64,000 bases of DNA from Longimicrobiales bacterium (GTDB taxonomy: Bacteria > Gemmatimonadota > Gemmatimonadetes > Longimicrobiales > Gaopeijiaceae). Positions within the stretch are counted from its first letter, which is position 1. Each line of letters starts with the position of its first letter. The DNA lies in contig CBDFIQ010000002.1 in NCBI GenBank assembly GCA_965248195.1, forward strand, positions 2,144,001 to 2,208,000. The letters run 5' to 3'. Below are positions 1 through 64,000 of the stretch, one piece after another. The translations under genes and the position numbers were made by a program. The notes beneath the pieces are model-generated. The model was not told where the DNA came from. It made no database searches and was given only the letters and a program-made list of their open reading frames with translations.

Positions 1-116
1 AACGAAGGCCACCCGTGAGAAAGTACGTCGAGGGTCGAGGCACCACACCTCCTCCTCATCGGACGCCTCACCCATACCATCGAACGATCTACCGAGATCC
101 GGTGTATTCTGGGGCT

Positions 117-902
117 ATGCGTCTCTCGGCGACCTTGTACTCCCTACTTCTCGCTCCTCCGGGTGGATTCGGCCTCGCCGGATCGGGCGTCGCCGGATTG
201 GGTGTCATCGGATTGGGTGTCATCGGACTTGGCCTCCTCCCGCAAGCGGTCGCCGCCCAGGCGGTCGAGGTGGACCAAGGCACATTCATCGTCGAATTGG
301 GCGGACGGGCAGTCGGAACCGAGACCTTTCGAATTCGCCGGTCGGGGTTGGGTGACAACGCCCGGACCATCGCCCAAGGCACACTCGAAATCGTTCTAGA
401 CGGGTCGAGACAGACGATTCAGTCCGCGCTCGGAACCCTCGGGGTCGGGATGTCCCTCGACGCGTACGAGGTCAACGTTTCCCCTCCCTCTGAACTCTCG
501 ATTCGCCTGCAGCGCCGGGGAGCCCGAATAGTCTCGGCGATATCGTCCCAAGCCGGAGTCGAGGAGCGCGAGTATCGCCAGGCTCTGCCTCAAACGCCGA
601 CGGTGGTGTTGGATCGACTTTTCGCCCATCACTACTACTTCCTGGCACCCTATCAGAGTCCGGGGGACATCAGCCTTTCGGCCATTCTCCCTAGGCAGGG
701 AGGCCAGTCGAACGGAACGCTGCGCATGACGACCGTAGGGCCCATCACCGTGGGGGGAGCCACCATTTCGGCCCAACGCCTGGAGTTACGACTTGACGGG
801 GCCTTGCATGATATATGGTTGGACGGACAAAACCGGGTTTTGCGCGTTCAGATTCCCTCGCAGGACTACGTCGCGGTGCGCCGGGACCCACCACCGAGTT
901 AG
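117..902 (+). CDS. Exported hypothetical protein (signal peptide ending AVAA-Q; beta-rich, DUF3108-like)
   Basis: ORF 15..902; ATG at 117 gives MRLSATLYSLLL...QAVAAQ. Mature region has alternating beta-strand pattern (GTETFRIRR, IWLDGQNRVLRVQIP). Confidence 0.7.
   Translation: MRLSATLYSLLLAPPGGFGLAGSGVAGLGVIGLGVIGLGLLPQAVAAQAVEVDQGTFIVELGGRAVGTETFRIRRSGLGDNARTIAQGTLEIVLDGSRQTIQSALGTLGVGMSLDAYEVNVSPPSELSIRLQRRGARIVSAISSQAGVEEREYRQALPQTPTVVLDRLFAHHYYFLAPYQSPGDISLSAILPRQGGQSNGTLRMTTVGPITVGGATISAQRLELRLDGALHDIWLDGQNRVLRVQIPSQDYVAVRRDPPPS
165..239 (+). repeat. 5 x 15-bp degenerate tandem repeat (GGATTGGGTGTCATC-like) encoding GxGxx pentapeptides
   Basis: ggattcggcctcgcc / ggatcgggcgtcgcc / ggattgggtgtcatc / ggattgggtgtcatc / ggacttggcctcctc, read directly. 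Confidence 0.85.
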
Positions 903-1329
903 CCCCAACGTTGACTTGAGCAGAACCAGCTTCGCGTCCGCAAGGGAGCAGGGCTCCCCTAAAAACCACTCGAGACCCCTGCCCTGCCGCACAAAGGAGT
1001 TTCACGACTCTGCGATCGGCTCGATCTCGCAAGCCCTCGATTCCCTCACGGGAACGCAACGCAAGAAGCTCAATCGTGGCTTGAAAATCCTCCGCGATTC
1101 ATTCGCGGAAGCGCCGCCCGGGCGGGAAGGGAGGGCCCGCGGTCGGGCTCCCCGGCCAACGGGGATAGGCAAGAATGAGAACTCTCTACGCATCAGGGGT
1201 GTAGGGCCTGAAGGATCTCGGCAACCGATACGTAAGTGTGCCGGACGAGTATTTCACAGCGCCACCAACGGCGCCTGAAACCGGTAGAATTCTCTATGCG
1301 TAGGTCTGGATGATGATGCCGAATGGGAT

Positions 1330-2901
1330 GTGGGTCTTTACTGGGCGGGTGGCTCGCTCAGTGCGTGCGCCATCCAACTCAAACGGAGACTTCCCTTGTT
1401 GACTCGATCGCTCCAAAGCGGGGCGCTGGCTCTGGCGCTCTTCCTCCTTCCGCGAGGAACCGCCGCACAGGACTTCGTACCCGTCTCCCTCAGTTTGGAA
1501 GAAGCGATCGATATCGCCCGCCAGAACAATCCGGGTCTTCGGGCCATCCGCAACGATGAAGACCTCGCGAACTGGAACGTGAGGTCCGCGTACGGGGCTC
1601 TCTTTCCGGCGGCGTCGGTGAACGGTGGGGTCACCTGGCAGGGTGCGGGGGAACAGATCTTCGGGAGTTTGACCGCCGAGCAGCTCGGATTTGCGAACCA
1701 GCCCTCTTGGCTGTCTTCCAACTACAGCCTCCGGCTGGACTACCAGATCAACGGCAGGACGTTGATGGCCCCGGGACAGGCGAAGGCGGATCGCGCGGCG
1801 ACTCTGGCGCAGATGGCCGACGCGGAGGCGAATCTCGTTTTCCAGGTCACTCAGGGCTACATCGACGTTTTGCGGCAAACCGAACAGGTGCGGGTCTCCG
1901 AGCAGCAGCGGGAGCGGGCAGCCTTCAACCTTCGCCTTGCGGTGGCACAGCTAGCGGTGGGCAGCGCAACCGGCGTGGACGTCGCTCAGGCCGAAGTGGC
2001 AGTAGGCCGGGCCGAGGTCACGATCCTACAGACCACCAATGCCCTCGAGACCGCGCGGATAAGACTCCTGCAGCAGATGGGAGTCGACCTCGACGCGCCC
2101 TTCGTGCCCACTACGCCCTTTGCGCTCTCGGAGCCCCTTTGGGTTCGTGAAGAACTTTACCAGATGGGATTGGAAAATAACCCCAACCTCCGGTCTCTCC
2201 GCGCGAGTCGCTCGTCTAGCAGCTATGGGGTGAAAATGGCGAAAAGCACGTACCTTCCCTCGCTGAACCTGTTCGCGGGGACGAGCGGTTTTACCCGCCG
2301 GTCGTCGAATACCGCGGTCGACGTCCAGCAAGGGGAGTTTCAGGCCCAGAGCTCCATTCAGAATTGTCTTTTCTTCAACGATCTCTTTTCCCGGCTAGCG
2401 AACCCGCTTCCCTCTCAGGATTGCTCACAATTTCAGTTCACCGATGCGGACGCACGGCGCATAGAGGATCGAAATGCGGGTTTCCCGTTCAGCTTTACGG
2501 GCCAACCGCCGACGGCGGGTATTTCGATCAGCCTTCCCATCTTCCAGGGCCTCAGCCGACAACGCCAGGTCTCGGAGGCCCAGGTCCGCCTCGAGGACCT
2601 CGACCTCGGTCTGCGGGAACAGGAATTGGCGCTCCGAGCGGACATCGCCACGACGTTGGCCACGGTTCGGACGGCGTACCAGGCCGCCCTCATCGAAGAA
2701 CAGAACCAGACGTTGGCCGACGAACAACTCCGGCTTGCGAGGGAGCGCTTCACGGTCGGGCTCGCCGACTTTCTAGAGCTCCTCGAAGCGGAGACCCTGA
2801 AGGTCGAAGCCGATCGGGAGCAGATAGCGGCGATCTTCGCGTACCACGACTTCCTTGCAAATCTGGAGGCAGTGGTGGGAAACTCCCTCCGCACACCCTG
2901 A
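1330..2901 (+). CDS. TolC-family outer membrane efflux protein
   Basis: LSLEEAIDIARQNNP, AKSTYLPSLNL, ISISLPIFQG, ARERFTVG; first gene of an efflux operon. Confidence 0.92.
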   Translation: MGLYWAGGSLSACAIQLKRRLPLLTRSLQSGALALALFLLPRGTAAQDFVPVSLSLEEAIDIARQNNPGLRAIRNDEDLANWNVRSAYGALFPAASVNGGVTWQGAGEQIFGSLTAEQLGFANQPSWLSSNYSLRLDYQINGRTLMAPGQAKADRAATLAQMADAEANLVFQVTQGYIDVLRQTEQVRVSEQQRERAAFNLRLAVAQLAVGSATGVDVAQAEVAVGRAEVTILQTTNALETARIRLLQQMGVDLDAPFVPTTPFALSEPLWVREELYQMGLENNPNLRSLRASRSSSSYGVKMAKSTYLPSLNLFAGTSGFTRRSSNTAVDVQQGEFQAQSSIQNCLFFNDLFSRLANPLPSQDCSQFQFTDADARRIEDRNAGFPFSFTGQPPTAGISISLPIFQGLSRQRQVSEAQVRLEDLDLGLREQELALRADIATTLATVRTAYQAALIEEQNQTLADEQLRLARERFTVGLADFLELLEAETLKVEADREQIAAIFAYHDFLANLEAVVGNSLRTP

Positions 2902-2916
2902 GGCTTCGCACAATCC

Positions 2917-4218
2917 ATGGCCGCTGACCCTTCCATGAACGCTAGAAACAAAGTCTTGATCGCGATCGCGATCGTCGCCGTGATCGGTGGCGCCACGGCC
3001 TTCACCGTTAATCAGCGCCGCGACCGAGGCGTCCCCGTTCGCCTGGATGTCGTTACCCGCAGGGACCTCGTCGAAACCGTCACGGCCAGCGGCAACATTC
3101 GAGCCGGGCGAGTGGTCGAGATCAGCTCCGAAGTGTCGGCCCGGGTCACCGAATTGCTCGTCGACGAAGGGGACGACGTGGTGCTTGATCAGCTCTTGCT
3201 GCGGCTCGACCCGACCCAGTTCGAGGCCTCCGTGTCCCGGACTGAGGCATCGCTGAATCAGGCCCGCGCCGAGGTGCGCCAACAGGAAGCCAATCTGCAG
3301 CGTGCCACTAGGGATTTCGAACGGCTAAGAAACCTGTTCGCCCGTGATTCGCTGTTGATCGCGCGACAGCTACTCGATGACGCGGATACAGGGGTGGAGG
3401 TGGCCTCTCGCCAGTTGGAGTCGCTCCGTTTCCAGGTCGAGCAGGCGGTCGCCTCGCTCGATGAGGCGAATGAGCAGCTGAGCAAGACGTTTTTCAGGGC
3501 TCAAATCGCCGGAAAAGTGACCCGTCTCAACGTGGAAGTGGGAGAGACAGTCATCGTCGGCACCATGAACAACCCCGGCAGCCTGGTTCTGACGATCAGT
3601 GAGCTCTCACGGGTCGAAGCGGTCCTTGAGGTGGACGAGACGGACATTCCGTATATCGCCTTTGGCGACAGTACGGTCCTGGAGTTGGACGCTTTTCCGA
3701 ACCGGCTCTTCGGCGGCTTCGTGACGGAGATCGGCAACAGCGCCATCAGACCTCCGGAGTCCTCGGCCGCAAGTGGCCAGGCGGCCGCGATCGACTTCGA
3801 GGTAGTGATCACGATGCACGATCCTCCCGGAGGCATCCGCCCGGATCTGTCGGCCACGGCCGACATCATCACGGCGAGGAGACAGAACTCCCTTTCCGTG
3901 CCGATCATCGCGCTCACGGTTCGTCCCGAGGAGGAGGACGACGCCGCGCCGATCGGAGAGAGCGAAGACGATGAGCGCACACGAGGTCCGCTGTCTCGCC
4001 CGGACATGGAGGACGTAGAAGGCGTGTTCGTCGTAGAGGACGGCCAGGTCAGATTCGCCCCGGTTGAGATCGGGATTACCGGCCAAGAGCATTTCGAGGT
4101 GCTCACGGGTGTCAAGCAAGGGGACACGATCGTGGCCGGTCCCTACCAGCAGATTCGTAACCTCAACAACGGAGACCGTGTGCAGGAGCAGGATGACAGC
4201 AATGGGTCGTCCGGCTAA
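2917..4218 (+). CDS. Efflux periplasmic adaptor (MacA/HlyD-like membrane fusion protein)
   Basis: N-terminal TM, VTASGNI, ISSEVSARVTELLVDEGD lipoyl half-motif, coiled coil, EVDETDI. Confidence 0.92.
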   Translation: MAADPSMNARNKVLIAIAIVAVIGGATAFTVNQRRDRGVPVRLDVVTRRDLVETVTASGNIRAGRVVEISSEVSARVTELLVDEGDDVVLDQLLLRLDPTQFEASVSRTEASLNQARAEVRQQEANLQRATRDFERLRNLFARDSLLIARQLLDDADTGVEVASRQLESLRFQVEQAVASLDEANEQLSKTFFRAQIAGKVTRLNVEVGETVIVGTMNNPGSLVLTISELSRVEAVLEVDETDIPYIAFGDSTVLELDAFPNRLFGGFVTEIGNSAIRPPESSAASGQAAAIDFEVVITMHDPPGGIRPDLSATADIITARRQNSLSVPIIALTVRPEEEDDAAPIGESEDDERTRGPLSRPDMEDVEGVFVVEDGQVRFAPVEIGITGQEHFEVLTGVKQGDTIVAGPYQQIRNLNNGDRVQEQDDSNGSSG

Positions 4219-4247
4219 CGGCGCGCACGGATCCGAGCGGAGATTTC

Positions 4248-5486
4248 ATGCAGTTCGCCGAGGGAATTCGGCTTGCCCTCCAGCAAATCTGGACTGAGAA
4301 GCTGAAGAGTTTCTTCAGTCTGCTCGGTGTTATCGTCGGGGTCATGTTCCTCATCGTGGTAGTGAGCATCGTCGAGGGGCTGGATCGCTACATCCGCGAA
4401 GACCTCGCCTCCGTGGTGTTCGGCGTGAATACCGTCACACTGCGTAGATGGTCGGACGGGCCGGACTTCGGAGGCTCCGGTGGGCGTGCCCGGCAACGCC
4501 GTCCTCGGATTACCTACGAAGATTGGGAAGCCGTGAGGGAGCAAATCACCATCCCGGCCAGGGTGGGCGCGGAGAGCGATACGGGTGGGGAGATCGTAGC
4601 CGACAACGGTCAGTCGGTCGAGAATGTTCGGATTCACGCCGTCTCGCCCGAGATCATGGCGATTCGCGACTGGTCCGTCGAAAAGGGGCGCGTGTTTTCT
4701 CCTCAGGAGGCCGAGCGTGGCACCGCAGTCGTCGTGCTCGGCACCGAGACCGCGAGCCTTCTCTTCGAGAATCGCGATCCCATCGGCCGCCGTGTACGCA
4801 TCCGCGGATTCCCGTATCGCGTGGTTGGCGTCCTCGAGGAGCAAGGCAGCATGTTTGGGCAATCACTCGACAATCAGGCCATCGCTCCAGCCCGGTCGCC
4901 GATTCAAGCGGTGACGAACCCGTGCGGTATCGTGGACCAGGTGGTGGCGCAGTCTCAGGATCCGGGCGACCTGCGGGCCCTCCAGAGTGAGATCGTGGGC
5001 ATCATGCGGACGCAGAGGCGTCTTCGCCCAGCCCAGGACAACAATTTCTCGGTCGAGACGGCCGAGGAAACCCTGAGCTTTTGGGACAATATCTCCAGGA
5101 TCCTTTTCATCGCGCTTCCGGGGTTGGTCGCGATATCACTGGTCGTGGGCGGCGTGGTCATCATGAACATCATGCTCGTGTCGGTGATGCAGCGAACGCG
5201 TGAAATCGGGGTGCGGAAGGCGATCGGCGCCCGCCGGAGAGACATTCTCAGTCAGATCCTGATCGAGAGCGTCACGCTTTCCGGGGTCGGGGCGGCGGTG
5301 GGAGTGGGGGTCGGGATCGGACTCACCTTTTTGGTGAGGACGTTTTCCCCTCTTCCAGCAGCCGTTGATATCAAGTGGATCGCTCTCGGTGTGTCTCTGG
5401 GCGTAATCGTGGGTGTGGTTTCCGGCGTGTACCCCGCCGTCCGGGCCTCCAAGCTCGCCCCCGTCGACGCCCTGAGGTACGAGTGA
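4248..5486 (+). CDS. MacB/FtsX-like ABC transporter permease 1
   Basis: KLKSFFSLLGVIVGV, IMNIMLVSVMQRTREIGVRKAIGARRRDI, ends PVDALRYE. Confidence 0.93.
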   Translation: MQFAEGIRLALQQIWTEKLKSFFSLLGVIVGVMFLIVVVSIVEGLDRYIREDLASVVFGVNTVTLRRWSDGPDFGGSGGRARQRRPRITYEDWEAVREQITIPARVGAESDTGGEIVADNGQSVENVRIHAVSPEIMAIRDWSVEKGRVFSPQEAERGTAVVVLGTETASLLFENRDPIGRRVRIRGFPYRVVGVLEEQGSMFGQSLDNQAIAPARSPIQAVTNPCGIVDQVVAQSQDPGDLRALQSEIVGIMRTQRRLRPAQDNNFSVETAEETLSFWDNISRILFIALPGLVAISLVVGGVVIMNIMLVSVMQRTREIGVRKAIGARRRDILSQILIESVTLSGVGAAVGVGVGIGLTFLVRTFSPLPAAVDIKWIALGVSLGVIVGVVSGVYPAVRASKLAPVDALRYE

Positions 5487-5487
5487 G

Positions 5488-6747
5488 ATGAACCGCCTCG
5501 ACACGCTCGGCGAGGGCGTCAGCATCGCCCTCGACTCGATCCAGGCCAACAAGGTTCGCTCCGGCCTGACGATTCTCGGCGTCGCGATCGGTGTGGGTGT
5601 GGTGGTCATGGTCGCGGCGCTCATAACTGGAATTCGAACGTCGGTCATGGCGGGCTTCGAGTCGGCAGGTCCGGACAATTTCGGCGTCATGCGCTTCGAT
5701 TTCTCAGCGGTCCGCGTCTCGTTCGGAAGCCGTCGTCCGCCTTGGTGGAACAAGCCGGCCATCGAGCCCGAGGAGGCCGAGCGTATAGCTCGTCTCCCTG
5801 CGGTCCAAGATGCGCTGTACAACTTCAGCTTCAATACGACCATGGCGGTGGATGCACGCCGGGTGAATGGGGTGCAGTCCTCCGGATATTCATCCGGCTG
5901 GCCGGCCTACCAGCCCGGCACCTTCGATTCGGGCCGCGACTTCACACCCCAAGAGGTCGCCCAATCCCGTCCCCTGGTCGTGATCTCACTCGCACTCGCC
6001 GAAGAGCTCTTTGGAGGGCTTGATCCGGTCGGGAGGAAGATTCGTGTCACCGCGGGCCGCCGAGCCGTGAGTGAGGCTTTCACGGTGGTGGGCGTGTTCG
6101 AACCGGAGGAGAACGTCTTCTCAGCCGCGGTACCGCATTGGGCCGTTTTTCCATTCACGTCAGCCATGAAAAGGCTCAAAGCCTCGACTTTTCAAGCCAA
6201 TATCTGGATCGTGCCGAGGCCGTCCTTCTCTCCCGCGGAAGCGATCGACCAAGTGATCGGCTCTATGCGCTCTATGCGCGGCCTGCGCCCGAGAGATGAG
6301 AACAATTTCGCCATCGTGCGGTCAGATCAGCTTTTCGAGATGTTCAACACCTTCATCGGAGTATTCTTCTTGATCATGCTCGCTCTCTCCTCCGTGGGTC
6401 TCCTGGTGGGCGGAATCGGCGTCATCGGTATCATGATGATTTCCGTGACCGAGCGTACGAGGGAAATCGGCATTCGAAAGGCCGTGGGAGCCACCCGCCA
6501 GGAGATCATGTGGCAATTCCTGGTCGAGTCGGCAGTGCTCACACTCTTGGGGGGTGTGGCCGGTCTGGCTCTCGGCGCCGGACTTGCCGAGGCCGTCGCC
6601 GCCTACACACCGATCCCCGCCTCTATCCCATTGTGGGCGATCTTCACGGCGATGGCGATGGCGATCGTTACCGGCATACTCTTCGGCATCGCCCCGGCTT
6701 ATCGAGCCTCCCGTTTGGACCCCATCAGCGCTCTCCGTCACGAGTAG
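5488..6747 (+). CDS. MacB/FtsX-like ABC transporter permease 2
   Basis: NKVRSGLTILGVAIGV, SVTERTREIGIRKAVGA, ends DPISALRHE. Confidence 0.93.
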   Translation: MNRLDTLGEGVSIALDSIQANKVRSGLTILGVAIGVGVVVMVAALITGIRTSVMAGFESAGPDNFGVMRFDFSAVRVSFGSRRPPWWNKPAIEPEEAERIARLPAVQDALYNFSFNTTMAVDARRVNGVQSSGYSSGWPAYQPGTFDSGRDFTPQEVAQSRPLVVISLALAEELFGGLDPVGRKIRVTAGRRAVSEAFTVVGVFEPEENVFSAAVPHWAVFPFTSAMKRLKASTFQANIWIVPRPSFSPAEAIDQVIGSMRSMRGLRPRDENNFAIVRSDQLFEMFNTFIGVFFLIMLALSSVGLLVGGIGVIGIMMISVTERTREIGIRKAVGATRQEIMWQFLVESAVLTLLGGVAGLALGAGLAEAVAAYTPIPASIPLWAIFTAMAMAIVTGILFGIAPAYRASRLDPISALRHE

Positions 6748-6774
6748 GCACCCCACCGAATTCAGGTAACACCG

Positions 6775-7500
6775 ATGACCGAACCCCTCGATCTCCTCGC
6801 GATCATGGCCCACCCCGACGATGCCGAACTCTTATGCGGCGGCTCTCTCTCGAAAACAGCCGCGCAGGGCAACCGGGTGGGGGTTCTCGACCTCACACGG
6901 GGCGAAGCCGCGAGTTTCGGGTCGGTGGAGACCCGCGCGGAGGAGGCGGCTCGCTCCGCCGAAGTCTTGGGTCTTGCTATTCGTAGGAACGCGGGGCTTC
7001 GCGATTCAGGCCTGATCAACGATGACGCGTCGCGAAGCGTCGTAGTGGGATTGATCCGAGAGCTGAGGCCAAGGGTGATCGTTACCCATTGGCTCGAGGG
7101 CCGGCATCCGGATCACCGGGTCGCCGCCCAACTTGCCTATGACGCCTCCTTCCTTTCCTCGCTCAAGAAATACGATGCGCCCGGAGACGCCCACCGGCCC
7201 GACAAGGTCGTGCACTGTCTGCTCTTCCGTGAGGACGCGCCAGGGCCGTCCTTCGTCGTGGATATCACCGAGCACGTCGAGACGAAAATGGCGGCGTTGG
7301 CTTGTTTCGAGTCCCAGTTCTCCGGAAAAGCGTCTGCGGGTGAGGTGTTCGGTGGGGGCGATCGGCCTGTCGCAGACCAGATCCGTGCCCAGTGCGCCCA
7401 ACACGGCTCGCGGATTCGTTGCGCCTACGGAGAACCCTTCTGGACACGGGAGACCGTCGCGCTGGGGTCACTCGTGAGTGACCGAGTCTCGACGTTCTGA
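6775..7500 (+). CDS. bshB1: Bacillithiol biosynthesis deacetylase BshB1 (PIG-L family)
   Basis: AHPDDAEL and RHPDH motifs; DLTRGE...GSVETRAEEA; FVVDITE; YGEPF. Confidence 0.85.
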   Translation: MTEPLDLLAIMAHPDDAELLCGGSLSKTAAQGNRVGVLDLTRGEAASFGSVETRAEEAARSAEVLGLAIRRNAGLRDSGLINDDASRSVVVGLIRELRPRVIVTHWLEGRHPDHRVAAQLAYDASFLSSLKKYDAPGDAHRPDKVVHCLLFREDAPGPSFVVDITEHVETKMAALACFESQFSGKASAGEVFGGGDRPVADQIRAQCAQHGSRIRCAYGEPFWTRETVALGSLVSDRVSTF

Positions 7501-7534
7501 CGCCAGCCCCACCGACCCCAGCCCGAACAGTACC

Positions 7535-7873
7535 TTAGAGCGAACAGGACACCTCGAGAAGTAGTCTACGCCAACTTGGGACATCCGACCCGTGGATCTT
7601 CAGAGCCTTGGCCCTGGCTCCGCCGCCATCGGAGAGCCACGGGCCCAGCCACGCACTGATCTCCGGAGGGAGGTGGCCAAGGAGGTCTCCGCCCGGCCGG
7701 TGCACCCACACCTTTGGCGTTTCCTGATCCGGAGGATCGGGGATCAAATAGAGCGAGTCGCCCGCCTCGAGTGCCTCCAGATGGCGATCCCGGTCGGCGA
7801 AAGCGATGCCGTGGACCGTAGCACGGAAGTGCGGAGGGTGCCCATCCGGAAAGGGCGGACGATCGCTGCTCAT
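7535..7873 (-). CDS. Stand-alone HIRAN-domain protein
   Basis: ATG at 7873. ATVHGIAFADR, LEAGDSLYLIPDP, VWVH...LLGHLPPEISAWLGP match the HIRAN pattern. The longer ORF start overlaps iscS. Confidence 0.7.
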   Translation of the reverse strand: MSSDRPPFPDGHPPHFRATVHGIAFADRDRHLEALEAGDSLYLIPDPPDQETPKVWVHRPGGDLLGHLPPEISAWLGPWLSDGGGARAKALKIHGSDVPSWRRLLLEVSCSL

Positions 7874-7993
7874 ACTGGATTCAACGTTCGGATCACGGTT
7901 CACTGCCCTAGGCTCATTCGGTATGTTGTCCAACATAGGAGAGGCCTCGGCTAAGAGAAATACCAGGCCCGATTCGTACACCACGAGGAGCCC

Positions 7994-9151
7994 ATGCCGT
8001 CGATTTACCTCGATCACGCGGCAACGACACCGATTCGCTCCGAGGTGCGTGACGAGATGATCGCCATTCTCGATGGCGATTTCGGCAATCCCTCCAGTGC
8101 GCATGGTTGGGGGCGCCGCGCGGCTGCGCGCCTGGAGGAGGCGCGCGAACGGGTGGCCGGGGCCATTGGAGCCGACCGAAATGAGGTCTACTTCGTGCGC
8201 GGAGGAACGGAGTCGGACAACATGGCTATCCTCGGCCACGCCGACGCCATGCGCCGTCGAGGAGACCCGCCCTTCGCCGTCGTCTCAGCTGTGGAGCACA
8301 AAGCTGTGATGAGCGCCGCCGCCGAGGTAGGAGAACGGGGCGGGCGATGGAGCACGGTTCCAGTCTACCCCGACGGCACACTCGATCTGGATGCGCTCGA
8401 CACGGCACTGGCCGACGGAGCGTCGATCGTGTCCGTGATGACCGTGAACAACGAGGTCGGCATTCACCTGCCGATCGAGGCCGTGATGGAACGGACACGC
8501 GCCCATGGGGCCGTTTTTCATACCGATGCCGTCCAGGCCCTCGGAAAGGTTCCGGTCACCGTCGAGGACCTTCCAATCGACCTCCTCTCCCTTACGGGCC
8601 ACAAGATCTACGGCGCGAAAGGCACGGGCGTGCTGTTCGTCCGGCGAGGTGTGGACCTCACACCGCTGATCTTTGGTGGAGGGCAGGAAAGGGCGTTACG
8701 CCCCGGCACGGAGGACGTCGCGGGGGCCGTTGGGATGTCTATTGCGGTGGATTTGGCGGTGCAGGAACAGGAGTCCGAGGCCGATCGGATCCGCGGCCTC
8801 CGCGACCTGCTCCAGTCCCGGCTGGAGAGCGGCATTGCCGGCCTCCGGGTCCATGGAAACGTGCCCAACCGTGCGCCGCATATCCTCAACGTGGGTATTC
8901 CGAACGTGGATCCCGAGGCGCTCCTCGCCGGTCTCGATCTCGAAGGGATCGCCGCTTCCGCCGGATCGGCCTGCGACAGCGGAGCTCAGACGGCAAGCCA
9001 CGTTCTCGAGGCGTTGTACGGCCGGTTGGAGGGGGTCGCAGCTCTTCGGTTCAGTCCCGGACACACCACCACCGAGGACGATGTGATTCACGCGGCCGAG
9101 GCGACCTTGAGGGTATTGGAACTGATTGGGAGTGTCGAGGCGCGAGCCTGA
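7994..9151 (+). CDS. iscS: Cysteine desulfurase (IscS/NifS group I)
   Basis: IYLDHAATTP, GNPSS, HTDAVQ, TGHKIYG (PLP Lys), GSAC catalytic Cys; SD GAGGAG upstream. Confidence 0.93.
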   Translation: MPSIYLDHAATTPIRSEVRDEMIAILDGDFGNPSSAHGWGRRAAARLEEARERVAGAIGADRNEVYFVRGGTESDNMAILGHADAMRRRGDPPFAVVSAVEHKAVMSAAAEVGERGGRWSTVPVYPDGTLDLDALDTALADGASIVSVMTVNNEVGIHLPIEAVMERTRAHGAVFHTDAVQALGKVPVTVEDLPIDLLSLTGHKIYGAKGTGVLFVRRGVDLTPLIFGGGQERALRPGTEDVAGAVGMSIAVDLAVQEQESEADRIRGLRDLLQSRLESGIAGLRVHGNVPNRAPHILNVGIPNVDPEALLAGLDLEGIAASAGSACDSGAQTASHVLEALYGRLEGVAALRFSPGHTTTEDDVIHAAEATLRVLELIGSVEARA

Positions 9152-9170
9152 TGAACCCGACGAGAGAGCC

Positions 9171-10271
9171 ATGAGGAGTCAACGCATCCTGGTTGCCATG
9201 TCGGGTGGCGTAGACTCCTCGGTCGCAGCTGCTCTTCTCGTCCAGCAGGGACACGACGTAGTGGGTGCAACGATGAAGACCTTCTGCTATTCCGGCGAGG
9301 AGGCGCACTCCAAGACGTGTTGCGGGCTCGACGGTATCACCGACGCCCGCCGCGTCTCGGACACATTAGGAATTCCGCATTACGTTTTCGACGTGGAGGA
9401 GGACTTCACGCGCGACGTGATCGACGACTTCGTCTCCGAGTACGCCCGTGGCCGGACGCCAAATCCATGCGTGCGCTGCAATTCCAACACGAAGTTTCAG
9501 GATCTCATGCAGCGAGGGCGACTCTTGGGTTGTGACGGGATCGCCTCCGGCCATTACGTCCGGATCGATCACTCGAACCCCTCCACTCCGACGCTTTACC
9601 GGGGTGTCGATACATCGAAGGATCAGTCCTACTTTCTCTGGGGCCTCCCCGCGGAGATGCTGCCTCTTCTCCATTTTCCTCTTGGGGACCTGACGAAAAC
9701 GCAGGTACGGGAACACGCGCGTGCGCTCCGCCTTGTCACCGCCGATAAGCCAGAGTCGCAGGAAATCTGTTTCGTGCCCACGGGAGATTACCGCGATCTC
9801 CTCGAGAAGAGGCTCGAAACGCGGCATCCGGCCCTGGAGCCGGGCCTTATCGTAACAAGCGATGGCTCGGTGCTCGGAGAGCACTCGGGGTACGCCAATT
9901 TCACGGTCGGCCAGCGCAAGGGACTCGGTGGGGGCTTCGGCCAGCCTCTCTACGTAATCGAGATCCGGGCGGATTCTCGCGAAGTCGTGGTGGGGACGGC
10001 CGAAGAGGGCGCATCCGGGGGCGTCGAGATCGGTGAGGTGAACTGGCTTGCGACACCTTCGCCGGTGGACTCAGCCGTTCGCGTGCAGATCCGGTACCGC
10101 GCTACGGCCGTTCCTGCGACGGTGAAGTCGACCGACGGGCGGGTTCTGCTGGCCTTCGACGAGCCTCAGCGAGCCGTGACGCCGGGGCAATCGGCGGTCT
10201 TCTTCGAGGGCGAGCAGGTTCTTGGCGGCGGACGCATCGAACGCTCTTTGGTCAGTTCCAAGGACTGTTGA
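9171..10271 (+). CDS. mnmA: tRNA 2-thiouridine(34) synthase MnmA
   Basis: AMSGGVDSS, TPNPCVRCN, KDQSYFL, ESQEICF, TPGQSAVF. Confidence 0.96.
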   Translation: MRSQRILVAMSGGVDSSVAAALLVQQGHDVVGATMKTFCYSGEEAHSKTCCGLDGITDARRVSDTLGIPHYVFDVEEDFTRDVIDDFVSEYARGRTPNPCVRCNSNTKFQDLMQRGRLLGCDGIASGHYVRIDHSNPSTPTLYRGVDTSKDQSYFLWGLPAEMLPLLHFPLGDLTKTQVREHARALRLVTADKPESQEICFVPTGDYRDLLEKRLETRHPALEPGLIVTSDGSVLGEHSGYANFTVGQRKGLGGGFGQPLYVIEIRADSREVVVGTAEEGASGGVEIGEVNWLATPSPVDSAVRVQIRYRATAVPATVKSTDGRVLLAFDEPQRAVTPGQSAVFFEGEQVLGGGRIERSLVSSKDC

Positions 10272-10280
10272 AACAAGCCT

Positions 10281-11393
10281 TCAATGCCTCAGACCGGATG
10301 ACGAAGCGAATTCCTTCATTGCTTCCCGTTGCTCGTCGGTCAACGTCTCCGGGATATCCACCTCCACCTCGACGATCTGGTCCCCCACACGCTCTCCCCT
10401 TTCGATCCCCTGTCCCCGAAGGCGAAGCTTCGTCCCATTCTGGGTACCCGGTGGAATCCGGAGATGTACTTTCTTACCGTACACCGTTCTTATCGCCATC
10501 TTCGAGCCGAGCGTGGCCTGGGCGAGATTGACCGGTATGGTCACATGGATGTCCAACCCTTCCCGACGGAAGAAGTCGTGTGGCTTGATCTTGAACATGA
10601 TGATCAGGTCCCCGGGTTTTCCGCCGCGGCTGCCCCGCTCACCCTTCCCGGACAGGCGGACCTTCGATCCGGCCTCCGCACCCTTCGGCACGGTGATCTT
10701 GAACCGCCGGTTCTGGCGTACCGTGCCACTCCCGCTGCATGCCTTGCACGGGGACTCCGGGATCTCCCCGCGGCCGAAGCACGCCGGGCACGGCCGATTG
10801 ACCGCAAAGCCTCCCTGGCCGAAAGAGATCGCGCCAGTGCCTTTGCATTCGCCGCACTTCTGGGTCTGCGTGCCGGGCGATGCGCCCGACCCTCCACACG
10901 TGGCGCATTCCTCCGTGATGGGTACGTCGATGGAAATCTTTCCCCCCCTTGCGGCAGTGAGGAAGGAAATCTCCACCAAGTATTCTATACTGCGCCCCTT
11001 TGCGGGCCCCCTATGCGTTGCTTTTCCTCCGGACTTCGGTCCACGATCGAAGATGGAACTGAAGATGTCCCCGAGGCCTCCGAACCCCTCGAGATCTTCG
11101 AAGGAGAATCCGCCTTCGGCTTCGGCGCCTGAACCTTTCGACGCCCCCCGCCCGCGACCGAATCCGAGGTTGGGAATGCGGCGCATCCGGTCGTAGTGCT
11201 TGCGCTTCTCGGGGTCTGACAGCACCCCGTAGGCCTCCCCGATCCCCTTGAAGCGCCCCGCTGCCTTGGCCCCCGGTTTCGCGTCCGGATGGTACTTCTT
11301 CGCCAATGCCCGGTAGGCCGACTTGATCTCCGCCTGGCTGGCCTTCTCCGAAACGCCGAGCGTCTTGTAGAAGTCCTTGGTGCCTGTGGCCAC
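10281..11393 (-). CDS. dnaJ: Chaperone DnaJ
   Basis: J domain with HPD, G/F region, four CxxCxGxG repeats, C-terminal domains. Confidence 0.95.
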   Translation of the reverse strand: MATGTKDFYKTLGVSEKASQAEIKSAYRALAKKYHPDAKPGAKAAGRFKGIGEAYGVLSDPEKRKHYDRMRRIPNLGFGRGRGASKGSGAEAEGGFSFEDLEGFGGLGDIFSSIFDRGPKSGGKATHRGPAKGRSIEYLVEISFLTAARGGKISIDVPITEECATCGGSGASPGTQTQKCGECKGTGAISFGQGGFAVNRPCPACFGRGEIPESPCKACSGSGTVRQNRRFKITVPKGAEAGSKVRLSGKGERGSRGGKPGDLIIMFKIKPHDFFRREGLDIHVTIPVNLAQATLGSKMAIRTVYGKKVHLRIPPGTQNGTKLRLRGQGIERGERVGDQIVEVEVDIPETLTDEQREAMKEFASSSGLRH

Positions 11394-11402
11394 GACTCTC
11401 GC

Positions 11403-12092
11403 CTATTCGTGTTTGAAGACGGTGACCCGGGCAGGTCGTACGAGGTGGCCTTTGAAGGTGTATCCCTTCTGGAACACGTCCTGGACCTTTTGATCCTCCT
11501 CGGGATCCTCGGTCGGCACGCCCAGCATGGCCTCCATGATGTTGGGATCGAAGAGCTCGCCGACCGGGTCGATCAACTCGACGCCCGCGGCCTCGAGGGC
11601 CTGGCGGAACTTGCGCTCCACAAGGTCGACACCCTCGATCAATGCCTCCACGGTGGTGCTCTCGACCTGCCACGTTCCAACGCGCTGCAGATCATCCAGG
11701 CCGTCGACAAAACTCCGGAGCATGTCCGCCTGGCCTCTCGTCCACGCCTCGGACAACTCGTTCTCGGCCCGGCGGCGATAGTTCGTGAACTCAGCGACCA
11801 ACCGAAGATGACGATCGTCGAACGCAGTGAGCTCCTTCCGCATCTGGTCGAGATCACTTGCCAGCTCGACCCCCGGCTCAGCGACCCCCCGCTCCGCGAC
11901 GTCCTGCTGCACGATCTCCTGCTCCTCTACCTCCTGCCCCTCGACGTCCGGCTCCCCGATCTCGTCGACGGAGGTATTACCCGCCGAAGCGGTCTGGGCG
12001 GATGGCTTCGGCGTTGCGGAGGCGCCCTCTTCCATCGCCTCCGCCTCGGAGGTCGTCATTTTTTGGGGCGTGCTTGTCTTTTTTTTACCCAT
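11403..12092 (-). CDS. grpE: Nucleotide exchange factor GrpE
   Basis: LRLVAEFTNYRRR, GELFDPNIMEA, VFQKGY, LVRPARVTV. Confidence 0.95.
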   Translation of the reverse strand: MGKKKTSTPQKMTTSEAEAMEEGASATPKPSAQTASAGNTSVDEIGEPDVEGQEVEEQEIVQQDVAERGVAEPGVELASDLDQMRKELTAFDDRHLRLVAEFTNYRRRAENELSEAWTRGQADMLRSFVDGLDDLQRVGTWQVESTTVEALIEGVDLVERKFRQALEAAGVELIDPVGELFDPNIMEAMLGVPTEDPEEDQKVQDVFQKGYTFKGHLVRPARVTVFKHE

Positions 12093-12209
12093 CGTGCTCT
12101 CGATATCCCTGGACAGCGGAGGCGCGTCCGACCGGCTTGCCTGTGAATTTACTGCTTCTCGGGCCCTTCGGGAGCCCCGACTCGAGTACGGAATCCACGA
12201 GAGGAGAAT

Positions 12210-13484
12210 TCAGGGGCCGTCGGCCAACATCTGGTAGAGGAGAAGCAGTGCGGCCTGGCTCGCCCGTTCACGGACCGCCTCACGATCCCCGCTGAAGACG
12301 CGGTGCGACGTGCGCACACGTCCCTTCAAAGCCACGGCGAGCCATACTGTGCCCACGGGCTTCTCAGGTGTGCCTCCCCCTGGCCCCGCGACTCCCGTAA
12401 CTCCGACGCCGACGTCGGTGTCCAGAAGGTCGGCGACGCCACGAGCCATGCCGGCCGCAACAGCCTCCGAAACCGCTCCGTTCTCGACGAGCACCACCTC
12501 CTCTACGCCGAGTAAATCTAGCTTGACGCTATCCGCATAGGCGATCACTCCCCCTCGAAAAAAAATCGAGGAGCCGGGGAGATCGGTGAGTCTCTTCGCC
12601 ACGAGCCCCCCCGTACAGCTCTCGGCCACCGCCAAAGTGTGCGATTTCCTCGTCAGGACGTCTGCGACGGCCTCGACCAGGTCGCCCTTCTCCGTCCCGA
12701 TGCGGTAGGGCGCCACGATGGGGTCCAGAAAGGCCTGTGCTTCGTCCAGCAATCGCGCCGCCGTTGGGGCCCGCGCTCGCGTCGAGATGCGTATCGAAAC
12801 ACCCCGGAGGCCAGGAAGAAAAGCCAGGTCGACCTCTCCGGGAAGCCGTGCCCGCACCTCATCGACACGCTCACCGAGTACGGACTCGGGGATCCCTGTC
12901 GTGAAGAGGGTCCGGTGCACGAGAGGCACCAGGCGAGCCTCGAACCGATCACGGATGAGATCCTCGAGTACCCCCTCGAAGATCCCCCGCATTTCGCGAG
13001 GCACCCCCGGCAGAAGCGCCACGGAATGGCCCTCATGCTCCATCAGCAGCCCCGGTGCACTTCCGCGCGCGTTGGCCAGCACCCGAGCCCCGCGAGGCAC
13101 CTCGGCCTGGGATAGATTACTCACAGGCAGGTCCGGAAAACCACAGGCTCGAAAACGTTCACTCAGGTCTTCGACGATCTTTGGATCGGAACGAAGGTCG
13201 AGGCCTAGCAAATCCGCGACGGCCGGCCGCGTCAGATCGTCTCGGGTAGGTCCGAGTCCACCCGTCACGACGATGAAATCGGCCACAGCGAGAGCCGCGG
13301 AAAGCGCGGCCTGAATCGCCTCGGTGTCGTCCCCAACGACCCACCTCCGAACGACAGGCACACCGAGGGACGCCAGCTTCCTACCGAGCCAAGCTCCGTT
13401 CGAATCGGTCGTCTCGCCGGAGAGAAGCTCCTCGCCGACAGTGACAACCGCAGCCGTAACCCCGTTGTTTTGTGACACACGCAA
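12210..13484 (-). CDS. cinA: CinA (MoCF-like domain plus NMN deamidase PncC)
   Basis: VTVGEELLSG, TGGLGPTRDDLT, AVAESCTGG, GVTGVAGPGGG. Confidence 0.95.
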   Translation of the reverse strand: MRVSQNNGVTAAVVTVGEELLSGETTDSNGAWLGRKLASLGVPVVRRWVVGDDTEAIQAALSAALAVADFIVVTGGLGPTRDDLTRPAVADLLGLDLRSDPKIVEDLSERFRACGFPDLPVSNLSQAEVPRGARVLANARGSAPGLLMEHEGHSVALLPGVPREMRGIFEGVLEDLIRDRFEARLVPLVHRTLFTTGIPESVLGERVDEVRARLPGEVDLAFLPGLRGVSIRISTRARAPTAARLLDEAQAFLDPIVAPYRIGTEKGDLVEAVADVLTRKSHTLAVAESCTGGLVAKRLTDLPGSSIFFRGGVIAYADSVKLDLLGVEEVVLVENGAVSEAVAAGMARGVADLLDTDVGVGVTGVAGPGGGTPEKPVGTVWLAVALKGRVRTSHRVFSGDREAVRERASQAALLLLYQMLADGP

Positions 13485-14126
13485 TCAATCCCTGAAGCCC
13501 ATCAGGCCACGGTAGCTCCACAGGTAGTCCACCATGGAGTAGATCGTGAGGATCAGCGCGAGAGCGAGGGTCACCCCGACCCAGGTTGCATGGACTTGAA
13601 CGAAGGCCCTGTAGGGCAGGTTGGCCAGCCCCCGCGCGGCACCGATTTCCTGCAGGGGGTACCACAGCAGGAGCCCGCCCGAAAACAGGTTCTGGAGAAG
13701 CGCCTTGTACTTGCCCGAGGTTCCGGCGGCGATTACCACATCCTGCCGGACGGCCCACTGCCTGAAGAGAGTGACCAGGAGCTCTCTTCCCAGGATCACG
13801 ATCAACACCCACATCGGGAGCATGCCCCACAAGGGAATCAGCCCGGCGTCCCCGCCCCGGTGTGAAATGATGTAGAAAGGGATCAGCGTCGAAACCAGCA
13901 GCAGCTTATCAGCCAGGGGGTCGAGCAGCTTGCCGACGTCGGTGATCCAGCCGTGCTTTCGCGCCAGATACCCGTCCCATACGTCGGACAGCCCGGCCCC
14001 AACGAAGAGGACGAAGGCAGCCAGACGTGCGCCCACGGAGGGTGACAGGGCAAGGAAGAAAATCGCCGGACAGGCTACGATCCGCCCGACCGTGATCACA
14101 TTGGGGAGGTTAGGGCTCCCTGCCAT
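13485..14126 (-). CDS. pgsA: CDP-alcohol phosphatidyltransferase (PgsA-like)
   Basis: NLPNVITVGR; DVWDGYLARK...GKLLDPLADK signature; pgsA-cinA adjacency. Confidence 0.88.
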   Translation of the reverse strand: MAGSPNLPNVITVGRIVACPAIFFLALSPSVGARLAAFVLFVGAGLSDVWDGYLARKHGWITDVGKLLDPLADKLLLVSTLIPFYIISHRGGDAGLIPLWGMLPMWVLIVILGRELLVTLFRQWAVRQDVVIAAGTSGKYKALLQNLFSGGLLLWYPLQEIGAARGLANLPYRAFVQVHATWVGVTLALALILTIYSMVDYLWSYRGLMGFRD

Positions 14127-14133
14127 GATCGCC

Positions 14134-14712
14134 TCAGCTAAGGGCCTGAACGACCATTTTGCTGACCGAGCCCAGCGTCTCGAAGACCCCTTGGCCCTGG
14201 ACCGCTACTCCCTCGAAATCGGGCACTCCCATGGGATTGAGCTGCGATCTGAGCTGGCCCATCGACATGGCGTTGGGCAGATCACGCTTGTTGAATTGCA
14301 TGGCGAACGGGATGTTCGTGAGATCGTAACCGTATGACTCGAGGTTTTCGTAGAGATTGTGCATGGCCTCGATATTCGCCTCCATACGTTCGGCCTGTGA
14401 GTCCGCCACGAAAATCACGCCGTCGACACCCTTCAAGATCAGCTTGCGACTCGCGTTGTAGTAAACCTGACCTGGAACCGTGTACAGGTGAAACCGGGTC
14501 TTGAAGCCCTTCACCTCACCGAGATCGATTGGGAGAAAGTCGAAAAACAGCGTCCGCTCGGTCTCCGTCGCAAGGGAGATCATCTTGCCTTTTTCTTCAG
14601 GATTTACCTTCGAATAAACGTATTCCAAGTTGGTGGTTTTTCCGCCCAACCCCGTGCCATAATAGACGATCTTACAGTTGATTTCCCGGCTGGCGTAGTT
14701 GATCAGCGACAT
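14134..14712 (-). CDS. mglA: MglA-family small Ras-like GTPase
   Basis: [57 protein letters not shown]. Confidence 0.95.
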
Positions 14713-14903
14713 GAGGAGCTACGCTCTCTTCCGGAATCGCGAGTCGATCACTCCCTCCAAATGCTCTCCCACGATCTCTAGCCCCCGCAGCAGAGCAAAA
14801 ATCGGGATGCAGCGCGACTTGAGGCGGTGACAAAGACGAGCCGTTCCCACCACCTGGGGAAGAAGAGCATAAGGTCGGGCAGAGGGCCACCAACGGCAAC
14901 CTA

Positions 14904-15203
14904 TCAAGTAGACAACGCAGGACCCATCGCGTCCCGCTCCATTCGTTCGACGATCGCCTGAGCCCGCCGACGGAGCGCTTCTCGCGACTCCCAAGCGACG
15001 AAATCTTTCATTAAGTTGATGTGGTCCACGGTGGCATCGGCCTTGGCCATGTATCCCAGAGCGGCAAGACGCCGAAGAAACGAAGGGCTGAAAAGGTCTC
15101 GGCTATGCCGCTGTATCTGATCACGAATCACCCACGCGGCCACCGCCCCCGCGGCGGCTGCCGCCAGAACCGCCATGCCCGTATTCCGTGTTTTCTTGTC
15201 CAT
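14904..15203 (-). CDS. Small membrane-anchored hypothetical protein
   Basis: 99 aa with a single N-terminal TM; starts 3 bp after the recR stop with a GGAG SD. Confidence 0.75.
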   Translation of the reverse strand: MDKKTRNTGMAVLAAAAAGAVAAWVIRDQIQRHSRDLFSPSFLRRLAALGYMAKADATVDHINLMKDFVAWESREALRRRAQAIVERMERDAMGPALST

Positions 15204-15206
15204 AGC

Positions 15207-15800
15207 CTACATCTCCCGTCGCCCGGCCAGAGCTTCGACGATCGTGGAACCATCGACATACTCCAGCTCGCTTCCCACGGGAAGGCCACGTGCCAAACGG
15301 GTGACCCTCGGCCCCAGGGGGCGAATCACTCCCTCCAAATACACCGCCGTGGCCTCTCCCTCGACGCTCGAGTTCGTGGCCACAACGACCTCCTTCACTG
15401 CCCCACTAGACGACCGGATCCGCCCCAAGAGCAGCGTGACGCTTATCTCGTCTGGACCGACTCCATCTAACGGCGAAAGCCGGCCACCCAGCACATGGTA
15501 CAGACCCCTGTATCCCCCTGCTCTTTCGATCGCTCCGACCTCGTAGGCCTCCTCAACGACGCAGATCGTGGCATCGTCTCGGTTCGGATTCGAGCAGATC
15601 TCGCATCGCGCTGATTCCGAAAAATTCCCGCATACCTCACACGGACCGATCTTTTCCGCCAACTCGCGAATCGCCGCGGCGAGGCTGAAGGCCTCCTCGC
15701 GAGGACGTTTCAGGAGGTAGTAGCCAAAGCGTTGGGCGGTCTTGGACCCGACACCCGGAAGGCGTGAAAACTCCGTTATGAGTTGTTGGATGACCGACAC
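15207..15800 (-). CDS. recR: Recombination mediator RecR
   Basis: LPGVGSKTAQR, C4 zinc finger, ICVVE, YHVLGG, TRLARGLPVG. Confidence 0.97.
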   Translation of the reverse strand: MSVIQQLITEFSRLPGVGSKTAQRFGYYLLKRPREEAFSLAAAIRELAEKIGPCEVCGNFSESARCEICSNPNRDDATICVVEEAYEVGAIERAGGYRGLYHVLGGRLSPLDGVGPDEISVTLLLGRIRSSSGAVKEVVVATNSSVEGEATAVYLEGVIRPLGPRVTRLARGLPVGSELEYVDGSTIVEALAGRREM

Positions 15801-15874
15801 TAAAAACTAACAGGTCGACGGAGGGCCCGGGGGGACTTTTTTACGAACACGATCCGTCCGGATGGGCCAACGTG

Positions 15875-16192
15875 CTAGAAAAGGCCGGGGATTTGGATCG
15901 GCATTCCTCCTGCCGCCTTCCGCATGTCTTCCTCATACTGGCCCTGTGCCTTGCTCTGAGCTTCCGTTACCGCAGCCAACACCAGGTCTTCGAGCATCTC
16001 CACGTCCCTCGGATCCACCACCGTGGGATCGATCACGATCCGGGTCACGGTACCCTTTCCGTCTACAGTCGCCGTCACCATCCCCCCACCGGACGACGCA
16101 GAGATCTCGCGGGCTGAAAGCTCCTCTTGTAACTGAGCCATCCGCGCCTGGAGCTGCTGGCCCATTTGCATGAGCTGCTGAATGTCGGTCAT
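15875..16192 (-). CDS. ybaB: YbaB/EbfC nucleoid-associated protein
   Basis: ASSGGGMVTATVDG, DVEMLEDLVLAAV; dnaX-ybaB-recR order. Confidence 0.95.
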   Translation of the reverse strand: MTDIQQLMQMGQQLQARMAQLQEELSAREISASSGGGMVTATVDGKGTVTRIVIDPTVVDPRDVEMLEDLVLAAVTEAQSKAQGQYEEDMRKAAGGMPIQIPGLF

Positions 16193-16223
16193 CGTCAAGC
16201 CCCTGCCTTGCAACGTGTTGGGA

Positions 16224-17876
16224 TCAATCTAGTAATTCCAAGTCAAGTTCGTCCACTGCGTGTTGGAGGAGCGGTTCCCGCTTGATCAGCCCCTTCATCC
16301 TGTCGTTCCGAACCGCCTCGGGACTGATACGCCCGCTGCGCCGAGGCGTGCCATCGTCGGAACCCCGAACTACGATCTCGAGCTCCCCCTTCATCAAAGC
16401 CCCTAGCGCCTTTTGAAGGGTTCTGCGGGCCGAGGCGTCTTCGAGGCGTTCCAGACCCGGTCCGGCTGGAATTTTAATGACCACGACGCCCTCGGCCTCG
16501 GAGTGGGCGACGGTGGCGGCCCTGAGAAATGGGCGCATACCGCTGGGAACTCCAGTGCCTTGCTCGACCAACAAATCCCACGCGTCCGTCGCCGTGAGTG
16601 CGCCGGACGAGCTCTGAGCGGAGGCTCCCTCGGGTACCTGGGGAGCGAGCGAAAGCACCTCGGAAACCGGTTCATCTGTGGATACCCCCCCTGAAGAGGG
16701 CTCCGGTGCCGCCGCGCCGTCCGGTGGAGGGCTCCCGCCAAGACCAGCCAGCAACTCCTCCAACCCCACGGTCCGATCGACATAGCTTATACGCAGCAGA
16801 AGCATTTCAAGCACCACCTGAGGATTCGGACTCCGCCTAAGGCTTCCGGAACTCTCGACGTCGGAGGCCAACGCAAGCATCCGAGTCAGGTCCGCCGGGC
16901 TGAAAGGAGCAAGCCTGGCCTTGAAAGCGTCATGGGTGTCGGCATCGAGATCCGGAGGAGTTCCTCCCAGCGAAATCCTCAGCAGAGCCCGAAGCGAATC
17001 AACCAGGCCGTGGTAGAATTCGATCAGATCGTACCCCTCGTCGAGCAGCCGCTCCACGAAGCCGAAGATCTCGCCATGTTTCCCCTCGGCCCATACGTCC
17101 AAGAGCTCCACGTAGCGCTCGTTATCGACCAGGCCCAGTACCCGGCGCACCGAATCTTGACTGATTTCCCCACCAGTGAGAGCGATCACCTGATCCAACA
17201 GAGAGAGGGCGTCCCTCATCCCTCCGTCGGCCTTCCGCGCGATGGTCCTGATAGCATCTTTCGGAGCGGGAAAGCCCTCTTGGTCGAGCACGGTCACCAG
17301 GCGGTCCATGATGTCGGCGATGCCGATGCGCCGGAAATCGAATCGCTGGCACCGTGAAAGAATCGGCGCCGCGGTCTGCTGGATCTTCTGCGGCTCCGTA
17401 GTCGCGAACACGAAAATCACTCGGGGTGGCGGTTCTTCGAGGATCTTCAGCAGTGTGTTCCAAGCCTCCCGCGTGAGCATGTGGGCCTCATCCACGATGT
17501 AGACCTTGTGGCTGCCTTCCTGCGACGGCGCATACATGGCCCGCTCACGCAGTTGCCTCGCATCCTCCACACCTCGGTTCGAAGCGGCGTCGATCTCAAC
17601 CACGTCTAGCGCGGTCTGCCCGCTCCAGATTCTGGCACAGCTTTCACATTCTCCGCACGGCTCCCCCGAAGCTTCCCTAGCCGAGCAGTTGAGGGACATC
17701 GCGAGCATACGCGCAAGCGTCGTCTTGCCAACGCCTCGGGGGCCGCAGAAAAGGTATGCGTGTCCCACCCGGCCGTCTGATACGGCCCGGCGCAGCGTCT
17801 CGGAGACATGTTCCTGGGTCGCGACATCGGCGAAACGCCGCGGTCGATATTTACGAGCTAACGCCGTGTAGGACAA
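16224..17876 (-). CDS. dnaX: DNA polymerase III subunit gamma/tau
   Basis: TTG start then SYTALARKYRP, GPRGVGKTT, EIDAASNRG, DEAHML, SRCQRF. Confidence 0.96.
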   Translation of the reverse strand: MSYTALARKYRPRRFADVATQEHVSETLRRAVSDGRVGHAYLFCGPRGVGKTTLARMLAMSLNCSAREASGEPCGECESCARIWSGQTALDVVEIDAASNRGVEDARQLRERAMYAPSQEGSHKVYIVDEAHMLTREAWNTLLKILEEPPPRVIFVFATTEPQKIQQTAAPILSRCQRFDFRRIGIADIMDRLVTVLDQEGFPAPKDAIRTIARKADGGMRDALSLLDQVIALTGGEISQDSVRRVLGLVDNERYVELLDVWAEGKHGEIFGFVERLLDEGYDLIEFYHGLVDSLRALLRISLGGTPPDLDADTHDAFKARLAPFSPADLTRMLALASDVESSGSLRRSPNPQVVLEMLLLRISYVDRTVGLEELLAGLGGSPPPDGAAAPEPSSGGVSTDEPVSEVLSLAPQVPEGASAQSSSGALTATDAWDLLVEQGTGVPSGMRPFLRAATVAHSEAEGVVVIKIPAGPGLERLEDASARRTLQKALGALMKGELEIVVRGSDDGTPRRSGRISPEAVRNDRMKGLIKREPLLQHAVDELDLELLD

Positions 17877-17970
17877 CGCTTTACCGTTCCCAGACCGGTG
17901 GTGCGGTAGCCCGGCACGCCGCCACCTGTGGCACGCGGTCGGGTGAGACGCCGCACGAGAAGCAAAAAAA

Positions 17971-18070
17971 ATGCCCCAGGCGACCCGCAGCAACGATCAC
18001 CACACTCACCGCTGCTACCGGCAAGGTCCTGACGGAGTTCGTGGGCTTTCGCCCTACGGACCTGGGGCAC
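17971..18070 (-). ncRNA. ffs: Signal recognition particle small RNA (4.5S)
   Basis: Minus strand CCGUCAGG-ACC-UUGCC-GGU-AGCAGC S-domain; terminal stem UGCCCCAGG/CCUGGGGCA followed by a U-run; usual position upstream of dnaX. Confidence 0.9.
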
Positions 18071-18074
18071 CTGA

Positions 18075-18103
18075 AATTTAGAACTCGACGAAAGGAGCGT
18101 CAA
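18075..18103 (-). promoter_or_regulatory. Sigma70-type promoter for ffs-dnaX
   Basis: TTGACG-17 bp-TAAATT immediately upstream of the SRP RNA. Confidence 0.75.
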
Positions 18104-18169
18104 CGTTACGGAAACCGCACAGAAAATGCCTGTGCGGTAAAGTTGACGGCGGATTTCAGGACGCGGCGA

Positions 18170-18529
18170 TCACTCGGTCCACGCTCCCTCGACGTGCTCC
18201 AATTCAACGGCTCCACCAGGCATTATCCGTACCGAAACGGCGTCGAACCGATAGGATCGTGCGTTGAAGTCACTCCGTGCGATCCACGCGCTGGCGGCGA
18301 CGGAGATCGCGCGGCGCTTTCTCCAGGTGATGGCCTCCAGGGGATGGCCGAATGCGGGCCCGCTGCGGCCCTTTACCTCCACAAACGCGACGAGTCCATC
18401 CTTCTCCACCACGAGGTCTATTTCCTTGCGGAGAAAGCGGACGTTGCGGTCGAGGACTCGCCAACCCCGCTCCTTCAAGAGGGCTTCGGCCAGCGCTTCG
18501 AAACGGCATCCGCGACGTACGGTGTTCAA
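18170..18529 (-). CDS. yraN: YraN family (UPF0102) putative endonuclease
   Basis: GWRVLDRN, EIDLV, FVEVKGR, RFDAVSV; TTG start chosen. Confidence 0.9.
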   Translation of the reverse strand: MNTVRRGCRFEALAEALLKERGWRVLDRNVRFLRKEIDLVVEKDGLVAFVEVKGRSGPAFGHPLEAITWRKRRAISVAASAWIARSDFNARSYRFDAVSVRIMPGGAVELEHVEGAWTE

Positions 18530-18652
18530 AAAATGAAGGGCGTATGCTTCGGGCTCGGGGGGGGAACGTCTACCCCTAGCTTCGCTAGGATGGGAGGGCG
18601 CAGCCATGGTAGGAGGGGCCATCCTGGAAGGCTGTCGAGAACTTAAAACCCT

Positions 18653-19681
18653 CTAGAGCGGCCGCTGCACTTCACGCCCGATCGCGTCCGCAATCACCCG
18701 GATCTGATCCATGAGCTCTGTGAACTGATCGGGATAGAGCGACTGCGCACCGTCTGAGCGAGCCTCCGGGGGGTTCGCATGCACTTCGATCATCAACCCG
18801 TCGGCGCCAGCCGCTACCGCCGCGCGCGCCATTGGAATGACCTTATCCCGAATCCCCGTGCCATGACTCGGGTCCGCGATGATCGGAAGGTGCGAAAGGG
18901 ACTTCACGACCGGGATCGCCGTGAGGTCCAAAAGGTTGCGTGTGTGCGTGTCGAAACTGCGCACACCGCGCTCACACAGGATCACCTGTTCGTTTCCTTC
19001 GGCCAGGATATACTCGGCCGCGAGGAGCAATTCGTTGATCGTTGCGGACATCCCCCGCTTGAGCAGCACCGGCGTTTTGTTTTGGCCAGCCCGCCGCAGC
19101 ACAGGGTAGTTCTGCATGTTGCGGGCGCCGATCTGAATGATGTCGGCGTACTGAGCAACCAGGTCGACCCCTTCGGGGTCCAACGCCTCAGTCACGATGG
19201 CCATCCCCGTGGCCTCCCTGGCCTGGGCCAACATCTTGAGCCCCTCCTCCCCGAGCCCCTGCCACGAGTAGGGTGAGGTTCGGGGCTTGAAAGCCCCCCC
19301 CCGGAGTACGGTGGCCCCCGCCGCCTTGAGTTGGTGTGCGATGTCGAGGATGTCCGAAGCACCCTCCACGGCGCACGGACCGGCGATGATGTTTATCTCT
19401 TCGCCACCGAACCGAACGCCGTTTTCCAGCTCGACGACGGTGTCCGAATCACGCCATTCACGAGAGACCTGCTTGTACGGCTTGGTCACCGGGATGATCT
19501 CGAGGACGCCCAACAATCCCCGGATCCGGCCGTCGTCGACCCCGCCGTCGTTCCCCATGAGCCCGACGGTGGTCCGTTGCTTCCCCGGCATGGGGCGCGC
19601 TTCGTAGCCGAGTCGCTCGATCTCGTCCACGACGGCCTGCACCTCGCTCTCGGAGGCGCCGTGCTTCATCACGACCAACAT
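18653..19681 (-). CDS. aroF: DAHP synthase, class I-beta with N-terminal regulatory domain
   Basis: IAGPCAVE, RGGAFKPRTSPY, IGARNMQN, ADPSH, SDGAQSL. Confidence 0.95.
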   Translation of the reverse strand: MLVVMKHGASESEVQAVVDEIERLGYEARPMPGKQRTTVGLMGNDGGVDDGRIRGLLGVLEIIPVTKPYKQVSREWRDSDTVVELENGVRFGGEEINIIAGPCAVEGASDILDIAHQLKAAGATVLRGGAFKPRTSPYSWQGLGEEGLKMLAQAREATGMAIVTEALDPEGVDLVAQYADIIQIGARNMQNYPVLRRAGQNKTPVLLKRGMSATINELLLAAEYILAEGNEQVILCERGVRSFDTHTRNLLDLTAIPVVKSLSHLPIIADPSHGTGIRDKVIPMARAAVAAGADGLMIEVHANPPEARSDGAQSLYPDQFTELMDQIRVIADAIGREVQRPL

Positions 19682-19682
19682 A

Positions 19683-22600
19683 TCAGGCAGCCGATCCGGT
19701 CGTTTGGAGAGCCTCGCGAAGCTGTACGCCCACGACGGTACTTACGCCGGGCTCTTCCATCGTCACGCCGTAAATCCAGTCGGCGGCCTCGATCGAGCGC
19801 GGATTATGGGTGATGAGCACGAATTGTGTCTGCTCCTTGAACTCCTGGAGAAGTCGGATGAAACGACCGATGTTGTTCTCGTCCAAAGGTGCGTCCACCT
19901 CATCGAGCACGCAGAACGGACTTGGCTTTACAAGATAGATCCCGAAGAGCAGCGAAAGCGCCGTGAGCGCTCGCTCCCCACCCGAGAGCAGGTCAATGCG
20001 CTGCGTCTTCTTTCCTTTCGGCGACGCATGGATCTCGATGGGAGACTCCAGTGGATCCTCCGAATCGGAAAGCCAGATATCAGCATCTCCGCCCTCGAAC
20101 AGGCGCGTGAAGGTGGCGCGGAAATTTTCGCGGATCTTCTCGAACGTATCCTCGAAAAGGTCGATGGCAGTCTCGTTGATTTTCCGAATGGCTGCCTTCA
20201 GGTCGTTGCGGGCGGCCACGAGATCGTCTCTCTGCTCCGAGAGGAACCCGAGCCTGGCGCTCTCCTCCTCATGCTCCTCCACCGCAAGCATATTGACGAG
20301 TCCCATCCGCTCCAGCTTGACGACGATGTCCGAGAGTTCCGCCTTCAGCTCCTCCGGCGTGCCCTCCACGGGTTCTGCCTCTTCCAAGAGGCGATCGAGC
20401 GGCCGTCCCCACTCGCCCTCCAACCTCTCCCGAATCAAGCCGATGCCGCCTGACACCTCTTGATGCTCGAGTTCGAGCTGGTGCCGCTGGTCCACGGCCT
20501 CCCGCTCTGCACTCCGAAGCTCGCGGGCCGCTCGCTCAGCTTCGGCCAGAGCCTCTGCGACCCCGGTAAGCAACGCACTCTTTTCGTTCAACACCGTTCG
20601 AGCGTCGTCCCGTTCGCCGAATAGGCGCTCGGTCTCCTTCTTGCCCTCCTCTTGGCACTGGACGGCAGTCGCCACGTCACCAGTCAGAACTTCCTCTTCG
20701 GCATCTAGATCGTCCAAACGTTTCTCCTGCGCGTTACGATCACGGGTCAAATCCTCGAAGCGTTGCGCCACCTGCTTGGCCTCTTCCTCCGCACGTGCTA
20801 GCCGAATCGAAAGGCGGGCCTCCTCGGCACGCGCCTCCTCCCACTCATTTCGGACCACCGCCAAATCGCTTCGGGAAGCCTCCCGTACCGCCCGCGTATC
20901 GCTCTCCTGTGTGAGAAGTCGCTCCCGATCCTCCTTGGCCGTCGTTGCACGCTCCAGCGCGCGAGCGCGTGCGGCCCTGGTCCCCTCGAGTTGTCTCGCA
21001 AGCTCGTCCCGGTGCCCGTCCATGCGAGCACGCTGGTCTACCTGGGCCGCACCCTCGGCGCTCGCCGTCCGGAATTCATCCTGCGCATTGCCTAGCGTGG
21101 TGCGTGCCTGTTCGACCGCAACCTCTGCATGGGCGTATCGAGCTTCTTCATCCTCCAGGCTTTGCCGAGAGGCCGAGGCTTCTACCTCCGCCTTCGACAA
21201 CGTGGCGCGGAGCGTCACGAGGCGGTCCTTTCGCTCGAGCCGTCCTGAAATCACGGAGGGAGTTCCGACCCGAATCAGGCCTCGCGGGTCGAGAATCGTG
21301 CCGTCCCGAAGGAGCCGTTGCCGTGCGGTGGGGGCCTCCACTTTGGCCGATTCGACGAGATCGACCTCGCCGAGCAAGGCCTCGACCCAAGGAGCACCCT
21401 CGCCCAGGGCGTGGACCGACTCGAGGAGAGTCCCAGTCGCCTTGTCCGGAACGTTATCGAGCGGGAGCAAGACCAGCCCGCCGCCGCCCTGCCAGTCCTC
21501 GGAGAACCACCGTATGAGGCGATCGGCGGTTCGGCTGTCCCTCACGATCAAGGCCTCCGCCAGCGTCCCTAGGTAGGCCTCCACCGCGGGGCCCAACTCG
21601 GCTGGCGCCTCGATGAAACTCAACAGCGACCCGACCACATCCGGGTCCCCGAGTGCGAGCGCGGCCTTGGCCACCGGATCGATCCCCTCCTGCCCCCGCT
21701 CAATGGCTTCCAACGCTGCCAACTCCGCCTCGATGCCGTGTGCGGCACGCACCGCCCTCAGTTCTTCACGCCGCGCAGTTTCGAGGGAGAGCTTCGCTTT
21801 CCCCAGAGCAGCTCGTGCCGAATCCAACTGGGCTGTAGCCTCCTCGACGGCACCCTCGAGCCCGCCGATGCGACCGGTGAACAGATCTCCCTGAGACTCG
21901 AGATCGGAGAGGGCGTCGGATGCGTCACTCAACTCGGTATCGATCCGTTGCAAGCGGCGCTCGAGTTCCGCTGCCTGGCTTTCCGCCGCGTCCGCATCAC
22001 CCTCGAGTTGAGCCCCCTTCCGCACCACGTCGCGTTCGTGGTGTTCCGTCTCTTCCAGGCGAGCCCGGGCCTTATCGAGACGGCCGCGGACGGCCGCCAC
22101 CACCTCGGCGCGGTCTTTGACATCCTCCCTAATCCGCTCCAACTCTTCGTTCCCGTCACCATGGCGCGAAGCCAACACCTCCAACTCCTCCACCAATCCC
22201 CGCAATCGAGTCTCCGAACTCGCCCGATCCCCTCCGATCTGTTCGAGGCGGCGTTCCGCGAGCCCCTTGCGCTCGTCCGCCACCGCGAGATCACGTTCCC
22301 ACTCGACGAGACGCCCCCCGATTCCGTCCAGGGCCTCCGCGGCCTCTCTCCTGATTCGCTCCGCATCGACCTCTTCCAGACGCAACACCTCGACGGTCGC
22401 TTCAGCCGTCCGGAGTTGGGCTACCATTCCCTGGCCGGTCTTCCGGTCCCCGTCCAGGGTCTCGTCCAACTCCGACAAGCGATCACGCAGCCGGCCCAGG
22501 TCGTGGCCAACGACGGACACTTCAACGGCCAGGCGCCGATCTCTAAGGGTCTTGTAACGCTCAGCCTTTCCTTTCTGCCGGGCCAAGGATCGAACCTTGG

Positions 22601-23198
22601 TCTCGACTTCGCCGATCACGTCCTCCAATCGTGTCAGGTCCCGTTCGGCATGCTCAAGGCGCCTCATCGCCGCCTTGCGGCGGTCCTTGTACTTTCCGAT
22701 CCCCGAGGCTTCCTCGAAGAGGTGGCGGCGCTCCTCGGCCCGATCCGACAGAATCGCGTCGATCATTCGATTCTCGATGACCGAGTAGGCGTTGGCCCCG
22801 AGCCCGGTACCGCGGCACATGTCCAAGACATCGCGGAGCCGACACGTGGAGCGATTCAGCGAATAGTCGCTTCCCCCGTCCCTGTAGACGGTGCGTCCGA
22901 TCTCGACCTCTTTGAACGCCACCGGTAGCCCGCCGTCCTCATTGGAAACCACCATGGTGACCGCACCCCGGTTGACCGGTGGGCGATTCAACGATCCCTG
23001 GAAGATTGCCTCTTCCATCTTGCCACCTCGAATGGCGGAGGGACGCTGCTCCCCCAAGACCCACCGGATGGCATCGCTGATATTGGATTTTCCGCACCCG
23101 TTGGGACCAACGACTGCGGTGATCCCTTCATGGAAGTCGATGACGGTGGCGTCGGCGAAGGACTTGAACCCATGAATGGTGAGGGATCGAAGCTTCAT
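19683..23198 (-). CDS. smc: Chromosome partition protein Smc
   Basis: GFKSF, GPNGCGKSN, coiled coils and hinge, LSGGE, LDEVDAPLD. Confidence 0.97.
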   Translation of the reverse strand: MKLRSLTIHGFKSFADATVIDFHEGITAVVGPNGCGKSNISDAIRWVLGEQRPSAIRGGKMEEAIFQGSLNRPPVNRGAVTMVVSNEDGGLPVAFKEVEIGRTVYRDGGSDYSLNRSTCRLRDVLDMCRGTGLGANAYSVIENRMIDAILSDRAEERRHLFEEASGIGKYKDRRKAAMRRLEHAERDLTRLEDVIGEVETKVRSLARQKGKAERYKTLRDRRLAVEVSVVGHDLGRLRDRLSELDETLDGDRKTGQGMVAQLRTAEATVEVLRLEEVDAERIRREAAEALDGIGGRLVEWERDLAVADERKGLAERRLEQIGGDRASSETRLRGLVEELEVLASRHGDGNEELERIREDVKDRAEVVAAVRGRLDKARARLEETEHHERDVVRKGAQLEGDADAAESQAAELERRLQRIDTELSDASDALSDLESQGDLFTGRIGGLEGAVEEATAQLDSARAALGKAKLSLETARREELRAVRAAHGIEAELAALEAIERGQEGIDPVAKAALALGDPDVVGSLLSFIEAPAELGPAVEAYLGTLAEALIVRDSRTADRLIRWFSEDWQGGGGLVLLPLDNVPDKATGTLLESVHALGEGAPWVEALLGEVDLVESAKVEAPTARQRLLRDGTILDPRGLIRVGTPSVISGRLERKDRLVTLRATLSKAEVEASASRQSLEDEEARYAHAEVAVEQARTTLGNAQDEFRTASAEGAAQVDQRARMDGHRDELARQLEGTRAARARALERATTAKEDRERLLTQESDTRAVREASRSDLAVVRNEWEEARAEEARLSIRLARAEEEAKQVAQRFEDLTRDRNAQEKRLDDLDAEEEVLTGDVATAVQCQEEGKKETERLFGERDDARTVLNEKSALLTGVAEALAEAERAARELRSAEREAVDQRHQLELEHQEVSGGIGLIRERLEGEWGRPLDRLLEEAEPVEGTPEELKAELSDIVVKLERMGLVNMLAVEEHEEESARLGFLSEQRDDLVAARNDLKAAIRKINETAIDLFEDTFEKIRENFRATFTRLFEGGDADIWLSDSEDPLESPIEIHASPKGKKTQRIDLLSGGERALTALSLLFGIYLVKPSPFCVLDEVDAPLDENNIGRFIRLLQEFKEQTQFVLITHNPRSIEAADWIYGVTMEEPGVSTVVGVQLREALQTTGSAA

Positions 23199-25186
23199 TC
23201 AGGCAGTGTTCCTCGGCGGGACGTCAGAACTATTCTTCCGACGTCGGCGTCGCTGACCATCCGTCCCATCTCAGCGGCCTGGAACTCATCCGAAAAGGCT
23301 CCGCCGTATACCCGCACGCCCGTCGTGCCATCGGCATATGCAACCTGGAGCGAGTACGCTGGTATCGAAATCTCGGCCAACGCCTGTACCCTGCCTTCCG
23401 CATTCGTCGCCGAATCATACTCGCCGAAATAAAACGCGTATGGAGCATTGAGCACCCGCCAATCGTTCGGGTCCAGCCGATCCAAGACGACGGCGACCGG
23501 GTCTTTCAGGGCATTGGCCTCCACGGCACTGTACGCGGGACCCACGTAGAGTGCGAACCGTCGCGTCCCTGCCACCTCCAGCGGGGTTACGAAAAAGAGA
23601 AGATTCGGAAGCCTGCTCAGTAGGGCCTCGGCGGTACTCAGCGGAGTCTCTGCCGTGGGCCAGGTGTCGATGAACAGAACGTGGTTCATGATCGCGGATT
23701 GCGGTACTGGACCCGGCAAAGCCAGGGGGGGAGGCACGGATCCTACCCGGTCGGGGGGCGTAATTCCGGGAAAGTTTATCAGGCCGTAGTAGGCTGCAAC
23801 CGCCCCGGCACCACCCACGATCAAGATCGTCAGCAACCCGGCAAGGGATTGACGGACGAAGACCGCAAACTTCCGTCGCCGCTCCAGCCGGGCGAGACCC
23901 CGGTATCGGATCCGGCGTGCCGGAGCAGAAGCGTCAACATCGGGCTCCGTTGAGGGTTCCGCGATCACCAACTCCGAAAGCGAACCGGAAGTAGAGGCCG
24001 GGGCGGCCGCTTCGAGGTCCAGTTCCCCGAAATCAATCCCAACACTCGCGACAGCACCGGCAGGCTCGGGCTCGGAAAGCCCTTCGACGTCGTCCGGCGC
24101 ATCAACGAGCTCATTCGGTGCACCCTCTAGCTCGTCCGGCGGAGGCAGGACGCCGATTCCGGCCCTGGCCTCAAAGCCTTCCATACCAAGAGATGTGTCT
24201 GCGCCAGCGGCGACCGCCTCACCTGCAGCATCGTCCTGACCCTCGGCATCGTCCTCGACATCTGCGTCTGTCTGGCTCGCTGTCTCCAGATCCGTTCCGG
24301 AGTCCAGATCTGCGGTCTCCACCCCGACCTCCGGCGAGTCGCTCACTCCGTATTGTCCGCCCCCCAGGTCGCTTAGGCTGAAATCAACGGGCGTCTCACC
24401 CTCCTCAGATGCGCTAGAGGGCACCTCCGGCAGATCATCGACCGTGAAGGCCGGCGGCGCCTCTACCTCAGGAGAACTACCCAGGTCCTCGACCACCGCC
24501 ACAACACCCTCGTCCTCCCCAATCGAGACGACGGGAGCGTCTCCGTTCACCGGGCCCAAAACTCCGATGAGCGCGCCCGACGCACTCCCCAGGATAGTAT
24601 CGATATCCTTAGATGCCGGAGCGAGCACCAGAACTCCCTCGGCTCGCTCGGTCATAGCCTCCACACCCGGGGTGCCAGTCGACACATAAAAAACGAGCGT
24701 GGCTTTCGCCTCCCGACACCCGTTAATCATCATATCCCATCTGACGTGCCTCAGAACATCGGCGACTTCAACCACCGGCGTTCCGGCGGGGGCGAGCATC
24801 AAGCCGCCTGCGACGGGTCCCGCGAATCGCTGAGCTGACGCTCCAAAGAGCACCATGTCGGACACACCCTCACCGTTCTCCACACCCACCGCCTCGTGAA
24901 GCACCGGACGGTCGAGGCACCCATCCGCAAGAATGACGCGATGTCCGGACGCCGCCCATTTCTTTGCGACTGCCAGGCTCGCTTGGGCTCCCCAGTCGCG
25001 ATCGATTTCGGAATCGACGAGAATGACGACGCAAGCGGGCAGGGAGTCCGCGTCAACGAGGGCGGACTCGATCTCCTGCGGCAGACTCCCAGCCGTCGGA
25101 TCTAAGGGCTGCCAAGCCTGATTTCTTGGATTCATTCGTGCGTTCTCGACCTGACGATCATTCCGCCTCGTGAGTCGCCGATCCAT
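23195..25186 (-). CDS. Hypothetical bitopic protein: degenerate BY-kinase/MinD-like domain, acidic linker, TM, SPOR-like C-terminus
   Basis: GHRVILADGCLDRPVLHEAVGVENGEGVSD; long D/E-rich region; RRRK then TM; VRVYGGAFS. 4-bp overlap with smc; alternative start 25135. Confidence 0.7.
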   Translation of the reverse strand: MDRRLTRRNDRQVENARMNPRNQAWQPLDPTAGSLPQEIESALVDADSLPACVVILVDSEIDRDWGAQASLAVAKKWAASGHRVILADGCLDRPVLHEAVGVENGEGVSDMVLFGASAQRFAGPVAGGLMLAPAGTPVVEVADVLRHVRWDMMINGCREAKATLVFYVSTGTPGVEAMTERAEGVLVLAPASKDIDTILGSASGALIGVLGPVNGDAPVVSIGEDEGVVAVVEDLGSSPEVEAPPAFTVDDLPEVPSSASEEGETPVDFSLSDLGGGQYGVSDSPEVGVETADLDSGTDLETASQTDADVEDDAEGQDDAAGEAVAAGADTSLGMEGFEARAGIGVLPPPDELEGAPNELVDAPDDVEGLSEPEPAGAVASVGIDFGELDLEAAAPASTSGSLSELVIAEPSTEPDVDASAPARRIRYRGLARLERRRKFAVFVRQSLAGLLTILIVGGAGAVAAYYGLINFPGITPPDRVGSVPPPLALPGPVPQSAIMNHVLFIDTWPTAETPLSTAEALLSRLPNLLFFVTPLEVAGTRRFALYVGPAYSAVEANALKDPVAVVLDRLDPNDWRVLNAPYAFYFGEYDSATNAEGRVQALAEISIPAYSLQVAYADGTTGVRVYGGAFSDEFQAAEMGRMVSDADVGRIVLTSRRGTLPE

Positions 25187-25545
25187 GCACAGAGCGACCG
25201 CGAAGCGGCCACCCGCTCAACGGCGGCAAGGTAACGCCCCCTCACGTAGAGGTCCATCGGGTGTCTAATTGGCCACTTCGCAGTACATCGGCGGGATCCG
25301 CGGTCGGCGTACCGGCTGAGAGGAACAGTAAGGCCGGCGTGATAAAGATGATGCCGCAGCCTCCGGAACGCTCGATGAGAGGTCCGAATTTCGCGATCTC
25401 CGGAATCAGTCCGGAGTCGGTCGAACGGGTGAAAACGATAGGCGCCTTGGTCCAACAGGCCCTACGCTCCTGGCGAGGCTCGGATTTTAACCTCCGTATC
25501 TGAGTTCGACCGGCGCGGGTCTCCCGCCGCATCCCTGGTCACAGA

Positions 25546-25575
25546 AAGCTACCCCTCGATGGGGACAACTGTAAA
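25546..25575 (-). promoter_or_regulatory. Putative sigma70 promoter downstream of rsfS
   Basis: TTTACA-18 bp-TAGCTT on the minus strand. Confidence 0.45.
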
Positions 25576-25604
25576 CAGGTCATCGCCCGAACGGATTGGC
25601 CGTG

Positions 25605-25976
25605 TCAGCCGTCGAACTCGAGCCTCGGAGCATCTCCCCAGAGGACCTCCAGCTGGTAGAACTGGCGCGCCTCGTCGTGGAACACGTGGACGACGAAGTC
25701 GATGTAGTCGATCAGTACCCACCGGCCACCCTGGAGGCCCTCGATATGTTCTGGCCGGATCTCTTTCTCCTTCAATTGTTCGACGATGTTTTCGGCGATC
25801 GCCTTCACCTGGACATCGGACCGGCCGGAGGCGAGCAGAAAATAGTCCGTGGCACCCGAAATGCTGGCGAGGTCTAGCGCAACGACATCGGCCGCCTTGC
25901 GCTCAAGGGCGAGCTCTGCCGCTCGCGCGACAGCGTCGGTGATTTCGGGTCTAATTTTCTTGGATCCTACCGGCAT
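25605..25976 (-). CDS. rsfS: Ribosome silencing factor RsfS
   Basis: RKAADVVALD, TDYFLLASG, WVLIDYIDFVVHVF, FYQLEVLW. Confidence 0.96.
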   Translation of the reverse strand: MPVGSKKIRPEITDAVARAAELALERKAADVVALDLASISGATDYFLLASGRSDVQVKAIAENIVEQLKEKEIRPEHIEGLQGGRWVLIDYIDFVVHVFHDEARQFYQLEVLWGDAPRLEFDG

Positions 25977-25995
25977 ATCGGACCTTGGCGATGGG

Positions 25996-26451
25996 CTAAT
26001 CTTCGCCCGGCTCCACCTGGATCTCGACCTCTACCTCGACCTGGCTGTGGAGCCGGACAAGCACCTTCGAGACCCCTAACAGCTTCAGGGGCTCCTCGAG
26101 CTGGACGATCCGGCGATCTACTTCGAAATCCAGTTCGCCTTGGTTCAGTCGATCCGCCACATCGGCGTTGGTAACCGCCCCGAACAGCCTCCCATCTTCC
26201 CCCGCGCGGACGTGGAACACCAGGGACGTGCCTTCCAACTGCGACGCCCGGCGGCGAGCCTCAAGGTAGTCATGCTTCGCCAGTTCCTCGGCATCATCAC
26301 GCTCCCGCTCCAATCTCCGTAAATTGCCGGCGCTTGCGAGGTAGGCCAGTCCCTGGGGAAGGAGATAGTTACGCGCGTACCCCGCCTTAACATCGACGAC
26401 GTCGCCTTGATCGCCGAGCCGGTCAACCGTCCTTCTCAGAATGAGCTTCAT
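25996..26451 (-). CDS. rplI: 50S ribosomal protein bL9
   Basis: MKLILRRTVDRLGDQGDVVDVKAGYARNYLLPQG, RLFGAVT. Confidence 0.97.
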   Translation of the reverse strand: MKLILRRTVDRLGDQGDVVDVKAGYARNYLLPQGLAYLASAGNLRRLERERDDAEELAKHDYLEARRRASQLEGTSLVFHVRAGEDGRLFGAVTNADVADRLNQGELDFEVDRRIVQLEEPLKLLGVSKVLVRLHSQVEVEVEIQVEPGED

Positions 26452-26465
26452 CAATCCTTCTCCAT

Positions 26466-27410
26466 CTACGATTTGCCCGCGGCGATTCCCGTGGCCTTCG
26501 ACCGGAGGTCGAGCCAGGTATCGCCGACACCTACAACCAGGGCGCCCATGATCAGCACGGGCGCGAGGAACAACATTCCGACTGCCAAGAAAAAGAAACC
26601 GAAACCCGTCACGCCTCCGTTGAGAAAAAGCAACACTGCGGCGCCGCGCATGGCGTAGAGCCCGCCCATGAAAACGACGGCGTTGCTCCCTGCACTCGTC
26701 CATCCCTCTCCGGCACCGAAAACGATCAGTGCGATCCCCGTCAATAATAGCCACACCAGATGATCATTGAATCGGAATTCGCGAAGTGGGCCTAATTCCA
26801 GTCCGCTCCCGGCCGAGAGCCTCACGTAGGCCCACCACGCAACCGCCAAACCCGACAGAGAGGATAACCCCAGAAGAGCCGGAAAAAGCCTTCCCTGCTG
26901 TGCCGCCAACTCGAAGAGCGTATTCAGTTGGGCGGTAGAGAGGGACACCTCGGAATCGACCGCCATGGACATCTGTGCGATGAGGCTGACACTCCGCATC
27001 TTCCCCTCGGTGATGAGCCAATTCACCATGGACCATGAACCCGGTCGGACCATCAGCAAGAGGCCTACGAGTGCGGCGGTCGCAGCAACCGCAGCGAACG
27101 CTCGAGGAAAGAACCGGCTCCGGGGCCACCGCATGGATAACACGACAAACCAACCGGCGAGCACGACGGACCACCCACGCTCCAGATACCAGACGCCACC
27201 GCACGTCGGTACTCCCACAGCCACAAAGACCGCCAACATCGCCGCTACCGCCGCAGGCAACCTTCGCAAACCGAGCACCATCGTGAGGGTGACGAAGGGA
27301 ACGGCCACCAACACCCCAGCACTGGACACGGAGAAGACCAGCGTAATGACCAGAAGAGCCGCAGCCCTGGGCCAGGTTCGCTCATCAGCCACCGCACTCG
27401 CCTGGAGCAA
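26466..27410 (-). CDS. DUF2232/YybS-like multi-pass membrane protein
   Basis: Many TM helices, LREFRFNDHLVW, GVGDTWLDLR; lies between rpsR and rplI. Confidence 0.75.
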   Translation of the reverse strand: MLQASAVADERTWPRAAALLVITLVFSVSSAGVLVAVPFVTLTMVLGLRRLPAAVAAMLAVFVAVGVPTCGGVWYLERGWSVVLAGWFVVLSMRWPRSRFFPRAFAAVAATAALVGLLLMVRPGSWSMVNWLITEGKMRSVSLIAQMSMAVDSEVSLSTAQLNTLFELAAQQGRLFPALLGLSSLSGLAVAWWAYVRLSAGSGLELGPLREFRFNDHLVWLLLTGIALIVFGAGEGWTSAGSNAVVFMGGLYAMRGAAVLLFLNGGVTGFGFFFLAVGMLFLAPVLIMGALVVGVGDTWLDLRSKATGIAAGKS

Positions 27411-27420
27411 CGGAATTTGT

Positions 27421-28095
27421 TTAGACCTCGTGATCTCGGATATACGGGATCAGGGCCAGAAAACGAGCCCGCTTGATCGCCCGTCCGAGCTGACGCTGAA
27501 AACGGGCGGTGACCTTCGTGGTTCGCTTCGGCAGGATCTTGCCCTGCTCGGTCATGAACTGCGAAAGCGTCGAGACATCCTTGTAATTGAGAAGCTCGAT
27601 GACCGGTCCCTCCATGCGGCGACGGCGTCCGCGACCTCCACTGAACTCCGGGGGACTGAAGCCCCTAGCACCATCATCCTCTTCGCTCGAGGGATCCTCA
27701 CCGGACCCACGATCCTCTTCAGCTTCCTTGTCGCCGTGGTCGTCATCATCGTCCGCGTCGGCGCGGGAGGGAGGCGCTGCCCCGAGCAGGGAGTGCCCAG
27801 TCGTCGGCTCTCCCTCATTGAGCACGATCAAATATCGAAGGAGCTCCGCGTCGAGCCTGAGCACGCGCTCGAATTCCGGAAGCCCGTCCACTTCGGCCCG
27901 GACCTGGGCAACGACGTAAAACCCGCTGTTCTGCTTCCTGACCGGGTAGGCCATTTGCCGCGTACCCCAATGATCGACGGCAACGACCTCACCAATTTTC
28001 CCGACCACCAGAGGATGAAACTTCTCTAGCTTCTTGTTGACGCTGTCCTCGTCGAGGGTGGCGTCGAAGATGTAGACGATCTCGTACAAGCGCAT
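27421..28095 (-). CDS. rpsF-rpsR: Fused 30S ribosomal proteins bS6-bS18 (224 aa)
   Basis: aa 1-~93 is bS6 ([27 protein letters not shown]); acidic linker; aa ~155-224 is bS18 ([39 protein letters not shown]). No stop codon between them. Confidence 0.93.
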
Positions 28096-28102
28096 GTCGA
28101 TT

Positions 28103-28157
28103 CTCCCACGGTCCGCTTGAAAATACGGGCTCCGCCGATCCGACGGAGCGGGATGAG
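28103..28157 (-). promoter_or_regulatory. S6:S18-type autoregulatory mRNA leader
   Basis: Minus strand: UCCC anti-SD, hairpin GCUCCGUC/GGCGGAGC, adjacent CCG, then SD GGGAG 7 nt before the ATG. Confidence 0.7.
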
Positions 28158-28216
28158 CCACCTAATATAGGCTGTGGCTCATTCTTGGGTACCCCGGTTG
28201 GCACCTGGGTGGGGCC

Positions 28217-30334
28217 CTACCCCAACAGGCGCGCAACCCAGCCCGCGAGCGTGGACACTTGGCCCCCCACATCGAGGTCGTGGACCCGCACGAACCATGG
28301 TGCCAATACCAACGAAACCACACTCATCAATTTGATCAGGATGTTCAAAGACGGCCCCGACGTATCCTTGAACGGGTCTCCCACGGTATCCCCGACGACC
28401 GCGGCCTTGTGGGGCTCGGAGCCCTTCCCACCGTGGGCACCGGCCTCGATCATCTTCTTGGCGTTGTCCCACGCACCGCCCGCGTTGGCCATGAAGAGAG
28501 CCATGAGCACGCCCGTCACGGTGGCTCCGGCGAGGAGGCCTCCAAGGGCCTCGACACCGAGCACCCGACCCACGACGACCGGAGCGAGAATGGCGGTTAC
28601 GCCCGGAACGATCATTTCCCGAAGCGCGGCATCTGTCGAGATCGCCACGCAGCGGGCGGAGTCCGGCTGCTCGGTCCCGTCCATGATGCCCGGCCTTTCA
28701 CGGAACTGCCGCCGGACCTCCTCGACCATCCCCTGCGCCGCGCGCCCGACGGCCGTCATCGTGAGGGCCGCGATGAAGAAAGGTAGCGTCCCGCCAATGA
28801 ACAACCCGATCACGACCAACGGATTCACGAGGTCGATGCCGGTTTGGTCCAGCCCCACCTTGCTGGCGAAGGCAGAGAAGAGCGCGAGCGCGGTGAGGGC
28901 GGCAGAGCCAATGGCGAAACCCTTGCCCTGAGCCGCAGTAGTATTCCCGATCGCGTCCAGGGAGTCCGTGATCGCCCGGGTTTCCGCTCCCAGGCCACTC
29001 ATCTCGCTGATTCCGCCCGCATTGTCAGCGATCGGACCGTAGGCGTCGACGGACATAGTCACGCCGACAGTCGCCAGCATCCCAACCGCCGCAATGCCGA
29101 TCCCGTACAGGCCGGCCGATTGGAAGGAGGCGTAGATCCCGACACAGATGAGAAGCATGGGAACGGCCGTAGACTCCATACCTACGGCCAGTCCGGTGAT
29201 CAGGTTTGTCGCCGCCCCGGTCTTGCTGGCTTCTGCAATCTTTCGGACCGGCTTCATGGATGTGTAGTACTCGGTGACCAAACCGATGGCCGTACCGACC
29301 AGTGTTCCAGCCAAAATCGCGAACCAGGGTCCGAGAGCCGGATAACTCCGGCCATCAACCACCATCCTGAAGTCCATCGAACGCACTACGAAGAACATCG
29401 CCAACAGGAAAAGGCCGGCGGCGATGAAGGTGACGTTCCGTAGCGCCGCTGCCGGATCCGTGCGCTCCAGCACCTTCATCATGCCGATGCCGACGAGCGA
29501 AGCAAGCAGCCCAGCCATGACCGTCACGATGGGGAGCGCTATAGCGTTTCCGACGCTCCCTGCGAGAGCGGCTGAAGTGGCTGCGATTGCGATCGTGGCG
29601 ATCACGGACCCCACGTATGACTCGAAGATGTCGGCGCCCATGCCGGCGACGTCTCCGACGTTGTCGCCCACGTTGTCTGCGATGGTGGCCGGGTTGCGTG
29701 GATCATCCTCCGGAATACCGACTTCGACCTTGCCCACTAGATCCGCTCCGACATCGGCCGCCTTCGTGTAGATACCGCCTCCGACGCGAGCGAACAGGGC
29801 GATCGTGCTCGCACCCATCGCAAAGCCGGAGACGATCTCGGCAAACCGCGAGTGCTCCGAGGCTCCGATGGCCCCGGCTCCGTACCACCAGTAAATCGCT
29901 CCAATTCCCACGAGGCCGAGTGCTGCCACCGAGAGTCCCATGACGGCCCCACCAAAGAAGGCGACTCGAAGTGCCTTGCCCGTGCCCTCCTGGTTCGCGG
30001 CGGCCGAAGTCCGAACGTTCGCCCTGGTGGCGGACTTCATGCCGAAGAATCCTGCCATGACCGAGCAGAAAGCACCGATGAGGTACGCCACGGCCGTGGG
30101 AGGGGAAATGGCCCACGCCAGCCCAGCCGCAACCGCTGCCACGGCAACCGCCAACATGGAGTACTCGCGGCGGAGAAAGGCCATAGCCCCGTCATGGATC
30201 TGCTCAGCGATGGCCTCCATCGCCTCACTCCCACTGGGCTGGCCCTTTACGTAACGATAGGTAAAGCCGGCCAGAGCCAGGCCGCCGAGGCCCACAGCCC
30301 ACGCCCAGCTCGAAATTGTCACGAAATCAATCAT
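28217..30334 (-). CDS. hppA: Membrane-integral ion-pumping pyrophosphatase, K+-dependent type
   Basis: [26 protein letters not shown] (Ala at the K+-dependence site), [14 protein letters not shown]. Confidence 0.95.
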
Positions 30335-30388
30335 CGGGTTCCTTTTGCTGATACCCTGTTGGCGGCGCCCGCACCGAATTTGAGCGGG

Positions 30389-30952
30389 TCACCGATTGAA
30401 CTGGTTCATCACCTCTTCGATACCGTCACGCACCCAGACTTCCACGGCCTCACTCAACTCGGGGAGAAGCCCGACGACCGTGGACTCGTCGGCCTCACTC
30501 ATCGGCGACAGGACCCAATCGGACAGGTCGGCTCCCTCGGGCATCATTCCGACACCCACCCGCAGACGGGCGTACGCGTCCGTACCCAGCGTCCCGGAGA
30601 CCGACTTCAAGCCCTTGTGTCCCCCGGAGCCTCCCTCCGGTCGGAACCGTACACGGCCCACATCCAGCGTCGCATCATCGACCACAAGGAGAAGGTCGGA
30701 CTCGAAATCGCATTCCTCGAGCCCATCCACGCCGACGAGCGCGGCTCCGCTTCGGTTCATGAACGTGGTCGGCTTGATCAAGAGTACTGAAGTGTCCCCT
30801 ACCGATCCGCCCGTCCGCAGGCTTCGGCCTTCCTTTTCAAAAGAGCCGAATCCCCAGTCATACGCGAGCCGGTCGACGACCCACCAACCGACATTGTGGC
30901 GCGTGTCGTCGAAGCGGGGCCCAGGGTTGCCGAGCCCGACTACAACCTTCAC
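30389..30952 (-). CDS. pth: Peptidyl-tRNA hydrolase
   Basis: VVGLGNPG, TRHNVG, KPTTFMNRSG, RLRVGVG. Confidence 0.96.
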   Translation of the reverse strand: MKVVVGLGNPGPRFDDTRHNVGWWVVDRLAYDWGFGSFEKEGRSLRTGGSVGDTSVLLIKPTTFMNRSGAALVGVDGLEECDFESDLLLVVDDATLDVGRVRFRPEGGSGGHKGLKSVSGTLGTDAYARLRVGVGMMPEGADLSDWVLSPMSEADESTVVGLLPELSEAVEVWVRDGIEEVMNQFNR

Positions 30953-30973
30953 GTCCCGACCGTCGAGAAGAGA

Positions 30974-31666
30974 TCAGCGTTCCGAGTCTTCTTCCGCCGC
31001 CGCAGCGCCATCCTCCCCAGCCACCTCTTCGGCACCTTCCTCACCCTCGGCAACTTCCTCACCCTCGATACCTTCCTCAATCTCCTCCTCTTCCTCTTCC
31101 TCTTCCCTCGGAGCCGACACTAGACAGATCGTCTGGCCTGGATCCGTCAGGAGCTCGACGCCTTCCTCCATCGAGATTTCGCTGGCATGGATCGAATCAC
31201 CGATGTTCAACGCCGAGATTTCGATCTCGATGGTATCGGGGATCAGGGAAGGAAGACACTTCACTCGAAGCTCATGGAGGATCACTTCTAGGATGCCGCC
31301 ATCCCGCACGCCTTGGGGGGTGCCGACGTAGTTGGCCGGAATATCGACTTCGAGGGCCACGCCCCGCTCGATGCAGTAGAAGTCCACATGGACGATGTCG
31401 GGGCGATAGGCGTGCATTTGGATTTCCCGCACCAGGGTCTCCAACTCCTCCTTGTCATCATCGATGCGAACGTTGACGATCGTGTTCTCCACCGAGATGG
31501 AATGAAACAGATGGAGCGCCTCCCTCGCGTCGAGCGTGAGCGAGATCGTCTCTTGATCCTTTCCGTAGAGCACCGCCGGAACCTGTCCGGCCGTGCGAAG
31601 TCGTCTTGCCACACCCTTCCCGGTTTCGTGCCGACGTCTTGCCGTCAGTCCTGTCTTGACTGTCAT
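30974..31666 (-). CDS. rplY: 50S ribosomal protein bL25/Ctc with acidic tail
   Basis: GKGVARRLR...VPAVLYG, HVDFY, GVRDGGIL. Confidence 0.96.
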   Translation of the reverse strand: MTVKTGLTARRRHETGKGVARRLRTAGQVPAVLYGKDQETISLTLDAREALHLFHSISVENTIVNVRIDDDKEELETLVREIQMHAYRPDIVHVDFYCIERGVALEVDIPANYVGTPQGVRDGGILEVILHELRVKCLPSLIPDTIEIEISALNIGDSIHASEISMEEGVELLTDPGQTICLVSAPREEEEEEEEIEEGIEGEEVAEGEEGAEEVAGEDGAAAAEEDSER

Positions 31667-31705
31667 CTTCCCTATTCCTGCTCCGTTGTTTTGGTCCTGA
31701 GCCGG

Positions 31706-32683
31706 TCACGCACCGGAATCAGCTTCGGCCGCCATCTCGAAGAGCTGGCTCACCGATTTGTTTTCGTGAACACATTCGATTGCGGTCGCGAACAGGCTGG
31801 CAACCGACAAAATCTTGAGGCGATTAAATCGCCTTTCCTCCGGGACGTGGATCGTATTGGTCACCACGAATTCCTCCAGTGGCGCTGCTGCGAGCTTCTC
31901 GGCCGCAGAGCCCGAGAGGAGCGCGTGCGTCGCTCCCGCAAAAACCTTCGTCGCCCCACGATCCTTTAGAGCTACGACCGCGTTGGCGAGTGTGCCGCCC
32001 GTGTCCACCATGTCGTCGATGAGCAAACAAGTTCTCCCCTCCACGTCACCGACCACATTCGCAACCTCGGCCATGTTGGGCCCCGGGCGCCGTTTGTCGA
32101 TGATTGCCAGCGCCGCGTGGAGCCGGTTGGCGAACCCGCGCGCCATCTTCGCTGACCCGACGTCGGGCGCAACCACAACGAGGTCGGACAGCTTCTTGTC
32201 TAGGAAATACCGGGTCAACACAGGCGCCGCATAGAGGTGATCCACCGGGATGTCGAAAAAAGCCTGGATCTGATGCTGGTGGAAATCCATCCCGATCATT
32301 CGGTCGGCACCGGCGGCCACCATGAGATTCGCGGCGAGTTTTGCACCGATCGCCACGCGGGGCTGGTCTTTCCGATCTTGCCGGCCATAGCCGAAATAGG
32401 GGACGACCGCCGTCACCCGAGCGGCTGAGGCGCGCGTGGCAGCATCGATCAAGAGCAGTAGCTCCATGATCGAATCCGCCGGAGCGACGGTGGGTTGAAT
32501 GATGAAAACGTCTCGCCCACGCGCATTGTGGTCGATGCGCACGAAGATTTCGCCGTCAGCAAAGTTTCGGATCGTCGCCGACTCGGAGCTCTCCATGAGG
32601 ATCTGTCCGATTTCGGCCGCCAAGGGGCGATTGGCCCGCCCGGCAAGGAGCAGAAGCGGACCTCTGCGAAACGTGTCGTCCAT
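31706..32683 (-). CDS. prs: Ribose-phosphate pyrophosphokinase
   Basis: FADGEI, PYFGYGRQDRK, VAPDVG, DDMVDTGGTL. Confidence 0.97.
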   Translation of the reverse strand: MDDTFRRGPLLLLAGRANRPLAAEIGQILMESSESATIRNFADGEIFVRIDHNARGRDVFIIQPTVAPADSIMELLLLIDAATRASAARVTAVVPYFGYGRQDRKDQPRVAIGAKLAANLMVAAGADRMIGMDFHQHQIQAFFDIPVDHLYAAPVLTRYFLDKKLSDLVVVAPDVGSAKMARGFANRLHAALAIIDKRRPGPNMAEVANVVGDVEGRTCLLIDDMVDTGGTLANAVVALKDRGATKVFAGATHALLSGSAAEKLAAAPLEEFVVTNTIHVPEERRFNRLKILSVASLFATAIECVHENKSVSQLFEMAAEADSGA

Positions 32684-32725
32684 GGATCTCAACTGGGAAT
32701 CGGCGCCAAACGGCAATAGCCAAAA

Positions 32726-32754
32726 AAGCTAGACAGTGTCGGTCGGAGCGTCAA
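32726..32754 (-). promoter_or_regulatory. Sigma70-type promoter for prs-rplY-pth
   Basis: TTGACG-17 bp-TAGCTT. Confidence 0.65.
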
Positions 32755-32824
32755 CGCCGAACCGCTTACGGAGTGGGCCAGCCTGACCCACTACCCCGCT
32801 TGCGGTGTCGCTGTCTTTAGGGAG

Positions 32825-33922
32825 TTAGGGAACGATCTCGACCGTGCGTGTGCGCACCAACTCCTCGCGGCCCGTGGCCGTGACCCTCAGGCGGAAGACA
32901 TAATCCCCCACATCCACCTCGGGGATCGTGACTTCCACCGATCGGAACCAGGGGCCGATTTCGGCTGGGCCGGGTTCGCTCCATACGAGTTGGAGCGGTT
33001 CCTCCCGGCTGCCGAAGCCCAACCAACGGCCGATCCTTCCGAAGAAACCCTCCCCTTTCTCGTAGAAGCTCAACTCGAAGGAGACGTCCTCTGGTCTCCA
33101 CCCCAACCCGAAGACCTCCCATCCGATTACAAGTGGTTTGTCCGCTTCCAACCGAGTAGAAGACCGCATCGACGGACCCAAAGGTGAATCCCCCAGGAGG
33201 ATGAGATCCGAAAGGGTGGCAAGATCATCCGGGAGCGCCTCGGTCGTGATTCCGTCCCATTCGCCCTCGTCAGCGGCATCTTCTAGAACATCCGAGCCCT
33301 TTCCGTCGAGTAACACCGAGGGGTCCTGCCACTTTCGCGCCTCTTCCGAATCCATGGTCTCGAAGCCGCGGCGGAAGCGCTGCAAGGCCGTCTCGTACCG
33401 GCCCATGCCGTGGAGCGCGAAGCCCTCGAGGACGCGGCACCACGACAAGGCAGCGCCACCACAAGCCCGAGCCACGCGAGCCGCATCCTCCCATTCGCCC
33501 GCCTCACCCAGGTACCGGATCCGCTGCCCGAGAATCCATTCGTCTGCCGGTATGTGCCCCGCGGCGGTGGCCAAGATCGTGAGCAGATCGTTGCGAGCCT
33601 CGACCAGCTCAGAAGGATCCGGGACGGGCTCCCAATCGTCCTCCCCTCCGTGCCAGAGGCAGAGACGTCCGATCCGCTCCTCGCAGGGGCGCCTGCCTCC
33701 AGCCCAAACGTAAGGCAGCAACCGGCGGCGGATCCGCTCGAAGCGCGCCTGAGCGCCCTCGGCCTGGCCGCGGATGCGGGTGGAGTCGGAGGCGGACCGC
33801 TCCTCCAGTTGCGGCTGGAGAACCACAGACGCCGATGGCGTGGCGAGTGTGATGGGGCCGGGAGCGCCACTGAGTCCAAGTGGAAGCCCACCGGCGCACA
33901 GGAGCGCGATAAGGATGCGAAC
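32825..33922 (-). CDS. Exported hypothetical protein (helical TPR-like N-part, beta-sandwich C-part); start codon unclear, possibly degenerating
   Basis: Open frame with hydrophobic N-terminus RILIALLCAGG, CEERIGRLCLW, GQRIRYLGEAG, LSDLILL, GDYVFRLRV. The ORF-track start lies inside the tRNA. Confidence 0.6.
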   Translation of the reverse strand, partial: VRILIALLCAGGLPLGLSGAPGPITLATPSASVVLQPQLEERSASDSTRIRGQAEGAQARFERIRRRLLPYVWAGGRRPCEERIGRLCLWHGGEDDWEPVPDPSELVEARNDLLTILATAAGHIPADEWILGQRIRYLGEAGEWEDAARVARACGGAALSWCRVLEGFALHGMGRYETALQRFRRGFETMDSEEARKWQDPSVLLDGKGSDVLEDAADEGEWDGITTEALPDDLATLSDLILLGDSPLGPSMRSSTRLEADKPLVIGWEVFGLGWRPEDVSFELSFYEKGEGFFGRIGRWLGFGSREEPLQLVWSEPGPAEIGPWFRSVEVTIPEVDVGDYVFRLRVTATGREELVRTRTVEIVP

Positions 33923-33937
33923 TCCACCCCCTAAGAG

Positions 33938-34008
33938 TTGGCCCGGATGGATTCGAACCATCACCGCCGGTGCCAAAGACCGGTGTCCTGCCATTAGACG
34001 ACGGGCCA
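33938..34008 (-). tRNA. tRNA-Gln(UUG), CCA not encoded
   Basis: Acceptor TGGCCCG/CGGGCCA (U1-A72), anticodon arm CCGGT-CTTTGGC-ACCGG, T-arm GATGG-TTCGAAT-CCATC; ispE-tRNA-Gln-prs order. Confidence 0.96.
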
Positions 34009-34114
34009 TAAGAATTGTCAGTCTGACCGCTTCTGTCCAACCGGGTCCGATGCGCGAGCTTGGAGCGGGTGATCAATCCTACCCGAGGCTTTCGATCCGT
34101 TCAACCCAAGCCGC

Positions 34115-35014
34115 CTAAGACTTCACGGAGACGGAGGTGGGCTCGGGTTGGGATGCCAACGTTTCGGTGACCACGAAGCGCACATCGGTCCACGACGTGG
34201 ACAGAGACGCCCGGGCCTGATCCGCTGCCGCTCGCTCCTTGAAGAGACCGAACAGCGCCGCCCCGCTTCCCGAAAGCCGTGCGGTGAGCGCCCCCGCCTC
34301 TTGCAGGGCCTCTCTGAGTTTTCCAAGCTCGGGGTGGGACTCGAACACGCTGGCTTCGAAGTCGTTTACAGCCAGCTCCGCCAGGATCTCCGGCCGGCAC
34401 AGCGCGTCGAGGGCCAGGGTCGCTGGCGTGATGCGTTCCGGGACGCTCAGATACTCATACGCCTCGCCGGTAGCGATATGAAGCGAGGGAAGGGCGAGTA
34501 GGACAAAGAGGCGAAGGGCGCCCGGAAGCGGCACCAGACGCTCCCCCCTTCCCCACGCGAGCGCGGTGCCGGCACCGGACGCGAAAAACGGCACGTCCGC
34601 CCCGAGTCGTCCCGCGATCTGGAGGAGCGCCGACGCCGACAACGGCGCTCCGAGCAACGTGTTGAGGGCCCTCAGGGTCGCGCCGGCATCGGAAGACCCT
34701 CCACCGAGCCCGGCCCCGACGGGAATATTCTTCGTGAGGTGAACGTGCACACCCGTGGTGAACCCCGCCGCTTCGAGTAAGGCATCCGCGGCCCGATACG
34801 CCAGGTTTTCTTCGTCGGGGCCGACCGAAGGGCCGACCACCTCGACAGAAACGCCCCGCTCCGTACGGTGAAGCAGAATCTCATCGCAAAGGTCCACCGC
34901 ACTGTAGAGTGTCTCGAGTTGGTGGTATCCGGACTCCTCCTTCGCGAGGATCCTCAAGAAGAGATTGACCTTGGCCGGCGCGGCTACCCTCACGACGGAC
35001 GTAACGTTATTCAC
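34115..35014 (-). CDS. ispE: 4-diphosphocytidyl-2-C-methyl-D-erythritol kinase
   Basis: APAKVNLFL, KNIPVGAGLGGGSSDA, LGADVPFF, LSGSG. Confidence 0.96.
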   Translation of the reverse strand: MNNVTSVVRVAAPAKVNLFLRILAKEESGYHQLETLYSAVDLCDEILLHRTERGVSVEVVGPSVGPDEENLAYRAADALLEAAGFTTGVHVHLTKNIPVGAGLGGGSSDAGATLRALNTLLGAPLSASALLQIAGRLGADVPFFASGAGTALAWGRGERLVPLPGALRLFVLLALPSLHIATGEAYEYLSVPERITPATLALDALCRPEILAELAVNDFEASVFESHPELGKLREALQEAGALTARLSGSGAALFGLFKERAAADQARASLSTSWTDVRFVVTETLASQPEPTSVSVKS

Positions 35015-36050
35015 CGCTGTTTTCTTCGCTCCCGGGGATGTATCCGCTCACCTCGCCGGCTCGTACATCCCTGACCGAGAACCCGATGCTCCACGCGTAA
35101 TACAACCCGATGATCGTGATCGGGAAAAAACCTCCGAGGTGGTAACCGAACGCAAAGGCCAGCGCGGACGGCTCGGCGACCCCATAAACACCGCTCAGCG
35201 CCAGATCCGCGCCGAGTTGGAAAGTACCGAAGAAGCCGGGCGCGGCCGGGATGGCAACCGCGAAGCCCACCACAGCCTCCGTGAAGACGGCAGCCGCAAA
35301 GCCCAGGTCGATACCGAACGCCTTGAATCCAAGCCAGAAAGAAAGTCCGTGCCAAAGCCAGAACGCGTAGCTCCACACCACGGCCTTGGTCAGAAGCACA
35401 GGGTGCCGAAGCACTTTCAGGGCACGGAGGAAGGATTCGAGCGCCACGACCACCCGCGGACCCCAACGTCCCGGAAACCGGACCAAAAGTCGCTCGGCGA
35501 GCCGTACGATGGGCTCAGGGAAAAGCAACAGCGCAACCAGACCCGCCAGGAAGATCGCGAGCAGACCGAAGGTCCCGCGGAGCACGCCTCCGAACGCCCC
35601 GGAAAGGAGTCCGTCGGCACCGGGAAAGGAGGGGAGCGCCATCGGCACCAGAAACAGCGTCACCAGTACGATCGCATCCAGGAAACGCTCCACCACCAAG
35701 CTCCCGAGCGAGCCCGATACGGTGATCGGTTCGACCCGGGTCAGCGCTAACGCCCGCGCGATCTCACCCAGCCGTGCGGGAAAGATGTTGTTCACCGCGA
35801 AGCCGATACTGATGCCGGCGAATCTGGAACGAAGTGCGGTATCCGGCTTGAGAGGATGCAGGAGCACCTTCCAACGTAGGGCCCGCACGAAGTATCCCGC
35901 CGTACCGACGAAGACTGAAGCCAGAAAATACCACGGGTTCGCCTGGGAGATTTGAGCAATGATCTCGCGTGGGTCTTCACCTCGGAGCACCCACCAGATG
36001 AAGAACGCGCTGACTGCGATGCCAAGTGCGGATTTCCAACCCATCCTCAA
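35007..36050 (-). CDS. UPF0104 / lysylphosphatidylglycerol-synthase TM-domain membrane protein
   Basis: [37 protein letters not shown]. Confidence 0.88.
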
Positions 36051-36790
36051 GAGGTAACGACTCCGCTCCTCGCTTCGCGAATGAGACCGCCCATCTCGCG
36101 GACCGCACGCTCCATGCCGACAAGGACGGCCCGTGAGACGACGGAGTGCCCGATGTTCAGCTCCTCGATCGAGGCGATCGCCGCCACGGGAGTCACATTC
36201 TCATAGGTGAGACCGTGGCCCGCGTGAACGGCCAGACCCAGGCCGATAGCGATTTGGGTCGCAGATCGGAGCCGAGCCAACTGAGCTTCCCGCTCCTTGG
36301 GGTTTGCGGCGTTGGCGTACTCTCCCGTGTGAAGTTCGACGGCCGTGACGCCGAGATCGGCCGAGATCTCGAGGGTCTCTTCATCCGGATCGACGAAGAG
36401 CGAAGTCCGTATTCCCACCGATGAGAGCCTCTCCACCGCTTCGCCCGTCACCACCCGGACCCCGGGCTCACCAAGCGCTAAGCCGCCTTCGGTCGTCACC
36501 TCTTCCCGGCGTTCCGGAACCAGAGTCGCCTGCATGGGCCGCAGGTCGCACGCGATATCCAAGACATCCGTGGCCGCGGCAAGTTCAAGGTTCAGCCCTG
36601 TCCGGACGGTCTCCATGAGAACACGCACGTCGCGCTCACTCACGTGCCTGCGATCCTCTCGAAGGTGGACGGTGATGCCATCTGCGCCGGCGAGCTCCAC
36701 GAGCATCGCGGCCCGGACCGGGTCGGGCTCGTCCGTACGCCTCGCTTCACGAACGGTGGCAACGTGATCCACATTGACGTAGAACCTCAT
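36047..36790 (-). CDS. pdxJ: Pyridoxine 5'-phosphate synthase
   Basis: [42 protein letters not shown]. Confidence 0.97.
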
Positions 36791-36931
36791 CCCTCTACCT
36801 CGAGCAGATTTCGAACAGACTCAACCGGCCAAAAGGTAATCGGATCGGCGCACTCCCGTCGTGTGCGGTACGGCACGATACGGACGGTGTGCGATACGGG
36901 CCGTCCGCGACATGGGCCCACGGGCGTTCCA

Positions 36932-38245
36932 TCATTCCGGCGGCCCATGGTCCCGAACCAACTCGACACTCACTTGCTGAAGGAGACGGCCGGCGACGGA
37001 TCGGGGTACACGGATCTCCAGCGCGAGAACGTCTCCGTCTTGAGATTGGCCGAGGACCTCGCCCTCCCGGTACAGCATTGCCAAGGTTTCGCCATCGTGC
37101 GCACCGACCCGGACCGAGAGATGGCGAAGCCCGCCTCGAACGCGGGCCTTGAATAAAGCCCCGAGCGGCTCGAGCGTCTCGGGTCGAAGCGCGGACAGAA
37201 AGACCGCGGGCGTCGCGTCGAACGCCCGGATCCGTCTATTGAGCGCTTCCTCCTCGGCGTGGGTCAGCCGATCCACCTTGTTAAAGACCAAGATCTGTGG
37301 GCGGTCCTCCAGATCGAGGTCATCGAGAACGCCCTCGACGACGTGCTTTTGCTCCTCCCAGCGTGGGTACGACGCGTCGATGACGTGCGCCAAAACGTCC
37401 GCCTCCCGGGCCTCCTCGAGCGTCGATCGGAACGACGCGACAAGGTGGTGCGGCAACTTTCGAATGAAACCGACCGTGTCCGTGACCAGGGCCTCAAACC
37501 CCTCGCCCAGGTCCACCGAGCGTGTGGCGGAATCGAGCGTCGCGAAGAGGCGGTCCTCGACGAAAAGGTCCGCGCCGGAAAGCGCGCGGAGCAGTGAGGA
37601 CTTTCCCGCGTTCGTATATCCGACGAGGGCCACCCGGAATTTCCCTTCCCGCGATTGTCGCTGGATGGCCCGAGCCCGGGTCACGCTCTCGAGCTTTTTC
37701 CCCAGATCGGCAATTCGGCGACCGATCATGCGCCGATCCGTCTCGAGCTGGGTCTCCCCGGGGCCTCGAAGGCCCACCCCCCCACGGATACGGGAAAGGT
37801 GGGTCCACATTCGCTTCAGCCGGGGCAGCAAGTATTGAAGCTGCGCCAATTCGACTTGCATCTTGGCTTCGCCGGTGCGAGCGCGAGTAGCGAAAATGTC
37901 GAGGATGAGCTCCGCGCGATCCAGAACCCGAACACCGATACGATCCTCGAGGGCTTTCCCCTGGGCCGGTGAGAGCTCGTCGTCGAAGATTACGAGATCC
38001 GCATCGGCAACGCCCACGGACTCCCGAAGCTCATCGACCTTACCCTTTCCGATGTAAAAGCGCGAATGGGGGGCGTCGATCCGTTGGCGGACGATGTCGA
38101 CGACCTGCCCACCGGCGGTATCGGTCAACCGGGTCAACTCCTCGAGATGTTCCTGAGCTATACCCTCATCGAGGGTTTTCAGGTGAGCCCCGACGAGTAC
38201 CGCTCGATCCACACTTACGCGGTTGTCGATCAGCTGGGTAGGAAT
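36932..38245 (-). CDS. hflX: Ribosome-splitting GTPase HflX (probable AUU start; alternative GTG at 38212)
   Basis: LILDIFA, GPGETQLETDRR, GYTNAGKSS, LFATLD, DTVGF, NKVD. Confidence 0.95.
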   Translation of the reverse strand: MPTQLIDNRVSVDRAVLVGAHLKTLDEGIAQEHLEELTRLTDTAGGQVVDIVRQRIDAPHSRFYIGKGKVDELRESVGVADADLVIFDDELSPAQGKALEDRIGVRVLDRAELILDIFATRARTGEAKMQVELAQLQYLLPRLKRMWTHLSRIRGGVGLRGPGETQLETDRRMIGRRIADLGKKLESVTRARAIQRQSREGKFRVALVGYTNAGKSSLLRALSGADLFVEDRLFATLDSATRSVDLGEGFEALVTDTVGFIRKLPHHLVASFRSTLEEAREADVLAHVIDASYPRWEEQKHVVEGVLDDLDLEDRPQILVFNKVDRLTHAEEEALNRRIRAFDATPAVFLSALRPETLEPLGALFKARVRGGLRHLSVRVGAHDGETLAMLYREGEVLGQSQDGDVLALEIRVPRSVAGRLLQQVSVELVRDHGPPE

Positions 38246-38253
38246 GTCGCCTC

Positions 38254-39663
38254 CTAACGTCCTGGATCGTGGGGGCCGTCCGCAAGAAACCCACCCTTTT
38301 CGGCCAGAGCCTTGAGGTCGGCCCGGTTGTTCGCCTCGGGACGGTCGAGGACCTCTTCCAAAAGGTAACGGAGGATTTCGCCGAAATGCGGCCCAGGGGG
38401 AAGTCCCAACTCCTTGAGGTCGGTTCCGTCCAGCGCGAGGTCCCCGATGGTGAGCGGTGGGTCTTCGCGGAGGACCGTTCGGAGCGCGTTGACGCGACGG
38501 ATCACGTGTGCTCTCTCTGACTCCTCGTGCGCACGAGCACCCGCGAGCCAGGCCCGCGCGATGTCGGGGAAGTGGGCCGGTCCGACACGATTGAGCCACC
38601 TCCGGAGATCCACGGGCTCTTCGGACGGTGGAGTTGGGGAAAGACTCGCCGCGACCGTTGCCACCCGTTTCGTATCGGCGTTTGAAAACCGAAGCCGCTC
38701 CATCAAAGTCTCGATCCCACGCCGCGTCGCGCCTTGGGGAGGGTCCTCCGCGTCGCGGGCCGTGTCCTTCGCATCGATGTCCGCCTGGCCTTGGGTCGCT
38801 GAGACGAGCGCGAAAAGGAGCGAGAGACGCACCAACGGACGGGTGCGGGACACAGCATCGCATGCGCACAGCGTATGGTCGAGGTCCAGCTGCCTGCGAG
38901 CTGCGCCTCCTCGAGGTGCGTCCGGGGGACCATCCTCCTCCCTGCCGACGATCGGGAGTCCCAGATCGAGTTCGGAATACAACTCCGCGAACACCCCTGA
39001 ATCGGCGTAGAGACCCAGCGCGATCGAGGGGCTCCGCGCCTGGGCCAACACCTTCATCAGCTCTTCTTGAATCCGCTCCGCGGATAATTGGGAAAGCTCA
39101 GGGACGGCAGAGAGAAGGGCTCGCCACGTGTCCGCTTCAATCGTGAGCCCGAACTGGCCGGCGAACCGAAGCGCCCGCAGCACACGGAGCAGATCCTCGG
39201 CGAAACGCTTCGCCGGGTCCCCAACGGTCCGGAGAATCTGTGCGACCATGTCGCTGGCGCCGTTCCACGGATCCAACAACTCGTCGCGCCCAGGGTGCCA
39301 CGCGAGCGCATTGAGAGTGAAGTCCCGGCGGGAGAGATCCTCTTCGATACGCTCTGCAAATTCCACGACGGCACGCCGACCGAAGGTCTCGACATCACGC
39401 CGGAAGGTCGTGACCTCGTAGAGCGTTCCGTCAGGAGCAAGCACGCCCACCGTTCCATGATCCACGCCGATGGGCACGGTCCGGCGGAAGGAGTCCATGA
39501 TCTGCTTCGGGTGCGCCCTTGTGGCGAAGTCCCAATCGTCCGCTGGCCGACCCAGCATGATGTCGCGAATCACTCCACCGACGACCCAGGTCTCGAACCC
39601 AGCCTCCTCGAGTGTGCGCCAGAGCCAGAGGACCTGATCGGGCGGGGATACCTCGAAATTCAT
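38254..39663 (-). CDS. cca: Class II tRNA nucleotidyltransferase (CCA-adding/poly(A) polymerase family)
   Basis: VVGGVIRD, DWDFAT, DLSRRDFTLNA, EDLLRVLR, SAERI. Confidence 0.88.
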   Translation of the reverse strand: MNFEVSPPDQVLWLWRTLEEAGFETWVVGGVIRDIMLGRPADDWDFATRAHPKQIMDSFRRTVPIGVDHGTVGVLAPDGTLYEVTTFRRDVETFGRRAVVEFAERIEEDLSRRDFTLNALAWHPGRDELLDPWNGASDMVAQILRTVGDPAKRFAEDLLRVLRALRFAGQFGLTIEADTWRALLSAVPELSQLSAERIQEELMKVLAQARSPSIALGLYADSGVFAELYSELDLGLPIVGREEDGPPDAPRGGAARRQLDLDHTLCACDAVSRTRPLVRLSLLFALVSATQGQADIDAKDTARDAEDPPQGATRRGIETLMERLRFSNADTKRVATVAASLSPTPPSEEPVDLRRWLNRVGPAHFPDIARAWLAGARAHEESERAHVIRRVNALRTVLREDPPLTIGDLALDGTDLKELGLPPGPHFGEILRYLLEEVLDRPEANNRADLKALAEKGGFLADGPHDPGR

Positions 39664-39667
39664 TTCC

Positions 39668-40240
39668 CTAAGAGGACCCTTCGGCGAAATGGCGATCGAC
39701 GCGCTCACAGATGGCGTGCCCGATGGCGAGGTGCAGTTCCTGCGCACGGGCAACGGTCTCGGTGGGAATTACGAGAGCGAGATCCACCTCCTGCCGGAGG
39801 CGCCCGCCACCTCGGGCGAGGAGGGCCACAGTGTGCATTCGAGCGCTCCGCGCCACCGCCGCAGCCCGAATAAGATTTTCCGACTCTCCGCTCGTGGAGT
39901 GGAGAAAGAGAAGGTCGCCCTCCCGGCCCAGTGCCTCCACCTGACGGGCGAACACGTCCTCGAAAGTGAAGTCGTTGGCACCGGCCGTGAGGACCGACGT
40001 GTCGGTCGTGAGCGCCAAAGCACGCAAGGGCCCGCGGCGGCGTTTGAAGCGGACCACGTATTCGGCCGCCAGGTGCTGCGCGTCCGCAGCCGAGCCGCCG
40101 TTACCGCAGAAGAACAGCGTACCCCCCTGCTCCAAGGTCTCCTGGACCATCGAACCAGCTTGAGCGATTGGCCCTTCCAACTCTTTCGCACAGGCGGCCG
40201 CCAACTCGGACAGTTCGATCAAATCGTTCGATTGATTCAT
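39668..40240 (-). CDS. gmhA: D-sedoheptulose 7-phosphate isomerase
   Basis: CGNGGSAADAQH, TAGAND, STSGES, QELH. Confidence 0.93.
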   Translation of the reverse strand: MNQSNDLIELSELAAACAKELEGPIAQAGSMVQETLEQGGTLFFCGNGGSAADAQHLAAEYVVRFKRRRGPLRALALTTDTSVLTAGANDFTFEDVFARQVEALGREGDLLFLHSTSGESENLIRAAAVARSARMHTVALLARGGGRLRQEVDLALVIPTETVARAQELHLAIGHAICERVDRHFAEGSS

Positions 40241-40256
40241 TTCGCCCGGCGCCTGC

Positions 40257-41075
40257 TTACCCCTTGAAGATATTGGCAAACCGATCCCAGAACCCCTCGC
40301 GAATCTGCAACGGAGGAACCGGCAAAGGCAGTTGGTCCTGGATGACCCGCCCCGGATTGGTCACCGTGAGGAGCCCGAACTGTTCCAGGCCGTCGTGCGC
40401 CGCGAAGAAACCCTCTGCGTCCCTCAAATGGATTTCGAGGTGTGCTCTGGCGTGAAAGTCGCTCGACAGATAGTCCGCCCACCCACGGGCAACAAGCTCG
40501 CACGCCGCTCCCCGTGCCTCGGGACCATAACGTCCGGTGAACGACCCATTGTTGACCTGAAGGTACGCCCCCGCGTCACGCCACGCCCCCGCGCAATTCA
40601 GGTCCTGCCTGATCCCTGTATACCGCTCGGGGTGCGCAATGATCGGATGGTACCCTGCATCCGTAATCCGCTCAATCACATGCTCCGTCCCGGGAGGAAT
40701 CTGAAGGCGGCGCCATTCGACCAGCACAAAGGAGGTGCCAGCGAGGCGAAGGCGTGCATCGGAAAAATCCGGGTCCGGAACGTCGAGCATCACCTCATGT
40801 CCCCGAAGTAGCTCGACATCCGGGAAACGCTCCTGTACCTGCTCGGCCAACTCCTGCCAGGGCCCGTCAACCTCATCCAGCCACTCCCCGAGCAGTCCCG
40901 AATCCCGTGTGTGACTCGCGTTCACATGTGGTGTCGTGACGATTCGTCCGATCCCGGCTGCCACCATGCGCTCGACGGCTTCGAGGGACTCTTCCAGTGA
41001 CCGTGCCCCATCATCGACCCCGGGTACGAGATGACTGTGAAGGTCTCCCACACGAGCTCGCCCCGCTGAAGTCAA
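40257..41075 (-). CDS. PHP-family tyrosine-protein phosphatase (CpsB/CapC/YwqE type)
   Basis: DLHSHLVPGVDDGA, TTPH, IIAHPERY, SSDFH. Confidence 0.92.
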   Translation of the reverse strand: MTSAGRARVGDLHSHLVPGVDDGARSLEESLEAVERMVAAGIGRIVTTPHVNASHTRDSGLLGEWLDEVDGPWQELAEQVQERFPDVELLRGHEVMLDVPDPDFSDARLRLAGTSFVLVEWRRLQIPPGTEHVIERITDAGYHPIIAHPERYTGIRQDLNCAGAWRDAGAYLQVNNGSFTGRYGPEARGAACELVARGWADYLSSDFHARAHLEIHLRDAEGFFAAHDGLEQFGLLTVTNPGRVIQDQLPLPVPPLQIREGFWDRFANIFKG

Positions 41076-41392
41076 GCGACTGTCCCTCCGGCCGACACCC
41101 GGACAAGGACTTCACGGAGCACGGCTCGTACGTCGGCTACCTCGGAGGCGGCTTCGCAGCCGTAGGTGATCAACGCATCGGCAGCGAGAAGCTGATAGGC
41201 CGCCTCCCGATGCCGGCCGGGCTTCGCCACAGCCTCATCCAGATGGGCCAAACCCCCTGCGACGAGGCATTCCGGCATCGACGCCACGCCGCCATCGAGA
41301 TCTGCTTCATCATCCGGAATCTTCAACCAAGCCCTCAACTCGTCCGGAGCAGCAGGCGTGCGCGTGGCGAGCCAATCGATCGGCGACTGCAT
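41072..41392 (-). CDS. Hypothetical protein
   Basis: 106 aa, coupled to alaS and the phosphatase gene by 1-bp and 4-bp overlaps; LLAADALITYGCE. Confidence 0.75.
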   Translation of the reverse strand: MQSPIDWLATRTPAAPDELRAWLKIPDDEADLDGGVASMPECLVAGGLAHLDEAVAKPGRHREAAYQLLAADALITYGCEAASEVADVRAVLREVLVRVSAGGTVA

Positions 41393-44067
41393 CAGCCCCC
41401 GGCTTCACGAATGAGCCTCTCCACCACATCTCGCCCCATTTGGAGCGCCTCGTCGATGCGATCGGGGTCCTCGACGCCCGCTTGGGCCATATGGGGCCGC
41501 CCACCACCCCGGCCTCCGACCACGGCGGCGATCTCGCGGACGACGGCATCGGCTCGGATGCCCCGGCCGATCAAGTCATCGGTGACGAAGGCGAAGAGCG
41601 TATGTTTACCCTCGGGCAGATCGGCCGACACCACCGCCACACCGCTCGCTTCCTCGGTGAGAAAGTTGTCACCCCACTTTCGGGCATCGTCGGCGTTACG
41701 GGCCCGAAGGCGTACCGCCTTGTACTCGGCAGTGACTAGGTCATCGAACGAGATCAAATCGCGCAAGAAAACGCTCTCACCCGCCCCTCCACTGCTTCGG
41801 AGTTCATCCAAGAGCCCCTCCAGGTCCTTGATTTCGGCGAGGAGTTGCCCAGCTCGGGTCGCGGCGTTTTCCTGAGATGTTCCAAGAATCGCGGCGACCT
41901 CGTCCAGTCGGGTCGTCCGCTCTTCCAGACTCCGCAGTGCCCGGCGGCCCGTGATCCCCTCGATGCGGCGCACGCCAGCGGCCACCCCGGTTTCACTCGT
42001 GATCTTGAACAAGCCGATGTCCCCCGTGTGCCCAACGTGGGTCCCACCGCAAAGCTCCATGCTGACACCAGGTATCTCGACAACTCGAACAACGTCGTCG
42101 TACTTTTCCCCAAAAAGCGCCATCGCCCCATCGCGGACGGCCTCATCATAGGCACGAGGGCCGATCACAAGCGGGTGATCCTCCCAAATGCCCTCTCTCA
42201 CGATCTCCTCCACCGCCCGTCGCTCATCCTCGGTCATCGGCGCAGTATGTGAAAAATCGAACCTCAGCCGATCGGGGTTCACGAGCGAACCCCGTTGAAC
42301 CACGTGGGTGCCTAGGACCGTCCGAAGTGCTGCATGCAGGAGGTGGGTGGCGGTGTGATTCCTCTGCGTGTCTCGCCGCGAGACCGCATCCACTATCGCC
42401 CGAACCTGAAGCGGCGCCTCCGGACGCTCGGGAAACGCTCCCTCCGGACCCGTCCCGAGCAGCGCCACTCGATCACCGACTGTGGCCACATCCCGGATTC
42501 GGCTCGACCATCCGTCTCCCTCCACGAGGCCGGTGTCGGAAACCTGTCCTCCCCCTTCGAGGTAGAACGGATTGTCGGCAATTTGGAGGGCCAGGCCATC
42601 CTCCGAGATCCGGACTGCCAACACGTTCGTGGCGGACTCGAGTTGATCGTAGCCGGTGAAACGCTGTTCACCTCCCTCCTCGAGTGTCTCCCATCCCTCG
42701 ACCAGATCCCCTCCCGAAAGCTTGACGTCGGACTTGGCCCGGTCCGCCCGGCTGCGCTCCCGCTGCCCCTCCAAGGCGTTTTCGAATGCCTTTACGTCGA
42801 CGGTGTAACCCCTTTCCTCGGCCATGAGCTCAGTGAGGTCCAGTGGGAAACCGAACGTGTCGTACAATTTGAACGCGTCGGCCCCCGAGATTACCGCTTT
42901 GCGCTTCTTCGGAGTGCCGGATTCGGGGGCCAACTCATCGAAGCGGGCCAACCCACCCTCGATCGAAGAGAGAAAACGATCCTCCTCTGCTCGCGTGGTG
43001 CTCACAAGGTGCTCCCGACTCTCCTCCAGCTCCGGATACGCCTCGCTCATCCCCTCGATGACGGCCGCGACCACCAGAACCAGCGTCGGCTCGCGACGCC
43101 CCAACAGCCACGCATGTCGGACCGCCCTCCTCAGAATCCGCCGTAGGACGTAACCCCGCCCAGCGTTGGAAGGAAACACGCCATCCGACAGAAGAAAGGC
43201 CACAGCGCGGGCATGATCCGCCAGAACCCGGTAGCCGACGCCCTCGTCCGACTCAGGGTCGTAGGGGCGCCCCAAAATCTCGGATACGACCTCGAGCAGA
43301 GGGGAAAACGCATCCGTGTGGTAGTTCGAGTCCGCCCCCTGGACAACCGCCGCCAGGCGTTCAAGCCCTAGCCCCGTATCGATGGAGGGCGCGGGCAGCG
43401 GGTGTAGCGTGCCCTCGTCGTCGCGGTTGAACTGCATGAAAACCAGATTCCACAGCTCAATGAGGATCCCGCGCTCTCCGAGATCGACGAACTCTTCAAG
43501 GGTCGGGGTACTCGTACGCTCCTCGGTCGGCCGGAGGTCGTAGTGTAACTCGGAGCATGGACCACACGGTCCGGTATCGGCCATCTGCCAGAAGTTGTCC
43601 TTGTCGCCGAGCCGGAAAATCCGTTCCGGCGGGACATCCACCACCTCCTGCCAGAGATCGAACGCCTCATCGTCGGATTCGTGGATCGAAATAAAGAGAC
43701 GATCGGGGTCCAGACCCAGCTCGCCCGTCAGGAATTCCCATGCGTAGGCGATGGCGTCGCGCTTGAAGTAATCCCCAAACGAAAAATTGCCCAGCATTTC
43801 GAAGAAGGTGTGATGCCTGGCAGTTCTCCCCACCTCCTCGAGATCGTTGTGCTTCCCACCGGCCCGGACGCACTTCTGAGACGTGGCCGCTCTGTTGAAG
43901 GGAAGCTCCTCTACGCCCAAGAAAACGCCCTTGAACTGGACCATACCTGCGTTCGTGAAAAGCAGCGTCGGATCGTTCTTCGGAACGAGGGACGAACTCG
44001 TCTCGACGGAGTGGCCTCGCGCACGGAAGAATTCGAGAAAACTCGTTCGGATTTCAGCTGTGGTCAT
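41392..44067 (-). CDS. alaS: Alanine--tRNA ligase
   Basis: DPTLLFTNAGM, HHTFFEMLGNFSFG, HTATHLL, ELCGGTH, GGRGGG. Confidence 0.98.
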   Translation of the reverse strand: MTTAEIRTSFLEFFRARGHSVETSSSLVPKNDPTLLFTNAGMVQFKGVFLGVEELPFNRAATSQKCVRAGGKHNDLEEVGRTARHHTFFEMLGNFSFGDYFKRDAIAYAWEFLTGELGLDPDRLFISIHESDDEAFDLWQEVVDVPPERIFRLGDKDNFWQMADTGPCGPCSELHYDLRPTEERTSTPTLEEFVDLGERGILIELWNLVFMQFNRDDEGTLHPLPAPSIDTGLGLERLAAVVQGADSNYHTDAFSPLLEVVSEILGRPYDPESDEGVGYRVLADHARAVAFLLSDGVFPSNAGRGYVLRRILRRAVRHAWLLGRREPTLVLVVAAVIEGMSEAYPELEESREHLVSTTRAEEDRFLSSIEGGLARFDELAPESGTPKKRKAVISGADAFKLYDTFGFPLDLTELMAEERGYTVDVKAFENALEGQRERSRADRAKSDVKLSGGDLVEGWETLEEGGEQRFTGYDQLESATNVLAVRISEDGLALQIADNPFYLEGGGQVSDTGLVEGDGWSSRIRDVATVGDRVALLGTGPEGAFPERPEAPLQVRAIVDAVSRRDTQRNHTATHLLHAALRTVLGTHVVQRGSLVNPDRLRFDFSHTAPMTEDERRAVEEIVREGIWEDHPLVIGPRAYDEAVRDGAMALFGEKYDDVVRVVEIPGVSMELCGGTHVGHTGDIGLFKITSETGVAAGVRRIEGITGRRALRSLEERTTRLDEVAAILGTSQENAATRAGQLLAEIKDLEGLLDELRSSGGAGESVFLRDLISFDDLVTAEYKAVRLRARNADDARKWGDNFLTEEASGVAVVSADLPEGKHTLFAFVTDDLIGRGIRADAVVREIAAVVGGRGGGRPHMAQAGVEDPDRIDEALQMGRDVVERLIREAGG

Positions 44068-44098
44068 GATGCCTGCGGTTGGGCGTCCATTGGCGCCC

Positions 44099-44107
44099 AT
44101 TATAACA
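44099..44107 (-). promoter_or_regulatory. Extended -10 promoter for alaS
   Basis: TG-T-TATAAT about 30 nt upstream of ATG 44067; it overlaps the ORF-track ATG at 44100, which is therefore unlikely to be the start. Confidence 0.65.
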
Positions 44108-44189
44108 ACTTAACAGGCTCGACCACACCGTTCTTGGTTGGGGAACGGGCGTTGACTCCGCGTGGGTGACTCTTAGGATCGGAGCCTGT

Positions 44190-45287
44190 TCAACCGCCGC
44201 CGCTCACCGCGGCTTCCTTCAAAGGCTCGTCCTTGGGTTCGTTTGTAGCTTCTTCGATCTCCGGTTCCTCCCCCAGACCGATCGAATCGCGAACGCGAGC
44301 GTCCACTTCCTCTAGCACATCCGGATTTTCCTTGAGGAAGTCCCTCGAATTTTCTTTCCCTTGTCCGAGGCGTAGATCCCCATACGAATACCAGGACCCG
44401 GATTTCTCGATGATTCCCTCCTCGACGCCGATATCGATGAGCAGGCTTTCATGGCTGATCCCGACGTTGTAGAGGATATCGAATTCGGCCTGCCTGAACG
44501 GAGGAGCACACTTGTTCTTCACGACCTTTACGCGTGTCCGGTTGCCGATGATATCTGCTCCATCCTTGATCGCGCCGATACGGCGAATATCCATCCGCAG
44601 GGAGGCATAGAACTTCAGTGCACGGCCCCCCGTAGTCGTCTCGGGATTGCCGTACATGACCCCGATTTTTTCGCGAATCTGGTTGGTGAAGATCACCGAG
44701 GTCTGGGAGCGGGCCACGGCACCCGTGAGCTTGCGTAGCGCCTGACTCATCAGCCGGGCCTGTAGACCGACATGCGAGTCACCCATCTCCCCTTCGATCT
44801 CCGCCCTCGGGACGAGAGCAGCGACCGAATCGATGACGACTACATCGATCGCATTACTCCGGATCAGTACCTCGGCGATCTCGAGCGCCTGCTCGCCTGT
44901 ATCCGGCTGGGACACGAGCAGGTTGTCTACGTCCACCCCGAGCTTGCGCGAGTACGTCACATCCAAGGCGTGCTCCGCGTCGATGAAGGCGGCGATCCCG
45001 CCCGCCCGCTGGGCATTGGCAATGATATGAAGGCACAGGGTGGTCTTACCACTCGACTCCGGCCCGTAGATCTCGGTGATCCTCCCTCTCGGGATGCCAC
45101 CGATGCCAATGGCCGCGTCAAGATTGATAGCCCCGGTGGGAATCGCCTCGATTTCCACCCTCATGCTATCGTCGCCCATCCACATGATGGCGCCCTTCCC
45201 GAAGGAACGCTCGATCTGCGTGAGGGCCGTCGTGAGGGCCTTCGTCTTCTTGTCGCCCCGGTCACCGTTCACTTCAAGCGTCGCCAT
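44190..45287 (-). CDS. recA: Recombinase RecA
   Basis: [36 protein letters not shown]. Confidence 0.99.
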
Positions 45288-45319
45288 TGCGTCCTCGCAG
45301 AATTCGTGGGTTGGCACCT

Positions 45320-45347
45320 ATTGTACCACACCCGAAGATAAAGCGAA
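45320..45347 (-). promoter_or_regulatory. recA extended -10 promoter with overlapping TTCG-N7-TTCG direct repeat
   Basis: TG-G-TACAAT at 45320-45328; + strand CGAA-gataaag-CGAA at 45333-45347. Confidence 0.55.
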
Positions 45348-45458
45348 AGTCCTCTTAGCGCCCGATGGTCAGGCGACAGAAAATAGCCGGCCTCCGAGGG
45401 CCAGTAAATGTCCCTTCGAGACGTTTTCTCCAGCCCGGAGCCACGATCGAAGCCCAGA

Positions 45459-46841
45459 TCATCCAGGCACCTGTGAGTACGGTTGCCACACCCCGGGGCG
45501 TACCGGCACGTATAGGATTTCTGGTGGGGTACCCCCGGTACCCGTGCTAAAAAGTGGCACTCCCAAGTGCTCACCGACTTGCCGGATGTCGCCACAATCC
45601 AGCCGAACAGCGGCGCCGAATTTACCGTAGGTGCGCTGCTCGAACGTGATGTCGTCGTCGGCCTCGAACCAGGCACCGCCCTCGGCATAGACACCCGCAA
45701 GGACCATGGCTGGCCGTAATTCGCTCAAGGGAGTTCGGGACGGCCCGACCAGGGTGTCTCCAGCGGGCGTGAGAAGCACCTCGACCCCGTCCCCCGTCGA
45801 TAGGCAGAGCGTACCGGGCCTTCCGGCCGGCGGCGGGGGGGTCTGGATGCGGGTGACCACAACCGTGTCCGGTGGGGCGGCCGGCAACACCACCACGTCG
45901 GGATTGGGCCGGTCGCGGAGTGAAGCTCGGCAGAGCCCGCCGCCACAGAGGGCCACCGAGGCGATGAGCCCGAACTTGGAACTCCGGTATACCGTGGTAT
46001 TCGACGAATGATTCACGCCCAGTACATGGGTGCCAAGCCTCACACCATTCAGATCCAATTGGGTCCCGACGTTCCAGTCGAATCCGTTGTAATCGCTCAT
46101 GAAAGTGAGCATCCGGCTTTCGGCTAATTCCAGATTCCATGCCACCCCCGCGAACCAGCCACCGCTGTCGCCCGAGGCATACCACTCCAATCGGTCGGCC
46201 TCCTTGAACAGTCCGTTTCCCCAACCCACCGTGAAGGAGAAGTCGTGATCGGGCAGAAAGGAGGAGGGGAGACCGGGAAGATCCCAGCCCGCCACCGCGT
46301 AAAAGGAGAACCCGGTGTCGATCTCCCGCGAGCCCAGCTGGCCACGGAGTCGGCGGTCTGCCCTTCCGAGACGGTTCGGGGCGTAGGCGATGCCATCACC
46401 GAAATCGGGGCTGCTCGAATACCGCCCTCCGACCGCCAATCCGATGGGCTGCGTCTGAGGGCTCAGAATCGAGAGCCGGCCGAAGCCTCCCCAGAGGGTC
46501 CCTCCCTCCTCGGTATCGCTCAGGGACTGGAGATTGAGCCCGAACTCAAACAAATCGAAGAGCCCACGGGCAACGGCGAGATCACTGTTCCAGCCTCCGG
46601 GGAAGGCCTCGGTTCCCGTGATGTTACCCGAGGCATCGGTCGTGACGTCGGTATCGTTGCTCGTCCAGAAACCGGAGTAGGTGACGGTCAAGGCGCGATC
46701 CGCCAGCACCCCGGCCACCGGAATGTCGATCAACCCGGAGCCATGGCGAAGGGTGCTCGGGACCTTGGTCGTCTGAGCTGCGACACCGGAGGCTACGATC
46801 AGAGCGACCGGGAGGCCGAGGCTTCTAGCACCGAGCAGAAT
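45459..46841 (-). CDS. Putative outer-membrane beta-barrel protein (YjbH-like) with Pro-rich linker and Cys-containing C-terminal domain
   Basis: Signal peptide ending GVAA-Q, GSGLIDIPVA, amphipathic aromatic beta-strands, PPDTVVV linker. Start inferred at ATT 46841. Confidence 0.65.
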   Translation of the reverse strand: MLLGARSLGLPVALIVASGVAAQTTKVPSTLRHGSGLIDIPVAGVLADRALTVTYSGFWTSNDTDVTTDASGNITGTEAFPGGWNSDLAVARGLFDLFEFGLNLQSLSDTEEGGTLWGGFGRLSILSPQTQPIGLAVGGRYSSSPDFGDGIAYAPNRLGRADRRLRGQLGSREIDTGFSFYAVAGWDLPGLPSSFLPDHDFSFTVGWGNGLFKEADRLEWYASGDSGGWFAGVAWNLELAESRMLTFMSDYNGFDWNVGTQLDLNGVRLGTHVLGVNHSSNTTVYRSSKFGLIASVALCGGGLCRASLRDRPNPDVVVLPAAPPDTVVVTRIQTPPPPAGRPGTLCLSTGDGVEVLLTPAGDTLVGPSRTPLSELRPAMVLAGVYAEGGAWFEADDDITFEQRTYGKFGAAVRLDCGDIRQVGEHLGVPLFSTGTGGTPPEILYVPVRPGVWQPYSQVPG

Positions 46842-46846
46842 CGCCC

Positions 46847-47083
46847 CTACTCCGAGCCGAGGCGCTCCTCGACCCGCCGAAGCCGCCGGACGATCGAGAT
46901 CACCCAACCGAGAATGAGAAGCAAGACGACGGCGTACGCGGCAAATACGTGCCAGTAGGCGCGCCCGAGTGTCTGGCGGCCCAGGACCGTTCCCGCCTGC
47001 GCCCACACCGGGCTGGCCTGGAAAAGGAGAACCCCGAGCAAGAGGGCTGTCGTCCATCGAGAAAACCATTTCCGATCCATCAT
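46847..47083 (-). CDS. ccmD: CcmD-like heme exporter protein D
   Basis: YWHVFAAYAVVLLLILGWVISIVRRLRRVEERL directly after ccmC. Confidence 0.75.
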   Translation of the reverse strand: MMDRKWFSRWTTALLLGVLLFQASPVWAQAGTVLGRQTLGRAYWHVFAAYAVVLLLILGWVISIVRRLRRVEERLGSE

Positions 47084-47799
47084 CAGGCCTCTGCTCCTTG
47101 TGCGCTCTTGAGAGTCGCGTCCCGAAGGCTCAATTCGTGCTCGTACCCCGCAACCGCGTACCGGGCCAGGAAAAGGCAAGCAAATACCAGGGTGAAGGCT
47201 AGGAGCCCCACGCCGAACGTCGCATACATCATGCGGTCAAGATCCTGAGCCAGACCGTCAGGGTTGAGGATCACGGGTTCGGGGTGCAGAGATCGGAGCC
47301 AGGTGACGCTGACGTGAATCAGGGGGATATCGAGGACACCGATGACCCCGACGACGGCCGCGAACCGTTTGCCCTGCTCGGGGTTCACCGTACTTCTCCT
47401 CACGAGGAAGTACCCTAGGTAGATGAACCAGAGTATCAAGGCGAGCGTGAGTCTCGGCTCCCACGTCCACCACGTGCCCCAAGCCACCCGCGCCCATAAT
47501 GGGCCCGTGAGCAAACCGATGGTCGTGAAGATCATACCGGCCTCTGCCCCCGTCACCGCCGCGCGATCGAGGCGCTCGTCTCCCAGCCAGAGGTACACGG
47601 CGCTGCAAAGACCGACGATTCCGAACCCCAGGAAAGCCACCCACCAGGCCGGCACGTGGATGTAGAAGATCCGCTGGACGAGCCCCATCGCCGACTCGGT
47701 CGGCACCCAGAAGAACACCATCCAGTACAGCGCGATAAAGGTCGCCACCCCCAGCGTGCCCAGGACGCCGACCGCCCACGGGGTTTGCTTCTGGGTCAT
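47083..47799 (-). CDS. ccmC: Heme exporter protein CcmC
   Basis: QRIFYIHVP, WWD motif WARVAWGTWWTWEPRLT, SLHP. Confidence 0.94.
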   Translation of the reverse strand: MTQKQTPWAVGVLGTLGVATFIALYWMVFFWVPTESAMGLVQRIFYIHVPAWWVAFLGFGIVGLCSAVYLWLGDERLDRAAVTGAEAGMIFTTIGLLTGPLWARVAWGTWWTWEPRLTLALILWFIYLGYFLVRRSTVNPEQGKRFAAVVGVIGVLDIPLIHVSVTWLRSLHPEPVILNPDGLAQDLDRMMYATFGVGLLAFTLVFACLFLARYAVAGYEHELSLRDATLKSAQGAEA

Positions 47800-47847
47800 G
47801 TACCCTCCTGAGTGAACAACACGAGACCTGGACCCCCCTCTCCGGCC

Positions 47848-48528
47848 TTACTCTTCGATCACGAACCTGAACAACCAGGCGCACACGATCGTGAAGATGA
47901 TCGCGAAGGCCGCCAGCATCCTCAGGTTCCCGCTGACCTCCGCGACGGGCCGTCCGGCGAACAGGCGATTCGTCGCCGTGGTCCCGTAAACTACGACGGG
48001 AACCAGGAGAGGGAAGACGAGAACAGGCAGCAGGCTCTCTCCCATCGAGCTTCGAGTCGCCATCGCGCTGAAAAGTGTCGTCAGCGAGACGAACCCCAGA
48101 ACGCCCAAAGCCACGACCGCAACCAGGGTGATCGGATTCCCCGAGAACCGTAAGCCGAAGAACGCTCCAAATACAACGAAGACCAGGGCCGCCATCACCG
48201 ACAGCAAGACGAAGTTCCCGAGGACCTTGCCCAGGTAGAGGGCATCGAGAGGAATGGGGCTCTGGAGAATTCCGGCTAGTGCACCATCCTCCTCCTCCAG
48301 CCGAAACGTTCTCCCCATCCCGAGCATGCCGCCGAAGATGATGGTCAACCAGATCAGTGCTCCGGCGATGTCCTGCGGCCGCACCACCGCTGTGTCGATG
48401 GAAAAATTGAAGAGCACGCCGCTCAAGACCGCGAACGCCCCCATGGAAGTAAGCCGCTCGCGGGTTCGAAACTCGACCAATAGATCCTTGCGGGCGATGG
48501 CCCACACGAGATCGACGTACGACCTCAT
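47848..48528 (-). CDS. ccmB: Heme exporter protein CcmB
   Basis: KDLLVEFR, EEEDGAL, LLPVLVFPLLVP. Confidence 0.93.
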   Translation of the reverse strand: MRSYVDLVWAIARKDLLVEFRTRERLTSMGAFAVLSGVLFNFSIDTAVVRPQDIAGALIWLTIIFGGMLGMGRTFRLEEEDGALAGILQSPIPLDALYLGKVLGNFVLLSVMAALVFVVFGAFFGLRFSGNPITLVAVVALGVLGFVSLTTLFSAMATRSSMGESLLPVLVFPLLVPVVVYGTTATNRLFAGRPVAEVSGNLRMLAAFAIIFTIVCAWLFRFVIEE

Positions 48529-49238
48529 GCGGGACCCTCTACTGTGGCGTGGTACAGCGCCTCGAACTCTGCGAGGTCCAGACTCGCCGAGTCCCGCACA
48601 GACGAAAATCGCCCCTGAACCTGAATGGCAACTCGATCGGCCAACTCCAATCCCTGTATGAGATTATGCGTGACGAGCACGACCGTTCGTCGCCCATCCT
48701 TCAGCGATGCGAGTTGCTCGCGGAGCACGGCGGAAGCGTGCGGGTCGAGCCCGGTGTAGGGTTCGTCCAAGAGCAACACCTCGGGATCATGAAGGAGAGC
48801 CCGGGCGAGCGCTACCCGCTGCTTGAGGCCGCGAGACAGCTCACGCACCGGTGTCCGTGCCCGGTCCGTGAGTCCCAGGGACACCAACCGCTCCGGAATC
48901 CGCGTCTTCAAGTCCGTGAGTCCGAACAGCCGGCCGTAAAACCGCAGGTTCTCTTCGGTGGTGAGTGGCCCGTACAGGAGCGACTGGTGGGATACGAAGC
49001 CGACACGGTGTCTCCAGTCTCGACCCGCCACGTTCGCCGGTGCTCCCGCCACACGAACCTGTCCTGAGGTCGGCTTCATTACGCCGCCGAGCATTCGCAG
49101 AAGTGTCGTTTTCCCGGCCCCGTTGGGTCCGAAGACGGTGAGCATTTCACCGGGCTGAAGTTGGAAGCTCACGTCGTCGACCGCGCGGAGCCCCCCGAAA
49201 GTACGAACGAGTCCTACCGCCTCCAGCCCGAAACTCAA
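48525..49238 (-). CDS. ccmA: Heme exporter ABC ATPase CcmA
   Basis: GPNGAGKTT, LSRG, LLLDEPYTGLD; within the ccm operon. Confidence 0.92.
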   Translation of the reverse strand: MSFGLEAVGLVRTFGGLRAVDDVSFQLQPGEMLTVFGPNGAGKTTLLRMLGGVMKPTSGQVRVAGAPANVAGRDWRHRVGFVSHQSLLYGPLTTEENLRFYGRLFGLTDLKTRIPERLVSLGLTDRARTPVRELSRGLKQRVALARALLHDPEVLLLDEPYTGLDPHASAVLREQLASLKDGRRTVVLVTHNLIQGLELADRVAIQVQGRFSSVRDSASLDLAEFEALYHATVEGPA

Positions 49239-49247
49239 CGCCCCACC

Positions 49248-49757
49248 CTAAGCGGAAGCCGGGTTTCCGGCCGTGGTGGCGACCCCACCCAACCGCCCGC
49301 CGCAGCCTGAACAGAAGCGGCTCTTCTTGACATTCAGGTGCCCACATCCGGGGCAGGTCCGGCCCTCTGCCATCCCCTTACGCGCACGTGCGATCTCGGC
49401 TTCGAGACGGTCGCCGTCCGGGTCGGGGCTGGCACCCTTCGTGGAGTTCGTGGCAGCATCCGCGGGAGTCCCTTCGTCCGCGGCATGGCCGGCCGTGCCC
49501 TCCTCTCGCATAGCCTCCAACGCCTGACGAGCCAGATCGGACTTGATAAGCTGGTAGTCCGCCCGGTCGATTTTCCCGGCGCGAAGGTCGTATTCGGCGT
49601 CGCGGAGCCCCCGGAGTGCAGCCTGCTTACGGGCGTCGACCTCGGTGACCTCGTCGTCCGAGCACTCTATAGTGGCCCAGTCCCCCCGCAGGACAGGCAG
49701 CATGACGAAGAGGATCACGCCGGCTGAGACGAGCGTCATCCCAACGATCAACCCCAC
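49248..49757 (-). CDS. CcmI-N-like membrane protein with C-terminal zinc ribbon
   Basis: TM helix, LRDAEYDLRAGKIDRADY, CPGC...CSGC. Confidence 0.75.
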   Translation of the reverse strand: MGLIVGMTLVSAGVILFVMLPVLRGDWATIECSDDEVTEVDARKQAALRGLRDAEYDLRAGKIDRADYQLIKSDLARQALEAMREEGTAGHAADEGTPADAATNSTKGASPDPDGDRLEAEIARARKGMAEGRTCPGCGHLNVKKSRFCSGCGGRLGGVATTAGNPASA

Positions 49758-49761
49758 GTCA

Positions 49762-51813
49762 TCAGCCCCGCGTGGCCAGAGCGGGCCGTTTGCCTCCAGT
49801 CTGCGGGCGCGAAGCCGTGGTAGTCGAGCCGCGGGAGGGCCACATTGCGATGATCCCGCCCAAGGTGACGACGAATCCCCCGTACCAGATCCAGCCCACG
49901 AGTACGTTGACCTGCACCTTGAAGGTCGCACGCTGAGCCGCGGCGTCGCTCTCGAAGGCTCCACCAAGATCGTTCACGTTGTCGAGGATCAGGTAGAGGT
50001 CTTCAAGGATGTAGGAGTTGATCCCCACAATCGTGAGCGGCGACGATTCCCACTTTTCGTAGAGGACCTTCTGCGCCGTGAGGGATTCGACCGGCCGGCC
50101 ATTTCGTTCGACGGTCATCAGGGCCACCGCCTGACGCACCATGTTCTGGCCGCGAGGCGACGACAGTCCCTGGTAAGTGAGCGCGTATTCGTGCCCGAAC
50201 GGAGACTCGATCGTGATGGTCTCGCCCGGATCGACGATCTGCACGATCTCGCGATTAAAAGCCACGCCGGCAAATGCGGTAAAAATCATCACGACCCCGA
50301 CGTGGACGATGTACCCTCCCCAGCGGCGCCGATTCCGGCTCACGAGGTGGAAGAAGGCCAGGAGATGACCCTCGCCCTCGATGTGGGCCCGTGCCTTGGT
50401 CCCCTTCACGAACTCGACAATGATGATGGTCATCACGAAGGCCGACAGACCGAATGTCAGCAGAGCCATGCCGTGGTGGACACCTCGCAGGAACAGCGCC
50501 CCGACGACCATCAAACCCACGATGACCGGCGTGAGAAAGTTCTTTACGAGATTGCGGCGAGACGCCCTTCGCCAAGCGATCACCGGTCCGATCCCCATCA
50601 AGGCGAGCAGAGCCAGCCCGATGGGCAGGTTGACCCGGTTGAAAAATGGCGGACCCACCGCGATGGCCGTTCCCGTAAGGCCCTCAGTGATGAGCGGGAA
50701 AAGGGTCCCCCACAGGATGGTGAAGGCTGCACCCAGGAGGATCAGGTTATTGAACAGAAATGCTGATTCTCGGGACAGAAACGACTGAATCTGGTTCTCG
50801 CTCTTGAGCTGCGGGTACCGCCACGCAATCAGCAGGACACAAACCCCGGCCATCACCCCCATGAACGCGAGGAAAATGAACGCGATCGTCGTGTTCTCGG
50901 CGAAGGTGTGAACCGACTCGATCAGGCCCGACCGCGTCAGGAAGGTGGCGAAAATCGTCAAAAGGAAGGTGAGGGTGACTAGGCCCATGTTCCAAACCTT
51001 GAGCATCCCCCGGTTTTCCTGAATCTGGATCGAGTGGAGGAAGGCCGTCGCCGTCAGCCAGGGCAACAGAGACGCGTTCTCAACTGGATCCCAAAACCAA
51101 AATCCGCCCCAGCCGAGCATCTCGTACGCCCAGCGCATACCAAAGATGACGCCGTTCGCCAAAAAGAACCAAGACAGCAGAATCCAACGCCGCGTGATGA
51201 CGATCCAGCGCGTATCCAACTTTCCGCTGAGCAGCGCCGAGACGGCGAAAGCGAACGGAATCGTGAAGGAGGTGAATCCCAAGTACAGCGTAGGCGGATG
51301 AATCGTCATCCAATAGTTCTGGAGCTGAGGGTTGAGCCCTCGTCCATCCGCAGCCGCAAAAGGCAGCCTCTCGAACGGATTCACTTCGGCGAAGAGCAGC
51401 ACCACCAGGAAGAAGCTTGAAATCGTGAGGAGCACACCGACCACATAAGGCATGAACTCCCGGTTCTTGGCCCGGTTCGTGAAGACCGCCGCCGCCGAGA
51501 AGAAGGAAAGGAGCAGCGCCCAGAATACCAAAGAACCACGCTGCCCGGCCCACAGGCCGGCGACCTTGTAAAACGTCGGCAACTCGCGGTTGGAGTAGTT
51601 CGCGACGTACCAGTACTCGAAACTATCCGTCAGGAAGGCGGTGATGATCCCCGCCGACGTCAGGATCAGAAGGAAGAAAACGGCGTAGACGCTATGCTCG
51701 GCGCTCAGAACGAGGTCGCCACGCCCCTTACGCCCGCCCACGAAGCCGGCGACTGCTCCCCAGATGCCGACCGGTAGTGCAATCCAGAGAGCAAGCTCTC
51801 CGAGGATTATCAC
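49762..51813 (-). CDS. ccmF: Cytochrome c heme lyase CcmF
   Basis: GLNPQLQNYWMTIHPP, WGGFWFWDPVENASL, LTRSG..SVH. Confidence 0.96.
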   Translation of the reverse strand: MIILGELALWIALPVGIWGAVAGFVGGRKGRGDLVLSAEHSVYAVFFLLILTSAGIITAFLTDSFEYWYVANYSNRELPTFYKVAGLWAGQRGSLVFWALLLSFFSAAAVFTNRAKNREFMPYVVGVLLTISSFFLVVLLFAEVNPFERLPFAAADGRGLNPQLQNYWMTIHPPTLYLGFTSFTIPFAFAVSALLSGKLDTRWIVITRRWILLSWFFLANGVIFGMRWAYEMLGWGGFWFWDPVENASLLPWLTATAFLHSIQIQENRGMLKVWNMGLVTLTFLLTIFATFLTRSGLIESVHTFAENTTIAFIFLAFMGVMAGVCVLLIAWRYPQLKSENQIQSFLSRESAFLFNNLILLGAAFTILWGTLFPLITEGLTGTAIAVGPPFFNRVNLPIGLALLALMGIGPVIAWRRASRRNLVKNFLTPVIVGLMVVGALFLRGVHHGMALLTFGLSAFVMTIIIVEFVKGTKARAHIEGEGHLLAFFHLVSRNRRRWGGYIVHVGVVMIFTAFAGVAFNREIVQIVDPGETITIESPFGHEYALTYQGLSSPRGQNMVRQAVALMTVERNGRPVESLTAQKVLYEKWESSPLTIVGINSYILEDLYLILDNVNDLGGAFESDAAAQRATFKVQVNVLVGWIWYGGFVVTLGGIIAMWPSRGSTTTASRPQTGGKRPALATRG

Positions 51814-52238
51814 CCGAGAAGTTCCTCAGGCGTAGCTTCGTAGCGACTTCCACACTTCGCGAGAACGATCGTGGCTTCGAAAACGCCATCCTCCCGGAAG
51901 CGACCCTCGACGACCACGTCCACATTCTCCGTGTCGTTGAAGGTATCGGGGAGCATGTCCCGGTATTCCACGGGGAAACGCACCGACTCATCCAGGAGAT
52001 CGACGACCGTGAACTGGTGCAGCAACTCGTCTTGGGCCCGGGTCCACGACCCCCGCTCGACGCGCCCACTCACCTTCACGCCTACGTCGTGGAACGTCGG
52101 ATCCTGCTCCACCCGTGCCATGAGCTCCACGGGGGTGAGGTAATACACCATCGTTTCCGTGACACCGGTCCAGATCAGGTAGGTGACGACCAGGGCCACG
52201 CCCCCCAATCCGACGAAAAATTTACCATTGTCTTTCAT
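51810..52238 (-). CDS. ccmE: Heme chaperone CcmE, CxxxY variant
   Basis: YYLTPVE, LPDTF, VVVEG, LAKCGSRY. Confidence 0.93.
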   Translation of the reverse strand: MKDNGKFFVGLGGVALVVTYLIWTGVTETMVYYLTPVELMARVEQDPTFHDVGVKVSGRVERGSWTRAQDELLHQFTVVDLLDESVRFPVEYRDMLPDTFNDTENVDVVVEGRFREDGVFEATIVLAKCGSRYEATPEELLG

Positions 52239-52424
52239 GATTCACGACTCGTGCGTTTTGGACATGGTGGCGCACTCCCCTTCGCGTCGAAATATAGGCA
52301 CACTCCGAAGCAGCGCAAACCACCGCCCAAGGGTCGACGACGGGTCCTCGAAAGCCTTTCACATGATTATAGAAAGTTACGGCGCCCCGAGTTCCCCATT
52401 CACCATCCACTCGATCCGAGCGAA

Positions 52425-55400
52425 TCAGTGATTCGTGCTCATGCTCCGGGCCGCGGGCACGGGTGGGGCCTGGGCCGGAACCGACACCTCCACGTGCCCG
52501 ACCTCTGCCCGCAGACGCCGGAGGTGGTAGCGCACCTCGGACATCGGGTCCGCCTCTCCAGGCACGTCTCGGGGGGCTACCTTCTGGAACTTGGGCAAGG
52601 CTTCCTCCCAGGCGCCGAGAAGCTCTTGGGCCCGCCTCGACCCCGTCCGCTCGTAATGACGCTCGATCATGGTCTTTAGCAACTCGATGTCGTCCGGATG
52701 CACCACGGCTTGCATTTCCACCAGGTCATGGTTCATGCGGGACGGGAGGTCACCGTATTCATCGAGCACGTATGCCATTCCATTCGACATGCCCGCCCCC
52801 AGATTTCGGCCTGTGTCACCGAGGATGACGACGGCCCCACCGGTCATGTATTCGCATCCGTGGTCTCCGACACCCTCCACAACCGCCCGGCCACCCGAGT
52901 TACGTACGGCGAACCGCTCCCCGGCGCCACCGGCGACGAACAGGTCACCGCCCGTCGCACCGTAGAGTACGGTATTCCCCACGAGCGTCGCTTTTTGCTC
53001 CAGGAATCGGGAGCCGGGCGGTGGGCAGACCGTGATTTCTCCCCCGCTCATCCCCTTCGCCACATAGTCGTTGGCCTCACCGATGAGGTTCAGGCACACT
53101 CCATTGGCGAGCCAGGCCCCGAACGACTGTCCCGCCGACCCCCGGAAGGCCAGGTCGATGGATCCTGGTGGCAGTCCGGCGTTCCCATGCACCTGAGCGA
53201 TGCGCCCCGAAATCCGGCCTCCCACCGTACGGTCCCGGTTCAGAATCTCATAGGAGCCCTGGAATGTGCCACCATCCTCGATGGCACTACCGATATCTTT
53301 CAGGATCCGGTCATCCATGGGACGGCCGGGCCGGTCGTTACGTTCCTGGACCACGTGGGCGGGTCCGCCCGACGTCCTCGCGATCATCTTGGAAAGGTCG
53401 ACGCCACGCCAACGGTCACCCTCCTCCGCCTCGATTTGTGTCAGCAGATCGGCCCTGCCGATCACGTCATCGAGCCGCTCATAACCGAGCGTGGCGAGGA
53501 TCTCCCGCACGTCCTCACCCACATGGGTGAGGAACTGGATCACCATCTCCGGCGTGCCGAAATACTTCTCCCTGTACTCTTCGGCCTGCGTCGCGATTCC
53601 CACGGGGCAGGTATTGAGGTGGCACTGGCGCGCCATCTTGCATCCGATCGCGATGAGTGCCGCGGTGCCGAAACCGTAGCGGTCGGCGCCGAGCAGGGCC
53701 GCAACCACGACGTCCCTCCCCGTATGCATGCCCCCGTCGGTACTGAGGATCACCCGGCCGCGAAGCCCATTCATCATGAGCGTCTGCTGAGTCTCCGCCA
53801 GCCCGAGCTCCCAGGGGATACCTGCGTACTTTATCGAGGTGAGCGGTGACGCACCGGTACCGCCGTCCGCCCCACTGATCTGGATGACGTCGGCATAGGC
53901 CTTGGCCACGCCCGCCGCAATCGTGCCTACCCCTTCCGAAGCCACCAACTTCACGATGACGCGGGCGGCCGGATTCACGACCTTGAGGTCGTAGATCAAC
54001 TGGGCGATGTCCTCGATCGAGTAGATGTCGTGGTGTGGCGGCGGAGAGATCAAGGGCGTGCCCGCGGTGACGTGCCGCAACTCGGCGATGTACGCCGAAA
54101 CCTTGTGGCCGGGAAGTTGTCCACCCTCCCCGGGTTTGGCACCCTGGGCGATCTTGATCTCCAGCTCCTTCGCCCCGACGAGGTACGCGGGCGTGACCCC
54201 GAACCGCCCGGAAGCGACCTGCTTCACCGACGAATTCGCATCGAGCTTATCACCACCCGGCGTGTAGCGGCGGGGATCCTCCCCACCCTCGCCGGTGTTG
54301 GCTAGACCGCCTAGCCGGTTCATCGCTCTCGCGAGATCCTCGTGAGCCTCTGGGCTCAGTGCACCCAACGACATAGCTCCGGTCTGGAATCGCCGTATTA
54401 TGGCCTCGACGGGTTCGACTTTATCGAGCCCGATCGGATCGCGGTCGGACGAGAGCTCGAGGAGATCCCGTAAGGCCGTAGGCGGACGGCTATGGACCAG
54501 GTCGCGGTAAGCCCGGTATTCTTCCTCGCCTCCGCCCTGGACTGTCTTGTGCAGAGCGCGCCAGACCTGTGGACTGTTCGCGTGGTAGTCGCCATCCCGC
54601 CGAAACTTGTACCAGCCGCCTCGCTCGAGCTTCTCCGCTGAGTACGCCTGGGTGTGCCGCTCAATCGCGTCCGCCGCGATGTGGCGGAAGCCGATACCGC
54701 CGATGCGTGACCTCGTGGTCGTGAAGCAGCGACGGAGGACCTCGTCACCCAGGCCGAGCGCCTCGAAAATCTGGGCGCCGTGGTAGGAAGAGACCGCGGA
54801 GATGCCCATTTTGGACATGACCTTGAGGATCCCCGCATCGGCCGCCTTCCTGTAGTTTCTGATGACTTCATCGAGTGCCTGGTCGTCGAACTCCCCTGCT
54901 CCGACCAACGCTCCCACGCTCTCGAAGGCGAGGTAGGGACAGATTGCCGAAGCCCCGAAACCGATCAGCGTAGCGAATTGGTGAACATCCCGAGCGTCCC
55001 CGGTGTCGGCGACGATGCTGGCCCTCATCCGGAGACCCTCGCGGATCAGGTGATTGTGCACCGTTGAAACCGCTAAGAGCATCGGAATCGGCGCACGGGC
55101 TTCATCGGTGGAGCGGTCGCTGACCACGAGCGCCTGGCACCCTTCGTCCACTGCGGCCACCGCAGCGGCGCAGAGGTCGTCGAGGGCCCCCTCGAGCCCT
55201 TCGGCACCGTCCTTCACGGGGAAACACGCCTCGAGTGTGGCAACGGAGAATCCCTCGGGCGTCCCTTCCCGAAGCTGCACCAACTCCCCCTCACTCATAA
55301 TCGGGCTCATGAGATGTACGAGCCGGGCAGCCTCTGGGTCCTCCTCCAAAATCGAATGGCGGCGGCCCAGGTAGGTATCGAGCGACATCACGATCTTCTC

Positions 55401-57056
55401 TCGAAGGGAGTCGATCGGTGGGTTGGTGACCTGTGCGAAGCGCTGCCGGAAATAGGTGTACAGGAGGCGGCCGGGTCCGTTCAGCGTGGACGGGGGCGTG
55501 TCGTCACCCATGGAGCCCGTGGGTTCCTTGCCGTCCCGTGCCATGGGTTTGAGGACGTATCCGATCTCCTCTTGAGTGTACCCGTGTAGCGCCTGCAAGC
55601 GAACCAGCTCGGCATCATCGGAATCGGGTCGATACCGCTTCGGGTCGAGCTCGAGGGGAGCGAGATGATGGAGATTTTCGCTCACCCACTGACCGTAAGG
55701 CCGCCGAGCCGCCATTTCGGCCTTGATTTCGTCGTTGTGCAAGAAGTGCCGCCGAGCCGTGTCGACGGCGATCATCTCACCGGGTCCGACCCTTCCCGAC
55801 TCCACGATCTCGCTCAGTGGCAGGTCAGCCAGCCCAACTTCCGAACTCATGATCACCACCCCGTCGGCCGTAACCTGATACCGGGCGGGGCGTAGGCCAT
55901 TACGGTCCATCACGGCGGCGGCAACCGTTCCGTCCGTGAAGGCGACCGCGGCTGGACCGTCCCAAGGCTCCGTGAGGCAGGCGTGATATTCGTAGAACTC
56001 CCGGAGTTGGGGATCCATGTTGGGCATGCTCTCCCACGCCTCCGGGATGAGCATCGCCATCGCGTGGAGCAGGCCGCGGCCAGAGGTCATCAGGAGTTCG
56101 AAAGCCTCGTCCAGGGAGGCCGTGTCAGACCCGATGGGATGGATGACCGGGATCAGATCCTCGAGCTGGTCGCCCCAAAAACTGGACGTGAGCTCGGGTT
56201 CGCGCGCCGACATCCAGTTCCGGTTGCCCAGGAGTGTGTTGATTTCTCCGTTGTGCGCGATCAAGCGGAACGGCTGGGCGAGGGGCCAGGTCGCAAGCGT
56301 ATTGGTGGCAAAACGCTGATGGAAAAGGGCGATCCCGGAAACCGTCCGTTCGTCCGCGAGGTCGGGAAAGAAGCGGGCGAGGTCTGTTGCGACCATGAGA
56401 CCCTTATAAACCACCGTCCGCGCGGACATCGACACGATGTAGCAATCGATGCCTTCTTCCCGGTAACCCGACTCGGCCCGCATCCGAGCGAGGTAGAGCG
56501 CCCGATCGAACTCGGGGCTCGACATGCCCGAGGGCCTCTCGATGAAGAGTTGCTCGATTCCCGGAAGAGATTGCAGGGCCGAGGCGCCAAGTACGGATCG
56601 GTCCGTCGGCACGACTCTCCAGCCAAGGGGCACGATGCCCGTCCGGTCCGCCGCCGCGTCCAGGATGGCACGCGCCCGGTCACGCATTTTCTTTTCTGTG
56701 GGCAAGAAGACCATCGCGAGGGCGAGCCCTGACAGGTCGCCCTCTTCCATACCCATGCCGGCGGCGTCTTCAGCCAACAACTCCTTCGGGACCTGAATCG
56801 TAACGCCCGCACCGTCACCCGAAGCCGCGTCGGCTGAGACCGCGCCCCGGTGCGTGAGGTTCGCGACCGAGCGCACCGCCAGCTCTACGATGCCATGGGT
56901 TCGCTCACCGTCGATCCTGGCTATGAAACCCGTCCCGCAGCCGTCGTGCTCGAAGGCCGGGTTATAAAGAGGCGGCGGGTTCGACGGAGACCAGGCGGCC
57001 CCGGACAGGGGCCCACCGTCCGGTATTCCGTGTCTAGAATCCAACTTCCGAGTCAT
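52425..57056 (-). CDS. gltB: Glutamate synthase large subunit
   Basis: EHDG-CGTGF (Ntn Cys1), HQRFATNT, HNGEINT, QGAKPGEGGQL, CKMARQCHLNTC 3Fe-4S motif, GXGXG domain. Confidence 0.97.
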   Translation of the reverse strand: MTRKLDSRHGIPDGGPLSGAAWSPSNPPPLYNPAFEHDGCGTGFIARIDGERTHGIVELAVRSVANLTHRGAVSADAASGDGAGVTIQVPKELLAEDAAGMGMEEGDLSGLALAMVFLPTEKKMRDRARAILDAAADRTGIVPLGWRVVPTDRSVLGASALQSLPGIEQLFIERPSGMSSPEFDRALYLARMRAESGYREEGIDCYIVSMSARTVVYKGLMVATDLARFFPDLADERTVSGIALFHQRFATNTLATWPLAQPFRLIAHNGEINTLLGNRNWMSAREPELTSSFWGDQLEDLIPVIHPIGSDTASLDEAFELLMTSGRGLLHAMAMLIPEAWESMPNMDPQLREFYEYHACLTEPWDGPAAVAFTDGTVAAAVMDRNGLRPARYQVTADGVVIMSSEVGLADLPLSEIVESGRVGPGEMIAVDTARRHFLHNDEIKAEMAARRPYGQWVSENLHHLAPLELDPKRYRPDSDDAELVRLQALHGYTQEEIGYVLKPMARDGKEPTGSMGDDTPPSTLNGPGRLLYTYFRQRFAQVTNPPIDSLREKIVMSLDTYLGRRHSILEEDPEAARLVHLMSPIMSEGELVQLREGTPEGFSVATLEACFPVKDGAEGLEGALDDLCAAAVAAVDEGCQALVVSDRSTDEARAPIPMLLAVSTVHNHLIREGLRMRASIVADTGDARDVHQFATLIGFGASAICPYLAFESVGALVGAGEFDDQALDEVIRNYRKAADAGILKVMSKMGISAVSSYHGAQIFEALGLGDEVLRRCFTTTRSRIGGIGFRHIAADAIERHTQAYSAEKLERGGWYKFRRDGDYHANSPQVWRALHKTVQGGGEEEYRAYRDLVHSRPPTALRDLLELSSDRDPIGLDKVEPVEAIIRRFQTGAMSLGALSPEAHEDLARAMNRLGGLANTGEGGEDPRRYTPGGDKLDANSSVKQVASGRFGVTPAYLVGAKELEIKIAQGAKPGEGGQLPGHKVSAYIAELRHVTAGTPLISPPPHHDIYSIEDIAQLIYDLKVVNPAARVIVKLVASEGVGTIAAGVAKAYADVIQISGADGGTGASPLTSIKYAGIPWELGLAETQQTLMMNGLRGRVILSTDGGMHTGRDVVVAALLGADRYGFGTAALIAIGCKMARQCHLNTCPVGIATQAEEYREKYFGTPEMVIQFLTHVGEDVREILATLGYERLDDVIGRADLLTQIEAEEGDRWRGVDLSKMIARTSGGPAHVVQERNDRPGRPMDDRILKDIGSAIEDGGTFQGSYEILNRDRTVGGRISGRIAQVHGNAGLPPGSIDLAFRGSAGQSFGAWLANGVCLNLIGEANDYVAKGMSGGEITVCPPPGSRFLEQKATLVGNTVLYGATGGDLFVAGGAGERFAVRNSGGRAVVEGVGDHGCEYMTGGAVVILGDTGRNLGAGMSNGMAYVLDEYGDLPSRMNHDLVEMQAVVHPDDIELLKTMIERHYERTGSRRAQELLGAWEEALPKFQKVAPRDVPGEADPMSEVRYHLRRLRAEVGHVEVSVPAQAPPVPAARSMSTNH

Positions 57057-57099
57057 ACGTCTCCCGATCTATTGCTCTATTCCCAAACGCTGTGTACCC

Positions 57100-57137
57100 A
57101 AACAAAAAACGGCCTTCCCACACTGGAGAAGGCCGTT
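57100..57137 (-). terminator. Intrinsic terminator inside the gltB 5' leader (attenuator)
   Basis: Minus strand AACGGCCTTCTCCA-GTG-TGGGAAGGCCGTT-TTTTGTTT, about 45 nt before the gltB ATG, same orientation as gltB. Confidence 0.85.
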
Positions 57138-57270
57138 CGAGGAACCGAAAATACTTGCTCAGTTCACCCGCATGCTTCCCCAACGCGGAGCCCTTTTCCG
57201 GCCTCGCTCAAGAGATTCGGGGCAAGTACGTACTCGCACGCGCGAGTTCGGTGAACGGCGAACGCTCATC
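57100..57270 (-). promoter_or_regulatory. Candidate riboswitch or attenuator leader of gltB
   Basis: Mutually exclusive helices: GUUCACC (57250-57256) with GGUGAAC (57162-57168), versus GCCGUUCACCGAA (57247-57259) pairing into the terminator 5' arm (57132-57149). Confidence 0.6.
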
Positions 57271-57465
57271 GGATTCTTACCTGAGGCGACCCAATTGCGA
57301 GGACCTACCAGGCACTTTCACTTGCTCCCCATGAGGGCACAGGGCCCCGAAAACTCTGTCCACACTTGCCGATCCCGCCTGCACCGGTGCACCAGCCGCA
57401 CCTGGGCGAGTTACGCGAGGTAACCGACGAGAATAGGACTTTCTTACCAGAACGGCAAGCGCTCC

Positions 57466-57494
57466 TTGCCCCCCCGTCCCCTCGCTCGTACAAT
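57466..57494 (+). promoter_or_regulatory. Sigma70-type promoter for the TAXI operon
   Basis: TTGCCC-17 bp-TACAAT. Confidence 0.6.
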
Positions 57495-57659
57495 TGCTGC
57501 CGTTCCTCGCGGTTCCAAAAGCCACCTCCCGTCTTCCGTCTTTGACAGCGATGCTTCCCGAAATCCAGTCGCTGTGGAGTTGACCGCCGTGCCCGATCCC
57601 AAATGGATGTACCAAGGGGATGCAGTACCAAGAAGTGCCTCTCAACAGCCTTCTAGAGG

Positions 57660-58661
57660 ATGATGATGACGCATAGGTGGGAAGGGACGTCATTCGTCCC
57701 GTCGATCCTTCTTCTTGCGGTCCTGACTTCATCCGGATGTGCCCCCGGGGACCGTCCTGACATCCTCTCGCTGGCAACGGCGGGCACCGGAGGTGTCTAC
57801 TACGTGCTGGGGGGATCGATCGCGGAGCTCTGGAGCCGCGAGTTGCCGGAGCATGATTTCGTAGCCGAGGTCACGGGCGGCTCAGTCGAGAATCTCAGCC
57901 TACTCCTGGGCGGTGATGTCCACGTGGCCTTCTCTATGGGTACGAACGCCCATGAGGTGTTCTACGCAAGGGGATCTTTTTCGGAGCGGGAGCCGGCGCG
58001 GGTTCTCGCTCTCACTGCGCTCTATCCGAACGTCCTTCACCTGGTCACCGTGGAAGGAACAGGAGTGGAGAGCCTCGTTGACCTCGTGGGGCGACGGGTC
58101 TCCGTAGGAGCGCCAGGGAGTGGGACCGAAGTGGCCGCCCGAACCCTGCTGGAAGGAAACGGGATCGGCTACGACGATTTCCGGCCCCAGCGTCTCAATT
58201 TCAACGAGACTGCTTCTGCGCTCCGGGACGGGAACATAGACGCCGGATTCTTGAGCGCCGGCACCCCTACCAGTGCCCTCATGGACCTGGCTACGGCGCG
58301 GACTATGCGACTCGTTGCGATCGGAGCGACGGAAGTGGAGAACACTGGGGTCTTGGACCCGACCGTGAGTCGCGATTTCTTCCTTCCAGGAACATACCCC
58401 GGCCAGGAAATCGAGGTGGAGACATTGAGTACACCCAACCTCCTCGTGGTCCGCGCCGACATGTCGGAGGAGCTCGTCTACGATCTGATTCAAGCGCTAT
58501 CCGCGGTACAGACGGAGTTAGCTGGCGTGCATCCTGCGGCGCGCCACATCTCGGCGGAGTACACCCTGGACGCTTCTCCCATCCCGCTCCACCCGGGTGC
58601 CGTTCGCTATTTCGTGGAAGCAGGATACGAGGTGCCCGAGCGTCTGATCTTTTCCCCGTGA
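57660..58661 (+). CDS. TAXI-family TRAP solute-binding lipoprotein
   Basis: Lipobox SSGC, ATAGTGGVYY, TGGSVEN, GAPGSGTE, IPLHPGAVRYF. Confidence 0.93.
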   Translation: MMMTHRWEGTSFVPSILLLAVLTSSGCAPGDRPDILSLATAGTGGVYYVLGGSIAELWSRELPEHDFVAEVTGGSVENLSLLLGGDVHVAFSMGTNAHEVFYARGSFSEREPARVLALTALYPNVLHLVTVEGTGVESLVDLVGRRVSVGAPGSGTEVAARTLLEGNGIGYDDFRPQRLNFNETASALRDGNIDAGFLSAGTPTSALMDLATARTMRLVAIGATEVENTGVLDPTVSRDFFLPGTYPGQEIEVETLSTPNLLVVRADMSEELVYDLIQALSAVQTELAGVHPAARHISAEYTLDASPIPLHPGAVRYFVEAGYEVPERLIFSP

Positions 58662-58693
58662 GACATCCCGATATCCGCGTCGGTGGATAACCG

Positions 58694-60682
58694 GTGAGTT
58701 CCGCTGGTGAGCCCTCGATCCCGAGGAGGGACCTGGGTCTCCCAACCTTTTCCGCAGCGACCTTCGTCGTTCTTGCGATCGCCCTCTCGCTCTTCCAGCT
58801 CTACTTATCGGGCGTCCGGCCGATCGGACTCTTCTACGAGAGAGCGTTCCATCTGGCGGTCATTCAGGTCTTGGCCTTTCTCCTCTTTCCGACGAAGGGT
58901 CGCGAAACGTCCGGGGTTCGAAGTGGATTGGCATGGACGGTTGACGCCACTCTCATCGCTGGCTCCATCTTCGCGGCCCTCTACCTCACGCTCAATCTAG
59001 ACGCCATCGTGAATCGGGCAGGGGCCTGGGAGGGCGCCGACGTTTTCGCGGGCGGAGTGGCAGTGGTCACGCTCCTCGAAGCGTGCCGAAGGGCGTTGGG
59101 GTGGCCTATTTCGTTCATCGCCGTCTGTTTCATCGGCTACGGGTATGCGGGTCCCGCACTCCCCGGCCTGCTTCGGCATGGAGGCTACAGCACCGGACGG
59201 CTCGTGGGACAGCTTTATTTGGGCCAGGAGGGGATTTACGGGATCCCGTTGGGCGTAGCCGCCTCCTTCGTCTTCATCTTCATCTTGTTCGGAGCCCTGC
59301 TGGAGGTCACCGGCGCGGGCCAGTTTTTCATCGACCTGGCGTACGCGGTTACCGGAAGACAGCGCGGAGGACCCGCAAAGGCGGCCGTTCTGGCCTCTGC
59401 CGCGATGGGGTCCGTGTCTGGGAGTGCCATCGCCAACGTCGTAACCAGCGGGGCGTTCACCATTCCCCTCATGAAAAAGGTCGGATACCGTGCTGAGGAG
59501 GCCGGCGGTATCGAGGCGGCCGCAAGTACCGGGGGTCAAATCCTTCCCCCGATCATGGGGGCCGGAGCGTTTCTGATCGCCGAATATACCGGGCTGCCTT
59601 ATCTGGAGGTCGTCAAGGCGGGCCTCGTTCCCGCGATTCTATACATGGGAACCGTTTTCGTCTTCGTGCACCTCGTGGCGGTCGCGAGAGATCTCAAGGG
59701 CCTTCCAGCCTCCGAGCTTCCCCAGTTCGGGACGACGTTGGCCAAGGGCTGGCACTTCCTCGCAGCCCTAGTGGTCCTGATGGCCGCGCTCCTCATGGAT
59801 TTTTCGGTGGCCCGGGTCGGATTCTTTTCGTGCGTAGCGGTGGTGGCACTGGCGGCCTTGCGAGCCGCGTGGGACCGGACCCTACCCGGGAATCAAGTGG
59901 GCTCGAGGCCGGGAGAAGGGCTTCCGGGACCCTTCGCTGGCTGGGTCGGCGGCGGGATTGCACGCATTGTGGATGGGTTCGTCGTTGCGTGCCGAAACGC
60001 ACTTCCAGTGAGTCTGGCCTGCGCCGTGGCGGGAATCATCGTGGGCATCGTCGGCCTCACGGGTCTGGGCCTCAAATTTTCGGCCCTCATGCTTTCTCTT
60101 TCCCAGGGGAATCTCTTTCTTGCCCTGATACTCCTGCTTCTGGCAAGTCTCGTGCTTGGGATGGGACTTCCCGTAACCGCCAGTTACGTCGTCCTTATCG
60201 TCCTCGCCGGCCCGGTACTGATCAATGATTTCGGTCTTCCTGTCCTGATCGCTCACCTGCTCGTGTTCTGGTACTCCCAGGACTCCAACGTCACACCCCC
60301 CGTCTGCCTCGCTGCTTACGCAGCCGCGGGTGTCGCCGGATCCGACCCCATGCGCACCGGGCTCCAGGCATGGAAGTACGCCAAGGGACTTTATCTCATA
60401 CCGCTCCTCATGGTGGTGCATCCCGAGCTCGCCTTAGGGGGTGCGTGGCCGGTAGTGCTCGGGAAGGCGACGATGTCGATGGTGGCGTTAGCCGCGTTCG
60501 CCGCTGCGCTGGAGGGACACTCGCTGAAGCGTCTCACCGTAGGAGGTCGGATCCTGCTTCTGGTAGGCGCCTCCACCGCGTTTTTTCCGTCCTTCCTGGT
60601 GGGCGGTCTGGGAGCCCTAGGCGTCGTCGCCTACACCCTGAAGGACATCCGAAAACCGGATCACCCCGCGCCTTTTCACTGA
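58694..60682 (+). CDS. TAXI-TRAP fused 4TM/12TM permease
   Basis: GGPAKAAV, SGSAIANVV, EAAASTGGQILPPIMGAGAF, LGMGLPVTASY, VTPPVCLAAY. Confidence 0.94.
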   Translation: MSSAGEPSIPRRDLGLPTFSAATFVVLAIALSLFQLYLSGVRPIGLFYERAFHLAVIQVLAFLLFPTKGRETSGVRSGLAWTVDATLIAGSIFAALYLTLNLDAIVNRAGAWEGADVFAGGVAVVTLLEACRRALGWPISFIAVCFIGYGYAGPALPGLLRHGGYSTGRLVGQLYLGQEGIYGIPLGVAASFVFIFILFGALLEVTGAGQFFIDLAYAVTGRQRGGPAKAAVLASAAMGSVSGSAIANVVTSGAFTIPLMKKVGYRAEEAGGIEAAASTGGQILPPIMGAGAFLIAEYTGLPYLEVVKAGLVPAILYMGTVFVFVHLVAVARDLKGLPASELPQFGTTLAKGWHFLAALVVLMAALLMDFSVARVGFFSCVAVVALAALRAAWDRTLPGNQVGSRPGEGLPGPFAGWVGGGIARIVDGFVVACRNALPVSLACAVAGIIVGIVGLTGLGLKFSALMLSLSQGNLFLALILLLLASLVLGMGLPVTASYVVLIVLAGPVLINDFGLPVLIAHLLVFWYSQDSNVTPPVCLAAYAAAGVAGSDPMRTGLQAWKYAKGLYLIPLLMVVHPELALGGAWPVVLGKATMSMVALAAFAAALEGHSLKRLTVGGRILLLVGASTAFFPSFLVGGLGALGVVAYTLKDIRKPDHPAPFH

Positions 60683-60718
60683 TCCGCGCCCCTCGAGGCG
60701 AAAGATCAGCACCGTGCC

Positions 60719-61117
60719 CTACAAGCCACAGTACCGGAGGTACGACTGAACTTCCAACAGAATGTGATCACCGGGGTCGGTCCAGATCCCCCGCGTCGTA
60801 CACTCCCCACCGGCTAGCACGTCGATGCGGATTCGGAGTTCCTCAGTCCAGTCCCAGGGGAGCATGAACATGCCCGTCCTGGTTCCGCTGACCCTCCCCA
60901 GGCGGACCCGCTTACCGGACCAAAGCGCGTGAAGCGTGATGTCGTCGAACCCGTGGTTGATGACCTCGATATTGATCCTCGCTTCAGCCTGAGAGGTGAA
61001 GGGGGCGGGTCTCGACCGGGCGCACCCAAAGCCCGCGCCGGTGAGCACCACACTCAACAAAGCGATGCGTCCAGCGGCGGAAGCACGCCTGCCACGACGA
61101 ACGATTTTCTCACGCAT
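60719..61117 (-). CDS. Hypothetical lipoprotein
   Basis: Basic N-region, hydrophobic core, GFG-C lipobox-like site, INIEVINHGFDDITL, RLGRVSG. Confidence 0.65.
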   Translation of the reverse strand: MREKIVRRGRRASAAGRIALLSVVLTGAGFGCARSRPAPFTSQAEARINIEVINHGFDDITLHALWSGKRVRLGRVSGTRTGMFMLPWDWTEELRIRIDVLAGGECTTRGIWTDPGDHILLEVQSYLRYCGL

Positions 61118-61246
61118 CTCGAACTCCTTTCCGGACCGGCAACATAAGAAAACCTCGAGGCCCACTCAACACACGATCTCAATATAGATAAGTACTCGCC
61201 AGGACTCGCTCAGGTCCTTTGGACGAGACGCTCTTAGGGCGGAGAA

Positions 61247-62752
61247 TTAGAGGGCTACGCCCTCCTCGGCCATTCCCTTCACGGCCCGAACCGCCTGGGC
61301 CCAACCGGCGATAAGCGTCGCACGCTCGGTGTCTGACATGCTTGATGTGAACCGGGTAGCCTCTCCCTGAGAGGCGAGGAAATCCTCGGCATGCGACCAC
61401 AGCCCGGTGGCAAGTCCGGCCAAGCCCGCCGCACCCAAAGCGGTGGTCTCAACCACCTCCGGGCGGCGCACAGGGACCCGCAACAACCCGGACTGAAAAC
61501 CCAATAGCCAATCGTTCTTTGCCGCTCCACCGTCGACACGCAGCTCTGTCGTTTTCGTCGAGGAGTCCGCTTCCATGGCATCGAGGACCTCCTGGGTGCC
61601 GTACGCCATCGCCTCCAACGCAGCCCGTACCAAATGCTCCCGGGTCGTACCTCGCGTAAGACCAAAGAGGGCTCCACGAGCCTCGGGCACCCAGTGTGGT
61701 GCCCCGAGCCCCACGAACGCCGGGGAGAAGTAGACTCCGTCATTCGACTCCAATTCTGCAGCCATCGCCTCCGACTCCGCCGCGTCGTCGATCAGGCCCA
61801 GTCCATCGCGGAGCCATTGAATCGCGGCCCCAGCGATGAAAACCGAGCCTTCCAGGGCGAACGCCAGCCCTCCCCGCGAATCACACGCCGCCGTGGTGAG
61901 GAGGCCGTGTTTCGAGGGCACGATCCGCTCCCCGGTGTGCATGAGGAGAAAGGCACCCGTGCCGTACGTACTTTTGGCCAAACCTGGAGACCAGCATCCC
62001 TGTCCGAACAGCGCCGCCTGTTGGTCGCCCGCGACCCCCGCAACCGGGACCTCGATCCCCAGCGCCTCACCTCGAACCACGCCGAAGTCGCCGCTGCTGG
62101 CGCGCACCTCCGGAAGAAGCGCCTGGGGGATCTCGAGCGTGTCGAGAAGCCACGGATCCCACGCCGCGAGGGACAGGTTGAACAGCAGAGTACGGGAGGC
62201 GTTCGTAGGATCGGTCGCGTGGACCGCGCCGTTCGTGAGCCGCGCGATCAGCCAGGTGTCGATCGTTCCGGCCACCAACTCTCCCTCTTCGGCCCGGGCC
62301 CGAAGCTCCGGGTGCTCGCGAAGGAGCCAAAGTAGCTTGGTAGCGGAAAAGTAAGGATCCAGCACAAGTCCAGTGCGCTCGCGTATCTCCGCCTCGTGGC
62401 CCGCCTTCTTGAGATCAGCACACAATCCGGCGGTGCGACGGTCCTGCCAGACGATCGCCCGATGGACCGGTTCCAGCGTCGCACGATCCCAAAGAACGAT
62501 CGTCTCGCGTTGATTCGTGATCCCGATTCCCCTGACATCGGCTCCCGCTGCCGAGGCGAGGGCCTCGCGTGCGACGGTCTGCGTGACCTCCCAGACTTCA
62601 ATTGCGTCGTGCTCGACCCAGCCAGGCTGGGGGAAGTACTGTGTGAACTCCGAATAGGCCCTGCCGAGGACCCGGCCATCCTCAGAGAACACGAGACAGG
62701 TGGTGCCCGTGGTCCCCTGGTCGATGGCTAGAATCGATGGAGTGCGGCTCAT
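61247..62752 (-). CDS. glpK: Glycerol kinase
   Basis: AIDQGTTGT, TNQRET, GDQQAALFG, KSTYGTG, RVDGG, ETTALGAA. Confidence 0.97.
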   Translation of the reverse strand: MSRTPSILAIDQGTTGTTCLVFSEDGRVLGRAYSEFTQYFPQPGWVEHDAIEVWEVTQTVAREALASAAGADVRGIGITNQRETIVLWDRATLEPVHRAIVWQDRRTAGLCADLKKAGHEAEIRERTGLVLDPYFSATKLLWLLREHPELRARAEEGELVAGTIDTWLIARLTNGAVHATDPTNASRTLLFNLSLAAWDPWLLDTLEIPQALLPEVRASSGDFGVVRGEALGIEVPVAGVAGDQQAALFGQGCWSPGLAKSTYGTGAFLLMHTGERIVPSKHGLLTTAACDSRGGLAFALEGSVFIAGAAIQWLRDGLGLIDDAAESEAMAAELESNDGVYFSPAFVGLGAPHWVPEARGALFGLTRGTTREHLVRAALEAMAYGTQEVLDAMEADSSTKTTELRVDGGAAKNDWLLGFQSGLLRVPVRRPEVVETTALGAAGLAGLATGLWSHAEDFLASQGEATRFTSSMSDTERATLIAGWAQAVRAVKGMAEEGVAL

Positions 62753-63053
62753 GGATGTTCGCTGCCTGGGATGCGCGGCGTGCTACTTCGATAAATCCGA
62801 AGGTGTCTGTGACTTGGCCAATCATGCAAGGTTCTCGGTCAGGGAGAGCCGGCACTTAACATAATGTCCCGTCCACCCTCCTCGGACGCCCTCACCCCCT
62901 TTTACACAAAGCACCCCTTGCGGCCCGCGTAAGCGGGGAGCACTTTGCCCCCTAGCCTTCTTGGGGCGTGGTCTACGCCTGTGTGGCGCCGGCCGCGACC
63001 ACCTCGCGGCGGTTCGACAGGGATCAAACAGCTCTAGGGCTGGAAGGTCATTC

Positions 63054-64000
63054 GTGCATAGGAGACACTTTCTCAAGACCGGCGGCGGCGCGGGGCTCGG
63101 TCTCGCCCTTGGTGCTTGCAGCTATCGCGCAGCAGGGCTGGGGGCCCCGTGGGTGCGGCCCGCCAATCTGGTTCCAGTCCAGGTCTCGTGGGACCGCATC
63201 ATCCGGACAACCGTCGCGTTGCGCCCCTATCGCGAGTCAGGGTTCGTGCTCAGGTCAGAGCGCTTCGACCACAAAACGGTGATACATAACTACGGCCACG
63301 GTGGGTCGGGGATGTCGCTCTCGTGGGGAACCGCGCACCTGGCAGCCGACCTCGCGGTCCATCACCCCGAGCGTCGGGCCGCGGTCATCGGCTGCGGCAT
63401 CATCGGGCTGACCTGCGCGCGGGTGTTGCAGCGCCGCGGTTTCCAGGTGGCGATCTACGCGAAGGTGCTGCCGCCCGACACGACGTCGAACAAATTATTT
63501 GGGGGGTTCACGCCCAACTCGACGCTTGTCAGCCAGCGGACGGCCCGGTGGGACAAGCAGTTCCGCCGGGCGGTCGAGATCGCGTACCGCGAGCACAGCC
63601 TCCTGGCCGGTCGCGGATACGGCGTGCGATGGATCGACGGGTACTCACAGATGGACAACCTTGATGGAGCTGGCACACAGGGCCGCACGGGCGGTGATGG
63701 CCGCGTCGAGGAGGATCCGCTGATGCCGAGAAGCTTCTCGGTGGATAGGGTCCTGCTGGAGCCGGGCCAGCACCCGTTCCGGATGCGGTACGCGCGACGA
63801 TCGCCGAGGCTGCAGTTCGATCCGGACATTTACCTCGACGCTCTCATGCGAGACGTGCTCACCTTTGGCGGCAGCATATCCGCACGCGAATTCGACACGC
63901 CACGCGACTTCATGTCGCTGCCCGAGCCCCTGATCGTGAACTGCACGGGCCTTGGCGCAAAGAAACTCTTTAACGATCACGAGCTGACTCCAGTGAAAGG
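63054..64000 (+). CDS. D-amino-acid-oxidase-like flavoprotein, Tat-exported lipoprotein; runs off the window
   Basis: Manual translation from GTG 63054: MHRRHFLKTGGGAGLGLALGAC...VALRPYR...IHNYGHGGSGMSLSWG...AVIGCGIIG...IVNCTGLGA. Not in the ORF track because there is no stop in the window. Confidence 0.88.
   Translation, partial: MHRRHFLKTGGGAGLGLALGACSYRAAGLGAPWVRPANLVPVQVSWDRIIRTTVALRPYRESGFVLRSERFDHKTVIHNYGHGGSGMSLSWGTAHLAADLAVHHPERRAAVIGCGIIGLTCARVLQRRGFQVAIYAKVLPPDTTSNKLFGGFTPNSTLVSQRTARWDKQFRRAVEIAYREHSLLAGRGYGVRWIDGYSQMDNLDGAGTQGRTGGDGRVEEDPLMPRSFSVDRVLLEPGQHPFRMRYARRSPRLQFDPDIYLDALMRDVLTFGGSISAREFDTPRDFMSLPEPLIVNCTGLGAKKLFNDHELTPVK

Follow-up and report, generated by a model that had tools for sequence, protein, structure and literature searches.

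Ribosomal proteins bS6 and bS18 are encoded as one continuous polypeptide in the window, by which we mean the whole 64,000-nucleotide stretch of Longimicrobiales DNA that was analysed, and the same single-copy, in-frame fusion is found throughout the bacterial family to which this genome belongs (f1). The junction between the two proteins is under selection at the protein level, and no internal start is conserved in front of bS18. These two proteins are normally the products of separate genes; they form the S6:S18 heterodimer of the 30S platform and, in the textbook account, pair before they bind rRNA. The reading that we favour, with a probability of about 0.7, is that the fusion is translated from the rpsF start and would enter the 30S platform as an uncut single-chain bS6-bS18.

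A fused rpsF-rpsR gene

An earlier note on this DNA had described an uninterrupted 224-codon ORF carrying complete bS6 and complete bS18. Direct translation bore this out: the frame contains no stop and, a point absent from the note, it lies on the minus strand (Table 1). Both Pfam domains were detected on the one protein above their cut-offs, Ribosomal_S6 (PF01250) with E 1.1e-22 and 80.4 bits (cut-off 27) and Ribosomal_S18 (PF01084) with E 2.8e-21 and 75.8 bits (cut-off 21), and, as had been noted, neither ssb nor priB lies between them. When the whole genome (4.86 Mb in 2 contigs, 91.8% complete) was searched, its sole S6 match and its sole S18 match both fell inside this ORF. The gene start was placed at the ATG at 28095, where all orthologues begin with M/V-R-x-Y-E and just upstream of which GGGAG is found; a GTG further upstream, at 28161, was rejected as a start because the N-termini of the orthologues and the GGGAG place it at 28095. 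An H+-pyrophosphatase gene is located upstream of the fused gene. Downstream, the DUF2232 gene sits between the fused rpsF-rpsR and rplI, and the resulting order rpsF-rpsR / DUF2232 / rplI presumably resembles the yybS...rplI arrangement of Bacillus.

Table 1. Features of the fused locus and of its neighbours, in positions of the window.
Feature	Position	Strand	Description
bL9, downstream gene	25999..26451	minus	L9 N- and C-terminal domains (Pfam)
DUF2232 membrane protein, downstream gene	26469..27410	minus	PF09991, 37.2 bits
Fused rpsF-rpsR gene	27421..28095	minus	224 codons plus TAA stop at 27421-27423; stop-free translation
bS18 module	27424..27615	minus	residues 161-224; Pfam S18 residues 169-216 = 27448-27591; without CX2C...CX2H
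Junction motif (13 residues)	27616..27654	minus	residues 148-160; at the position of the free bS18 N-terminal tail
Acidic tether	27655..27783	minus	residues 105-147; reads as the expanded acidic C-terminal tail of bS6
bS6 module	27784..28095	minus	residues 1-104; Pfam S6 residues 4-91 = 27823-28086
Candidate rpsF_leader RNA	28103..28153	minus	three-helix junction; outer helix pairs UCCC with GGGA of the Shine-Dalgarno

Distribution of the fusion

The family f1 consists of genomes labelled Longimicrobiales or Gemmatimonadota, and every genome involved in this work is metagenome-assembled (MAG). In a phylum-wide sample of 301 genomes, the in-frame fusion was present in all 48 f1 genomes. A single stop-free, full-length match was obtained for 31 of them; in the remaining 17, longer tethers split the match in two, and the fusion was confirmed by direct translation (243-345 aa). 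We also compared 40 relatives. The 23 f1 members with a match all gave it full-length and stop-free, while S6 and S18 appeared as two separate matches in the 16 genomes from two neighbouring families. Counting the window's own, 24 of 25 f1 genomes were matched, and one (G009, 88% complete) had no match at all. Translated directly, 24 f1 loci proved to be single ORFs of 207-243 aa. A scan with one genome per species brought 66 further loci, all from MAGs labelled Longimicrobiales, Gemmatimonadales or Gemmatimonadota. Among the 89 extractable loci, counted after exclusion of one partial locus (L090), S6 and S18 shared one stop-free frame at 84, corresponding to 73 distinct proteins; three of the other five run off their contigs and two are frameshifted. 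In these two (L094 and L096), the frameshift falls within or just after the junction and breaks the fusion frame; both are probably MAG errors. Recurrence of the same in-frame architecture at 84 of 89 loci and in every one of the 48 genomes is far more than chance would produce. Four unpublished genomes (G025, G095, G192 and G214) were counted only in the tallies of the 40 relatives, the phylum sample, bS21 and the Prp protease.

The fused proteins measure 206-345 aa depending on the genus, and the family spans at least 28 genera by assigned labels. Their genes come from complete long-read chromosomes as well as from short-read MAGs of many studies. Outside f1 the two proteins are separate: at all 21 translated loci of seven other families, S6 ends at a stop codon and S18 has its own start. 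Seven non-f1 genomes gave a single long match, and each of these contains 1-3 internal stops. In one unfused genome (G112), a TGA divides S6 and S18 in the same frame (149+1+73 = 223); as this case illustrates, open-frame length figures can span a stop, and fused status as given here rests on translations. The earlier note had considered that a stop in the linker of all close relatives, together with proteomics showing only separate S6 and S18, would speak against a natural fusion; in all 48 sampled f1 genomes the frame is open. The claim of a natural fusion is upheld by its single copy, by a frame that stays open family-wide despite in-frame length changes, by independent assemblies and by the absence of a conserved internal start.

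Contigs from public sequencing runs were aligned to the locus. One contig of a run that is possibly the source sample (X1) is identical to the window over 27300-27831, and a run from a separate study (X5) covers 27426-28057 in three pieces without gaps and without indels in the tether. The only indel within the ORF among the public run contigs is an in-frame 9-nt deletion at 27730. It is carried by a 460-nt contig (27426-27856) from an RNA library, which runs from the S18 module through the tether into S6; as an RNA library can contain DNA, this contig is taken as no more than one additional independent copy of the open frame. In addition, X1 and X5 each hold one contig that aligns over 27485-27552 and then again from 28051, with a joint that skips 498 bases and short sides of 36 and 27 nt. 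Such contigs most likely come from a diverged relative that aligns only at its conserved ends, a deletion form being disfavoured.

A search of a 5.8-billion-protein collection returned 1796 matches, and the best 120 of these 1796 all carry both Pfam domains. JGI names for the fused protein are inconsistent, either 'ribosomal protein S18/ribosomal protein S6' or just 'S6'. Loss of bS21 was considered as a correlate of the fusion and rejected, PF01165 being present in 41 of 41 genomes, fused and unfused.

An acidic tether and a conserved junction motif

Throughout the fused family, the bS6 fold is followed by a conserved NEGEPTTG.S segment, an acidic stretch that varies, the junction motif, and finally x-EGP with the bS18 fold. 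The acidic stretch quoted in the earlier note is present in the translation. Between the S6 core and the motif, the 73 distinct orthologues have 38-86 aa (median 49); their tethers contain 41% D+E and 6% K+R and carry a net charge of -7 to -28. Other genera of the family extend the tether to about 190 residues. At loci L125-L140 (genera g27, g6 and others; L139 is an example), it changes from Asp/Glu-rich to Ala/Gly/Glu/Asp-rich low complexity in proteins of up to 345 aa, and the motif is kept.

In unfused relatives, bS6 also ends in an acidic tail made of E/D runs, followed by the stop. At 13 loci of the two neighbouring families, the S18 start lies 1-6 nt past the S6 stop or overlaps it; at 8 loci of more distant families, 0-117 nt separate the two. 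The solved E. coli bS6, its acidic tail included, aligns with the fused protein (query residues 1-137 against chain residues 1-132), and the ancestral S18 start Met, counted back from the conserved NYKD, aligns with the Ser right after PPEF. On these alignments, the linker is essentially the ancestral acidic tail of bS6 in a longer form, continuing into the basic N-terminal tail of bS18, with only a few residues adjacent to PPEF being new. This bears on two functional ideas put forward earlier. The first was that an acidic linker may shield basic S18; the linker is indeed acidic, but such a role is not specific to the fusion, since the bS6 of unfused relatives already ends in an acidic tail. 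The second, that the fusion fixes a 1:1 stoichiometry, is a reasonable inference, tempered by the fact that neighbouring lineages already couple both genes tightly.

The junction motif is near-invariant as a protein sequence; it had escaped the earlier note, as had the breadth of the zinc-motif loss and the leader RNA described below. Its codons vary freely: at conserved positions, Pro and Gly are each encoded by all four of their codons and Arg by up to six. Judging from this codon usage, the motif is under protein-level selection. In other genera it takes forms such as PP-[VIPD]-[FY]-[STA]-G-[AGV]-RGR.

Predicted structure and comparison with solved ribosomes

AlphaFold2, run with a 74-sequence alignment, predicted two confident folds joined by a low-confidence tether: pLDDT reached 93-97 in bS6 and 74-91 in bS18, against about 50 in the tether, and it was below 50 at motif residues 151-156, leaving the motif without a predicted structural role. 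The pTM of 0.68 bears only indirectly on the docking of the modules. In a Foldseek comparison, the bS6 part matched solved bS6 chains with a target-normalised TM-score of 0.91 and an rmsd of 1.6 A over 96 columns. Solved bS18 chains were matched at E 1.7e-16, with query residues 160-222 against chain residues 12-74, so that the match begins where the junction motif ends. Of the 122 distinct PDB sequences that matched, the best 60 each cover one half of the fused protein only. Compared with the separate bS6 and bS18 of E. coli, Thermus and Mycobacterium ribosomes, the fused family shares the folds, the RNA-contact residues, and the acidic bS6 and basic bS18 tails; it differs in having one covalent chain, whose bS6 tail is longer, up to about 190 aa in some genera.

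A physical tie between the same two proteins has also evolved in the human mitoribosome, where, in the accessible text of PMC11791143, bS18m and bS6m are bridged by a [2Fe-2S] cluster held by three Cys from bS18m and one from bS6m. There, a metal cluster sits between two chains, whereas the fused bS6-bS18 is tied by a peptide bond and has lost the metal site.

Loss of the zinc ligands of bS18

The bS18 module had been said to contain no Zn-binding cysteines. This is correct, and the whole 224-aa protein contains no cysteine. None of the 73 distinct fused proteins has the CX2C...CX2H motif at the aligned positions, where the four zinc ligands are replaced by Arg, Glu, Thr and Phe. In contrast, the unfused relatives have the layout M-(basic)-...C-x-x-C followed later by C-x-x-H. 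All 21 translated loci encode the second pair as CX2H, and 20 of them encode the first as CX2C; the exception, L032, has CX2S there. The complete loss of the zinc motif is, by this sequence comparison, a derived state of the fused form. Zinc-free bS18 is itself reportedly common, as Makarova and colleagues are said to have found in 2001. The accessible part of PMC11791143 describes CX2C...CX2H as the zinc motif of bacterial bS18 and notes Zn in the ribosomes of M. tuberculosis and M. pneumoniae. Relative to such zinc-binding bS18, the unfused Gemmatimonadota have kept the motif and the fused form has replaced all four ligands.

A candidate rpsF leader upstream of the fused gene

The 73 leaders collected in alignment A2 consist of UCCCGCUCCG, a variable hairpin, CGG(G/A)GCCCGU, a loop, ACGG(A/U)CCGAGGGAG and 5-15 nt to the start codon. 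RNAalifold folds them into three helices around a junction that holds an invariant unpaired CC (ACCGA junction). Pairing was found in 98.4% of the leader cells against 28-52% in slid controls, and double changes in 32 cells against at most 13 in the controls, the covariation lying mostly in two pairs of the middle helix. Unfused Gemmatimonadota relatives have a simpler leader upstream of S6, without the third hairpin. No Rfam match to the leader was obtained at the gathering score or at E up to 10; Rfam may hold no rpsF_leader family.

In the accessible text of Babina et al. 2015 (PMC4647458), the rpsF_leader is an mRNA structure that imitates the rRNA site and has two conserved cytosines; it is bound by S6:S18, which represses rpsF translation. 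The leader described here likewise lies directly upstream of rpsF, is structured, holds an invariant unpaired CC and has its Shine-Dalgarno paired, in fused and in unfused Gemmatimonadota. It differs by the extra hairpin (CCGU...ACGG) of the fused family, by the lack of an Rfam match, and by a putative repressor that would be one chain instead of a two-protein complex. From its resemblance to the published description, it is probably an rpsF_leader. On the protein side, K208 and R211 of the fused protein are invariant in 74 sequences and, mapped by alignment offset, align with positions 60 and 63 of the solved E. coli bS18. According to the same part of Babina et al. 2015, K60 and R63 of E. 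coli bS18 contact the paired cytosines of the rRNA and of the leader, and mutating these residues abolished regulation through the rpsF leader.

A terminator-like match at 28149-28129 was discarded, as it corresponds to leader helix P2 plus a U-rich loop that is specific to the genus of the window. Alignment A2 shows a conserved TAnAnT box, but a search for a sigma-70 consensus promoter upstream of the gene gave no match, nor was a -35 element identified.

Fate of the fused protein

The fused gene could encode a polyprotein-like precursor in which a protease cuts at or near the junction, for instance after the Phe/Tyr of PP-x-F. This would release free bS6 with its acidic tail and free bS18 starting with a Gly/Arg-rich tail, and the fusion would serve only equimolar synthesis. 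We consider this doubtful. It is true that the most conserved segment outside the domains sits exactly at the N-terminus of free bS18, as would fit a processing site, and that natural ribosomal-protein precursors are cleaved in eukaryotes, the accessible sources giving ubiquitin-eL40 and ubiquitin-eS31 (UBA52, RPS27A). Like the fused rpsF-rpsR, these are natural genes with a ribosomal protein inside a longer fusion; they differ in that ubiquitin is joined to one ribosomal protein and cleaved off, while bS6-bS18 joins two ribosomal proteins. On the other hand, an aromatic residue and an Arg/Lys run are also expected of an RNA-binding bS18 tail, so that the conservation needs no cleavage. The locus has no candidate protease gene beside it; its neighbours encode the H+-pyrophosphatase, the DUF2232 protein and bL9. 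A cleaved precursor also occurs in Firmicutes, where the Prp protease removes the N-terminal extension of bL27. No Prp-family protease (PF04327) was detected in the 41 genomes searched (25 from f1 including the window's own, and 16 neighbours), and this absence also argues against cleavage; as a control, the protease was detected in 3 of 14 other genomes, among them Bacillus, Thermotoga and Lactococcus.

If the chain stays uncut, its tether may do more than connect. PP-x-F...RGRRRR could be a new RNA- or protein-docking element that replaces the lost zinc knuckle; the polyanionic loop of 40 to about 190 residues, placed by the 16S rRNA 3' end and the mRNA exit, could tune initiation, hibernation or subunit assembly; and the single chain could by itself carry out the rpsF-leader feedback. 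The accessible part of PMC7797042 describes how, on the 30S platform of Bacteroidia, the anti-Shine-Dalgarno sequence is sequestered by bS6, bS18 and bS21. We regard such an active tether as unlikely.

A third possibility is that the gene yields two products, the fusion plus a free bS18 started at the ATG or GTG that follows the Arg run. The earlier note had judged independent initiation of S18 to be poor, pointing to the only nearby ATG, and its details are accurate: the ATG after RRRR is codon 161, with its A at 27615, and the nearest upstream GGAGG ends 19 nt before it. The orthologues agree with this judgement in that the codon is variable and a Shine-Dalgarno is absent. A start-capable codon occupies this position in the window and in 39 of the 73 distinct orthologues (ATG in 32, GTG in 7), but it is a non-start codon in the other 34 (GTC/GTT/GTA, CAC/CAT, ATC or TCN), and no Shine-Dalgarno-like motif lies 4-12 nt upstream of it in any of the 39 start-capable genes. 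The upstream Gly codons vary freely, so that no Shine-Dalgarno is conserved at the DNA level, and a bS18 started there would lose its conserved basic tail. Moreover, 12 of the 73 genes have no in-frame ATG, GTG or TTG from the S6 core to the motif, and in these the motif can be made only as a continuation of S6. As the motif is under protein-level selection, it is made by ribosomes that began at the S6 start codon. With neither a conserved start codon nor a conserved Shine-Dalgarno, internal initiation was rejected as a conserved route to bS18, and the production of two products from the gene is very improbable.

Two-domain S6-S18 predictions also exist elsewhere. When 1.84 billion cluster representatives were searched exhaustively, many matches in two stretches were listed at 30-40% identity (P0162-P0268), and 7 of 10 distant representatives examined are a single sequence on a single contig. 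With the proteobacterial-type P0178 as query, about 22 of the best 120 clusters carry both domains, nearly all of them single-member. The linkers of the two-domain relatives of P0178 (P0274-P0293 and P0314) resemble translated intergenic DNA, and the S18 start Met is retained. One scattered two-domain prediction is filed in UniRef under tsetse fly as 'bS6m'. By these sequence features, the scattered predictions are probably sporadic read-throughs or assembly errors, unlike the fixed and remodelled fusion of the Longimicrobiales. That an error of this kind, or a sporadic read-through, removed the S6 stop in the assembly of the window is refuted, such predictions occurring elsewhere notwithstanding, by recurrence across the family in long- and short-read genomes, by independent contigs that agree and by protein-level selection on the junction.

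Discussion

We return to the uncut single chain as the preferred reading. In the ancestor of one Longimicrobiales family, the rpsF stop and the adjacent rpsR start would have been lost and the two frames joined. One polypeptide would then be made from the rpsF start, consisting of the bS6 fold, a lengthened and disordered acidic tail, the Pro-Pro-x-Phe/Tyr...Arg-rich junction in place of the N-terminal tail of bS18, and the bS18 fold. We infer that this uncleaved chain is incorporated into the ribosome, where both folds would sit side by side on the 30S platform as usual and the tail would loop out into the solvent. Such a pre-formed intramolecular 'heterodimer' could bind as a unit, 1:1, to the central domain of 16S rRNA once this is primed by S15, and the same chain would probably repress its own translation through the conserved rpsF-type leader.

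Both proteins, their pairing, the acidic tail of bS6, zinc-free bS18 and the rpsF leader are already known. What appears to be new is a clade-wide covalent bS6-bS18 with a remodelled junction, apparently undescribed in print. Our full-text literature searches, with most subscription journals outside their reach, found no published account of a bS6-bS18 fusion, and the accessible part of the survey by Yutin et al. 2012 mentions neither a fusion nor S18. Databases already annotate both domains on one protein, and domain-architecture databases probably list the S6+S18 combination already.

The finding has a practical side, in that marker-gene pipelines expecting separate S6 and S18 genes will mis-score f1 genomes. 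A natural single-chain S6:S18 offers a system in which to study the cooperative assembly of the 30S central domain, and it allows asking whether one chain replaces the two-protein repressor on the rpsF leader. It also tests how far the enigmatic acidic tail of bS6 can be stretched, its length ranging here from 38 to about 190 residues with acidity retained. A whole bacterial family has made the S6:S18 pair covalent and has kept it.

Follow-up and report, generated by a model that had tools for sequence, protein, structure and literature searches.

High-affinity assimilation of ammonium has its entry step at glutamate synthase. The known RNA-level controls of this enzyme are the ppGpp and glutamine riboswitches, and the ppGpp riboswitch acts by means of an intrinsic terminator (PMC6003355 and PMC8632094, as excerpted). 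The classical attenuator pattern is defined in PMC1183508. The leader of gltB described here resembles E. coli trpL and hisL in having a short ORF, mutually exclusive 1:2, 2:3 and 3:4 hairpins and an intrinsic terminator, with a stop codon so positioned that a finished ribosome would block 2:3, according to the definition in the excerpt of that paper. No printed leader-peptide attenuator for gltB was found in a literature that was thinly covered for subscription journals and that excluded supplements (e.g. that of PMC8632094), and the excerpts of PMC4833913 and PMC13236596 described no gltB leader.

The window is a 64,000-nt stretch of DNA from a marine bacterium of the order Longimicrobiales. 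The gltB leader in it is most likely a conserved early-stop switch, predicted to be flipped by ribosomes on two tiny upstream ORFs, and not a metabolite-binding RNA. We put the probability that it is a ribosome-mediated transcription attenuator at roughly 0.72. A sequence-only reading of the window had raised both possibilities, a new riboswitch or an attenuator. Its proposal of a conserved transcription attenuator for gltB was supported by the analysis.

The gltB gene (52425..57056, minus strand, starting at 57056) encodes a glutamate synthase large subunit of 1543 aa (NF008730, 1814 bits), and the closest named GltB records were from Gemmatimonadota, order Longimicrobiales. No gltD adjoined it, and no TIGR01317 match exceeded the cut-off in the whole genome (92% complete). 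The enzyme may be ferredoxin-dependent. Cytochrome c maturation genes directly follow gltB. The upstream neighbour is a divergent TAXI-family TRAP transporter (57660-60682, plus strand), consisting of a solute-binding protein and a fused permease, and the leader is therefore expected to have its own promoter. Glutamate or 2-oxoglutarate is the ligand of some TAXI proteins.

The leader probably extends over about 370 nt, compared with 170 nt in the sequence-only reading, which had started the element at 57270. In the alignment of 28 loci, conservation spanned the region from two promoter-like hexamers (57458-57430) to the U tract, and faded above the hexamers and below the U tract. About 300 nt of the leader was conserved. 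The hexamers (57458-57453 and 57435-57430, separated by a 17-nt spacer) form a putative sigma-70-type promoter (57430..57458, minus strand) that was conserved in the 28 loci; with 8 of 12 hexamer matches it lay below the threshold of the promoter scanner and was absent from its output. The transcription start was guessed to be near 57423. The 45-100 nt between the terminator and the gltB ATG was poorly conserved, which made a conserved promoter in this interval a disfavored, if possible, arrangement. The RNAalifold consensus placed a 5' hairpin at 57364..57412 (minus strand), which varied in sequence and length and in which the insertions of L014, L061 and L068 were aligned. It is possibly a pause or stabilizing element.

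The leader was present in 9 of the 12 genomes of one Longimicrobiales genus, including all six that were at least 90% complete. There was one copy per genome, and no second copy was found in the genome of the window. Nineteen metagenome contigs, selected for an exact pattern, and eight related genomes, found through the GltB protein, brought the collection to 28 loci (27 distinct) with a mean identity of 85%. GltB was encoded downstream in 26 of the 28, and the remaining two contigs ended too early. Two types of GltB were found behind the same leader, being 75-88% and 42-45% identical to that of the window. The latter type occurred in L018, L019, L058, L060, L064, L065, L067 and L069, where the coding region looks to have been replaced and the leader retained.

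No homologue was found beyond the genus. A DNA search of 401 genomes of the phylum gave two strong matches, and a sequence-only model gave four in 151 genomes of the family; all of these were within the genus. Contigs of metatranscriptomes covered leaders of relatives in four of four RNA runs from two studies, giving no strand, ends or level and possibly representing DNA. Among these contigs, which may likewise be DNA and were given no weight as evidence, two bridged the terminator and one ended at 57098, at the U tract.

The sequence-only reading had placed a strong terminator about 45 nt before gltB. It was found there, as a hairpin at 57138-57107 (3:4; 57100..57138 with the U tract, minus strand) of -21.3 kcal/mol (z -5.1), with its 3' end ~45-50 nt before the ATG. 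None of 200 shuffles was as good. In all 27 distinct copies the terminator had an energy of -15 to -23 kcal/mol, and it was 98.6% paired in 24 homologues; pairs here and below were counted in 24 distinct sequences (alignment A2).

Two further hairpins, missing from the sequence-only reading, completed the set. The protector (1:2; 57177..57215, minus strand) joins segment 1 (57215-57200) to segment 2 (57192-57177) with -17.1 kcal/mol (z -1.5) in the window and -14 to -19 kcal/mol in the 27 copies. It was 96.2% paired, with no double-sided changes. In the antiterminator (2:3; 57120..57186, minus strand), 57186-57177 pairs with 57129-57120 around an inner hairpin, H6 (57170-57138). The energy was -33.0 kcal/mol in the window (z -4.05; 0 of 200 shuffles as good) and -23 to -34 kcal/mol in the 27 copies. 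Its outer helix was 94.2% paired, compared with 40-66% when slid, also with no double-sided changes, and H6 was 99.0% paired. The partner strand 57129-57120 takes in the terminator loop and the upper part of its 5' arm. The folding model thus has as the main antiterminator a hairpin that runs from the 3' end of the upstream ORF to the upper arm and loop of the terminator. The terminator loop keeps its complementarity to segment 2, while such loops are normally free to vary.

Protector, H6 and terminator together had an energy of -50.7 kcal/mol in the window (z -3.4). The OFF fold was 97.6% paired across the homologues, while slid controls of the OFF fold and of the antiterminator outer helix gave 36-66%. 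The invariant blocks are explained by their double use in the protector, antiterminator and terminator helices. Comparison with the leaders of relatives, which the sequence-only reading had proposed as a check, thus gave conservation within the genus, but no compensatory covariation: none was detected in the 49 pairs of the OFF state or the 10 pairs of the antiterminator, and shuffle controls matched covariation as high in 142 of 500 (OFF state) and 500 of 500 (antiterminator) cases. The lack of support from covariation was due to the copies being too alike (~85%).

Two exclusive folds had been proposed in the sequence-only reading. In Fold A, the P1 helix and the small hairpin it encloses were 94% paired, but the inner arm was only 77/76% paired: of the 24 sequences, 23 break one of its pairs and 21 break another. 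Folded by itself, the region of Fold A (57262-57155) was no better than shuffles (z -1.1). Fold B (57132..57259, minus strand; 57259-57247 with 57149-57132, plus 57228-57222 with 57158-57152) was the minimum-energy fold of 57262-57125, and its pairing was conserved: the three helices were 95.8, 93.5 and 85.7% paired in the 24 distinct homologues (91.5% overall). One pair of the third helix had double changes in six sequences, not beyond shuffles. Fold B was not the main antiterminator as had been proposed, but it may be a second, weaker one.

Hairpin H3 (57252..57268, minus strand) masks both the 5' strand of Fold B and the second upstream ORF's start codon. It was paired in 99.3% of cells, and five of its six pairs never varied. 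A 6-nt deletion in L018 and L067 eliminates it. The small hairpin H4 (57232..57247, minus strand; 94% paired), which the sequence-only reading had drawn, was broken in L012 and duplicated in L061, L071 and L072. The duplication, of 18 nt and in frame, copies this near-palindromic hairpin.

The leader contains two short ORFs. uORF1 (57277..57321, minus strand) has a GTG start, 14 codons, a stop at 57279-57277 and a GGAG-type ribosome site at 57330-57325. It was open and equally long in all 28 loci, always ended in TAA or TAG, and stopped 6-7 nt before the ATG of uORF2 (7 nt in the window). We infer that uORF1 is translated. A shorter ORF overlapping the uORF1 start was rejected, as its start codon was not kept in all copies.

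uORF2 (57159..57269, minus strand) is the 36-codon ORF of the sequence-only reading, present as described, and has 32-42 codons in homologues. Its ribosome site is weak. It stops at either member of a pair of TGA codons (57166-57164 and 57161-57159) spaced by 5 nt, and was open in all 27 distinct copies despite frame-changing indels. Fifteen internal stop triplets were found, none in frame. The distance from the ATG to the first TGA took seven values, and the third frame was never used. The chance of such open frames was ~0.002, by a hand count, made after the fact on related copies, of ~8 indel classes and 8 stop events. The sensing window in the middle of uORF2 was read in three frames (15, 11 and 1 copies).

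The peptides themselves were not conserved in this way. The pN/pS ratio was 0.77 for uORF1, the peptide of which appears to be under little or no selection, and on this ground a role for it as an arrest peptide was discarded. For codons 2-12 of uORF2 (25 copies) it was 1.0, and frame shifts followed further on. A conserved nascent peptide of the TnaC type was therefore absent from both. The description of uORF2 as Arg-rich did not hold up either, since Arg codons among the related leaders numbered 39 against an expected 31.9, which was not significant.

Outside the genus, 16 weak model loci were rejected as homologues, all lying in stop-free frames of 138-698 codons. Five of the weak hits (L209, L212, L220, L221 and L222) contained a conserved coding stretch that matched the window at 57225-57195, in the middle of uORF2, in up to 25 of 26 bases, in a gene that we take to be sufD/sufB. 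The stretch is read in the frame that 11 leader copies use. The resemblance is probably due to chance; derivation of the middle of uORF2 from a coding fragment is possible.

The effect of ribosome position was computed at equilibrium, with the ribosome taken to cover the RNA as far as 15 nt beyond the first base in the P site and with the RNA upstream of it left out. The cost of freeing the 5' arm of the terminator, taken just before the 3' arm is made, had a median of 6.7-8.7 kcal/mol in the 27 copies with no ribosome, and 5.9-8.8 kcal/mol with a ribosome upstream of segment 1. A ribosome over segment 1 raised it to 8.2-13.2 kcal/mol, and one near the stop lowered it to 0.8-3.4 kcal/mol. The raised barrier with the ribosome over segment 1 held at the group level. 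At some stall position over segment 1 the terminator fell below 0.5 at equilibrium in 14 of the 27 copies; the other 13 did not flip, and for these a kinetic argument is needed. Outside this range, it fell below 0.5 in at most one of 27 copies at any position. When no ribosome was present, the terminator was the favored structure at equilibrium in all but one of the 27 full leaders. The computation thus gave both classical responses, a stall over segment 1 favoring 2:3 and a ribosome at the stop blocking it.

In the same scan, a ribosome at the end of uORF1 opened H3 and permitted Fold B. The effect was small, with a median cost of 7.3-8.8 kcal/mol compared with ~6-7 beside it, and the terminator below 0.5 in no more than one of 27 copies.

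The proposed mechanism runs as follows. RNA polymerase would start near 57423, and ribosomes would load on uORF1. Stopping at the end of uORF1, 7 nt from the uORF2 AUG that H3 masks, they would be passed on by translational coupling as that hairpin is opened. A ribosome that reaches either TGA would, in the computed structure, cover segment 2, so that the terminator forms and gltB is off. One delayed at about codons 14-25 is predicted to cover segment 1 only. Segment 2, left free, would then pair with the terminator's loop and upper arm while its 3' arm has yet to be made, leaving gltB on. With no ribosome, protector and terminator are predicted to form, and gltB would be off.

Related leaders were used to examine the arrangement beyond the genus. 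Sixty-two gltB upstream regions were scored (64 were given, two had no match, some were duplicates, and the unpublished G429 was left out). The terminator-bearing set (n = 22) was made up of 20 that passed the filter and three taken by eye, minus the second member of the genus of the window. An ORF of 20-40 codons with its stop 20-40 nt before the terminator was found in 20 of these 22 Gemmatimonadota leaders (2.6 expected from shuffles), and in 11 of 13 sequence clusters (1.6 expected), with the test windows having been set after the antiterminator positions were viewed and the arm of L154 redefined before the test. The best antiterminator of most of these leaders had its start within the final codons of the ORF, some 45-60 nt above the terminator. 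The geometry of ORF plus antiterminator was thus kept in relatives with unrelated sequence. This supported ribosome-mediated attenuation, which the sequence-only reading had named as the alternative to a riboswitch, and spoke for translation of uORF2 more strongly than did the open frames within the genus.

The genus g45 (L083, L154) has two uORFs and a junction like that of the window, and both members retain the two uORFs and the terminator. In L085, which is g45-like, the terminator region is missing upstream of position 1501 and uORF1 runs in frame into gltB, so that the attenuator appears to have been lost. Another Longimicrobiales family (L016, L163, L164, L166, L170, L174 and L177) has gltB attenuators of a second family, in which the ORF has a GTG start, opens with Met-Asn-Thr and keeps a Lys-Pro core, and the antiterminator is clear. 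They would be a better subject for a codon test than the window. Within the genome of the window, a genome-wide scan with a strict filter found 11 terminator-bearing leaders and no second cassette of this kind among them.

The signal was sought in the codons. Asn codons were enriched in the related ORFs (29 compared with 10.3 expected in all 20; 16 compared with 4.8 in 11 cluster representatives, of which a shorter start of L179, judged by eye, would take away three). Lys codons were less enriched (8 compared with 5.1 in the representatives; 25 compared with 11.4 in all 20). Gln and Glu codons were not enriched in the representatives (1 compared with 7.5, and 4 compared with 7.6, respectively). 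In the genus itself the codon pattern was weaker: the predicted sensing window contained, by eye, an Asn or Lys codon in all 27 copies and a Glu codon in 26. There were only one to three candidate codons in each, which would make for a shallow switch; in the excerpt of PMC1183508, few regulatory codons go with low sensitivity. No tandem run of regulatory codons was found in segment 1 of the 27 copies. Codon 8, where Asn is encoded most often (18 of 25 copies), falls upstream of the predicted sensing window.

We tentatively favor a shortage of Asn- or Lys-tRNA as the signal. A general slowing of translation under nitrogen shortage is almost as probable, Glu-tRNA is rather doubtful, and some other signal is unlikely. 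AsnB draws on Gln for the synthesis of Asn. The supply of Asn thus depends on Gln through asnB-type genes, making Asn-tRNA a plausible gauge of nitrogen. The genome encodes asnS, glnS, gatB and two asnB-type genes, and gave no match to asnA. The indirect Asn-tRNA route as the sole source of Asn was not supported, as asnS and the two asnB-type genes are present alongside glnS and gatB.

A more elaborate version of the attenuator may be conceived, in which a ribosome lingering at the uORF1 stop would open H3 and give Fold B as a first ON route, slowing in uORF2 at single Asn/Lys codons would give 2:3 as a second, and the double stop would tolerate frameshift indels. The leader would then be a two-stage, frame-indifferent device, the most elaborate in a phylum-wide and so far undescribed family of attenuators before gltB, which sense nitrogen status through the supply of Asn/Lys-tRNA and not through Glu or Gln. 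Taken as a whole, this version is speculative and we consider it improbable.

A new metabolite-binding riboswitch (for Gln, Glu, 2-oxoglutarate or ppGpp) would use a 5' domain as its aptamer and 1:2/2:3/3:4 as its expression platform. The domain would be closed by two conserved long-range helices, 57350-57344/57223-57217, the second strongest conserved helix of the leader, and 57325-57319/57228-57222. These have no place in the attenuator model, and once ~200 nt is made both could, in the folds, bury the uORF1 start codon. The conserved length is also far beyond the need of a bare attenuator, the blocks stay invariant though the uORF2 peptide switches frame, and ppGpp and glutamine riboswitches precede glutamate synthase genes elsewhere (excerpts of PMC6003355 and PMC8632094). 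On the other hand, the aptamer arm proposed in the sequence-only reading was broken in relatives, the sequence was confined to one genus, and the ORF geometry was kept in relatives of unrelated sequence. Frame-preserving indels are not needed by a riboswitch.

Rfam gave no support to a riboswitch either, even at E 5-10. At gathering score, the whole window contained one tRNA and nothing at the leader. A search of 56800-57800 with 4227 families at E 10 gave three matches at chance level, and one at E 5 on 17 loci, of which 16 are copies of the leader, gave nothing relevant. The partial likeness to the glnA glutamine aptamer was not borne out, as RF01739 had no match in the genome at E 1 with a positive control, and none on the leader loci at a loose E. 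The stated absence of T-box and ykkC cores agreed with the covariance models: T-box RF00230 had no match in the genome (control positive) and none at a loose E on the leader loci, and the ykkC-type (guanidine, ppGpp, PRPP) and glycine riboswitch models had none in the E 10 search of 56800-57800 or in the E 5 search of the 17 loci. Likenesses seen by eye to the consensus of the glycine, T-box or cobalamin riboswitch or of RNase P were dropped for lack of a model match. We consider a riboswitch unlikely.

A protein or small RNA that tips protector against antiterminator in the manner of PyrR or ANTAR, with the uORFs incidental, is also unlikely. The genome encodes a PyrR-family protein, and the best Rfam match, a non-significant one, was to PyrR (RF00515): it spanned 57217-57102 and scored 19.4 bits at E 6, where the gathering score is 54. 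However, this match omits the binding-loop segment and rests on the shape of the terminator, each genome has a single copy of the leader and no regulon, and the ORF geometry in 11 of 13 clusters would be unexplained. A search for the ANTAR domain PF03861 gave no match in the genome, and the control genomes were likewise silent.

Least probable is a leaky terminator of fixed strength, with no conditional switch, which would dampen gltB and set free a conserved small RNA or peptide that has a task of its own. This would suit the preference of ribosome-free leaders for the terminator, the conservation of the 5' half beyond the need of a switch, and the trpL attenuator RNA that works in trans after release in Sinorhizobium (as excerpted), but would make the conserved antiterminator that constrains the terminator loop purposeless, and neither uORF peptide was clearly selected.

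If the ribosome-mediated reading is right, Gemmatimonadota couple nitrogen assimilation to the speed of ribosomes, probably at Asn/Lys codons, and the genus shows that such a switch can persist while the frame of its peptide changes.

The mechanism class is that of the textbooks. An ORF ended just before the intrinsic terminator in all 27 distinct copies. Unlike trpL and hisL, the gltB leader has no run of end-product codons, and the frame of its sensing window varies between close relatives. It also differs in having two alternative stops, an extra ORF upstream and a nitrogen-assimilation enzyme as its target. We did not file it as a plain member of the trpL/hisL class because a conserved run of cognate codons is absent.

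The ppGpp riboswitch (ykkC subtype 2a), the glnA glutamine riboswitch and the Negativicutes gltD motif likewise precede glutamate synthase genes, according to the excerpts of PMC6003355 and PMC8632094. These RNAs belong to other phyla, and the gltB leader had no covariance-model match in any Rfam family. The gltD motif acts at the ribosome site.

In E. coli pyrBI, as predicted for the gltB leader, the peptide sequence is irrelevant, and what counts is where the ribosome stands with respect to the terminator (excerpt of PMC3641672). On the other hand, pyrBI responds to UTP, by way of pauses of the polymerase in a U-rich stretch, while the gltB leader has no U-rich run before the terminator and has a pair of protector and antiterminator hairpins.

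Salmonella mgtCBR, with the tandem attenuators mgtM and mgtP, also has two short ORFs in a long leader, and either of them can alter the fold. An intrinsic terminator is lacking there, and the ORFs respond to ATP and Pro-tRNA independently of each other (both from the excerpt of PMC3641672). In the gltB leader, on the other hand, both ORFs would serve one intrinsic terminator, and the 7 nt between them suggests translational coupling.
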